This document shows positions 1 to 64,000 of a DNA stretch of 64,000 bases, in pieces. The stretch's first letter is position 1, and every line of letters begins with the position of its first letter. The notes below the pieces were generated by a model, which ran no database searches, was not told where the DNA came from, and saw nothing but the letters and a program-made list of their open reading frames with translations. The stretch is from Bispira polyomma (taxonomy: Eukaryota), in the NCBI GenBank assembly GCA_965649765.1, contig OZ287753.1, positions 22,382,001 to 22,446,000 of the forward strand, in the 5' to 3' direction. The position numbers and the translations under genes were made by a program.

Positions 1-1010
1 TGCTTGTCAAAAATTTATTGGCATTTGCTAAAGACAACCTATGGCCAAAAGTGTAAGTCTAGCATACCAGTACTGATTTATAGAGAAAATGTTGTTTCCA
101 CAAATGAACAAAAGTGTGAGGTATTTAACCAGCATTTTTTCAGGAAGTCAAAACCTCCAAATAATACTAAATTACCTAAATTGCCAGAAATATTGGAACA
201 TACCCCCTACAGCTTATGTTCAATACAGACATCCGAAGAGCAAGTGTACAAAATATTGCGATCCTTAAATAATAATAAGGCAAATGGTCCTGACAATGTG
301 AGTAATAGGTTACTAAAGGAAACATGTGGTGTTATCTCAAAACATTTAAGTGACCTGTTTAACAGCTCTTTATCTCAAGGCAAGGTTCCTAGTTGCTGGA
401 AAGAGCAAATGTATCTCCAGTTTACAAAAGAAAAAATCATAAGCAAGATATAAACAACTATCGGCCAATCTCATTATTGTCAAATGTTGATAAAGTACTG
501 GAACGAGTAGTCTTTTCTCACTTGTATAACTACTATATCCAAAATAATATTTTAACTTGGAGGAACTCCTGCTACAAACCTCGCGACTCCACTATTCATC
601 AGTTCATTGCCATCACACATAAAATTTATAGTGCTTTAGAAAATGGACAGGACTGTTGCTTTCTGTCACTTTCTGTCACTTGATGCCACAGCAGCTTTTG
701 ATCGAGTTTGGTACCCCGGTTTATTGCATAAACTTAAAAAAATGGGAATTGGTGGCACACTGTTTCAGTGGTTAAAAGATTACTTAAAAAATAGGAAACA
801 AAGAGTTGTGATTGGAGGTAAGAGCTCAAATTATATTGACATTAATTGTGGGGTCCCACAAGGGTCTATCCTTGGTCAATTACTTTTCTTAATTTATTTT
901 AATGATATATATAATAGCTGATGATCTTCAGTCTGAAAGCTTTCTATATGCAGATGACACATCTTTGTGTAGGCCAATATCAAGTCCTGAATGTGATTCC
1001 TTGCTTGTAC
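1..1010 (+). mobile_element. Degenerate CR1/L2-group LINE reverse transcriptase fragment
   Basis: Frameshifted ORFs 4-453, 393-683 and 643-921 carry KANGPD, NYRPISLLS, AFDRVW and GVPQGSILG, with YADD (TATGCAGATGAC) near 947. Confidence 0.9.
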
Positions 1011-1352
1011 TTGTGAGTTATCACATATTTTACTGTATGGCACTGGTCTCTTTAAAATTGATCGAACACTATTTGACATAGTACAGTTGTTTATTTCGCA
1101 CACTAATAGGTTCACTATTAATTACATTTTAATGTCACACATGTTACATGTCATCCTATTATTCATCTTTTGTACTATGTAATAATTTCTTGTTTGGCTA
1201 AATTATCACTTAATAGTGTACAGTATTCCTTTTGTACTATATGTTGTTGTTTAACTAAGTAAAATATGTTGTTGTTTTTTTGGACAAGAACCCCAAGTGG
1301 CTTGTAGCTGTGGGTAATTGTCGTTAAATAAATTATGTTTAAATAAAAACAA

Positions 1353-1845
1353 ATTAGTAAATGTGAAGTGTATAACTGTCAGATTAGTAAATATGAAGTG
1401 TATAACTGTCAGATTAGTAAATATGAAATCTATAGCTGTCAGATTAGTAAACGTGAAGTCTATAGCTGTCAGATTAGTAAATGTGAAGTTTAATTGTCAG
1501 CTTAGTAAATATGAAGTCTATAGCTGTCAGATTAGTAAATTTGAAGTATATAACTGTCAGATTAGTAAATTTGAAGTCTAACTGTCAGATCAGTAAATGT
1601 GAAGTCTATAGCTGTCAGATTAGTAAACGTGAAGTCTATAGCTGTCAAATTAGTAAACGTGAAGTCTAACTGTCAGATTAGTAAACGTGAAGTCTATATC
1701 AGATTAGCAAATGTGAAGTCTAACTATCAGATTTGTAAACGTGAAGTCTGACTGTTATATCAGTAAATGTGAAGTCTATAGCTGTCAGATTAGTAAATGT
1801 GAAGTCTATAACTGTCAGATTAGTAAATGTGAAGTCTATAGCTGT
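1353..1845. repeat. Minisatellite with ~30-bp unit (TGTCAGATTAGTAAATGTGAAGTCTATAGC), about 16-17 copies
   Basis: Directly visible tandem array. It explains the repetitive ORF at 1318-1581. Confidence 0.95.
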
Positions 1846-2051
1846 GAACAAAGTAGAATAGTAGAATCTAAATATCCTAGCCTCTGATATCTGAATACTT
1901 GATTATGCAATACAAAATTATATTTTCCTGCCTACTGTTTATAACAAGGTGAACAAAGTAGAATAGTAGAATCTAAATATTCTAACCTCTGATATCTGAA
2001 TACTTGATTATGTAATACAAAATTATATTTTCCTACCGACTGTTTATACCA
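1844..2051. repeat. Tandem duplication with ~105-bp unit
   Basis: GTGAACAAAGTAGAATAGTAGAATCTAAATAT... starts at both 1844 and 1949. Confidence 0.9.
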
Positions 2052-2364
2052 AATTACTAGTCTAAGAAAGACCCATTTATAATCTGAACAAAAACTTATT
2101 CTACCGCCTTGTCTAGATTGGTGGGGTGATGCCTCAGCAGCACCACTCTCAGTTCTGGTACCAGTCTAATGTGGTTAAAATAAAACCACTAGGGGTCATG
2201 GGTGCAAGTATATAAAGCATTGGCACCTGTATGAGCCCCATTATTGAAAATTTTGTTGAGAGGATAAAGTATTTTTACAAGTTTGGGGATTTTTGTGTGT
2301 TTCTACCCTACGAAATTTAAAAATAAAAAAGAACAATAATAAATTCAAAACAATATACCTCATC

Positions 2365-3384
2365 ATGCCTAAAGGAAAGAAATACAACTGTAAAAAATGT
2401 GCAGGGGCTCACGAACGCCCAGTGGGGAAAAATTGTGTTCGAGGACAAAGGCCAGCGCACGTGGTACCTCCTGTCGCCGAAGAAGTGGAATTGACCCTCA
2501 CTGACCATGCTGTGGCTACTAATGACCCCGTAGTAACCAATCAGGTCCTACTACAACTCCAGGCAATTAACCAGAAGATGGACAGCATGGAGGAGCGCGT
2601 TCGTGTCACGGAGGCAGCGCTGTGTGGCCCCAGCACTTCAAAGGTAATTGAAACTACTTCAACACCAATTAACCCTAGCAGTTCTAGTGAGGCAGAGCCC
2701 ATTGTACCCACGCTGGATTACCTGCGCTCGAACTCAGCCCTTCAACTCCAAGTGGACCAGAGATTGCTACAACTTCAGCAATTGAACGAATTGACCAACT
2801 CAGGTAAACTTAAGTCACAGAGGGGAGGGGGGGGGGGCTGATATTCCAATTAAAAAGAGCATAGATTGGCCACAGAACTTTGTTTTGACTGGCAATAAAA
2901 AGTTAGGCCTACATATGATGATCTGTCTTTGGTGCAGTTCACGGCCGGCTTCATTCGGTGTGTTCAGGAACAGAAATCGACGGAAACGCGCGAGGCGATG
3001 CTAGACTACCTAGCCAATCTAATGGATGATGCCCACGACTTCTCGTGGGACGCTGTGAAAGCATCCCACGCAATCCTACTCACTAATATGGAGTTAGATC
3101 GGCTAAAATGGACAGACATGGACAAGGTGGACAGAATCCGCCGAGCCCACGCCCAGCGACACATTCTTGCAGCCGCGAACGCTCCCAGCACTTCGGGATC
3201 TTCTAAAGGAAGCAAATCTCAAGTCAAAAACCAAGGGGTAACTTGCAGATTTTTTCAAGAAGGAACTTACAAATTTACCACCAGCCATAGAACAGCTGGC
3301 CAGCTATTTAAACATGTATGTGAGACCTGTGAGGGTTCTCACCAAACGAAATTGTGTGTCAAAAGATCAGCTACAAAAAACTAG
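2365..3384 (+). pseudogene. gag: gag-like ORF1 of YR retrotransposon 1 (frameshifted near 2830-2905)
   Basis: MPKGKKYNCKKCAGAHERPVGKNC N-terminal CCHC, a coiled-coil, and C-terminal Cys/His motifs. It is colinear with the intact gag of element 2 (14326-15321). Confidence 0.85.
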
Positions 3385-3409
3385 GTATTCACTGCAAAAA
3401 TGCAGTGAA
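3375..3409 (+). promoter_or_regulatory. Putative -1 programmed ribosomal frameshift signal (gag to pol)
   Basis: A AAA AAC (3375-3381) lies directly before the gag TAG, followed by a 6-nt spacer and the hairpin TTCACTGCA-AAAA-TGCAGTGAA (3388-3409). The -1 frame is open (ORF 3354-3836). Confidence 0.7.
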
Positions 3410-6093
3410 AATTCAGAAAAAGGAAAAAATTAAATGTTGTTTTAGAACTAGATACGTGTACAACTCAAGTTTTAAAGGTTATAAGTTGTTGAATGACCAC
3501 TCAAATTATGCATGTGTATATCAGTGTCTTAATAATGTGACTGTGGGCAATTTTGGGAGACAAAGTAAAATAAATTGTCCAAAAAATAAGAATACCAGCA
3601 AAGATTTAACAAAAAACGTTGCTTTATTAAGTTCCCCAGGTAATAAACCTTTTATGTGTTCTCACAAAAAGCACACAGTCGAGGAGTGGGCCCCAGTTAG
3701 TACAGTCGATCCATTGTCCCCAGTGAATCATACTTACAAATTGCAATCGACATGCTGGCTGGGGCCGCCTCCACATATGAAAGGAAAGGGGGGAGTTCGC
3801 CCCCTCCCTCTTTGTAATAGGTTTGAAGTGTTATAGAGTGCAATTGATATGTCTGGGGATGTTGTCAGCACATACAAGCAAATAGAAGACAGGGAGGGCA
3901 ATCACCCCCCCCCCCCTCTTACTGTTAGTATATCTAGTACTTTAAAACCACAATCCCCACGCTTTTTACAAAAGCTAAACACGAGGCCAGTTAGCTTACC
4001 AAATGAGAGAAAGGGGGGTGTTCTCCCCCATCCCACAGCTAGTACATTCAGTATTTTAAAACCACACTATCCATGCTGTGTGGAGCTGTCTCTAGAAACA
4101 GAAATTATGGGGATGGGGTCAATTAACTCACAAACGGGGATTGAAGTACACAGTGGGTGTACTACAGAGTATTCTAATAGTATACAGCCAGACAAATATA
4201 CCCCCGACTTACACAGTGTGGGAAATAATAAAACACACCCTGTGCCGTCTCTAGAAACAGAATGTATAGGGAGAGTTCCAAGTAACTCACCAATGGCGAT
4301 TGAAGGAGACAGTGTATGTAAGGCAGAGAACTCTGATACTATACAGCCAGACAAATATACTTCTGACTTATATAGTGTTAAAAATAACACACAGCCCGTT
4401 CGTGATGCCTCTCACTGTAGTACTTACAAATTGTGGGACAGTCAAAATAAATTAAAATTCGGTTTTATTCCTCTTAGTGAAATGGGGGAAATAATTACTG
4501 ACCACTCCAATGACCAATCCTTATACTCAGATATTTTTCACCTCCACAGAGACCTCAGACAAGATGGCCGTCATAACTACAAAGGATTACAAGTACCTAT
4601 TAAGTCACAACTGAATTATGAAGTATGGGGGACATATCTCAAACAATACTGGGACTGTGAACTCCCCCTGCTAATTAAGTTTGGGTTCCCCTTGACTATA
4701 ATAGGGAACTTAAGGCCAAGTCAGAGCAAATTAACCACCTTTCAGCTAGGCAGTACCCCAGCCATGTGGACCACTACCTCAAGGAGGAATGTGAGATGGG
4801 GGTCATATATGGCCCTTATGATAAACCCCCTATTACTGACTTACATACTTCTCCCTTTATGACCAGAGATAAGTCAAGTTCGAATAACAGGAGGGTCATA
4901 ATTGACCTCAGCTGGCCTGTGGGTGAGTCTGTAAATTCAGCTGTCTCCCCATCTGCTTATTTGAATAAAAATTTCGTACTTACTTACCCCTCCATAGATA
5001 CCATAACCAACCAAGTACTGCAAATGGGAAGGGGATCTTTTATTTTTAAGGCAGATGTAAGCAGGGCTTTCCGACATGTCACCATAGACCCTGGGGATAT
5101 AGATTTACTGGGCCTCTTTTGGAAGGGCTACTACATAGACGGCTCCTTACCTTTTGGGTACAAACATGGGTCTGCCATTTTTCAGAGACTTTCAGATGCC
5201 ATTAGGTTCATCATGCAAGGTGAAGGTCACACTATCTTGAACTACATTGATGACCTCTTATGTTACTCAGTTCCCAGCAAAATATTCCACACATATGAAC
5301 GTTTACAGGCCTTGTTGTCCGAATTAGGGTTAACTCTTAGCGAGAAGAAGTTAGTACCTCCACATACCAGAGTTATATGCCTGGGTATTGTGGTAGATAC
5401 TATGGACTTCACCACCTCCATACCTGAGGACAAATTAAAATCCATCAAAACTATATGCCAGCAATGGGTTAACAAAAAATGGTGTACCAAAACAGAGCTC
5501 CAATCCCTCCTTGGTTCCTTATTGTATGTCTCTAAATGTGTCAGGTATGCTCGGTTCTTCCTCAACAGGATGTTGCAACTCCTCAGAAGCAATACTCATA
5601 GTAAAACATTCACCATAGGTCCTGAATTTTATAAAGATTTACAATGGTTCAGACTATTTCTCGAAAAATTCAATGGGGTATCCTTCTCCTATCACAAACC
5701 CACCACAGCTATGGTAGAACTGGATGCCTGCTTAACGGGCATGGGGGGATATATGCCAGCCAAGTGTACACCCTGGTTATACCAACTGAACTACAATCTC
5801 AAAATATTGCTTCTCTGGAAATGCTAAACATTTTTGTGGCTCTTCAGCTATGGGGGGGCATGTGGCATGCCCAAAGAATACTAATAAAATGTGATAACCA
5901 GGCAGTGGTCAGTGTAGAACACGACGTTGACCTTAAGGTTATCCACATATTAGGTGAAAATAACAGGGTGGCTGACCTGTTATCACGTTGGTCAGATACC
6001 CCTCAAAATCATGCCCAATTACATAACCTGGTGGGCCACACTCAGTGGTGCCATGTCAACCAAGATTACTTACAAGTAAATGACCAGATATAA
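3375..6093 (+). pseudogene. pol: pol (long N-terminal region + RT + RNase H) of YR retrotransposon 1, with a stop, frameshifts and an RNase H deletion
   Basis: RRVIIDLS, DVSRAFRH, LPFG..GSAIFQ, YIDD, ELDAC, LEMLN, CDNQAVV and ADLLSRW are present. About 23 aa are missing after CDNQAVV relative to element 2. Confidence 0.92.
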
Positions 6094-6126
6094 AGTAAAG
6101 TATCCCTGTCGTGTAATGTATTTCAG

Positions 6127-7094
6127 ATGTCACCCCAGTCCAGCGGTTGCTGTTCACCAACGCCTCCAAAAAGCTACCTCTAGCCTTCTGTAGCTCCACG
6201 ACCAGGGCTTATAATGCCATGTACAGGATATTTGTGGCCTTTACTGCCTTCATTGACCAACCCCTTGCCAAAGTCACAGTGGTTGACCTCTTATCCTTTC
6301 TAGAATTGCGACACTATAACTCAGTCAAACCACCCCAAATGGCTAACTACCTGTCGGCCATTAAGGCCAACTCAATCATCCATAATGTGCCAGTACAGGC
6401 TTTTAGTGATCCCAGGATAGCCTACTATCAGAAGGCTGCCCTATTGGCCGCACCATTGCATGTCAAACTCAAGAAGGTCATTGATGTCAGTACTCTAAAA
6501 AATATTGTGTCTATCTGTAATACTACCTACATGGGTCAAGTGTTGAAAGCAGTCTATCTGCTTAGTTTCTTTTCATTTCTAAGGCTTTCAAACCTGGTAC
6601 CACATACGGCCTCACAATTTTCAGCCTTAAAACACCTAGCTGATGTTATGTTTCACCGAGGAAAAGCAATCATTCTGGTCAAATGGTCTAAGACCATGCA
6701 AAATCACAAAAACATTAAATTACTCACAATTCCTCAGCTACCGGATTCCCCCTTGTGCCCTGTCAGGGCCTTGCGGGCTGCTTTAGCTATAACACCTCCT
6801 GGCAACAACTCACCCTTGTTCCAATACAAACTGAATCAGACATGGCTTCCGCTCACTGACACCAGGGTCCGAGGTCATTTCAAAATTGTTCTTACAAAAT
6901 TAGGCCTGGAACACTCAGGGCTTGCCTTCCATGCCTTCCGACGATCAGGTGCCACCTTTGCTTTCAATCACAATGTCAGTATACAGAACATCCAGAAACA
7001 TAGCACCTGGACGTCCGACTGTGTATGGCGGTATGTCACCGATTCTGTTGATGCCGGTCAGCAGGTAGCTAATACTTTCAAGCAGCACCTATAA
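6127..7094 (+). CDS. Tyrosine recombinase of YR retrotransposon 1 (no own ATG; begins at a putative splice acceptor)
   Basis: Open frame with the RHRY tetrad context FLRLSNL, HAFRRSGAT and TWTSDCVWRY. Confidence 0.88.
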
Positions 7095-9619
7095 GGTACC
7101 ACCTTCCCCCTTTTTCTTCTACACTATTGGGGTTTGGGTGCCTCTAGTTAGTGGGATAGGCGTACACCTATCCGGGTATCCAGTATATCCTTTCATACAA
7201 TTAACAAGTTTTGTTAAAACTGAAATGTTGTTGCTTGTGTTCTCAGTTATAAATTGAACCTTGTCGCTTGTATTGTTGCTTGCGTTCTCAGTTGAAAATG
7301 AAATCTTGTTGCTTGTGTTCGGAAGTTAAAAAATTAAATATTGTCACTTGTAATGTTGTTTGCGTTATCAGTAACAAATTCAATCTTGTGGCCTTTGAAA
7401 GTTGAATTAATTTCAACTTTCTATCCATGTATATATATAACTAGTTAAAAACTTGTTGTTGCTTGTGTTCTTTGAAAGTTAACTGAATTATAACTTTCTA
7501 TCCATGTATATATATAACTAGTTAAAGGAAATTATTATTGTGTTCTTTGAAAGTTAACTTAATGTCAACTGTCTATATGTAGAACTACTTAAATAAAATT
7601 ATTCATTTAGGGGACCTTAAGTCCCCCCGTAAAGTCAATTGATTTATGGTAGCCTTAAGTTGCCATTAAGTTATGGTAACCTTAAGTTACCATAAAAACG
7701 TCAAGTTACCATACAAACAGTAGAATAAATATTGAACCGCATATGACAGTGTTACTCAATTTAACCTCTATCTGACCCTGACCCGACTGGTACACATGGA
7801 ACTGTGGTGGGGTGATGCCTTAGCAGCACCACTCTCAGTTCTGGTACCAGTCTAATGTGGTTAAAATAAAACCACTAGAGGTCATGGGTGCAAGTATATA
7901 AAGCATTGGCGCCTGTATGAGCGCCATTATTGAAAATTTTGTTAAGAGGATAAAGTATTTTTACAACCCACCCTTACCCACCCGGTAATTGTCTTTGAGT
8001 TTCCGTCTTATTGTACCACCATCCAAGGTGGCACAATGGTTAGTCATAACCTGGTTCTTCCACTGTGGTATGGTTTTCTGTTAAATCTGTTCCACCACAC
8101 TCATATATGGTTCTTGTAATCTTCATCTGTTACCATTATATGTTATTCCTTGGCCAGTGGCCAGGGTGCTTCTAGTTAGTGGGATAGGCGTACACCTATC
8201 CGGGTATCCAGTATATCCTTTCATAAAATTAACAAGTTTTGTTAAAACTGAAATGTTGTTGCTTGTGTTCTCAGTTATAAATTGAACCTTGTCACTTGTA
8301 TTGTTGCTTGCGTTCTCAGTTGAAAATTAAATCTTGTTGCTTGTGTTCGGAAGTTAAAAAATTAAATATTGTCACTTGTAATGTTGCTTGCGTTATCAGT
8401 AACAAATTCAATCTTGTGGCTTGTGTTCTTTGAAAGTTGAATTAATTTCAACTTTCTATCCATGTATATATATAACCAGTTAAAAATTTGTTGTTGCTTG
8501 TGTTCTTTGAAAGTTAACTGAATTATAACTTTCTATCCATGTATATATATAACTAGTTAAAGGAAATTATTATTGTGTTCTTTGAAAGTTAACTTAATGT
8601 CAACTGTCTATATGTAGAACTACTTAAATAAAATTATTCATTTAGGGGACCTTAAGTCCCCCCGTAAAGTCAATTAATTTATGGTAACCTTAAGTTGCCA
8701 TTAAGTTATGGTAACCTTAAGTTACCATAAAAACCTCAAGTTACCATACAAATAGTAGAATAAATATTGAACCGCATATGGCAATGTTACTCAATTTAAC
8801 CTCTATCTGACCCTGACCCTACTTCACTGGTACACATGGAACTGAATAGAGTTTCTACGGTACTGGTGATAGGATCGCAAACAGTCTAGTCATTGTATGA
8901 TTATAATATTCTAAGTTACTCGAGACACGTTCTACACACAAAGTACTAAATACCACCACCAACCCCAACCCCAACCCCCCCCCCCCCTCAAGTTGGCACA
9001 CATCACACTGATTACACTTTAGTGTTCAGTCCAGTTTCAAATTCTAATAGTCAAAGAAGATTAAGAGAAAAGCAACACAATGAGACAATCAAGTTTCTCC
9101 ACTGTCTATGTATACACCCAGTCATTTCACAGATCAGCATGGTTGTTACATTGTGTTTTCACCTCCCAATACTTGTATCTACTACAGTAACTACTACACA
9201 TCTCCAGTGTAATCAAATTTACCAGAGATGTCTACTATTTTCACTATTGGTGAGAAGTTTAGTTCCTGTAAGGAACTGTATGCTGTAGTCTAGTTTCTGG
9301 TCATTTGTAGTTGTGAAACGTGTCCCGAGTTTACCGTGCTTTTGACACATTGTACGTACCCGAGCTTTTGCCGTATAATATTACCATATCAGAGAGTTTT
9401 AAGACTACATGCTTTTGTTCTCTATGTACATATTAGTATAGTTATAGTTGAAGCATTGTATAAAGAGTTATTTTGAAATCTAACTTTACCTAACTGTTTA
9501 TTTAGATTCGAATCATACCAGTCATAGCAGATGCCATATTTATCAAACTTTACCCCGGTACCAAGTGTGCAATCCATATCTGAAATAAACAATGTACACT
9601 TATCTAATTGAATTAAATA

Positions 9620-9839
9620 TGGTTTTGACGTTGCTTTCAACAGCTTAGGTCATATCAGAAGGGCCAAATTCAATGATGGACAAAACACCAGTGCTAAAGC
9701 CAGTGCGTAAACCACCGATTTACGGCAAACACCTAGTAAACTATCTCATGAAGGAACAAGTAGGATTCGAACCCACATTAGTGAGAGGCCAGTGATTGTA
9801 AAGTAGGCACTTCTATAGTATTAGGCTACCAGAGACCCT
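9620..9839 (-). mobile_element. Degenerate tRNA-derived SINE
   Basis: The minus strand has an A-box-like GGTAGCCTAAT and a B-box GGTTCGAATCC. It shares CACTGGCCTCTCAC with the SINE family at 25822. Confidence 0.6.
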
Positions 9840-10747
9840 ACTAATCCAATTGAATCAGACTTTTATAACACTGTGGGTATGTTTTCATGTACTCAGCTTG
9901 CGGCTTGGTGTTATAGTGCTGGGGCTACATACATATATTTTGGACATAATTGTTAAGTTGAGACTATTTGTCGAAATGACCCTGTCTTATTTCTGGTCGT
10001 CCACTAGTCACATTTGTCAATACAAAATAAATCACTGTAAATTCTTTTTATATTCTTGCATTTCTAAACATTTAGAGATCAAATTTTGGAGACGCCTGTC
10101 AGCTGCTCTTGTAATAATAATTAACTATTAAATATTACTGTATGTTGAAAAGACACACATCAGTGACTCTATGTGAGTGTTTGGAGATAAGACAAGAAAT
10201 AAAAGAAACCCAATTGGGAAATATTAATGTTTTAATTCTATGTTAATAATTCTACATATATGTACATACTGGGTAGGGCCACCTTAAAAGAGTTAAGTGT
10301 GGGCCACTTAAGGTGACCTTAACATAAAATTTTTATGAATTTTGAAATTAGGTTTGGTGTCACTTTATGGTGACCTTTAACCAAGATAAAGTTAATTTAA
10401 GTTGAGATTGTGGTTAATTAAGTTGCCCTTAAATTGATGTAACCACAAGGTTTGGTCATTTAGGTTGACCTTAACTTGAAGTTAACCCAGATTGAGTTAA
10501 ATTTTTGGGGTCACGTATGGTGACTTTAACTGAGGTAAAGTGTAAGAAAGTTAAAAGTTTTTAATTTAAGTAAACTTAAAGTAAAATGAAAGGTATATTT
10601 AAGTATACAATATTTACGTAAAATAGTAAAATAAATGTAATATATAAATATAAGGTGGCCCTAAATATAGACATGTAAAAATTTTAGTATGCAATATGTG
10701 AAAGTTTGTTATAGGAAGCCCCAAACCCCAACTAGTGAGTAGAAAAC

Positions 10748-11722
10748 TACGAAAGGGCTGATTTGAAGGCCAGCGCTACCTGGTCAGTGGTGTTATGATC
10801 CTGATTAATATACCTCCACACACAGTCCGACGTCCAGGTGCCATGAGCCTAGATGTCCTGAATGGGTACATTATGATTGAATGCATAAGTGGCACCTGAA
10901 CGCCGGAAGGAGTGAAAGGTTATGTTTGAGGTTTGACAATGTAGACGAGTAAGAATGGTGTGCAGATTGGTCCTAACTCTTGAGTCTGTAAGTGGGATCC
11001 ATTTTAGATTTAACTTAAACTGAAACAATGGTGAATTATTGGTACCAGGAGTGATGGCAAGCAAGTTTTTTACAGCCCTTACGGGACACAGGGGAGATAG
11101 GCCAAGGTGAGGTAACTTAATAATTCTGATTGTATCTTTGGATTGAAGAGTTTTAGTCCATTTAATGATAATGTGCATGCCAGGAGGTGCAAACAAGATG
11201 TCACCCCTGGCAAGCTGTTGAAGGGGGGAATAGGAAGCCACACTATGTGGAACAAGGTTGGAAATTCTAAGAAAATAATAAAATGCCACCAAATATAGGG
11301 CCTTGAATATCTGGCCCATATATATTGAGTCACATGTGAGGATTATGTCTGTGAGCAGTGGAATATCAATGATGTTTTTTAGCTTTGCCCTAAAAGGTTT
11401 ATTGAGCACTATTGCTTTTTGGTAATATTTAATACGGTGGTCAGCGAAGCAAGAGGTGTAAGCCCGAATAATGCCATTTTTGCTTTTATTGCTGAAAGAT
11501 AGTTGGCAATAGATGAGTTTGAGACATTACTTGTAACCAGCACTTCCAAAAATGCCAGTATGAATAAGGGAGTAATATTTTGTAGTCTAACCTTTGTGAA
11601 GCAGGTGAAAGCAAGGAAAACTCTAAACATATGTGTGTAAGCCTTTTGTGTGGAGGGTCTAAAAGCTTGGTGGGCCCTGGAGGCAGCCTTGGCTGCCACG
11701 GATGCTAGTTGTGGAGGGAGAC
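10748..11722 (-). pseudogene. Tyrosine recombinase of element 2 (one frameshift; premature TAG at 10849-10851)
   Basis: FLRISNL, HSFRRSGAT, then QDI*AHGTWTSDCVWRY. The natural stop is at 10748-10750. Confidence 0.9.
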
Positions 11723-11728
11723 CTACAA

Positions 11729-14338
11729 TCAAATAGACCAGTCTATGTTTAATGTATTATCTTTTACCTCTACCCATTCCAGTTCAACTATGAGCTTAGC
11801 TAGCCTACTCTGGCTGTCTGAATACAAATGCCACCTAGATAATAGGTCAGCCACAACTTTATTTTTTCCTAAAATATGACTTGTGCTAAAGCTAATGTCA
11901 GCCATTGCTGTTTCCATATGGATATTTCTGGCTATGGCCGCCAAGGTACGGTCTTGAGTTCTACCTAAGTTAAGTATTGTAACCACAGCCTCATTATCAC
12001 AATGTACTAATAACCGTTTGCCTCTCCATTGGTCTTTCCATAGCCTAACTGCGACAAGTATATTGAGCATTTCAAGGTGAGTTATGTGGTAACTATTGTA
12101 ACCTCTGGGAATTTGCTTTTTGTATACCTGGCCATTACAGCAGCCCCCTAGGCCCTCAAGACAGGCATCTAGTTCTATGCAATCAGTGATTGGGCGATGG
12201 TCAAAGAAAGCTTTGCCATTAAAGGTGGGTAAAAATGTACAGAACCAGTTAAGATCCTGACAGAATTCTACTTCTAGGTTTATTACATGTGCACTATAAG
12301 CTGACCTTAGTATCTCTAACATTCTGTTGAGAAATAACCTTGAAACTTTGACACACTTTGAGATGTATAGTAATTTGCCTAGTAATGACTGTAGGTCACG
12401 CTTTTTACATGTACGCTTGCCTTGCCAGGATTGACATAACCCCATGATTTCTTGTAGTTTTCCTGAGGAGCTGAGACTGTGAAATCTACGGTGTTTATAA
12501 GCACCCCTAAGCAGACTACCTGTGCACTTGGACGCACAATTTTCTTTTCACTTATGTCAAAACCTAGGTCATGGAGTAAATGATGTAACAAATCAAAAGA
12601 GTACTGTATTTTAGAGGGAACGCCATAGCCTATAAAGTCGTCTATGTAGTTAGTGACGTCACAATCGTGACGTTGCATGATAAAGCGTACAGCGTCACTT
12701 AGGCACTGGAATATGGCACTTCCGTGCCGAAATCCGAATGGGAGACAAGTATCAACGAAGTACTGTTCATGTTTGAGACCCATAAGGTTGTAGTCCGCAG
12801 GGTCCATTTTGACGTGACGAAAGGCCCTACTAATATCTGTCTTATATAGAAGTGAACCCCGTCCCAATTGACGCACTTTTTGAGTAATGGTATCTATTGT
12901 AGGTAGGGTTAGCACAAAAGGAGTACTCAAATACTCATCTTTGGCTACCCCTGAATTGACCGAACTACCCTGTGGGAAACTGAGGTCTATTATGACCCTC
13001 CTGTGGACTGCCCCAGGCTTTTCTCTGGTCATAAACGGTGATATGTGTAAGTCTCTACATGGTGGTGCTGAGTATGGACCCAACATGGCCCCAAATTTAA
13101 CTTCTTCATCTAGATAAGCCCTGATATCATCTGGGAAATCAGTTGCTGACTTATGATTTTCTTCTTTATGTGATAATTGTTTATTGTTGTCGAAGTCAAA
13201 TGGGAACCCATATCTGATATGGTAAGGCAACTGCTTATCCCAGTAACCCTGGAGGTAGAAGTCCCATCTGTCAGCATTAAGCTGAGATGTTACTTGAATT
13301 TGTTCCCCCCTGAAGTTTGGAAGATTTGAATTTTTGATCTGTTCATGTATGCCAAACAAGGGAGCTGTTGATTTATTTCTTGCATCAAATACAGGAATTG
13401 TGAGGTCTCCCAAAGGAATAAAGCCAAACTTGTCTTGTGTTTGGTTATCCCAATTTTGAAAACATTTATTGGTACGCGCTAACTTCAGGAGTTCTTTAGT
13501 CTTAGGTCTGGCATGCAGTTGTAAGTCATACTTGTCTGAGTTTTGAATTACACTACTTAAGCCCGGGTTTGTGTTACTACCCTGCCGACAGTGGTTGTTT
13601 GCCCTAGTGTGAGTCACACTTAAGGTTTTCCTTTTTGAACCTGTCGCATTAGTGTGAACCGCACTTAAGGTTTCATTGTGTTCAGTGTCACCCAGTGTGT
13701 CCCCATCCCCCTCATTTACCAATGACAATGGAAGAAATCTGTTATGAAAAGTCCCCACATTGTTGCTCCCAATTTTGGGTTTCACACTTTGCCATTGTTC
13801 TTGGAGGGAGGTGCGAATTTTTCACAATAGGACTCACCATTGTGTTGGGGGATTTTTTTACACCTTGTACTTGTGTGTCGGTGTGTTGCACTGAAAAAAC
13901 ATTATTGGTTTCTTTCCTAGACCCATATACTTGTGGCCTAGGTACATTGTAAATACAACTTTTATGAACCTTTAAACAAGAACCACTGGACTGTGGCTTT
14001 TCGACATTTGAACATGTTAAGTGACAATTGGAAGTATTGCACACCCTTTGCTTATTTTTCCCTTCCAAAGTACCTGTGATTTTGCTGAAACCATTTGAAA
14101 GTATTTGGGCATATGTTTTGCCTTGAAACCTTGCCCAGTCTGCTTTCCAATTGTCACTGACATTATGTACACATACACTATTTTGAATCACTCTGGTTCT
14201 AGTATAAGCCTTATTATGTACACTTTTTTTACTTCTATGATTTAGTCCATTTTCATTGCTCGTTTTTACCCTTTTCACAGTGATTTTAGAACATTTACTA
14301 TTTGGCACTGCAATACTGCAGTGCCCTACTCGTTTTTT
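11729..14338 (-). pseudogene. pol: pol (N-terminal region + RT + RNase H) of element 2, frameshifted
   Basis: ORFs 13742-14308, 12379-13785 and 11729-12445 carry RRVIIDLS, LPFG, YIDD, ELDAC, CDNEAVV and ADLLSRW. Confidence 0.92.
14304..14338 (-). promoter_or_regulatory. Putative -1 frameshift signal of element 2
   Basis: Minus strand reads A AAA AAC (14338-14332), the spacer GAGTAG, and the hairpin GGCACTGCA-GTAT-TGCAGTGCC (14325-14304). The -1 frame continues into ORF 13742-14308. Confidence 0.7.
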
Positions 14339-15321
14339 GCACTGCTGTTTTTACGGCAGTCTTTAGCCGAGTGTGGGAAAGAACGGCCTGTGGCATGACA
14401 GTTTGCACATACATGCGCATACAATTGTCCCTTGGTCTCGTGGACCCCTTTCTGGGGACACGAACCCTTCTGAAAGAATTTACACGGGATGGATTTCTCA
14501 CTATTTCTCTTGGGTAGCCCAGAGCCCGAAGTTTGACCCCCCAAAACCTTTTGGGCATGAGCCCTTCTCACCCTATCGATTTTTGAGGTGTCTTGCCAAG
14601 ATAATTTCCCCTCTTCCATCTTACATGTTAACACGGCATGGCTACCTTTGGCCACTACCCAAGTGAAATCGTGAGAGTCTTCCATAAGGTCAGACATATA
14701 TTCAAGCATATGGTTTTTTGTTTCAATGTTTGTTTCTTCTCTAATTATGGAACTAAACCCAGCCACCCACTGGGCCATTGACAACGCATCGTAGGACATT
14801 CTGGACTTATTGCTACCACCTAGGATAAAGTTTTGGGGCCAGGGTACCTGACGCTTCACCCATATTGTTTCCTGACCGCCTCTTTGTGACTGGAACGTAC
14901 CTTGTTCATTAACTTGTTGTAGTTCTCGCAGTCTGCTATCCACGGCCACCTGTAGGTCTGTAGCTTGCCTCAGGGTCTGCAAGGACGGCACCACAGTCTC
15001 ACTCATCTGGGGTGCACTGGATGCTGCCACTGCTGTCGCTGCCTGTGACGCCTGGACGCTGACAGGAATCACACTTGTGTGTGTCCGACTGGGCTCCGTA
15101 ACACTATTCTGTTCATATTTGTCCATGCGTGAGCTCAAGTCATTTAGTTGTTTTAGAATCAACAGGTTAACCTCATTTGACAAGATATTCCCTGAGTTTG
15201 TATCACTGTTCACTACAGAAACACTGTCCATTTCTCTTAATACCACTTTACATTTCTCGTTTATAGGCTTTTGATGGTGTCCACCACATGCCTCACAATA
15301 ATATGTTTTTCTCGGTGCCAT
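14326..15321 (-). CDS. gag: gag-like ORF1 of element 2 (331 aa, intact)
   Basis: CEACGGHHQKPINEKC N-terminal knuckle and a CKFFQKGSC...H...HVCANC...H...C C-terminus. Homologous to the gag of element 1. Confidence 0.88.
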   Translation of the reverse strand: MAPRKTYYCEACGGHHQKPINEKCKVVLREMDSVSVVNSDTNSGNILSNEVNLLILKQLNDLSSRMDKYEQNSVTEPSRTHTSVIPVSVQASQAATAVAASSAPQMSETVVPSLQTLRQATDLQVAVDSRLRELQQVNEQGTFQSQRGGQETIWVKRQVPWPQNFILGGSNKSRMSYDALSMAQWVAGFSSIIREETNIETKNHMLEYMSDLMEDSHDFTWVVAKGSHAVLTCKMEEGKLSWQDTSKIDRVRRAHAQKVLGGQTSGSGLPKRNSEKSIPCKFFQKGSCPQKGVHETKGQLYAHVCANCHATGRSFPHSAKDCRKNSSAKNE

Positions 15322-16696
15322 CTGTATAAATATATGATACGGCTGTTTTGATACCTGTGAATATTGAGTTAGAGGTTTATTTTGTCAGAATTTGAAATAA
15401 AATACCGAAGGATGGTGCGAAAACTGTATACAAAGCCTGATAACGTCCCTCTAATATTGCCCCAACAAGTTGAAGCCAATAATCACAAGACTCAAAACAG
15501 AGTTATTATAGCACAGGAGCGCTGCAACCACTGGATCAATAAGCACAGTCGAGTCCTTCTGTAGACATCTATTTGATTAAAATACTAAAATAAAGACTAA
15601 AATGATTAAGATCCACGAAAAAGTTCAACATTTATTTTTGTGTATTTGCTTAAAATGGCGTCTTGCCACTTCAGATTTAGTTTTTAAAGTGAGGCAAATG
15701 TGTATTTTGGCGCCAGGCTGGGGTTTAATGAGGGCAGGTGACACCAATGAATCTTGGGGTCAATTGGTGAGGGTTACATGCTAGTATTATGTTACCTGAA
15801 GCACTGAACCCACTAGCACCTTCGTGCTACCTAGCATTAGATGAATTGCAATACACATTTACCACTGTATTAAAAATAAGAAGGTGTCGTTTACCCATAA
15901 TTGCACGCACCCAGTGACCCCCTTAACAGTAAAAAAGGACTATTCTGACCTACATTATCATATAGTATTACCTGTAATTATCTTATGCATGTTACTATTG
16001 CCAACAATGTGTGAAAGCAAGATTTACTGATTTCCCACTGTATTTTATAGTGTAGTTCCTGCTGAAAAGTGACATTTAGTGCTCGAAAAAATCACTTGTT
16101 GGGGGAATATACATGTAGTTATAGAGAGGGGCCTTTATTACAGAAAATATGGTGTTTTGGCAATATGGGGTTCTACTCTGTATGTGTGTTTTAGTAGTGA
16201 CCTGCCGCCCTTTTTCGCCTCTTTTTCTTTTTCTTAGCGTCTCCCGGTTCTTCTTGTAGTATAGAGTTGAGGACCTCATCCAGTGCGAGACTGGACTTCT
16301 TGATTTGGTTTAAGTTACATATTGTCACTGTCGGAAAGGCTGTCTCATATTGCTGTAGGATCTGAGTTAGAGAAATAACACAAAGAAAATTGGATAAAAA
16401 CCTCTTTAAGTAGAACTCTGATAAATGGAATGACCTGTTGAGCAGAAATTATTGTAAGGTCCCATCTGCTTTATTTTGAATTAAAATTTACCATGTTAAG
16501 TGGAAGTTCTGTTAAGTTGAACAAATGTTTATGGTCCGTTTAGGTTGCTTCAAAATCAGTTGTGAAATGGCTAAAATATTTAAGTTTAAATACCAATTTT
16601 TTACGTTTTTGCATCACCCATTTACAACTGCACTTCAGCCCCCTAAAGGTTCACCATGTTATGTATGAGCTAGAATGTCTGATAGCCCAGATATCT

Positions 16697-17221
16697 ACGG
16701 ACCTTCTATTATCCAAATAAATTCTCACTCTCCCAAGATGTCTGTAAATTAAAATAGAGGTTCTACTGTACGTTCATAAAATTTAAATTAAATTAATGGT
16801 TCAGATAATAGTAGTTCGGATAAGAGAGGTTTCTGCTGTTAATGTCCCACAATGCAACTGATTTTGTAAAAACTTTGGACAAAATACCTGTAAATAGAAA
16901 TACAGTAGAACCTCTCGTTATCTGAACGTTTTGGGAGAGCAATAAGTTGTTCGGATAATAGGAGGGTCGTGAAATTTCAAGAGGCATTTTAATACATAAA
17001 TGAGGAAACTGTCAACTTGTGAGATTTGTGATTGTGAAATACAGTAGAACCTCTATTATTCTATATTATTTGAGTTTAAAAACACAATTTTACTCTCCCA
17101 AACTAATTTTGTTGCTACTCTTTTGTACTAAAATGCAACTTCTATTTTAGGGACATTCTATTATTCAAACAAATTTTTATTACTCTCCCAAGATGTCCAT
17201 AAAGTAGAGGTTTCTACTGTA
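16697..17221. mobile_element. Cluster of Tc1/mariner-pogo-like MITE pieces (TA-CAGTAGAACCTC termini)
   Basis: TACAGTAGAACCTC at 16901 and 17040; GAGGTT(T)CTACTGTA at ~16770 and ~17221. The same terminus recurs near 28307, 42202 and 52748. Confidence 0.65.
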
Positions 17222-17755
17222 AACAAATATACATGTCTCTACAGTAAAATTAAACTCACAGATATTTTCACACTTGTGTTGTAAGCTAAGTAGGTGACAA
17301 ATATCGTGTAGAAATGGTAAACTAGAAACCCACAAGCCGCAAGAGATCACCAGCCAGAAAATTTTCTTGCAGTAACCTGGAAAAAAAAAGAATGTGTGAA
17401 TATAACTGGGCTCCAAAAGAATCGAAACTGCCCTCTGCCGTATTGTGTACAAGTTTGACAAATTCGGCCATGTCTCACCCTCCCTAAACAAACTCCACTG
17501 ACTACCTGTCGAAGAGCTTCGTCTTTTCAAAACTTTGTTGTGTTCAAAGCTATCAGACTCAACCAACCTTACATGTCCTCACCTTACCCGGCCGAGGAAA
17601 TCACCTGTCTGTTTCCTCAACCCAACCTAATAGGAATTATATCAACAGGCGCTGGTTTGCTGTCGCAGCTACTGTTGAATGGGACAACCACCCACAAACT
17701 GTTAGATCACAGGATACAATTACTGGATACATTGTATTTTCTTAATTACTGACAG

Positions 17756-18344
17756 TAATAGCCCTGTCACACCTACACGTGCTGGAGCTACGTGTGTGTG
17801 TGACGTTTTCATTTGTTTAGAAACCTAGTACAGACGTAGTAGAAGGTAATGCAAAAGTGAGGGTCCCTGATGCGTTCGTTCCTCGACATTGCTCAACAGA
17901 TGATATCGTTCCAGACATGTCTCCGTTTCGTCTGGTACCACAATTATTTCAAACTGTTTGAAAATATCGTGACAGAGCTCTTCGTTTCTCAAGGACGTCT
18001 GCACTCGTTTGTGTAAGTAGCAATAAGTAGTGATTTGTCTCCACTCGTCTGTATTCGTCGTGGAACGTTTCACTAAGCATCATAACACACCAGAACACAG
18101 CCGTAAGTAGCAGTACAGTAGCGCTATGTTGTAGTAGGTAGTGATATCCTACCAGTAAAGTCTTCCTTTTTTTCTCCCGCTCCATGTGTAAAAGTACCAA
18201 CATCAAAACCAAAAGTCCCAAAACGTCACAATCGACTGCCCCTTTGTCAAAATGACGTCACTTTGACACAAAACTACCGTTTTTAGATATATTGCTTTCC
18301 TACATTGTTGGACGATAGCACGTGTAGGTGTGACCAGGCTATTA
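17756..18344. mobile_element. Non-autonomous DNA transposon with ~28-bp TIRs
   Basis: TAATAGCCCTGTCACACCTACACGTGCT ... AGCACGTGTAGGTGTGACCAGGCTATTA. Confidence 0.8.
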
Positions 18345-18419
18345 TAATGCAGCATGGTGAGGGTTGACTGAGCCACAAGAGCCTATGAAAAATTTTGGAT
18401 ATTAAATAGAGTAAGTTAC

Positions 18420-18850
18420 TTGCTGTGTTTTTGGAGTCCTCTATATGATATCAAAATCGAATTTTTCATAGACATACGAGACATATTCATATTTATTCCT
18501 TTTTTTCTCTTACCCATTGTTCTATTTCTTGCCATAATCTTTAACTATTTGGGCAACTTACTAGCAGGTGTGACATTGATTTTCTTTGGTAAGATTGGTG
18601 CCTTAAACTTGGCAGAACCAATAGGAATAACTCCTGTCTTTTCTAACTTAATTTTGAGTCCAAAATAATTGTAGAATGTATCAAATGTTTCTAAGGCATT
18701 TGTTACTGAGGATATATTACTAAGAAAGAGTGAGGTGTCATCAGCAAGTTGGACAATTTTGAATGTCTCGTCCTTTACAGTGATTCCCTTTATCTGATTA
18801 TTGTCTCTAATGTGGTTGGCTATAGTTTCTGCAACTAGGATCATCAGGTA
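18420..18850 (-). mobile_element. L1/Tx1-type LINE RT fragment
   Basis: ILVAETIANHIRDNNQIKGI...QLADDTSLFL...GLKIKLEKT. Confidence 0.85.
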
Positions 18851-19993
18851 TTGTTAATATGAGTTTTTCTTTTGAACTATTCTTAAGGTTACTTATATTG
18901 TAGACAGGGAAGTGTATAACTTGTGGCATCGTTATCAATTACATAATTAGTCATATTTAAAACATTCCTTATTTTTCAAGAGAGAGCAGTTAAATTTCCA
19001 AGTACCTTTGCCCCTTTTAAATTCATTTAGCAGGAATTTGAGTTCTATAATTGAGTGGTCTGATCTGTTAACCTGGTTTGACATTGCCGTCTGTTACGTA
19101 GTCCATTATAGCATTTGATCGATAAAGGAGTCCAGGCAAGCATGCTTAACTGATAAAGATAATATGAATAAAGATATCTTAATATTTATGTCTTTCAATT
19201 TATTTTCGTTTATCAATGAACAAGTTACGTGAGTGAGGGTACTTTATATGTTTATAGTTATGCGAGTTGAGTTCTGGATCTTCCGTCCGGTTCATTAAGC
19301 AGATTTGTAATGGCGAGGGTGTCGAAACGGCCCTCAACATTATGTTAAAACTCTATACCTTTTGCATTGCTGACATGGGGTATTCTGTGTGCTGTCGTGT
19401 CTTTTTGGAAGCCAGCCCAGAGATCTTTATGGGCTAAGTCCTCTTTGCTTCGATCTTGGGCCGTGTGATACTGATACATGTCCCTGTCTCTTTGCCGTTC
19501 AAATCTCCTGAGCAATGAGGTACTAAAAGCAATGATGTGGTCTCGTTCTTTTTTTGGCTCTCAAAATGATTTTTTAACTGTGGTGATTCCTCACCAGCAT
19601 GCATTTATTGCTCGCTTTTTCCCTTTTTCTTTTTTGACTCTTAAAATGATATAAATATGGTGATTCCTTACAAGCACTTGTTAGTTGCTAAATGTTTCCC
19701 CCTTTTTCTCTTAACTTTGTAGCGTGTTTATTTAATAAAAGCTACACAATGTACAATGAGGAGCATAGGTTCCAATGCTGTAAATACGAACAGTCAGAAT
19801 ACTAACATTCTAGAAAAACAAAACAAAATTAGAAAGGTTATCAGCACCCTACGAAATGCCCTCACTTTCGTATGCAAATATTATTACAGCTTTTTCTTTG
19901 CAAATTTTACCTGTTTTGTCAAATAATACCAATTAGAGCTATGCTTTTTTTTAAATCATTAAACGCTAACAAGTGTGTCCAAATTTTTAAACC

Positions 19994-20347
19994 TAAAAGC
20001 CGAATATACCTGGCCGATTTTGCGTCCGAATCCGGCATCCGTTTATGTCATTCAAAAAAATATAAATAAAAAATATAACATAAGATAAAGTAGAATACAC
20101 CTGACCTATGGCTCCTTTAAATTGGGAGCCGGATTTTCACAATCTGTCAAACAATGACGGACGGGAATATAAGGTAAATTTCATTGTTTTCTGAGGTTGG
20201 TGACAGTTTTATGTATCAAACAGTATTGTATACTAGAAAAACGGCCGGTTTTTCGAATGTAGTGTATCTGCAAATTAAGGCATGGTATTATGACAGGAAT
20301 AGAGGACGGATTCGGACGCAAAACCGGCCAGGTATAATCGCCTCTTA
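19994..20347. mobile_element. MITE with ~40-bp TIRs
   Basis: TATACCTGGCCGATTTTGCGTCCGAATCCG at ~20005 is the reverse complement of CGGATTCGGACGCAAAACCGGCCAGGTATA at ~20306. Confidence 0.8.
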
Positions 20348-20699
20348 AGTAAACTAAAAAAACTACCTTATGTTATCAATAACAGACTTAGTGTGCTTAA
20401 TCTTTGTGATGAATAGTTTCTATTTATATTAGTTTTTAATCCGTATCAAATTTTATATAAATCTATACATTGCTTCATGTTAATGGCGATTGTGTGACAA
20501 CAAGCTACAATAAGTCAGTCAATATTGAGTTTAGAGTTCAGCCCTTTAATGGTATATTGGTCAACTTTATTCATTCAGCGACGCTATTGAAAATTGTCAA
20601 AGCATTGCATTTCACCTGATAATTGGGTTTTCTGCATTGTCAATGTGAGCCCTTTTCACGAAGAAGTGACATTTTTTTCACTTACTTTTCTTAAAGTAC

Positions 20700-21200
20700 T
20701 TAACCCAAATCTGAATTCTCTGTAACTCTAGATACAGTAAACCTATCTGAAATCTGACTTCATATTTGAATTTACCGCTAAAAGTTCTATTGAAATGAAT
20801 GGTCACAAGTACAGGTTATTTCCATGCACAAGATTTTCTACATTTAATTTGCTAATATTTGAGTTGAGTGTGAGTTTAAGGCATAATATTTTTGTTAAAT
20901 TCTCAATTATCGCCTTTATATCTTATTTTAGATATGCACGAGAAGTCCACTTATCCGACCTCCGAAAATTGCCTGATAAGGGCAATAATTGAGGATTTAT
21001 TACTTGAAGTCGGATAAGTAGACTCCTTGTGTATATCTACAATCTAACTTCAGATATTTGAATTTAGTGTTGAAAGCTCTATTAAAATGAATGGTCACAA
21101 CTTAATAAGGTTATTTCTATGAACGAGGATGTCCACATGGACTATATGTTAGTTGAGTAATCAGTTTTGAGCACGACTTTATTCCCAGAATAGCAGCCCA
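20700..21200. mobile_element. Two degenerate copies of the 58484 MITE family flanking a small palindromic element (20930-21038)
   Basis: The core CTATT(G/A)AAATGAATGGTCACAA...GGTTATTTC occurs at ~20787, ~21077 and ~58614. AGATATGCACGAGAAGTCCACTTATCCGAC pairs with GTCGGATAAGTAGACTCCTTGTGTATATCT. Confidence 0.7.
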
Positions 21201-21869
21201 GAGATCTATAAAATGTTAGTGTTATGGACTGAGTTTGAGGTGTAAAAGTTGAATTGATTTTTTTTTATACAATAGACCAATACAGATGTCATTCATTTAC
21301 AATAATCATTATAAAGCAAACATCACTAATTATGGATTATCAAACATCAAGTATGTTATTTTAACAGAAATACACTTACAAACAATTCTGACATCTGGCA
21401 TACAATAGGTTATATAATTTAGCTTGACAATAATACAGAATTAACACAGGGGTGGTTTCATTATTTGTCATTCAGTGACATCAGTTATGAAAGGTACATT
21501 AATAAAGATTATGTTTTACCAAGAGAGATATATGTTATTGTAAGGTTGACCTTACTCATTTATTAATAATTTGCCCCTGTTCCACTGTCAATAATTATAC
21601 TAATAATAATAACATATTTTAAAATGCCCCCAATAATCCGGCGGTCACCCCAAGTGATCTTTAGGGACCCAACGATCCAACTGCGATAACCGAGGCCCCA
21701 GGGGATCCCCTCTCACCGATCATAAATATCAGTCTGGGTGACCTCCCTGATCGTAAATATCAGTCTGGGTGACACCCTGTTTGACTGATCTCCTCTGTTT
21801 GTTTAGGGTTTTGGGCATAAAAGGTCATTTTTTCCCATGTTCCGGACAGTTGAATTTTTTTTTTTCAAA

Positions 21870-21980
21870 GAGCAATCTTTACAATCGGGGTATCACCCCA
21901 GTTGATCTTAACAATCGGGAAATCCACCAAGGTTGATCTTAAAAATCGGGGAAGCCACCCAGGTTGATCTTTACAACAAT
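21870..21980. repeat. Short tandem repeat with ~32-bp unit (GATCTTAACAATCGGGAAATCCACCAAGGTT)
   Basis: Three to four imperfect copies are visible. Confidence 0.6.
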
Positions 21981-22504
21981 GAGGATTCCATTTTGTTGTT
22001 TTAGGGGGATGGGAGAAGAAATACACCCAGATCAACCAGGGTGGCATTAGGGTTACTCTGGGGAACTCCCGATTATTCGGGCCCAGAGGGGATGGGATCG
22101 GGGCTTTGCAAGCATTAACTTGGGAACATTAATCACTTGTGGATGTTTTGTGGATGATCTGGTAACTGTGCAGAGCGATAAACCTGACAAAACCTAACAG
22201 GATTTGTGTCAAATCTCACCTTAGTTTCAGAAGGGTCTTGAGTGATCATTCGATACCACAACATTAACACAGTCTCCTTTACTGTCATATTTGGCTACGG
22301 CACCCTTCACAGTGTAAAGGGTGAAAAGGAAGTTATGCCCCTTGCCACCGGATGCCACTGGGTGGGTTAACACCCAGTCTGGTGGCTTTCTCATTACCCA
22401 GTTGTTAACTACCTTACTACCTTGCTTGCTATGCTTTACGATTGGATCATTGATTCTGCTGTTGTGCTTTAGAAGATGCCTGGCATCAATAAAGCACGTT
22501 AAAA

Positions 22505-22950
22505 ATGCATAATAATGACCTCAACTTTGTATTTTTCATGTCAATTTTAGAGCATCTCAAAGTCAAATTGTTCATGCGAGCTTTAGCTCACAACCTTCCA
22601 TATACCCCAGGAAAAAAAAAAGTCATAATTGTGAACATGTTACGTCAGTTGGTTTATAAGTGTGATACTATTAAGCATGGTGTAGTGTATAAAGTGTTAT
22701 TTTTAATTTCCTTCTTTGGGTTCTGAGGATTTCTCGTGTTTTGCCTGATTCACTCAGCCAAGTGGTTGACCCAAGATTATTAACACATGGGGATGTGGCC
22801 TTAAAAAATTACATTTGTATCATCACTTTGAAAAGGGGGAAAACTATGCAGCGTTATGACGCAATTTACAAAATTAAAATTCCTTATTTGGGCAATTCTT
22901 CTTTGTGCCCGATCAAGGCCCTTTTTGTAATGTTTACAAGAATACCTTTT
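22505..22950 (+). pseudogene. Old relic of a third YR-retrotransposon tyrosine recombinase
   Basis: KKVIIVNMLRQLVYKCD...VYKVLFLISFFGF / LTHGDV...GKTMQ...KIPYLGNSSLCPIKAL aligns with the YR proteins of elements 1 and 2. Confidence 0.8.
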
Positions 22951-23498
22951 ACATCATCATGGAGCTGTTAATCGAAGCCTTCGTTACGCTTCGTTAAGAT
23001 TTCGTTATGTCTTGGTTCAGGTTTAGTTTGGAAAGTATTGGCAAAATAGAAACTTTCTTTGGTTGTTCGTCAGTTAATTATGTTCGTAAAACCCCCAAAA
23101 TTTAAAAACGTCTAAACAGCATGAAAATGGTAATTATGCAATGTATTTTGACTTCTGTATCCAATATAGCCCATAAAAATCTATAGAATAATATATTGGG
23201 TCCCCTCTTTATTTGCCAATGCACTGGTACATATTCATCATGATATGGGTCATACAATTTATTGGGAGATGTGGATGAGTACATTGTGTTTCACTATATT
23301 TCAAAGTTCTAGATATATGATACACAGAACTTGTTGTCACACTTGATGGATCAATAACTCTGCAAAAGGCGTATAAATGCTTGGTTTTTGTTAAAGGGGC
23401 ATACTTTCCACATTGATATTATAACCACATCCTATGATGTCATAGAACCATATTAGTTAAACCTTCGTTTGGCCTGAACTAACGAAAACCCAACCAAT

Positions 23499-24083
23499 TA
23501 GGCTGTTCTACTGGTAGCGCTTCAGATACTTATCTGTGAACTCCGCCCACCTGCGTATTAACAGAGATACTTGACTATTATGGTACCAGTCGCACAGGAA
23601 AAATAAATATCTACTACCGAAGACCAATGGAAATTGACGAAGGAAATATTCGTGGTTTACGAAGTGCCTGGTGGGCGATATAGCAATATTTTACATAAAA
23701 AAACAATACTTTCAGGCATCCTAACCTATATGTCAAAATAAAGATCCATATAAGATATTCATTCAAGCAAATATTTGTGGGCATAAGGTAATATTTGATT
23801 AAATTTTCATTATTATATAAAGCGCAACATATGGTGGTTGACGTGGAAAACAACTAAATATCCTCAATGGAAGTCCAGACTTCAGAGTGCTTTCTATTAA
23901 AACCTATTAACCTTATATTTGCAAGATAGTCATGTGATTTATTTAGAAAGTTAACCAGCGAGTTATGTGTATAACTTTGGTACTTATCTTTTTTGAATAT
24001 TGACCAGACGAACATTGAGAGATACTTATCTTTCTTTCAGATTAAATAAGATACGTATCTTTCCTACCAGTCGAACGTGGCTA
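23499..24083. mobile_element. Probable MITE with degenerate TIRs
   Basis: GGCTGTTCTACTGGTAG...AGATACTTATCT matches AGATACGTATCT...CTACCAGTCGAACGTGGCT, and subterminal GATACTTATCT motifs repeat. Confidence 0.55.
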
Positions 24084-24528
24084 ATGCTTTCCATTTACCC
24101 ACAGAGTAGTTTAGTTACTGTCCAGTAGTTTTGTCGTTACATATTTGTTAGTTGGCATTTTACCGAAGGGTTCCATTTACAGGCCCCGGAACCGTAGTTT
24201 TTACTACCCGTCTCAGCCAAACGTAGGCCATTATTGGCATCTAAAGCTGGACAGGCATTGGCTTCCCTGTGGACAGTATTAGGATATGATCATTCACAGT
24301 TACACAAACCTTTTAAAATCAACTATACTACAACTAATTGGGCTTGGGGTTAAACTAAAAAAATTTTTTAGTCTTTTATACTTATTGTAAAATTACTAAA
24401 ACGACTAATATTGTTATGTAGATGGTTTTTAATGTAAATACTGAATTGGTTGTTTTGTAATAAATGTTAAAATGAATTATGCTTTGTCACTCAGAAGTGT
24501 TGTCTTAAACCATTAACCTGATTTAACT

Positions 24529-25414
24529 TCATTCAAACTTCACACTATGTGTGGAAAATGTTTCATTTCTAAATGTCTGAAAATCCCCCTCATCCAACTT
24601 CTCGGCTTCGGCAGCCAGATACTTAAAAAACGCTGCCCTGTTGGACCGTGGCTTCTCTGGCTTCTGAGTCACTTCTGAGACATTATGCATGTGCACCTGG
24701 CCGAGGTGTTCCATCAGCTGGGTGCTGATGTCAGAGACTTGACGGGGTGGAGAAGGTCTGTGACTACTTCTAAGAGGTCTCTGCGGCACTGTCTCCACCT
24801 ATGCTCGAACACCTGGACAGATTGTGGATCTCAGTCTGTCTCTATGGTCCCTGGGTTGACGTGACACTGGGCTTGAAAGCCGACGACTTGACATGCCTGA
24901 CGATGTGAGACCTCAGGAAGGAAAAACAACTCGGTAACCAGTTTCTCTGTCTGTGAACTCTGGGGGTGCTTGGCCTGACTTCTTCATCATAAGCTTGTCG
25001 AAGCGGTGCATTGTGACTCAAACCAGGTCTTGACGTCTAAAACCTTGAGATCACGGCTGGTAGCGAGCTAGTCCCATAGTCTGTCCTTCAATGACCTGAC
25101 CTTAAACTGTTTGTGGTGCTTGTACAGAAACTTGTTATCCCTCATGAAATTAACAATGGACTCCTCGTCTGGCTCAGTGAGGACCACATGCACCATCTTT
25201 CACATCTTCTTGACTCTCCCTCTGAACTGGGACGACTCTGTTGACCCCTCTCTGTCACTGTTCTTTCTCCCTGTCACTGGGTGCTGGGCTAGCCCTCCCA
25301 TCCGTCTTCTTTGTCTGTACCTCTGACTCTTCCGATGAAATGCCAAGCTTGAACTCTGGAGTCCTCTCCCTCTCTTTCTCCATCTTTCTCTTCACTCTCT
25401 TCCCTCTAGGCACT
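24529..25414 (-). pseudogene. Degenerate MADF (Myb/SANT-like) DNA-binding gene, probably PIF/Harbinger-derived
   Basis: Manual translation gives LTEPDEESIVNFMRDNKFLYKHHKQFKVRSLKDRLWD*LATSRDLKVLDVKTWFESQ/RFDKLMMKKSGQ. The C-terminal RAAFFKYLAAEAEKLDEGDFQTFRNE is BESS-like. Confidence 0.7.
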
Positions 25415-25821
25415 GTAAATGTTGTCTATGAACAAACAACCTGACTGTAAAATAGTCTCTAAGCTCAAGTACATCTATTATTAAAAACAATAAAAAGGCT
25501 CGCTACTAAAAACCACAACATGTATCTCCAGCCAGCAGTCTCCAAATACAACGACTCCTGCACTGCTGGGATGTTTTATATCCAAAACACCCTGACTTGC
25601 GCCAGTTCAATCCTATTGGTCTGGAGTGACTACGCCAGATCCTACTGGCTGCAAGTTTGATCGTATAATTCCCCCGTTCGATCGTTCTTCCACAAAGAAA
25701 GAGACAAACATTAAACACAGGCACTGTGAATTGTACTTAATAATCCAGATATACTAATTTTGTTATTCAAGATTTAACATGTCTTAATCACTATTAGTGG
25801 TTTGTTAACCTTTATAAAACA

Positions 25822-26075
25822 GGGGCCGCGGTGGCCTGGTGGTTAGCAAGCATTGCGCTTCACAATCACTGGTCTCTCACCTCTGGGCGGCATGAGTTCA
25901 AATCCCGTCGATGCCTATGTGGGAAAGGTGGTAGTTCCTTACTGTGGGCCGCTGGTTTCAGTGCAGAACCTTGATCAACTGTATGCAGTGTTTCCTCCAG
26001 CGTTTCCAACTACCTGTCCCAATATAACCTAAACAAGTACTAGAGTGGACGTTAAATATCCAAATTCAAATTCAA
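25822..26075 (+). mobile_element. tRNA-derived SINE, family A (Meta-SINE-like)
   Basis: A box GTGGCCTGGTGG, B box GAGTTCAAATCC and an (AAATTC)n tail. TSD CTTTATAAAACA at 25810-25821 and 26076-26087. Confidence 0.9.
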
Positions 26076-28655
26076 CTTTATAAAACACAATATATTTTGT
26101 ATCATGAAATTGTTGCAATAAAAATTGAAAACCAAAATGTTATGTTAAGACATTTACTTTCATATAACATTTGAATACATATGTAAAACTAAAATAGGTA
26201 AACATTTTTTTTCAATAATCTCTACCTACAGTAGTATACTTCACAGTAAACCTATAAGAGAAACTTGGAAGATATCAGATTTTAGTTTTTTTTTAAAATG
26301 TGCAATAGGAGTCACCAATTTTTCTTTGAAAGCAAGGTAGAACACTACTAAACCGTCACATTATTTTGTTTAAACTATCTGAATCTGCTGTGATTTACAT
26401 GGCCACATTGTCCAACTAAAATTACCATACATTTTTGAAGAGAAGGGCAAGAAAGGACAATATCATCATCATATTCTTGCATGTGATTTTGCACAGATAT
26501 CTAACAATGATTTTTTTCTTGTGATGGTACATCATTAACCAACAAAATATCTCTTCTTTTGTAATTGGGTAGAGACAACAGACCAAATTGGCAAAAAAAG
26601 TGGCAACAAAAACATATATATAGCTTTGATATATGTATGTTCTCCGTTCAAATACTTGAATTGAATAAGGAGCTGTCAAGGTAAAATGAGAGAAATATTG
26701 AAAGAAAACGATACCTTAATACATAATAAATACTTTAGTTGCACTATAGTATTTTGTAAGCAATAATCAACCTAAACAAAAAGTAAGCACAAAGGTACGT
26801 CATCACAATTTGCAGTTTTTTTAATGTATATTCTCATGTATCACTTTCATTTCAATATACAGTTAAACTAACTGAACTAAAACATATATAAAAAATATGG
26901 ATATGGCCGGTTTATCAGCTTATTCAGCCATTTTAAGAAGAATGAGATGTATCCTCCCAACGAGATCACACACAATACACATACTATACTGATACTAATA
27001 ATCAGCATTCAAAATTACAGAGAATATTTAAATTTTCTCTAAAAACACAGGTAACTTGTTAAATTTCTAAACAGTAGAGCCTCTTTTCCAAATATGCCGT
27101 AAGAGCACAATAGATACGTACAAGATTTGTAAATCAATAAAGGTATTGCAGTATAATGCACAATTTTGTTCGAATAGATACAAAGAAGATGTGTAAATTA
27201 GTAAATATATTTAAGTACAATGTAATACAAAGAAAACAATTCAAACAATACAGCTTCAACTGTCAAAAATCTATGTGTACACATAATTCTATCATTCATA
27301 TTTTGATGCTGAATTTACAATTGTGCATTAATTATTTATTCAGCCCAAGCATCTTTCACACATACAAAGTTCCCTTTACCTCAAATACTAATGATGTGTT
27401 AAATATTTTGACCTCAAAATAATAGGTTGTACATATTTCTAGTCCATAGCTTTTGTTCACTAATCACCTGCTGCACCATCAAACTTACCAGTATGTTTAT
27501 TTTAGAAGTGACATTTTGCTACTTGGATTTTACCGCTGTGAAGTAGATTATTACTTCATTATCCTTGGTAATTAAGCCTTTTTATACAGAGATACTATTC
27601 TGCTCACTATCAAAGCATTCAGAATTATGGCTTTCTGTATTTAATAGGTCAAATTATTTTCATCACACAAGGTGAAAAAAAATGTATAACAATAAAGTAC
27701 GATCCTTAACAATATGCAAACTGAATCAGAGTCACATTCCCAGATCTGCACTCCTGTAGTAACAGATGCAAGCACTTCTTTTGTTTGTACCAATAATAAA
27801 TAAAACTACATTTTAGCAACATAAACAACATAACATCTGGGCTAAAACAATTGATCTATAAATAACTATAAAGTAAAAGGGTACTCGGTAGAGAACAAAC
27901 CTATAAAGTAAAAAAATCCTTTATCTATCCTTATCTACTCCACAATTTATTAGATTCTTCCCTGGCCCATGCCCCACCCCTCCACTAAAATTCATATAAA
28001 TCGGTTCAGTAGTTTATGGAAGAGGTAATAACAAATCTGACATCAGAGATATACAAGACTTTCCCCGCAAGTCACCTGAGATATGGCAGAGATAGCACTT
28101 ACAAGGTCAAAGTTGAATAAGTTTGAGGTCAAAGGTCAGTATAAATTAGATAACAATGATGAATACATAAAATTGAACCATAACCACTGCAGGGTTAAAC
28201 AAAAGAACCAAAACACAAACCGTGGCTACACTAAACAAGTCTAGAGTTCTTTTACCCAAATACAACTACATACCCGTCATTTAGTTCTGTATTATAGTAG
28301 TAATTATACAGTAGAACCTCTAATATGCCAACATGTTAGGAGAGCAAAATACAGAAATTTCACAAAATAAGGCCACTTTGCTTCACCTATCTCAAGGGCG
28401 TATATTGGTGTCAGGATAAATACATATCCATGGTAATGATAACAGAAAGAGTCCTTGCAAAAAAATATGCCTTTTTCTCTACTTTTAAGATTACTTGTTT
28501 ACCATGTAATATATGAAGTACATCTTAATAGCAACAGAAAGGAGTTGATCAGAATGTAACTAAATTTATAAGAAGCACTTTAAAAAAATAAAGACTATGA
28601 TATGTGCTCTATGTTATATTTCACTGCTATACTCAACATCTAAAGAACAGTCATG

Positions 28656-28693
<38 letters not shown>

Positions 28694-31447
28694 CTTATGG
28701 TGCTTTATTGGCTTACAAGTATGTGATAGAACAAGTAGCATTATCAGAATAGAGATCACTACAATGCAAAATGTTTCAATACACATACAGCCAGCTTTAG
28801 TATTAAAAATATTACCTTTGCCATGCATAACATCACATTGTATAACATTGACCTATAACCACATTATGTCTTATTGCGTCAGTTTTTTTTTCACATTTTT
28901 AGTTGAATTTTATTTACTGCTCAACCAGAAATGCCATTTTGTCTGTAATTGCTTAAATTCTGGAAATTACTGAAACTGCAAAAACGTACGGACACAATCT
29001 ATACTTAGTGAAAGAATCTCTCCTCCGACATTCTAATAGCAATCAATGACAAAGAATGAAAAATAGCTTGACATTGATGTACAAGTTATCATTTGGTACC
29101 AAAACTAACACAGAGTTTCAAATAATAACCTTTGCCCCTCCCACAATACAATGATTTACATAAGATATGGCGTTATATTGTAGATTTTTAACGCACATTA
29201 TTGATGCTAGGCATCTTCTAAAGTGCAACATCATAATCGATACATCAAAGAATAGTCCGATAAATAAAGATACCACATATTGATGCACATACAGATATTA
29301 AACAAATAATTTCCAAGCACAGTTAATTAATAACACAAGAAGTGAATAACACAAGAGCTGCCAAACTTATAACAATATGCGTATGTATGTGTATATTACT
29401 TGTATATAATAATACTATCAACTACTTTATATACTAAAAGATACCATACACTGGATTAGATTGCCAGTACAGCATTACCTGTCGCCCTAACTTTTCCCCT
29501 TTTGAATTTTCTAGTGAAAGTGTGACGTATGATAATTATATGGCTTCTCGGCCAATGTGACTTACCTCAAAACACAGTGGAATATTAATAATTTTATCAC
29601 ATTACATCATACATGTATAAATCAATGTAATCGAATCTGGTCCATCCCAGTTTCAGGTGTAAAGTGTTTTTTTCACATTACATTTAAGACCTTTTGCATA
29701 TTATGGTATCATACAGCCTTATAAAAACAATAGACTGCACTAAAACAATATCCCAAAACTGGAGCTGAGTTTCTCCTGTCAATCATTAAGTGGGCTAAGC
29801 CCACACACTTTTATCTTAATTGTAATTGGACCAAAAAGCACCCTATCAGATGAAGAGGTGTTGCATATAAATATCAGCCACATAGAACTCTGGAATCTGA
29901 CACATTCTAAATCTATCTTTTGCATTGCTTTTAGGAGAGGTAAAATCTTAAATCAAGGTGTAACTTAGGATGGGCGAGAAATTATAGTGATCCATTGCTT
30001 CGTACATATAAATACCAGGCACAAGGAACTCTAGGGTCTGACACCCTCTAACTCGACTTTTTGTATTACTTTTGGTTGAGGAGTGAAATCCTAAAATTAA
30101 AGTGAAACTCAGGATGGGTAAGGAATTATAGTGATCTATTGCATTGTACTGTATAAGAGAAATAAACATTAGAGTATTAATTAGACTGGTTATTCACCTT
30201 CACCCCACATCAGAATCTACCGAGATACACCCTCTAGTCCCCTAGGGTGGGATGAAACAATATGAAAACTTCTAACTTAAGCTTGGTTTTTCTTAAAGTA
30301 GAAAAGTTACTTCTTATAATTACGGTTTATTGGTGAAAGACAAGTGCATTGAATGTTTTTAATTCATGTGATATAAAAGACCTAGGACATTATATAGCAA
30401 CAAAATATTTGTCACTGCCCACAAAGTACAATAAATAAAATCATTATTCGTGTAATTCCCCAACAGAAACAGAACTACAACTACTAATAAATCCCCCATA
30501 AATACTACAACTTACAAAAACACCAAACCCTAAAGATCTCATCGGACTATTCTTTTGCATACTGATTAGGATGTGTGCAATAGAGTATGCCTGGTCATCA
30601 ATTGAGGGTCCTATAGAAGTAAAGACATTAGCATATAGAATTTAGTAAGCCACACTATTTAATCTAACAACTTCCACAAACTTTCTGGCATTTAATCTCT
30701 ATCTGAGCAGATGTTAAGGTGTAATAAACAACTTACTATCTATTGTCAATTTTGACACTGCTTTACCACAGCTTTGTGAGCCAATAGTTTTACAATTGCC
30801 ATATCCATAGTTTCATATTTTCATGTTTGTGAATACCAATTTTGACATATTCACAAACTAATAGTGTGTGTCTAATGTATTTACAAAAATATCTCTATTA
30901 TCCAAACTTTTTTATCCAAATATCAGATTTTATTGAACACACTCTTCCACTCTTCCAAATTTATCTTTTTCTCATTGTTTTGTACCATAGAGATAGATCT
31001 TCTATTTTATAAACCTTCTGTTACTCCAACAAAATCCGACTGACTTTACTTAAGGTGCACCAAGAATCTATAATGAATTTTTAAACACATATACAGTAAA
31101 ACGTTCGATATATTGACCACCTTACCGTGAACACACCTTACAGTGAACATGTTTTCCTAGTCCTATTTTGATACTGGTAAATTGTGTTGCTCTCTTCTAT
31201 ATGGTCACTAACTTGTGGTCACTGCTGTATGGTATCTGGTCACTGGTACTCTGGGGCCGTATTCAGAAAGGTCTTTGCTTATCGGTAACTTTGCACTTCA
31301 CATCAAGACTAACAGTATGCAGTCTTAGATATTTTTGAATAAATATTAAGTTTAAGACTAAGACTATTTGTGAATATGGTATATGGTATGCGGTCACTGC
31401 TGTCTTGTATCTGGTCACTGGTTTCTTGTATCTACTCACTGGTTCTG

Positions 31448-34400
31448 TCACAGTGATAACTGGCGTGCCCCATCCCCTGGACTAACCACATAGAAAGTGG
31501 CCTTGCCACTGTAACCAGCCTGTAGTGAAATACAAAAATTACTTGATATTGCTCAGTGTTTTAATTTCGCACCAACCACCGAGTCCAAGACCAGTACCAG
31601 GTAACTTGGCTGTGAGGGTCACAAACTAGTTTACCTTGTCAGCCCGGATGTTCAATAAAAATTTTAAGATTAAAATCTGTAATTCATGCATGTATTTTCA
31701 ACTATTTGGTCAAATTTCTTAGAAGTATAATGTACCAGAAATATCAACAATTTTCTCAGCATTATATGCTTCTTAGCATAAAGAGGACACAGTTATTGTT
31801 GATAAACTGCATGATTACACCTTGATGGTGAAAAAGACACTATATTTAACGGTTCTCACGCTATATAACCGAATAATTGCCAATATATAGGATTACTATT
31901 ACTATTTCTGAGAAATAAGTGACAGGTCAAAGAACAGAATTTTATTTATATTTTAAAAGAAATTTATGTTTTAAACCTAAACACACAAATTTCAGACTTA
32001 CCGCCACATGGTCCACTAGATTCTGTACAGCGTCTGCCTTGACTAGAGATACAGTACACCCCCCAAACCCCCCACCCGTCATACGGGACCCATACACTCC
32101 CTCCACCTCCAGAGCCAGCAATACCAGCTGGTCTAACTCTCTACACGACACCTCAAAGTCATCCCTGAAAAGTACACGTATTATAGTTGTACTACATGTA
32201 CTGACTAGAAGTGCAAGAGTACATAATTGGCATGTATTAAACATATTCATACTACAGTTGTACTAAATCTACTGACTGGAAGTGCAGGCATATAGATCCT
32301 ATGTTAAATACTCAAGTACATGTACTATCAAAAGTATTTGACTGTAATATCTGCAAGTACATATGTACTCTAATTGTACTAACTGTACTCACTGGAAGTG
32401 CAGGAGTACTTGGAATGTACTGAACATACTAATTGGAACTAAAGGTACACTAATCTATACATTACATTTGTGCAGGGTATACTGAACTGATATCAAAAGT
32501 ATTGACTGCAACTTCTGCAAGTACATATGTAACCTAGGCTATAGCTGTACTAAAAGTACTGACTAGAAGTGCAGTTGTCCTCAAGCTGTATGAATTTACT
32601 AAGTGCAGATGTACTTTTGTTATACATGGGGCCTCATGGTGTAGTGGTAAGACACTCGCCTTCCACTTCTGCATTGTCGTAGGTTCGAATCTCGGCCCTA
32701 GCATATATGAGGGAAAGTTGGCAGTAGACTGGCTGAAGGCTGGTGGTTTACTGAGCAGAAAACTACCGTGTTTTGGTTTCCTCAACCAGCCAACTGCCTG
32801 TCTTGTGTGACAAAAGATGTGGTGAAAGCGCTGTTACATGTAAACTTAACTTTGGTTATATTAACATGACTAACTGCAAGTACAGGTGTTGTCAGGTTCC
32901 ATTGAATTACTACTTTAAGTACAAGTGTACATCACAACTATGCTCTCAATTGTTGTACTACATGTAAATCAACAGATAGGAAGTACAGATAAATTTAGTT
33001 TGATATCAAATATATTGACTATAGTCACATACATAATGTCAGGGGCTACATTCACAAAAGGGCTAAGTCGAGGTTTTGTCTTAGATCTAGTACACTTCTG
33101 GGACTAAGTCCTAAATCTAGCACAAGAGTATAGTCGATCAAAGACAAAATCTGGGCTTAGCCCTATTGTGAATACTGTCCTGTGCCAGATTTAGACAATG
33201 TTCGGACCAGTTCAATACATTGGGTAACACATCATTAAAATAAGCCAATAAAAATCATTTGGGTTTATTACACACACTCCATCTGGTTTGTTACATTAAT
33301 ACACTTTTAGTAGACTACCAAGAATTCGGTTAGATGGTTAGATAACTAGTACAGGAACCACCTGAGGGGGACCTTAACTTCAATGATGCTCATTTACTAT
33401 TAACCATTTTGTGAACATAACCCTTTTATCAATACTGCTCCCGAAGTACATATTGTGAATACACACGTGAGAGTTGTGGCTCTCTATCATGACTTCTCCC
33501 AATTATGGACCATGGTAGAGCTTCTAAACCCACCTGACAAGAGTATTATCTTTCTAACACGCAACTTTTTACCAAAATGCGAAATCCTGCTCTCCGTGCA
33601 CACTGTGCAACACCCCAATCACGGGTATTGCTGTTTTTTAAAACTGACCTCAGTGAGTTGTGACTTTCTACCATTAGTTTCCCAAACTTCAGATAGTCTC
33701 CTGTTTCTAGGGCGAGGGCTGCCTCCTCACAGCGTGTGTTCTCAGTGACCACATGATGACCTCGCTTCATGGCCACCTTGTCTAAACTGGCAGACATGTC
33801 TGGAAAGAGAGAGCACCAACATTACACATTAATGGGGAAAATATTATACATCACACCAGGGGCTGGATTTGCAAGAAAAAAGTCCATGAAAGTTACCAGG
33901 TACCACATTCAAGTAATTATCAACATAAAAGTCAAGGTTAAAACTCTCAGGTCAAAGTTCCAAATGATCTCGGACTATGCTGTGGCACAATTACTTGTTT
34001 TTTTTTTTGTTTTTTTTTATTATTTTTTTTGTTTAGAACATATATACAAAATACATACATGTACATTCAAAAATAAAAGAATAAACATCTGTAAAAACTT
34101 CAAACACATGAGCAGGGATTCAGCTTAGAAATAAATAAAGTAAGTTTATTACATGCAAAGCAATCACAAAAGTCTACATGTAAATACGTCAAAAGTTTTA
34201 GTTAATTAGGAGAAAAAATGTAAATTAGCTCTCTATTATTCTATTAAACACGGACCAAGTTGCTTGGAACTTGTCAAGCTGGTAGTTTGTTTTAGCTATA
34301 TATTCTTGGTCAATATATATACTTCTGAAATAATTCTGGAAACCAAACATATTTAAAGGTTTTAAATTTCTAGAACATCCAAATATATACTTTTTTGCCA

Positions 34401-37400
34401 CAATAAAAACAACATTGTTGGGGAAATAACCTCCTTCCTTCTCCAATAAACCAAACAATATACCCATTGGATTTAGATCTAGGTACAAACCAAAGAATTG
34501 TTGAAGCCAAGATTTTAAGTCATTCCAGAATTGATTAACCACTGGACAAGAAGTAAACATATGGATTATTGTCTCAGTACACATATTGCAGAAGTAGCAA
34601 GAGGAATTATTATTTACATTGATTTTGTTTAAATAAGCCCTTGTACCCAAAATTCTGTGAATAATTCTGTATTGAAACCAAATAAAATCATTTCTTCTTA
34701 GGGTTTTAAAACATACTTTGTAAATATTGCCCCAATCTTGTTTACTAATATTAGTATTTAGAGTATCAATCCATCTATTTCTCAATTGATAATTATCATA
34801 TTGCTGATTCAATAATTCATAAAAATGCCGACTACCTTTATCAGGATTAAGCAATAATTTCAAATATGGAGGAAAGATCAGTCTGTCGCAAGGATATTCC
34901 TTTATATTAAATTTAGCCAGAAAACTTTTTAAACATTGTTTAATTCTAAAATATTCTAGAAAATTGGTTTTCACTTTATATAATTGACATATTTGCTTCA
35001 ACTCCATAATGCTACCATCATGATTTAAAAGATCCAATGGGGTACATATTCTTGCATAATACCAATGTGGTAGGAATAAAGGTTCAATAGAAATTAGTGA
35101 GTTATACCACATAGGACTTGATATAGCATCACCCTTATTAAATGTAATTTGCCCAAGTAACTTAGCCCAGGCTAGAAGAACTTCCTTCCAAAATGGGTTG
35201 GAAATCCTTCTTGATAAAACTTTAGGCCAGAGAGGTCCCATAAAATAAAATTTTTTTGGATTTGATATGGTTGAAAAAAGCTTAGCCCAAGGTGCTTCTG
35301 GTGATAGAAACAAACGTTTCATCCAGGTGAGTTTTGGAGATGTTATGAAAGATTCTATATCTATCATTTTCCGTCCTCCATGCAAGTGATCATTTGTAAT
35401 TTAGTTATGGCTTATTTTATTGGGCTTGGTATCCCACAGAAATGAGTAAAGTAAACGATTTAAACTAGTTATTATTTGCTTATCATGAGATGGTAGGAAA
35501 GTAAATATATGATTTAGGCTGCTAATGACAAAAGTTTTGAGCACAGTAATTTTACCAAGTGGTGTCAAATTTCTTCTTTTCCACCTGTTTAAAATTTTAT
35601 TAATTTTATTTAGGATTGGACTAAAATTCATGGTGGGCATTCTGTCCAAGTCCACAGAAAATTGTATTCCTAGCAAGTTAAAATCAGTGGAGCCCCAGTT
35701 CAAATTCTCTAAAGTATTGTACTTATCGTGGCAATGTTACTTTTTCCCCAGCCATATTATTTTGGTTTTATCAGTGTTCACTTTGAGTCCAGATAGAGAG
35801 CCAAAGATTTCTAGGGTGTTCAATGTTGCCAATAGAGTGTCCTTACTTCCATCAAGGAATATTGTAGTATCATCAGCAAACTGTGTGATTTTATAATTAT
35901 GTTCGTTGATTATAATTCCTTTAATGCTTATGTTATTATCAACCATGAGAAATAAAACCTCAGCACATAGTAGAAATAGATATGGAGCTATAGGGTCTCT
36001 TTGTCGACAACCCCTCTGTATGTCAAAAAACTTCCGACAAGAAACCTGATTGGAGAATTGTTGCCTTTACATTTTTGTTCAAGACATTTATCCATTTACA
36101 GAAACTATTTCCAAATTTATAGAAATCAAGTACATTTGAAAGAAAAACCCATGAGACTGAGTCGAATGCTTTTTGAAAGTCAACAAGCATAAGTAGACCC
36201 TGTAAATCGTTCTTCTCAATAAAATGCATGATATCATAAACAAGTCTTGTACTCTCCCCAATAAACCTTCCACTAATGAATCCAGTTTGGGATTTTGAAA
36301 TAAGTTTATTTAGTACCTTCTTTAAACGGTTTGCAATTGTTGCAGAGGCAAGTTTATATAGTACCAAAAACAAAGAGATCGGACGCCAATTCTTCAAAAA
36401 TTCTCGAGGTTTATCACCTTTTGGCAAACAGCTAATAATACAAGTTCTTGGCGATACTGACATTTCACCACTCATATAGGCATAGTTCAATGCTCTAAGA
36501 ATGAAATATTTTAATTTTCCCCAAAATAGTTTAAAAAACTCAGCTAAATTTAAATCCCCACATAGTAATATATAAGTTTGGTTATTTAAATTCCAAGATT
36601 TATTTTATTTTTTTAAAAAACTCGGGCGAATCTGTTAGGAGCATATATATTAAGCAGTTTTAACGATATGTCTCCGATATTAAGATCAAGCATTATCATG
36701 TTTCCATCTTTGTCTTTAGAGACAGACTCAATATTATATTCGAAGTTGGTATTGAACAAAATTGCAACGCCTCTTGAATTAGAGGATTCACCATTTAAAA
36801 TACAATCACCCTTCCACATTAGCCTTACAATACTTTCATCTTTAGAGGTCCAACGTGTGTCTTGTAAGCATACAAGTCCAGCTTTTGATTTTGTTAAATA
36901 ATCAAGTACATCACGTCGTTTGTTTTTGTTTTGAAGACCCTGACAGTTTGCTGATAATATTACAAGTTCTTCACCGAACACCATTAAAAGTAATCAAGGA
37001 CTCTCCACAAAGCAACACAGAACTAGTATTAAAGAAAGTTATTTCAGATTCCTGATCTCCAGAATTACTGCAAAAACTACATATTTTACATTCATGGTGT
37101 ATGTGTAAATCATAGTCAGCATCACTTATAATGAACAACATAAAAAGTTCCATAAAGCTGTCCCTGTACAAAAGTTATATAAAAAAAGAAGTGTACATGT
37201 ATGCAAGTAAAAAAAAAATGTCAAGGAGAAGTAATACCTATTAGAACAACCTGCTAGTTCTAGAGGTGTGATCAACGAGTGGTTTTGATGAGTTTCAGGC
37301 AAAACTTTTTTTAAGTATAGAATATTTATATACTCTTTTATCAGTGTTTACAGAAATAAGGATTAGTTACATTTCACTAAGCTGAAAGAAAAAGAAAATT

Positions 37401-40400
37401 TTCTGATTTCATACATATACGCTGTGGTTACAGAAATATGCCTTAGTTACAGATATAGAATAAGGCTTAGTTATACTTCACTAAGCTGTAAGAAAAAGGA
37501 AATTTTCTGATTTCATACATATACGCTGTGGTTATAGAAATATGCCTTAGCTACAGATATAGGATAGTGAGACTTCACCGAGCCAGGGGAAATAATTGAT
37601 TTTATATCAAAAATACAATGCAACTATTAACAAGTAACAAGTAGCAGTGAAAAAACACACACAAAAAAAAACTGCAAAAAACTGACTTATAAAAATAGAA
37701 AATAAATCAATGTCGGATCAAACAAAAGCGTTCTAAAGTCTTATTTGGCAAGTTCTTAAATAATTGAGTACTCACTTATCTAAGTTGTCTTTAATATATA
37801 ATACATGTCTAAGTCCCCTACAACATCATTTGTATCTTTTAAGGTATAATTATTCAATTAAGCCAAATATATCGGTTATGGCAAAATTTCTCAATGTTAC
37901 AGAAAATCAAAATCACTTTGGCCATACCTAGGGAAGATAGACAAATAATTAGGTTTGTATTAATATGGCGTGGGCAATCAGGTGAATTAGATGACAGTTA
38001 ATACACCCTTTCTAAACAAAACCATCAACAGATATAAACGGTAATTAAATAATAGGTAAGAATTAGTTATGCAATGCGAAGTTACTTAAGTGGATTGATG
38101 ACTTACACAGAATCAATAAATCATCTCATAAACTAATGATATAAATCAAAGGTAAGACATTTAACACTATTACTAAAATACTATGTAACATGACTTTAAT
38201 ATGTTTAACAAATTGATCTTGGGGAGGAAATTAACAGGTTTTAAAATACGGGGTAATACATTTTTTACCTACTTCTTGATTTCCAAATATGAACCTATTT
38301 GTTTTTGTGAATCTATTAGTAGCATACACCCTAAAGTCTGATAATGTTTAAAAATTACTACTTATTTCATTTCATAGTTGTCCCTCAGTTCACAAAGCAT
38401 CTTTCCCAAAGTGTTTGCACCCTTCCATTTGGTGGGGTCCCACAGATCGGCGTCTGTCAGTGAACAACCAGTGCCCCAATACTTGTCAAACGGACTAGCT
38501 TCTGCCAGGGTGGCATTACCTGTGTTTTTCAGGTAGTTGGCCAGTTCCTTATTTTGATCAAATTTGGCACTAATTCCCACATGCATAAATTGATCTCTCG
38601 CATCCATCTATTCATCAGGTTTGAAGTTCTGAACTCTTTTCCCTATCGATTTAACGGTCATCGGGTCATCACTTTCAAGAATTTTCTTTGCCAGGGAATG
38701 ATCACCAAAGAGATTTGCTTTTTGGTACATCAAATATTGTTCAACTGAAGAAAAAGTACCCTCACCTGTAGTGAATGTGCATGGAAAATGATTGGACAAT
38801 CTGGAATGTGCGGTGTAGAAGGCTGTAATGTTGCCTTTAGTAACTGTACAGAGATTGCTCGGCCTCAAATCACTTGGTAACTTGTCTAAGTCCTTTGTAG
38901 TGTAGGTTTTGCCATCAAGAATCAACTTGTCAACCGACAAGTGGGCTTTGTACTTTTTGGGTGAATTGTAGGCTGCATTAAGCACTGTAGAAAACTGCCT
39001 TCTGCGTTTTACTACTTCCGAAGGGAAATCTTCTACCACCAGTATTCCTTTTTCCCTAAGTTTCTGCTTTTCCCTTAGAACTTTAAGCTTGTCTCTGAAG
39101 TTGAGGAATTTCATGATAATGGGAGCATCTTTTAGCCTATTCCCAAGTCGATGGGTTCGCTCAATACAAGCTGGGTCGTGATCAATACCATGGCTTTTAC
39201 ATAACTGCAAAATCAGAATGTCACACTCTCCAGTCTGCCACAAATCTGACTCAGCTTTCTTCATTAGGATAAATTTTAGATTGTTTCTTCTTGAAGCAGT
39301 TTCAAGGGAAATTAACCTTTCTTCCAACTTTTGACATCTGTTTTCGGTCTTTTGTAGTTTGTTTTTCAGTACATTATTCTCAGCTTCCAGGTGTACACAC
39401 TTTTCAGTTAGTAACTTCATATCATCCAGCTTTTCAGCGTTAGTTTGCAATGATTTTTTCATTAGGTCAAGATCGCGAGTCACCGGTTCCATAATCTCCA
39501 TAAACATTACACGCAAGGTTGATAATGAGAGGGGAGCATTAGATGTAGGCGAGACCAGTGCATCGTCTTTATTCTGTGTTTTTGGTGGTTGGGAAGCAGT
39601 ACCTTTTTTTAATGCTCTTAGCAGAAGTTTTACCACTATCAACAGACATCTTGCTATTCAACTGTAAAATCGTTAATGCACAAAATCACAAATGTGTATT
39701 TCACTAGTTTAAAAGTTTGAATTATTGTCTTAAATCCACATAAAATTCAATCTATCCTAAGTCAACAAAAATATTTCTTTTATAAATTGCAAAGGATAAT
39801 ACTTAATTTCAGTTGCTTTTAAACACACAACTATCAATTTTTTACTGTCCATGTGGCAAAGTACTAAACTCTTCTTTTGTTATACAGAAGGGAAGAAAGC
39901 ACCATGAATTTGTTGTGTCACATCTGTTTCATAACAAGGTCATGGACTCTCTCTATTTGGTAACAACAATCCAAAAATAGTTTTATTCCTGAAGTGGTCA
40001 CTGGCATAAACGTCACATTTCACACAGGTCATACTTCAGTGTTCACAATGTTGATCATCTCCATATATGGTACTCCCTTTTTCATATATACTACATACGG
40101 CTCTTTAGATCAGTATTAATCCTAAACTTTTATTCCATTGTAGAGCACAAAATATTTCTTACTTTAATATAATAACAATTCCAAAAGATTCTCTGAAAGT
40201 TATTTTACCATATCCTCATTTCTTGTAAACTCTAATGGTCTAATTATCACAAAATTGCTTGAAACTCCTCTCTAGAAAAAAACACTTGTCAAGGCATGAC
40301 TCTCCTCTATCCTCAACTTTTACTATCTTACACAATTACTTGTGTTAGCGAACATTCTAATTGACAGTGCGAGCACTAGAATTTATCTTGGAGTTGACAT

Positions 40401-43400
40401 CCCTCACAATCATATTTCTGACTGCAGCAGGGGCCATATTCACTAAATGTCTTAAGCTTAACATTTATGTGACTGCGTAGTGTTAGTCTTTGTATTAAAA
40501 GCAAAAAGTTATCAAGAAGCAAATATCTTTTCTCACTGTCACTGGGACTAAGACCATAAGTTTAACCTTTTTTGGCCAAAATCAAAGGCCAAAAACTTTA
40601 GCTTAAGATTTAAGTTAAGATTCTGACCTTTTGTGCATCTTTTGGGCACCTTTTGGGCACCTTTTGGGCCCAGCTACACAATCTGTGTTTAACCGAATAC
40701 AGAAGCTCTTACCTTGCAGTTGCTCTAGAGCGACATCTCTTAGTTTTTCCTTGCCAGCAGCGGCTGCCGCAGCTTCACATTGCTGTCTCCTGAGGGGGTA
40801 CTCACTGGTACCAAGGTTGTGCTTGACGTTAGAATTGACGATGACAACGCGTACACTGGGGTCAGTCAAAGGGACCAGTCTACCCTTACAGCTCCTGTAA
40901 ATAGCAAATACATCAAACTTCATCTACCTAAAATTAAGGCAAATATTGATCAATATATTGTCCTATGTCCTTATATGAAGTAATCAATACTCGAGCCTTA
41001 CTCATCTCTAATTATAGACATGACTCTTTGCTGTCTCTCCCTCATTGCATAGGCAGACTCCCATTGGCTGGAAAGCAGCCACTAAGCTTCCTTAATTATA
41101 ATAATTGGAACTACCTCTATATAAACCCATCCAGAGAGGAGTGCGGTCTCTTCTCTCCTCTTCTCTCTCTCTCTCTGGTCTCTCTCCTAGCCCTCCCGGG
41201 GCTAGGATCTTCCAAAGGCAAAGGAGACTATGTACATGTGTGTTGTGTATGTTGAATGTTGTTAGTAGAATAAAAGAAATAGAGATGCAAACACAGTGTT
41301 TCCATTCAAGACTCTTACGAGCCTGAACTTACACCTATGCTCTACGCTACTCCCCAGTTCAGGTTACGACAATATCGATCTAAATTTCTCAGATTCCGCC
41401 CCTACCTATCAATAGTGGATGTAGTCACTGTAGTGTATTTCTAAACTTTGTAAACTGTGGTTTACTATTATTTCAGACTGTAAACAGTGTCAAACTTTTG
41501 GTTTAGCACAAAGTATAACTTTGTCAAAAAAAGGTGAAAACTAATTAAAGATATGTTATGGTCACATATTAATAATTTAATATCATACAGTATTTTAGCA
41601 TGTTAAAATGTATATGCATGTATTACTTTTATCAATATGACAATTTCTGTATGAAAACAATAACCTTGAGGATCCCTATCAAAATATTGTCTCGGTAAAG
41701 GATCAATATTAGAATATGGATGTAATATGACTTCTCTATTAAAAACCAAATTTACATAAAGATAATTTGCCTTAATTAAGGTTAGAGCCATTGTTACCAA
41801 TTTATAATACTGAGTAACTTTATATCTTTGGTGTTTTTCACCCTGGACGAAGTCATCTTTTTATTAGTGTACAGTCATGTTTAAAAAGTATTCAAATAAT
41901 AATTTTGTCACTGGTTTCAGCCCTAATACACCTACCTACAATCTAGTAAGAGCGCATGTCCCTGTTTTCCCTTCACAGAGATGAACTGATCCATGATTCC
42001 ACAGGGCATCCCTGCGAATGTGTGCTCCGCCTTCTGGCACATCAGGATCTTAGTCATCTCCTCGGAAGTCTTGCCCTCTAGAGCCTCCAAGAAGGTGTAC
42101 ATACTGACTTCTAATGCTGCAGAACTAGACACTCCCCCTCCTAGGGGCACAGAGCTCACGATAACAGCATCAAAGCTACACACCTCACCTGGAGAGAAAA
42201 ATACAGTAGAACCTGTTATCTATACAACTCAAGAGAGCAAGATTTTGTTTGGTAATTCCATTGTTTGTTTTATTATTAGAAACACCCCCTGGGTATAAAA
42301 TATTGCTGGGTCCGAAATAAGGCTCGAAATAAAGCAACTTAAACAAAAATTATAAAAAAAAATTTGGATCATGTGACCTTTGTGCACGTAGAAAATATTT
42401 ACTACGACTGATAAAGAAAACTGCCAAAAATCATTTTGATAGCCTTAATAGTAAAGAGAGATGTTAAAGGAAGACCATAAAGCGGCGGCGACGAGAAAAC
42501 CAGATCCAAAACCAAATAAGCGCCCTTTTCAAGAGATGCCTAATTATACTGGGACCAAAAGAAAGCACCTCTTTCATGTTAGAAAAAAAAAGTATATATA
42601 AAGAGATAGTGTTGAGATATAACTGGAAGCTTTTGTTTATTTGCATATAAAGAATGAACCTAAAAAACAAAAGCCCATGTCGATATTTAGGAAAAAAAAC
42701 AGTAGAAGCTCATAAAAGATAAGAGGCATTTTAGTACTATAGAAGGCGGGGAAGTTGAACCCTCCCAGCAGCTTACCCCACAACCCCTCCCTGCTAGCCA
42801 TGGCACAGGTTTTAATCTTTGGCGAAGATTTGTATCAAACAAGAACCAAAAAGACAACTGAAAAAACTATGAACGGCCATGAACGGCTATGAGATAGAAA
42901 TGTAACAAATTAAAGCAAAAAAAAGGAAACTAAAATGCTTAATCATATCCTTTTGTTCTCAGCTCAACTGTAAACCAAGTATAGTTTTTAGTAACATTTA
43001 TATATTTAAAACATATTTCACTGCTTATGATATAGGTCATATAGTACATATCATATACCAGTATCAAAATTGTTCAATTAAACTTTGCTCCTATTACCTG
43101 CATAATGTGCCACAATGCCTTTCACATAGTTAGCCCATGCAGGTGTGCCTGGTTCTAGTGGGTTCTGTGCTGTAGGAGTAGGGAACTCGCAGTAGTTGTC
43201 AGGCTTGATGTGTTCCGATGTACTCAGAATTCTACACAGTCCTGTTGATGTTTTTTTACCAACGACCACAGTCACCATGGGTAGGGCCTAAAAGAAAGAA
43301 ATCTAGGCAAGTTTGAACATACTTGCTAAACCTTTGTGAACATGAACCAACTGTTAAAACCTCATGCTTTATGCATATAGTCTAATACACCCTGATATAT

Positions 43401-44475
43401 TGTATCAACCACAAAAAAGAACAACCTTTCAAAACTGCCTTCATAATTACAGTTTACAAAATGCAACACTATGAGACAGGTTGTCTGATTAATCAGTTTC
43501 AGGACAGTAGTTGTGCAGAGTTCTAGGACTATTGCAGAGACAGTCCACATAAGATGTTTTCTGACACTACAGGTAATTAATAATATCATTCATAAAGCAT
43601 TATTACAATAGTTCACACTAATTTAATTCCACAAAATCAGATTATAAAGTGGTTAATTTTACTTAGAAAATTCACAGGTGGGCAGCAAAATTCACTGGTT
43701 GCCCAGTAAGTTTTCAACAAAACATTGAAATGGGGTATTAGTAGCAGAAAATTAACTTCTAATCTAATCTAATCTAGTCGTACTTTTATAGCACTTAATC
43801 TTTGTACAACAAATTCTAAGGCGCAACAAACCCAAAACGTTAATCGCAAATCAAAAATAGTGGGCGGATACTTCTGTATACCAATCAACACCCACCTAGT
43901 TTGAAAAATGGATATCCCGATGTAGGATTATTAACTGTAAACAGACTTTTGGTAATTCAAATATAATGATATATTAATTGATTTAATGTAATAATTGCTC
44001 GTGTTTGCTTCATTTTTAAAACAATATGTTGCTAACAGCCGCACTTCAGTATAAAAACACAGCTGTTACGGGGATAGGGAATTCAATCTAATAGAAAAAG
44101 GTAACAATTTACAACAATTTGGTAGGGTAAAGAGCTGTACGTCAGTAAAAGCATTGTCGAGGACAGAAAACTCGGTCTAACAGGTACACTGCACCGGGTA
44201 TTTACATGATTCTGTAATGAGACCAGCTCAAAGCCAATGAGTCAAAACAACAAATGAATTTACCATTGGGAAAACGAAACCTGAGTTAAAACAACAAATG
44301 AATTTACCATTGGGAAAACGAAACCATCACTGTAATCTGTGTGTTCTCCTATCAAGTTCACTCGTCCTGGTGCACAGGCGCCGGTATCTGGCTCGTATTC
44401 AAACCTTTCTCTAAAATCGCGTACAGCTGTCTGTGTTGTTTTTTCAACTGACTCAGGGCACTCAATGAAAGACAT
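31448..44475 (-). CDS. GALK1: Galactokinase (392 aa, 7 exons)
   Basis: Exons 44475-44308, 43287-43098, 42188-41936, 40894-40713, 33799-33649, 32164-32002 and 31519-31448 are all GT-AG with consistent phases (1179 nt). Motifs: [33 protein letters not shown] and [12 protein letters not shown]. Confidence 0.97.
32628..32851 (+). mobile_element. tRNA-derived SINE, family B
   Basis: A box TGGTGTAGTGG and B box GGTTCGAATC, followed by GGTGGTTT...TTTCCTC. A related copy lies at 54030. Confidence 0.75.
33040..33182. mobile_element. Palindromic MITE
   Basis: CAGGGGCTACATTCACAAAAGGGCTAAG...TTTTGTCTT pairs with AAGACAAAA...CTTAGCCCTATTGTGAATACTGTCCTG. Confidence 0.65.
34225..36984 (-). pseudogene. LINE ORF2 (APE endonuclease - RT - C-terminal zinc finger), with frameshifts and a large deletion near 36550
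   Basis: SANCQGL/CLQDT/SRGVAIL/NIYAPN; [22 protein letters not shown]; CYFC...[10 protein letters not shown]. Confidence 0.93.
37360..37562. repeat. ~115-bp tandem duplication in the LINE inter-ORF spacer
   Basis: TTCACTAAGCTG...TTTCTGATTTCATACATATACGCTGTGGTTA...ACAGATATAG occurs twice. Confidence 0.85.
38362..39649 (-). pseudogene. LINE ORF1p (coiled-coil, RRM, CTD) fused to a C-terminal NADAR/YbiA domain; one TAG at 38608-38610 and a probable indel in the A-run near 39605
   Basis: L1-ORF1 motifs [30 protein letters not shown] and [10 protein letters not shown] are followed by FY...[31 protein letters not shown] and [10 protein letters not shown]...G.NTLGKML.ELR. The likely start is the ATG at 39649 ([15 protein letters not shown]). 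Confidence 0.88.
40959..41371 (+). mobile_element. Solo LTR (413 bp) in GALK1 intron 3
   Basis: TGTC...GACA ends, a 4-bp TSD ATAT (40955-40958 and 41372-41375), TATATAAA at ~41118 and AATAAA at ~41269. Confidence 0.8.
44238..44325. repeat. 44-bp tandem duplication spanning the GALK1 exon 1 splice donor
   Basis: TGAGT(C/T)AAAACAACAAATGAATTTACCATTGGGAAAACGAAACC at 44238 and 44282. Confidence 0.95.
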
Positions 44476-44564
44476 ATTTTGCCACCTAATCTTCACAGTT
44501 TTAAAATCGGTTGTCTGTAAACGTGGCTTCTGGGTTCAGTGCTTTAACTCTTTACGACATCGAG

Positions 44565-45689
44565 GGTACATACTACACCTCGGAATATAACGCCATGGTC
44601 CAGGGCGGTCGGACCATGGCGGCAGGGCGTAAAAATTTCGAAAATTTCAGATGACTAAATGGCTGTATGTAAATAGATACTTCACTTAAAATATTTGTTT
44701 TGGTACCAACAGTAAGCTGTTTTTATGTACCTTATGATAGATTTACCAAATTCAATTAAAATATAATGGCTATTAAGATATTGTTAGTTAAAGTTGTAAA
44801 CTATATATCCCCACCTCAGGCCAGTTTTTTCCAAGGTGTTTTGTCCCCAGGGGGTTTTTCAAGATCCATTCAAAATCAGAATTTAACTTCAAATGCTTAT
44901 AACTTTCTTAATAATGATGTGTTTTTTCAAAATCCAAAAAGCAGTTTTATCCGCAGGTTAGGGTGTTGAAGATGACACTAAATATGGCTATATAATGATT
45001 TGTTGAAACAACAAATTTTAGTTTAATATATTAGATGAATCAAATGTATAATTTCTTATTTTTTTTTTTTTTTTTTATAAGAAAGACCAAATTTAATTAA
45101 TAATACCTGTTTTATCATTTGATTTGAAATTGGTGAAACCTATCAGAAGGTACATAACAACAGGTTTCTGGTGATACCAAAACAAAAATTTTAGTTGAAG
45201 TATTCCCGGGGCATTTTTCCAGGTCCATTCCAATTCCAGGATGAGAAAGTTTTGATATAATTTGACTTCCTAAGAGGGCCGCAGTGGCCTAGTGGTTAGC
45301 AAGCATTGCACTTCACAATCACTGGTCTCTCACCTCTGGGCGGCGTGAGTTCGAATCCCGTCGATGCCTATGTGGGAAAGGTGGTATAGTTCCTTACTGA
45401 GGGCCGCTGGTTTCAGTACAGAACCTTGACCGACTGTATGCAGTGTTTCCTCCAGCGTTTCCAACTACCCGTCCCAATATAACCTACTAAAAGGTACTAG
45501 AGTGGACGTTAAATATCCAAATTCAAATTGACTTCCTGAGATATATTATACCAACATCATTAAAAATACTTCTAAACCCCTTAAAATAATTCACAATGCC
45601 TCCATAATATCTACTAGGCGTTTTTTCCCAGGCCGTTTTTTCTGAGTCTAATCCGATTCCGAGCGATATTCCGTGGTGTAGTATGTACC
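44565..45689. mobile_element. Non-autonomous DNA transposon with ~25-bp TIRs, just upstream of GALK1; contains a SINE
   Basis: GGTACATACTACACCTCGGAATAT ... ATATTCCGTGGTGTAGTATGTACC. Confidence 0.75.
45275..45527 (+). mobile_element. SINE family A copy
   Basis: Near-identical to the 25822 copy. TSD core TTGACTTCCT at 45262 and 45528. Confidence 0.9.
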
Positions 45690-47657
45690 TTAATCAAGGT
45701 ACCTGCTAAAAGTTGGAATATGAACTGGAATGGAACTTGAAATAACGCACCTTACTCCTCTGATTAGCTCATTAATGCATCAATTAAGAGTCCTGACCAA
45801 TTATGATTGACTGATATAGAAATAATTTGGTTTATATTAAAACAAATCAACAGTGAACTTTATTCAGAATATTAGTATACTCGTCACTAGGGCAGGCACA
45901 ACTGGCTTACATTTTTACAGTTTTGTATTTTAATTTAATAGTAGCTTCCTACTTTACCTTCTACCTGAAGTTATGCAGTTATTTCTCCCAGTTAGGGTGT
46001 ATAGATATATATAGATAGCTAGTTGTACACATTTTTTTATAAATATCTCACTATACAAAGCCCCTAAATATGACACTGTTGGGGGCGATTAACATGACTT
46101 GTAACAGCAGAGGTGCAATATTTAACCACCTCATGCCACTTACCGCACCTGCAGTACCTTTTCAACCATACCCTTTCAGATCCAACTTCAGGAAGTACTC
46201 ATAATAAACATTGGAAAACTATGATGGTAAATCCGAACTACAACTATATAGTTGTTAAACTTTGCAATAGTTCTGCTTTGTGACATTTCATCAGCCTCCT
46301 GACTGGTCACTCTATACCATTACTATGTATTGGTGACACAGGCCTTCTTGTAAAAAATGTATTTGATCTATATTATGCATGCTTTCCACTACTATAGCAC
46401 AATTTAAAAGCAATACAATAATCAATATATGCATCTTAAACTTGTACAGATATTGTTCTAACTATGTTTCTGTTGTTGACCTATTTCAGATGCTTTAATT
46501 ATAAAGAGAAACACTGACTGGATATGATGAACAAATTTGCTATCCTCACATGATATTATCATGGAATCACAATAATCACTGGTGCAACATAGTTCACATT
46601 AAGACTGGAGAGAGTATGCATTATAATTAAAAGCATGCATCATGACTAATCTTGAACTTACTAATTAGTAGATTATTGTAAGACAATGTATATGTCATGC
46701 ACCATAACAATTTTTACCATTTGTAATTTGAAAAGATATGTTGATTTTAACCACATGCAATATATAATTATAAGTGTGCAGGGGTAGCGATCTGAACTAC
46801 CATAATTATGTTTGTGTTTGTTTCCATAGTTTGGTTTGGCTATAAACAAGAGTACACAAAAACTACCAAACTGATTTACTTAAAATTTGGCATTTAGTTT
46901 CAGTTTTTCAATACATTATAGCGTAAGTTTTGTGAAAACTATTGTTTTAATTATATGATCACAGCTTGTTTCCGGATGCAGTCTATTTATAAAAATACCT
47001 AAACCTTAGGTTGAGGTTTCCAAATACTATGAGTTGCATAGTTGCATGCAATCCTAAAAATGATGATATTTTTCCTCTATTTTTTTGTTGTGGTGCACTG
47101 GTCCATATTTCCAGCTTTTGGGTTTTTTGCACTGTAACCCTGGAATTGATTACAGGCTATATATATGTACCAATGATTTCCGTATTATCAACACTTGCTC
47201 TTTATGGATGTATCTTCATGTGCAATATGACAGAAGTTGTAAAGCTCTTGGGCAAACCTCTAGTTTCTCTCTCTGCACTGGTAGAGCTATACATTCTCTG
47301 TATTTTTGATAGCATAATTAGAGTTACTATTTGACACTGTTTTTAAGGATGCAGCAGTTTTTTCCCAAGGTATAAAATTCACAAATGTTCATTCTATCTT
47401 TCTGGTCAAGTTAGCATGTTCTTTACACTCTATAGTAGTGTCCTGCTTTCAAAATGGATTGAATTTTTTACAAATTTTGAAGCCTTGCAGTACTTTTGCC
47501 ACATCAAAGTGGTAAAAGTTAGGTTTATAGCAATATAGTTTTACACACAGAGAAACTAGTTTTAATCATGTGTTTTATATTTATTTTTTTCATTGAAATT
47601 ATACTAATTTGTGTAGCTTTGGTTTTACTAAAACAGATTCAAAAGCTACAGTAGTAC

Positions 47658-49150
47658 TGTAACAATCTGAACCACTATCGGTAACGGTAACGGTAAATGG
47701 GCAAAAATTGGGTATTTTATGAATTTTACCTTATTTTGTGTGTAGGAAATCGCCAATTGTATAATATAATAATGGAAACTTGCTTTTATTTAGTTGGATT
47801 TGTAGAATTTTAGGGTGAATGTGCTTTTATGTCTATATTTAAGGATTCTTGTTGACTACAAGTATAAATAGTGACGCAATCCCTTTTTGCGGGAAATAAT
47901 TATTCTCTCGGTATATCGCTCAGTCATAAATCCGCTATAAAATGTACTTTTGGCACTATTATTTCCCACCATACTTATTTTATTAAATATAATTCTTAAT
48001 TATACATATTCTCATACTAAATTAACCTAATATAACCCAAGATTAGAAATCTGGCGGGATATGATGGAATACGAATGGAGGATGGAATATTTATTGAACC
48101 TGGAGAAGGGTATATAATAGCCGCAGCCGTGAAATTACAGCAGAATTCAGTAGTGAATTCCAGAAGAAGGACTTTACAAAGAAGACACACAGCAGCCACA
48201 AGGGGAGGAAAGAAGAGTGAAGAAAGGTAGCCAGTGACTTCTTGTATTCAGAATTGAATACAGACATCCAGAGCTAGATATTCAGGGATTAAATCATATA
48301 ATTGTACCCCCATAGCCACTAATGTAGCCGCCTATAGCAGCCCCAATCAGCTACTATATACCAGAGAATATTTCCCAACCTCAGAGCCGCCTATAGCCGC
48401 CAATATAGCCGCCAGTAGCCGCCTATAGCAGTCCCAACCAGCTCCTATATGCCTGAGCATATTTTTTAGCCATATAGCCGCCTATAGCCGCCAATATATA
48501 GCTGCCAGTAGTCTCCTATAGAACATGTGTAGTTTCAACCTACTAGAGTCTTCTTAGGAATTAGTTTAGTTGTAGAATATTAGTTTAACTGGTGATGGGA
48601 ATTAATTAATTATACACTTTTAGCTGTAGTTTATGCACCCTTTATTGTCTTGCAATTTAATATTATTATTTGCACTTTGAATAAATGTGAATAGTTTTCT
48701 TGTCTTGCTTGCTTATCTGCTCTATCTAATTTAGTTCACATATTTAAGTTTACATAATAAGCCCTTGGAAGATTACCTCATCAGCATCCATACCAAAGTG
48801 GTTGAAGTCTTCTACCTTCTGATTGTGTGTGTAAGATTTAGCAGTGAATCTGTTTAATACTGGGAGACATCCTACAGGTGTGAGAGATTCAGCAGTGAAT
48901 CTGTTGGCACTTGGAGATATCCTAGAGATGCATCTGTTGATTCAGTAGTGAATCTGTTTTGGCACTTGGAGACGTCCTGGAGGTGCCTGGTGATCCTGGT
49001 GGGATCAAGCTAGACTCAAGTGAGTCTGTAGAAATTCATGCAGATGCAGGTGTGACAAGGCATTATAGCCTGATTTAGTGGCACGCGAAAGCTGATATCA
49101 GTCGTGCTCACTGTGTACAAGGGTGGACCATACCCCTCGGGTCCGTCACA
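47658..49150 (+). mobile_element. Long solo LTR (1493 bp)
   Basis: TGTAAC...GTCACA ends, a 4-bp TSD GTAC (47654-47657 and 49151-49154), a TATA-like TATATAA at ~48111, AATAAA at ~48680, and internal AGCCGCCTATAGC repeats. Confidence 0.8.
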
Positions 49151-49229
49151 GTACTATTTACTGCGTGATTCCATAACTCTTACTCCGTTTCGAAATTAGC
49201 CTGAATTTAGTCTACACCTTATTGGATCG

Positions 49230-49242
49230 CTCTTCCTTTTCC
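49230..49242 (+). promoter_or_regulatory. TCT initiator / 5'TOP tract of RPS24
   Basis: CTCTTCCTTTTCC (fits YYCTTTYY, +1 near 49236), about 25 nt before ATG|GT. This is typical of ribosomal protein genes. Confidence 0.8.
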
Positions 49243-49261
49243 GTTTACCCCAGTTGTAAAC

Positions 49262-52200
49262 ATGGTAATATTTTGAGCTTTTCTAAATATCAGCCTTCAT
49301 CACATTTTGAGTGTAGACTCAAAGCTTCATCACTGTAGCTTATGAATTAAAACTGTGTAAATTTATTATATATGCAATTTCTGGCCTATTATTCACTGAG
49401 TAGTATGATATAAGTCCCGTCATAACAGTTTTTCTCGGGACTACACAGGTGTTGAGGAAGAATTACATGTAACTCGCCCCCCACTGAAACTCGCCCCAAG
49501 TAATTTTTAGAGAGACTTTGAGTAAAAGTGTTAGTTGGTGTTTTGTTAACAAATGTAGACATATTCATGAATATTTAACCAAAACTATATCTGCTATATT
49601 AAGCGCTATAAAAATACGACTAGATTAGATTAGTTTTGCCAGAAATATCAGATTTTGAGGGTTTATCTACCATTAAATATCTGAAAATATGTGTTGTCAT
49701 CCATTATGTTTGTAGCACAATGTGGTTTTTGGCGTACCATGTTAACTTTGTATTTATGTATTCTATTTGTCAAGAACTTAGGCCATTTCTGCAACCACAT
49801 CGACTATATCTATTAAAAGTGTCGAATTTGTAAAAGTATAGCTAGATATTGTTTTTCTTTGTTACCCTAAAAACTCTTTTATAATTAGTTTTTCACATAA
49901 TTTTTCTTTAAAACTGTATAAAAAGATTTAATTTACAGGCAATTGTAAAATATTTTAGTGAATTTTTAGAATTCCTGAACATGCAAATATGCCCTAATCG
50001 GCTCTGAACCTCATTTTCAAATTGATTCAATTCAAGCAAATATTTGATCTTCGGTGAAGATCGTCGTAGCACTGGTAAATATCTCTTCGAAGTATTGATA
50101 TTTTAACACAAATATTCTGGTATTGAAAAAATGACACTGAATGGACCAGTTTTGATAACGTATTGAAAAGCAACCTCAAAAGATTTATTTACATTTAAAC
50201 AATGGGTGGACTTTAACTGTTCTTGCAAGGCAGTATGAATAAAATGAGCATTAACAATTTTGACAAGAATCAATTAGTTTCTCGTATGTATAAAATACAT
50301 ATGATGATATGTATGAAAACAAATAAAAGAAATATTGACTATTTCAAACGGGGTGGTCAGAAACTGGATATCTTAATTACTTAATTAAAATATTGTGACT
50401 GTGTTACTCACAAAATGGCACATACAAACTCATTATATTCGGATCTTTTTCTTTTTTCTATGAAACTTTTTTTGTTTTGTTTATTATTTAGTCATGATAT
50501 GTGCATTGAGCACAATACAATGCACAAAAACACACTCTTACAATACAAATAGGACAAAAAACAAGATGTTGATCTTGTCACTCTGATGTAAGTTTTGCAA
50601 TATTGATGTGTGTGTTTTCAGACAGACGCGGTAGCAACCATCAGAACTAGAAAGTTTATCACCAACCGACTTCTCTGCAGGCGGCAGATGGTAAGTGTAC
50701 CCAATAAATGCATAGGCATTGACCTTATAGCCTGAAAAAAAATAACCATACTTTGTATCATTGCTGTAGTGATTAGGGTGGGTTTGAATTTGAATTAGGA
50801 TATTTAACGTCCACTCTAGTACCTTTTAGTAGGTTATATTGATACGGGTAGTTGGAAACGCTGGAGGAAACACTGCATACAGTCGGTCAAGGTTCTGCAG
50901 AAAAACCAGCGGCCTACAGTAAGGAACTACCACCTTTCCCACATAGGCATCGACGGGATTCAAACTCGCGCCGCCCAGAGGTGAGAAACCAATGATTGTG
51001 AAGCGCAATGCTTGCTAACCACTAGGCCACCGTGGCCCCTGATTAGGGGTGGGATAGGTATAAAAGTTCACCTGAACACTCCCACATTTTAGCAAACTTT
51101 AGTATTCTTAAACACCACTGACAAAGCATTTTAGTAAACAGTTTGACAGCTTCTAGAAACAAAAGTGTTGAGAAAAAAGCTCGAAATATTGCATGCAAGA
51201 TGTAGAATGTAATCAATGTATATAATAAAATTAAAATGTTGATTTGAACATAAAAACTTAACAGTATATATATGGAAATTGTAGGGTAACCCAATGTCAA
51301 ATAGTTTTGGTTAGTAAACTTGCACCAATGAATACTGTGGCTATTATTGTACACCATCTTATTATCTCCATGGATCCACACTCGACTCTAGGGTGGTGTA
51401 AAACATTGACCCAATCACAGCAGTGCGATATTTGCATGCATGATTACTGTTCTTGTGTAATACAGTATTAGGTAGTACTTTATGTGGTGCCACGTTGATC
51501 ACTTGATATTACAGAATGCTTACCTGTATTGCTACTTGCTAGGTCGTTGATGTTTTGCACCCAGGCAGGGCAACAGTTCCAAAAACCGAAGTGCGCGAGA
51601 AACTGTCACGGATGTACAAAACTACTCCAGGTGAACTTTGCTTTGTGTTTATAGTAACATGATAGATTGGTGGGCAGTGTTTGGACTGATTAGCCAACTA
51701 TTTTGTATTTGCTCACAATAAGCTATTGTTTTAAGTGAAAATCTAACATACATTCCTTTATCATTATATACTTCCCTGAAGAATCGCTAATTTCTGACCT
51801 TAAACAAGGGCAAATCTGAGGTCGAGTAAAGATATGGTCAGGTAAAACATGGAAGGAAATATTTTCATAACATTTCAATGCTGTAGTGCGTGCAATAATT
51901 AACATTTCAATGCTGTAGTGCGTGCAATAATTAAACAAACATGACATTTCCCCATGCCTTTGGTGGACCGCGGTAGAGCTAAAAAAGAAGAAAATGAATC
52001 CTATTAAAAATCCCAGCATTTTATAATTAATAGATAAGGTTTACTCAAAGTGAATAGATAGATTAGGAATTTATTAGTGGGTAAATCATTTGGGCTAGTG
52101 AAGATCGATATCAAAAGTAAAAAAACTTCAATATCGGGACATAAAAAGAAAGTTGTGAAGAAACTAAAACGTATTTTCAAAACGAAAAACCTGTCCGAAT

Positions 52201-54722
52201 GAAACCGGAAGTGAGAACCACTAAATATGTTCCAGTAAGAAAAAGTAAAGATGGACTTAAAATGGTTATCATTCATAATTTAAAAGGTATTAACCATAAA
52301 ATATCAAAATGGATGTATAAATGTTGTCCCAAGGTCTATATCGTGTCATATGATATTGATGTATTTGTATTAAACATCTATATCGGCACGCAATAGCCAA
52401 AACAATAAATATTGGCGATATCGATAAACAATTTAGCCACTAGATTTTATGTTTGAAATATCGCCATAATTGAAATGGTTCCAGTCGTATAAGTCAAACC
52501 CCTGCTTTGATAGAGAGGTATTTCTCCTGTTACCTGGAGGTTTCAACATAATCCAGTTTGTAATATCTTTCATGTTGACAACTAAGGCATGTTGTTTTTC
52601 TATTCTTTCAGATGTATGCTTTGTCTTTGGCATGCGTACACAGTTTGGAGGTGGCAAGACCACAGGATTTGGACTGATCTATGACAGCTTAGACTTTGCC
52701 AAGAAATTTGAGCCAAAATACAGACTACAAAGGGTATAGTAACCTATTACAGTAGTACCTCTATTATCCAAACTTCTGTTATCGGGGTAATTAATATTAT
52801 GAACTCAATTTCATTCCCACAAATTCATATTTTCCTATTGTTTTAAGCTGAAATAAGAAGAATGCTTCCATTTTTGTATTCTTCATTATTGGTGCAAATT
52901 TTGCAAAAGGCACATCAGCTTTAAAGTTATACTGGCTAAATATATTACAACTTGTACAATTATCAAAGTCAGTAATGTATAAACAGTTAGTTTTTAGTTT
53001 ATTCGTTTATTTCTGTTACTATAACATTAATACACGTTTAACAATGACCATAAACAGAGAGTTGCCAGTTACTGTGGGCTTATTAGTGAAAATTTAGCAT
53101 GTAAGTTCAGAAAGTATTTCAAGAGATTGTAAAAACAAACGTAATGTTGATTCAGTACTATTTTGCCATATTTACAGTTTTAGCAGATTAACTAAAATAT
53201 ATAGTACAGCACTGGTTTAGTATAGTAATTCTATGTGTTTAAGGACATAATTTAGCACCAAATAGAGTCTCTAATATTTCATATTATACTATTCAAACGG
53301 ATGACATTTTCTACATTCCCATGCCAATGCTGATTTCACCTCAACTGCTAGTCAAGTTTTGTCAAATGAGGAGTCCTACTAAAGTTCTCCCAGGACTAGT
53401 AGACTACCAGTTATAGAGATTTCTGTTTGGCCAAGACAAACTCTGTTCAGCAGAAGTTTCATTTATGACCGACTTTTGATTTAAAGGTCAATACAGTTTT
53501 AAGTTGGAATGTGAAGTGTCCTAAAACTGTGGATTGGGAATTTTTCTAGCCAAACAAACTTTAAGATTGGATCACTTCTTCAAGGTCAAATGGTGGAGGA
53601 CAGGGGCCCTTCTGTCTTAAATAATATAAGTTTGAAATGAGAAAACAATTTTAAGGAAATCTTGGAGTGGAGTTTGTGCTGGAGTATGACCTTGGTCTTG
53701 TCCACCAAGGTCAAAGTATCTGTAAAGGCCCCTGTGACCCAGGAGATATTAGAGATCTTTGTGTCTATTTGAATTTAAATTGGGATATTTAACGTCCACT
53801 CTAGTACCTGTTTAGGTTATATTGGGACGGGTAGTTGGAAACGCTGGAGGAAACACTGCATACAGTCGGTCAAGGTTCTGCACTGAAACCAGCGGCCCAC
53901 AGTAAGGAACTACCACCTTTCCCACATAGGCATCGACGGGATTTGAACTCATGCCGCCCAGAGGTGAGAGACCAGTGATTGTGAAGCGCAATGCTTGCTA
54001 ACCACTAGGTCACCGCTACCCCCTCTAACGGGTGGTGTGTAGTGGTAAAGACAACTCTGCAGTCGTGGATTTGAATCATAGCTCTGGCATATATTTTGCA
54101 AAGTTGTTGGTAGTTTAGAGACTAGAAAAACTTAAACTACCCTGGTATGATTTTACTTCACCGGTGAACTGCCATCAGGATATGATACAAGATGCATTGA
54201 AAACACCATTAAACCCAAAGTAAACCTTGTATCTAATACTTGCAGCATGGTTTGTACAAGAAAGAGAAATTAGCCTCTAAGCAGAGGAAAGAGCGTAAGA
54301 ATAGGCGCAAGAAGGTGCGCGGTACCAAGAAAGCCAAGATTGCTGCAGGAAAGAAGGTATGTCCAACTATGTACATGTATTTGTAGGACTAGCCTGATAC
54401 AGTTTTCATGTTAATAGTATTCTGGTTACAATTATATTCCGGTATTCGTGAATTAAAGATATGTTGCCTATTTTTGTGATGCCTGACAATGAATTATGAA
54501 TTTTACTAATTTTCGAAGAATTTTTTTTTCACAATAAGTTGATGTTGAAAGAAAATTTTAAGAATTTGATTTTAATGGGCATGTATTGTACAGGATTTCT
54601 GAATCGGTAGCCTATATGTACTTCAATGTATAATTTGAATTTTTTGCAGTGCCATTAAAAAGTATTTAAAAAATTTAATAATTATTATTATGTATTTTTT
54701 TTTTTTTTTTTTTCAGAAATAA
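49262..54722 (+). CDS. RPS24: 40S ribosomal protein S24 (eS24), 132 aa, 6 coding exons
   Basis: Exons 49262-49264 (ATG), 50622-50690, 51543-51630, 52612-52733, 54246-54356 and 54717-54722 give [38 protein letters not shown]...[17 protein letters not shown]...[27 protein letters not shown]. Confidence 0.96.
50783..51039 (-). mobile_element. SINE family A copy (RPS24 intron 2)
   Basis: Reverse complement of the 25822 copy, flanked by a TGATTAGGG(G)TGGG duplication. Confidence 0.9.
52075..52442. mobile_element. hAT-like MITE (RPS24 intron 3)
   Basis: TIR TAGTGGGTAAAT...ATTTAGCCACTA, an 8-bp TSD GAATTTAT/GATTTTAT, and subterminal ATCGAT motifs. Confidence 0.75.
53768..54023 (-). mobile_element. 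SINE family A copy (RPS24 intron 4)
   Basis: Reverse complement of the 25822 copy. Confidence 0.9.
54030..54225 (+). mobile_element. Degenerate SINE family B copy
   Basis: GTGTAGTGGTAAAGAC...GATTTGAATC...GCATATA...AAAGTTG resembles the 32628 copy. Confidence 0.55.
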
Positions 54723-54887
54723 GGTAAACATGTGGGTATACCATTCTATTTATTGTGCACTGCTGTGACACTTTCTTTAATACTAAAATCATATCTTTTT
54801 GCTCAACTGAAATAGTTGTGTGTGTGTGTGTGTTGTTTTAACTACAATACTAATCCTTAAATCTTACTTTCATAATATAATACACAG

Positions 54888-55252
54888 TAGTGGGTAAATT
54901 CTTTATCGATATCGGCAATATTAGTGTTTAGGCTTTTGCGTTCTGATATCGATGTGTAATACCAACTCATCGATATCATTATTAACGCATATTTCACCTT
55001 GGGATAATATTATTGCAACAATTTTAATGATATTTTCTGGTTAATACCTTTTAAATTTTGAATGTTAACCATTTTAAGTCCATAACATATTTAGGGGTTC
55101 TCGCTTCCGGTTTCATTTGGGCAGGGGTTTTTTTTTTTTTAGATTCGTTCCAGTTTCTTCACAAATTTCTTACTATGTCCCGATATGGGCTGATATTGAT
55201 GTCATTTTACGTTCCATATCGATGTTCATCAACCCAAATGATTTGCCCACTA
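54888..55252. mobile_element. hAT-like MITE, inverted copy of the 52075 element
   Basis: TAGTGGGTAAAT...ATTTGCCCACTA. The internal sequence is the reverse complement of 52075-52442. Confidence 0.75.
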
Positions 55253-55387
55253 ATAAAGACACTGGACCTAGATCCGTCACATGGTTGGAAGAATGTGTCT
55301 GATAATTAGCTTACTGTACTAGTATAGATTACCTTTATCGTGGTGGTAGTGAATTCTAAGGGTGCATCAATATATTGAAAATTCAAG

Positions 55388-55418
<31 letters not shown>

Positions 55419-56034
55419 TATATAATCTTATATATATCCAACCATAGTGTTGCAGTACAATATATTGCAATATGAATGTGGAATAGCAATAAGTATTGGA
55501 TGCATCATTTACACAAAATCTTTATATATTGCTCATTTCTTGGTATTCTAGAAATAAAGTGCGAGTGCCAAGATATTTTTCATTAACAGAATCAAAAATA
55601 AAGTAATGCATGCAGTCTACATTGAATAAATTACATATTAGTATGATATTACTCAATCAATTAAATATTACTTAAATTTTCATCATGTTTACAGTTTCTT
55701 TTAAAATCACTGATTCTGATTTTGACCGAACTTTTGTGCATGGGCAGAATGCCGTTTGACTTTAAAATTTGCTTTAATTCTTTTTGTAAAAGCATTATGA
55801 TTCAATATATATATATTTCATTACATATTGTGAATATGGCTGGAATATCGCAATACGATTTTTGGGCACGTTACTCGCCCCTATTGATTTCCTGACTTTA
55901 CTCCACCTGTGAGTCTGTTAAGATGTTAAAAATGACACAAGAGCTTAGATTAGTTGAATTGGTCGTATTTAAAACACAGATTAATTTAAAATATTTCCCA
56001 CTGAACATGGGCTTAAAATCAATTTTTGCACCCC

Positions 56035-56350
56035 CTTGCTAAATCCACACAACTTTCCCCCTTGCTAAATCCACACAACTTTCTCCCTTGGTAAATCCAC
56101 ACCAATGTTCCCCCTTATCTAAATCCACACCCATGTCCCCCCTTATCTAAATCCACACCCATTTCCCCCCTTATCTAAATCCACACCTATTTTCTCCCTT
56201 GGTAAATCCACACCCAGGTTCTCCCATTTTCTCCCTTTGTAAATCCACACCCACTGTCTCCCTTTGTAAATCCACACCCACTTTCTCCCTTGCAAAATCC
56301 ACACCAACTTTCCCCTTTCTAATTCTACACCCACTTTTTCCCTTGCTAAA
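56035..56350. repeat. Minisatellite with ~27-29-bp unit (TAAATCCACACCCATTTTCCCCTTGC)
   Basis: About 11 imperfect tandem copies. Confidence 0.9.
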
Positions 56351-58047
56351 ACCATTTAAATCTTATTTTCATATTTCTCTACTTATTCAGTGTATACATT
56401 TGTATTATGTATAATATTTATTAATTTATTATAAGTTTTATGACTTAAAAAATTACCAAAAGAACAATGACCGTCTCCCTGCATAAGATTCAACATAGGT
56501 CAATGAATGTACTTTATTATTAATCACCCTGATAGTAATTAAATTACACATCAAGACAGTGGTAATTAATCAGTTTAATTGGATTATTCTTGATCAGATC
56601 ACCCAAGAGGGGGTTAAGTTTCTGGTGGAGGGCAGCAAGTTTTTTTTTGGCATTTTTACCCACTTAATTCCCCTATTTTTCGGGGTGCAAGCTTTGTTTA
56701 CTAAAATTGGACTCTCCTCAAAGATCAACGGTGGGAGCCAAAATTTGGCAGCGGGGTCAAAATTATTGTTTCAGGGATTTGTTTCATATTATTATTTGAA
56801 TAGTTTTTATTAAATAATCGATTTCATTAATGTGCTAACAAATTGATGTTTATGCTCCTTAATTGGTGGTTCCACTGCCAAGTTAGATCGGCAAAATGGG
56901 CCCGATTTCGTGATCAGGGTGAAAAAATCAATAAATTTAATATTTTGGGTGGGAAAATGAAAGTATGGGGCGACTTTCCTGATCAAACTGATTGCGTTTC
57001 CGTTGTGATGGGACACCGACTATGATCGGCCTTGAAGTCAGTACTGAAACTGCCCGGCCTCCCCGACTCAGGCTAGGAATAAACTTAATGGCGATAGGAT
57101 CTGACGTATCGACCGTATTGGCGATAGGATCTGACGGATCTATACACCCTTCTAATAATCAAGGTCGGGACTGCTATGGCGAAATAATTGACAAAATGGT
57201 TTTATATGCTTCCACACCGCCCCGTTTTCAGCCCCCGACCTATATGTTTAAACAGGCCAGTGTTAGGACAGGCCAGGAGTGAGATAAGACCTATCAGACG
57301 GAACGTAATGACAATCCGATCGAACTTATTCGGCGATACCGACTTTCCCGTTTTTTTGGGTCAGGACGGTCGGGGACCAAATCGGCATAATGGAACCACC
57401 ATTTTACACCCTCGGATGCTTAGACGTTCGTCAAATTGTCAATTCACTAGCTAAAATTCTCGAGACGTCTCGTCATTCGTGAGTGCAAACTAACATTTGT
57501 GGTCCCTAATAATACATTGACTTCAAATCATAGCATGGAAGCATTATGTGGTGGATTTTTACTTCATTTAGCTTTCTCTGCTTGCAGTGGTGAATTTTTC
57601 CATCTTAACTCTCAAAGCTTATTTCACCTCTTTGTTTTATAGATGTTAGAGATGCAAACCTATTGTTTTCTGAATTTTTAGTGAGATAACTAGAATGATA
57701 TACATGTGGTTATGATTGAGTATAACAAGTTTCCATTTTCAGCCCTTGGTCTGTGGTTATTGTCAGACAATTTAATTATGTAAATACAAAACTTTTGTAA
57801 CCATTTAGTAATATTCAAAACGAATTGTTGGTTTCAGAATAAATATAAAAAACTTGCATGAACATGTACGATGCTTTGAAGATTTGGAATCAAATTATAT
57901 ACTTTGGGGCGATTTGCTGATATGTCAAGCACAGTATTGTACTTCATTCTAGCAATTATTGTAATTACTCCACATATTAAAAGAACTACAAAATATCGTT
58001 TATGTTAAAACAATTTGATTTTGTTATAACTAATCAATAATCTGTTA

Positions 58048-58315
58048 TCGGACATGTTTGTAAGAAAGTCCAAACCAACTGCAGCTCTTTCAGACATGTT
58101 TGTAAGAAAGTCCAACCCAACTGCAGCTCTATCAGACATGTTTGTAAGGAAAGTCCAAACCAACTGCAGCTCTTTTAGACATGTTTGTAAGGAAAGTCAA
58201 AACTAACTGCAGATCTAACAGACATGTTTGTAAGGAAAGTCAAAACTAACTGCAGATCTAACAGACATGTTTGTAAGGAAAGTCAAAACTAACTGCAGCT
58301 CTGTCAGCCATGTTT
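58048..58315. repeat. Minisatellite with ~42-43-bp unit (GACATGTTTGTAAGGAAAGTCCAAACCAACTGCAGCTCT...)
   Basis: About 6 tandem copies. Confidence 0.93.
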
Positions 58316-58483
58316 GTTTAGTTAGAGCGGCAACAAGTATGTGACCGATATCCACCAAAGTAACAGAAAATGTATGTGCAAACTTAACATGAAATACTAA
58401 TTACTACTAAATGAGTAGCTACGCTGTGTAAACTTTACGCACCTCAAAGTTCTATGTTCCAGACCAGTTATATACCTATATAC

Positions 58484-58731
58484 CAGGGCTGGTATTCTCG
58501 AACGTATACTCAGCTTAAACTCATACTCAGCTCAAATCTGGATTCTCTATAACTCTGGATACAGCAAAGATAACCAAAATCTGACTTGATATTTGAATTC
58601 AGTGTTAAAAGCTCTATTAAAATGAATGGTCACAAGTCTAGGTTATTTCCATGTATAATGATTTCCACATGGTCTATATTTGAGTTGAGTATGAGTTTAA
58701 GCTGAGTTTACGTTGGAGAATACCAGCCCTG
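58484..58731. mobile_element. MITE with ~55-bp TIRs
   Basis: CAGGGCTGGTATTCTCGAACGTATACTCAGCTTAAACTCATACTCAGCTCAAAT and its reverse complement at the other end. Confidence 0.85.
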
Positions 58732-60119
58732 GGTATATATATTTTGAGATACTATTTATCATCTAGTTTTGACTTTTTAACCTTAACTCTAACTGTTTTA
58801 AAGTTTTGTGATATTTTGTTTGCAAAACTAGTTCTTCTTAGGGTTTGTAGTGTGCTGTTCAACTGCTAATCTTTTTCTAAAATATGATTAAAGTTACAGA
58901 TCTTTGATCAGTGGAAAATAGTAAACATTTCAGTGACATATTGGAGAATAATGGAATAGTTCTTTAATGACAATTCTGAAATTGGTTTCCTGAACATATA
59001 GAGCACTGCAACAAAACATGTGTGTCACTTTGCAATATGATATGTGAACAGTTGATAAATAATACCACTACCTCTGAACAAAACTAACTTGTGTTCTTTT
59101 TTTTACTCTTTTTAGTAAATGAAGGCATACAAAGAACTCCCAAACCAAGAAACTCGGCCTCCAGATGTTTACAACACGAACAATAGAGATTGCTACAGTT
59201 ATACTATGTTATTCCCACAGTGAGAAAGGGAAAAAAATAAAGAAAAAAATAGGGAGATTGTTGGAGTTTTCCTTTCCTTATGCCACACAGTTCTTTTATA
59301 AGCATCTGAGTGTGTTCAATGCTGGTAGTTTGTCGCATGTTATTTTTGGAAGTGGCAGCAACTTTCCTTAATGACTAATAAATAATAATTGACTTCATTA
59401 TACCCAACAGCGAGTTTGCTAGAACAGCTATCATTGTATAGTTGTTCGTCAATGTTTAGTCGGTTGTTCCTTGTTTGTTAGTTCTTTAATTAGATATTTT
59501 GCAAATCATTCAGGCAAATTGTACGACTAAAAGGAAAAAAATCATTGATGCATTCTATAAGGTCAAGTTAATGTGCACAAGTTGGGCATGGCATCTCTGT
59601 TATATACCATCTGAGGGGACATTTAGCAGTGTTGTATTTGGAATCGTTCAGAGTTTAATGTAAAGCAGCTTTTTAAGCTGATAGGCATACAAATTCCAGA
59701 GTTAAACTTAATTAATACTTTATTATGATTAAAATGTTGGAACTTAATGAACCATTCTGAATTAACCTACCTTAAATACATATCTTTTATTATTTAAAAA
59801 TCAAGTAGACATTTTATTTTTGAAAAACGTACAAAGGCAAATATCGGATAGTACACACTACTCCAAATAGTATAAATGTCACAAGGTCTCGATATGTTCA
59901 AACTTGCATCATAACTTTAAAAAAATACATCTTCAAACATTATTGCAAGTTAAACTAATAATGTCTAGTGTTTGTAGTCTAAACCATTCTGCACAATCTA
60001 TGTTTCAGATGTACTAAATATCATTGCCACTGGTACCGGGTAGTAACAAATGCCTTTTTGTGAAGGTTTCCTACTGTAGAATTTCAGAATACTGTTTCCA
60101 AAAACTCATTTTTAGCTAA

Positions 60120-61272
60120 GTCTCAGAAAATGAAGTCCTAAACATTATTAAGGAATCCCCCACTTCAACCTCAAAGGATGACCTCAAGAATTGCAGGCCA
60201 GTGTCTGGCCTTAGTTTCATTTCCAAGTTAGTCGAGAGAATTGTTGCCAAACAAATAACACCTCAACAACAATGATTTATAAAATCACTGGTAATCTGCA
60301 TATAAACAGGGTCATTCCACTAGAACAGCCCTTCTCCATTAAAAATGAGGTACATGTACATCCCTTTTAAAAAGTGAACCCATGGCATTAGTCGGCAGCG
60401 TTCGACACCATTGATCACGATACCCTACGCGACTACTTGTCATCCTGGTTTGGTTTTCATGGTACAGTTCTTGAATGGTTCACATCGTATCTGTTAAAAT
60501 AGGCTCCACTAACGGATTTGTTTAAACTTGAATTTGGTGTCTCACAAGGGTCAGTTTTAGGACCCATCCTATTTCCTTGTACACTACTACCCCACTCCGT
60601 CAAATTAGCGGCAAACATAATATTGAGTACCATTTTTATGCAGATGATACACAGCTGTATGCTGTTCTGGATGATTTAAAAAGCTGCCCCGGGGATGTTT
60701 ACAAATAGATGTTTGCAAATAAGCTTAAATTAAATCCTGACAAGACTGAGTTTATCCTATTTGGATCCAAGTTACAGTTGGATAGACTCCCAAGACTTTT
60801 TTCTAGTTAACATTCTTGGAAATATTTTTCATCCTGCAAGTGCTGTCAAAAATCTGGGTGTGTGGTTAGGCTGCGTTTTCATTTTACAAGGAAGTTCAGG
60901 AAGTATGCAAGTCTTGTTTCATCCAGATGAGAGATCTTGGAAGGTTAGGTGTCATTTGTCGAGTAGCACTGCTACAATAGTCGCAAATGCCTTGGTTGCA
61001 AGCGGTCTAGATTACTGTAATTCTCTGTGTAGAAGTCTATGAAAAGGGATCTCCGTACACTCCAATGTATCCAAAATTCACTAGCCAGAATAGTGACCAA
61101 CCACTCCCAAGTACTTCACTGGTTTAAATCTATATTCAAAACAGCTAGTCTAGTGTATAAATTTCTTCTCTCTGGTCTTTCACTTTATTTGAGCCCATAC
61201 CTTACACCTTGTACATGCAGTCACAACACTAGGAGTAATTCAGAAAAAGGATTCCTTACTGTAAGATTCTAA
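60120..61272 (+). mobile_element. Degenerate L2/CR1 LINE RT fragment
   Basis: RPVSGL.FISKLVER, AAFDTIDH, GVSQGSVLGP, YADDTQLY, KLKLNPDKTE and LDYCNSL appear in broken frames. Confidence 0.88.
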
Positions 61273-61439
61273 TGCCTCTCTACTAAAAATGAACATTTCT
61301 GCTATAATGGTAGGGCAAAAAGCTTGGCTACTTTGATTTTTTATCCTTCCATTTGGGGAGATTCCTTGCTGTAATTTTGATGACCGTATCGCGAAAGGAG
61401 ATAGAATGGCTGTCATAAGCAAAACTGACGTCAAATGGC

Positions 61440-63540
61440 AGATTTCTGCCAATGTATGTGGTTGGGTTTTAAAAATTCATGAAAATGTCATCTGCGGGGA
61501 TCTTAATATTCATTAATATTTATATGGATTCATCTGGTACATGGTCCAGAAATTTTACCGCTATCTTATCTCGTTTTGATTACACACAGCTTATCGTTGA
61601 GCCCACCCTCGTACATGGCCACACCTTAGATGTGCTGTGCGTCGGTAAGTCTTTCTTAACTGCTGTCAGTTCCTATGTTATTAGTGACCCGTCGGAGTTC
61701 CATGTAACTAGACATAAAAATCTGTAAACTAAATAAATACTCTGGATTTGAAGGCTGACATTTTTAACTCTGACCTCATAAAGTGTCCACATAAAACTGC
61801 CAGTCTCCTCCGTGATCAGTACTTTAATACCCTTGGAGGCCTACTCGATAGGCATGCACCAGCAAACAAAAGTATAGACCCTGATACTGGTTTCATAAAC
61901 AAGGAAATCCTGGCTCCCAAATGCCACGAGTGTAAACTGGAACGTACCTGGCGCCAAGACATGTCCACGAACAGCTACAACCACATGCTGGAACTCCCAA
62001 ACACAGCCATTACACTAAGCTTGTCAATGAAAACCGCAATAACCCAAAGGCCTTGTGGAAGTCTATACAGAAAAATAATGCACAAATCGTCTACAATAAT
62101 TCTTCTTGACTGCAAATCAGTGGCAGACTTGGCCAAATTTTTTGGTAAATTTTTCTCTGAGAAAATCGTCAAACTCAGCTCCAGCCTGTCATCATCCTCT
62201 GAGACCTCACTGTACCCACCCACTATGTCCTTGGAAGAGATCCTTAACCTTATTCAAACCTCCCCAAATAAATCTGCGATCTGGATCCTATCCCAACATC
62301 TCTGTTCAAGGAATGTATTGGGTACTAGAGTGGACATTAAATATCAAAATTCAAATTCAAGGAATGTATCAACATCCTTATCACGCTCATTACTAGTATC
62401 CTAAATCTTTCACTCCATAAAGGCATTTTTCCATCTTGTTTTAAAACCGCCTATGTTTCTCCATTTCCAAAAAAACCCCGCCTCTACAGCAACATCTTGC
62501 AGTCCTGTATCCAATTTAAGCTGTGTCTCCAAACTCATTGAGAAAGCAGTGACAAAACAATTGAACAAATGTATGGCCCACGAAGGCACCACAAATACAC
62601 GTCAGTTAGCCTACAGGCGCAATCCTTCAACCAAAACCGCCCTGTTAAAAATTCAAAATGATGTATCCACCGCTGTTGAAAATGGTAAAGTAGTTGCGCT
62701 CACTGTTGGACCTGTCTGCTGCCTTCGATACCATCGACCATACTATCCTCTTTAATTGTGTAACTGATTGGTTTGGCATCGATGTCACCGTCCTTAGTTT
62801 GATTCGGTCCTATTTACGTCGTAGAAATTGGCAATAATTTCTCAGAAGCTTCCTTACTACCACATGGTGTCCCACAAGGTTCTGTATTGGGCCCTCTTCT
62901 TTTCACCATGTAGACTACTCCCCTTAGTAAAATAATCTCTTAGTTTAATGTCACTCGCCACCTGTATGCTGATGACCCACAGATATATGCAAGGAAATTT
63001 GACTCGAGCATATCAGAGCTGGCAAAATGCCTCAAGGCTGTGGAAACGGATCGAAAGTGTCAAGCTTAAACTCAACCCAGATAAAACCGAATTCATCACT
63101 ATAGGTAAAAATGCTACTCAAGACAGTTGCAAACCTTTTTTTCCAATCAGTCTACTTAACAATATGTCGCCATCAAGCAAAGTTAATATCCTTGGTGTTA
63201 TGTTCGACCAAGATAACTCATTCAGTAGTCGTGTGGGCACTGTCTGTCAGGCCTGCTACTACCATATACATGATCGGCGCAGAATACGCAGGTCCAGGTA
63301 TTGCGAATGTGGACCAGGTGGCTAATGCAATGGTCAGCAGCCAGCTAGACTATTGCAACTCCTTGCTGTACGGTATAAAAAAGGTCAATATAACAAGGCT
63401 CCAAAGAGTCCAAAATGCCCTCTGCCGTATAGTGTACAAGCTTAACAAATTTAGCCATGTCTCGCCCTACCTCCACTGGCTACCTTCGAACAGCCCATTC
63501 TTTTTAAATACATCCTTCTTGTGTTCAAAGCTAATGAAAT
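61440..63540 (+). mobile_element. Degenerate L2/CR1 LINE ORF2 (end of APE through RT)
   Basis: GDLNIH, PT.VHGHTLD, PVSNLSCVSKLIEK, AAFDTIDH, GVPQGSVLGP, YADD, KLKLNPDKTE, LDYCNSLL and LHWLP. Confidence 0.9.
62319..62355 (+). mobile_element. Extremely 5'-truncated insertion of the SINE family A 3' tail
   Basis: GGTACTAGAGTGGACATTAAATATCAAAATTCAAA between 14-bp TSDs TTCAAGGAATGTAT (62305-62318 and 62356-62369). Confidence 0.85.
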
Positions 63541-64000
63541 TTTATCCTACAATGGCTTCAAAAAAGAAGTTCAGTACTGGCAAACAGGAGTATGATATGG
63601 ACTCATCCAGACCTGCGGTTAGAATGGTTGCATCAAAGAGTTCCAAGAAGTGTATCCAATTTTGGATATTGAGTTTAAAGTCTGACTACAAAATATATCT
63701 CCCATTATGCACAGGTGTTGAGATAGACTGGAGTGATAATTTTAGAACAGCAGGATCTGATATCAAAATTAGTGTCAAGAAGTACAAAGCACCATTATAC
63801 ACAGTGACTGTCTTCACTGAAACAGGCACTCTGCAGTGTCAATGGAGCAATTACATCGACTTGGCCAAAGTATCATGAATATATCGCTGGAATACAATAC
63901 CAGCAAGTACAACCAGAATAGTGATGACAATCAACACTGTCAAACTAAGTATTCCTCCACGATCAGTGCTAAGTTGGAATAATCTATGGATAGTTTTGTG

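Follow-up and report, generated by a model that had tools for sequence, protein, structure and literature searches.

Two Ngaro-like elements share one window

The window, a stretch of 64,000 nucleotides of the Bispira polyomma genome, holds two elements, one on each strand. Both are Ngaro-like tyrosine-recombinase (YR) retrotransposons: each encodes a gag-like open reading frame (ORF), a reverse transcriptase (RT), an RNase H-like domain and a YR, in that order and all on one strand, with the YR directly after the RNase H. The gag-like ORFs had no Pfam match above the cut-off and were assigned from their position and their Cys/His knuckles. Among five full pol frames there was no Pfam match to a protease, nor one to a methyltransferase at E ≤ 1. 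The two elements are distant from each other, with 43% identity over the C-terminal half of gag.

In element 1 (plus strand), gag lies at 2365-3384 and is split over two frames in the window copy (ORFs 2260-2841 and 2899-3384). The pol region, with its RT and RNase H-like parts, begins in the -1 frame and spans 3375-6093; it carries a stop at 3834-3836 and changes frame further on. The YR ORF follows at 6127-7094 (Phage_integrase, E = 7e-4, under the curated cut-off). Split direct repeats bracket these genes in the order A1, ORFs, B1, A2, B2: A1 (2119-2280) is 97% identical to A2 (7805-7966), which lies between B1 (7136-7684) and B2 (8164-8719) in a block at 7136-8719. In element 2 (minus strand), gag is open at 14326-15321, with 331 codons counted from the first ATG, and pol, again beginning in the -1 frame, covers 11729-14338 in three ORF pieces (14350-13742, 13821-12379 and 12547-11729). 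The YR of element 2 (10849-11722; Phage_int_SAM domains, E = 3e-6) occupies two frames in the window copy, and no split direct repeats were found around this element within the window.

Both gag genes end in the same cassette. In element 1, a slippery heptamer A_AAA_AAC in the gag frame (3375-3381) is followed by a 6-nt spacer that starts with the gag stop TAG (3382-3387; stop at 3382-3384) and, from folding and alignment, by a 9-bp stem with a 4-nt loop, the predicted frameshift stimulator (3388-3409). On the minus strand, element 2 has the identical heptamer (14332-14338), a 6-nt spacer GAG TAG that includes the gag stop (14326-14331) and a corresponding predicted stimulator, also with 9 bp and a 4-nt loop (14304-14325). 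The letters and coordinates of both cassettes in an earlier note are exact, and the hairpin it drew is recovered: both 61-nt regions fold in this way, with z scores of -5.0 and -3.8, and none of 200 shuffles was equally stable. Searching for heptamer-N8-CACTGC-N6-GCAGTG with at most two mismatches returned only the sites of elements 1 and 2 in the window, where 0.00 are expected by chance, and the exact form of this pattern has 1188 matches in the 1.04-Gb genome while the reversed control has 0. No Rfam family matched at E ≤ 1 across window positions 1-17000.

The same note had described a -1 frame open towards RT. This frame is indeed open past the heptamer, but it closes after 153 codons in element 1 and 198 codons in element 2, so that neither window copy reaches RT unbroken. 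Sister copies of element 2 have a -1 frame that stays open across RT/RNase H, for 866-867 codons; in the subfamily of element 1, none of the 13 sampled copies is open past 248 codons. The peptides beginning KKLG and KKRV, previously given as the start of the -1 product, are correct as conceptual -1 translations, whereas tandem slippage would yield Lys-Asn and then the -1 codons.

The heptamer is conserved at the nucleotide level

The family is very large, with 7827-9389 candidates per query, of which at most the best 150 were scored. We collected 241 loci, mostly through gag or pol protein similarity; at most 10 came from the junction pattern and are biased towards the motif. Twenty loci (L182-L201), chosen for a question about early TAA codons taken up below, were excluded from the census. 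Among the remaining 221 loci, 210 had a gag C-terminal match, and removal of repeats and of one metagenome locus left 180 unique copies in 57 subfamilies. Copies and subfamilies are related, so the counts given here and below are not independent.

Located by protein alone, a Lys-Asn pair occurs within the last 10 gag codons in 154 of the 180 unique copies. The codons of this terminal pair read A_AAA_AAC in 145 copies, A_AAA_AAT in 7 and otherwise in 2, such that 152 of 154 have the form A_AAA_AAY. By comparison, Lys-Asn pairs elsewhere in gag number 41, and just 2 of them have the form A_AAA_AAC, which indicates that the constraint acts on nucleotides. The heptamer is thus conserved beyond the need of the protein. 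The codon preceding the pair encodes six different residues. The 26 copies without a terminal Lys-Asn comprise 10 of the early-TAA type and 16 in which the sequence close to the end carries indels, deletions or point changes, or in which the stop was called in the wrong place.

Diverse predicted stimulators lie at a fixed distance from the heptamer

We analysed folding downstream of the heptamer in 48 subfamilies. The 45 nt that follow it have a median folding energy of -15.9 kcal/mol and form the most stable window within 150 nt, compared with -3.2 to -7.0 kcal/mol for windows starting at least 30 nt before or at least 15 nt after; z was ≤ -2 in 37 of the 48. Predicted pairing probability climbs at nucleotides 7-8 and reaches 0.94-0.97 at nucleotides 10-14. 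The gag stop, placed by the earlier note inside the spacer, is found there in both window elements but not family-wide: it lies 3 nt past the heptamer in 36 subfamilies, 0 nt in 6, 21 nt in 4 and 18 nt in 1, and before the heptamer in one lineage. Given this variation, the distance from heptamer to stem emerges as the fixed feature.

Of 35 subfamilies flagged for hairpins of the type seen in the window, 29 were aligned; left out were two whose stem carries deletions and four that have a different stem. In this alignment, 90.4% of cells are paired. Compensatory base changes, as claimed previously for the stem, are well supported for one pair only, which is intact in 29 of 29 subfamilies with 7 double changes; the claim does not extend to the rest of the stem. 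Four core pairs are invariant, and the outermost and innermost pairs are broken in 11 and 12 of the 29, respectively, suggesting a family stem of 7-8 bp with a loop of 4-6 nt. The core CACTGC/GCAGTG hardly varies and therefore yields no covariation; its invariance could also reflect the codons for His-Cys..Ala-Val.

Stronger structural evidence than the covariation of this hairpin comes from the predicted stems of distant subfamilies, whose gag is on average about 45% identical to that of the hairpin type and in which the heptamer is retained and the stimulator replaced. Among the replacement folds are a bulged stem of greater length, a hairpin whose loop contains the gag stop, and two folds compatible with a pseudoknot in which the second stem has 6-9 bp; nearly all begin 6-10 nt past the heptamer. 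Collectively, related subfamilies have at least four predicted stimulator types. A scan for 5-bp second stems yields chance pseudoknots in most sequences, and only the type of L152-L156/L220 and that of L215/L216 were counted; in L154, a nested fold competes with the pseudoknot. In the gag tree, L215 was entered as a simple hairpin despite its pseudoknot type, and long branches meet. A loose pattern for a pseudoknot lineage had 20 matches against 29 for its control, which is no evidence, and 10 of the 20 were at gag ends.

Pol is probably reached by a -1 frameshift

Across 156 copies, the first segment of conserved pol is found in the -1 frame with respect to gag in 96; in 36 it is in frame 0, and in 24 it is in +1. 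In 75 copies from 24 subfamilies, the -1 frame is open all the way from the heptamer to conserved pol, over a linker of 193-304 codons in which each of the other two frames has 6-39 stops. Open linkers were found in none of the 36 frame-0 cases and in 4 of the 24 +1 cases, three of them from a subfamily whose stem contains a variable run of C and one with a deletion. Upstream of the heptamer, the -1 frame closes within 1-49 codons. A peptide motif, [KR][ST]Y[ARS], occurs 47-119 codons into the -1 frame in 19 of the 24 subfamilies, with varied synonymous codons.

These observations suggest that A_AAA_AAC and the predicted structure after it are probably a real, functional -1 frameshift signal, and we consider it very probable that programmed -1 ribosomal frameshifting at the end of gag produces a Gag-Pol protein with RT and RNase H. 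Most ribosomes would terminate at the gag stop; some would be paused on A_AAA_AAC by the predicted stem 6-9 nt downstream, where the Lys and Asn tRNAs could re-pair one base back, and the shifted ribosomes would read the 190-300-codon linker into RT. We infer from conservation that the RNA folds in cells, that ribosomes slip with some efficiency and that a fusion protein results, and the frameshift reading proposed in the earlier note stands against every rival tested.

The first of these rivals, in which pol is made from a spliced RNA, draws on the splice signals that appear to serve the recombinase. The position of a donor in gag could be assigned at 35 loci and not at 12; 33 of the 35 have a phase-1 AG|GTA there, and most loci have, ahead of YR, an in-phase AG together with a run rich in pyrimidines. 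In element 1, the predicted donor is CAG|GTAAACT (2798-2810, intron from 2804) and the predicted acceptor TTTCAG| (6105-6127, exon from 6127); in element 2, they are AAG|GTACGTT (14894-14906, intron from 14900) and TTGTAG| (11722-11745, exon from 11722), all in phase 1. These predicted signals are conserved across loci, and the recombinase is probably made apart from Gag-Pol, from a spliced Gag'-YR RNA. A second frameshift, at the RT/RH-YR junction, is not supported: over 47 loci, the junction between RNase H and YR is -1 in 21, +1 in 14 and in frame in 12, with no fixed frame, and a heptamer-like run is present at 4 of the 47.

The same strong gag donor might also be joined to an acceptor close to where the -1 frame begins, such as the CAG within the hairpin's 3' arm, where GCAG|TG is in matching phase in many subfamilies; pol spliced in this way would rescue copies with a stop before the heptamer. 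We regard this as very unlikely, as subfamilies share no position for the best in-phase AG within 100 nt, which is preceded by pyrimidines at no more than 8 of 15 positions in 15 of 24 subfamilies and does not exist in L154, whereas the acceptors chosen for YR score 9-12 in 43 of 47 loci. Splicing would also leave unexplained the fixation of the heptamer at the DNA level and the unrelated stems at a fixed distance from it.

Alternatively, pol could be translated from an AUG of its own, through a subgenomic RNA, internal entry or reinitiation, with the heptamer and stem serving packaging, termination or the like. A linker Met is present in 19 of 24 subfamilies, in some of them less than 20 codons past the junction, and amino-acid-level constraint on the linker is weak: in the early-TAA subfamily described below, it is without purifying selection at this level (shared variants 89 nonsynonymous (N) and 43 synonymous (S), single variants 84 and 35, p = 0.68). 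The positions of Met before conserved pol nevertheless range from codon 3 to codon 195 with none in common, 5 of the 24 subfamilies have none, and in 10 of the 19 subfamilies with the peptide motif no Met lies ahead of it. Together with the open -1 frame, these data suggest that ribosomes likely translate the sequence right after the heptamer with no start codon of its own. That the frame is open right back to the heptamer and closed shortly upstream likewise makes an independent start for pol highly improbable.

The least credible possibility is that CACTGC-N6-GCAGTG is a DNA palindrome, bound for instance by the recombinase, or a by-product of conserved codons rather than an RNA stem: its core is nearly invariant across distant lineages and its 6-nt centre resembles recombinase sites, but other lineages have different stems, spanning 19-30 nt, at the same distance from the heptamer, and the inner six pairs of these stems in 13 subfamilies (66 Watson-Crick, 10 G-U, 0 A-C and 2 other; n = 78) have the strand bias of RNA, to which synonymous Cys codons may contribute.

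One subfamily carries a stop ahead of the slippery site

A counter-case to this scheme is a subfamily in which the codon before Lys-Asn, by hand count of 68 listed copies, is TAA in 24, TCA-type in 21 and GCA-type in 23. With the early TAA, ribosomes would stop ahead of the slippery site. In eight older TAA copies, shared pol variants comprise 16 N and 43 S changes, compared with 108 and 85 for singletons (p = 1e-4), and the main split among these copies has 20 S and 3 N changes (hand count). Pol thus looks selected in TAA copies although their gag ends early. A first tree, with 24 copies, had TAA dispersed over its branches (9 changes versus 8.0 when shuffled), and a second, with 30 copies, had it clustered (4 changes versus 8.0). 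Either TAA arose repeatedly from open masters and the resulting Gag-only copies were mobilised in trans, or there is another route to pol.

Two further origins of the TAA were considered. Assembly error is weakened as an explanation by contigs of run X2, a run that is perhaps not independent, which carry the TAA letter at part of the depth. A general expansion of the A run was rejected, such a change being present in 0 of 23 GCA-type copies and absent from the TCA-type copies of 10 other subfamilies. An open GTA precursor of the TAA lineage was searched for among the copies of the subfamily and not found.

Among the subfamilies sampled, only this one has G_GGN ahead of the TCA/TAA codon. A single-tRNA slip at the stop would therefore be possible there, 13 nt from the stem, and a minority of frameshift stimulators lie at 12-15 nt according to the available text of PMC5009743. 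The fullest scheme, which we offer as speculative and rather unlikely as a whole, is a programme of three products from a single locus, resembling that of complex retroviruses, namely Gag, a frameshifted Gag-Pol with interchangeable hairpin or pseudoknot stimulators on an unchanging heptamer and a spliced Gag'-YR, to which the TAA lineage would have added another way into pol: a -1 slip of peptidyl-tRNA on G_GGN_UAA, stimulated by the stop and lying two codons before the old site, that keeps pol under selection. This second route is a hypothesis from one subfamily.

Relatives of the cassette in other genomes

To assess relatives beyond this genome, we examined gag homologues from ENA assemblies; KNE or KND forms the C-terminus in 16 of 37. 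Of 3946 distant representatives, the best 150 were examined: 81 of them extend as far as the last Cys/His knuckle, and KN follows it in 53 of the 81 compared with 112 of 982 background windows, a count that is somewhat biased because the profile itself contains KN. In one homologue (P0142), gag runs straight into a KKRLGHC..AV peptide, and the tail of another (P0015) is the frame-0 product of the hairpin sequence; at the protein level, these two suggest that the same cassette occurs in other genomes. A scan of viral contigs returned no relative and a scan of metagenomes returned one, L151, in which gag and an open pol lie in one frame split by a single TGA, the layout of readthrough. Given this locus and the 28 of 81 distant Gags without KN, the signal is not universal in Ngaro elements.

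Comparison with known systems

The expression of a start-less pol and of the recombinase in YR retrotransposons has been little studied, and the cassette at gag-pol offers a precise, short and testable signal. Its natural series of stimulators on one heptamer should be of use for the study of how frameshift stimulators evolve, and knowledge of it helps the correct annotation of thousands of copies.

The elements agree with descriptions of Ngaro, in the order DIRS, in the available parts of PMC9210276, PMC4157794 and PMC3783388: gag, RT/RNase H and YR share one orientation, there is no methyltransferase match and, in element 1, the repeats follow the A1...B1 A2 B2 layout given in PMC9210276. 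A frameshift has already been proposed in Ngaro elements for the overlap between RT/RH and YR (Poulter and Butler 2015, as quoted in PMC13003380), whereas the signal defined here sits at gag-pol. No gag-pol shift site is defined in the available portions of PMC3783388, PMC6681497, PMC3266345, PMC9210276, PMC4157794 and PMC8547959, and the available text of PMC5009743 does not mention DIRS, Ngaro or tyrosine recombinase. The literature searched, parts of it in excerpt, held no defined frameshift site for YR elements, and a shift at gag-pol may already have been put forward by Goodwin and Poulter (2004) and by Poulter and Butler (2015). What we describe is a known mechanism in an element class for which no defined site was found.

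In animal LTR retrotransposons, 28 of 51 carried pol in the -1 frame in a 2003 survey cited in the available text of PMC5009743. The likeness lies in the use of a heptamer shift site by which a single RNA yields Gag as well as Gag-Pol; the present elements differ in belonging to another retroelement order, in having split direct repeats rather than LTRs, and in an integration enzyme that is outside pol and seems to depend on splicing.

The closest parallel is with retroviruses, whose -1 signals, as outlined in the same source, combine an X_XXY_YYZ heptamer, a spacer of usually 5-9 nt and a 3' stem-loop or pseudoknot, as in MMTV and in HTLV gag-pro, and in which A_AAA_AAC ranks with the heptamers most prone to shift on mammalian ribosomes (PMC5009743). 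The family described here shares A_AAA_AAC, a 6-9 nt spacer, a predicted 3' structure and a start-less pol in the -1 frame. It differs from retroviruses in its tyrosine recombinase in place of a DDE integrase, in having no Pfam protease and in the diversity of predicted stimulators among related subfamilies. MMTV and HTLV-2 use A_AAA_AAC, and the predicted fold of L215/L216 has, like the MMTV pseudoknot, one unpaired A between its stems.

The transframe peptide and predicted folds

Within 120 codons or fewer of the A_AAA_AAC heptamer at the end of gag, the proposed site of -1 frameshifting into pol, the transframe peptide carries the conserved motifs R..VYNS, W..DWA.F and [KR][ST]YA..L/V, as found in the -1 frame of elements 1 and 2 (window 3375-3836 and 13742-14338, respectively) and in 24 subfamily representatives. 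Downstream of the heptamer, two independent predicted folds are compatible with a pseudoknot, one at the junction loci L152-L156 and L220 and the other at L215 and L216, where a single unpaired A separates two stems.

Possible element ends, and repeats

Upstream of the A1 repeat of element 1, units of 28-30 nt form a tandem array (1340-1900), and the B repeats of this element contain imperfect palindromes (7643-7696 and 8678-8731). No split direct repeats were found around element 2 within the window. Contigs from all three sequencing runs join position 15836 back to 10230, and this join may show where a circular or tandem form of element 2 has its ends.

Variant gag-pol junctions

In one subfamily (L045-L060, L104-L112 and L182-L201), a TAA stop immediately precedes the slippery codons in 24 of the 68 listed copies, and shared variants in pol still show purifying selection. 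At L113 (G000:C8:529462 region), a single frame of 1,040 codons covers both gag and pol. Because three more copies, in similar places, carry the L113 junction letters, a fused lineage may have spread. Most copies among L104-L113 and L182-L201 also have a common point of frame change, in either direction, at pol codon ~694, directly after the RNase H Asp motif; this is probably a hotspot of homopolymer slippage.

In a distant Ngaro-like element on a metagenome contig (L151, Ga0308008_1003517), gag shares its frame with an open pol and a single TGA lies between the two, a candidate case of readthrough.
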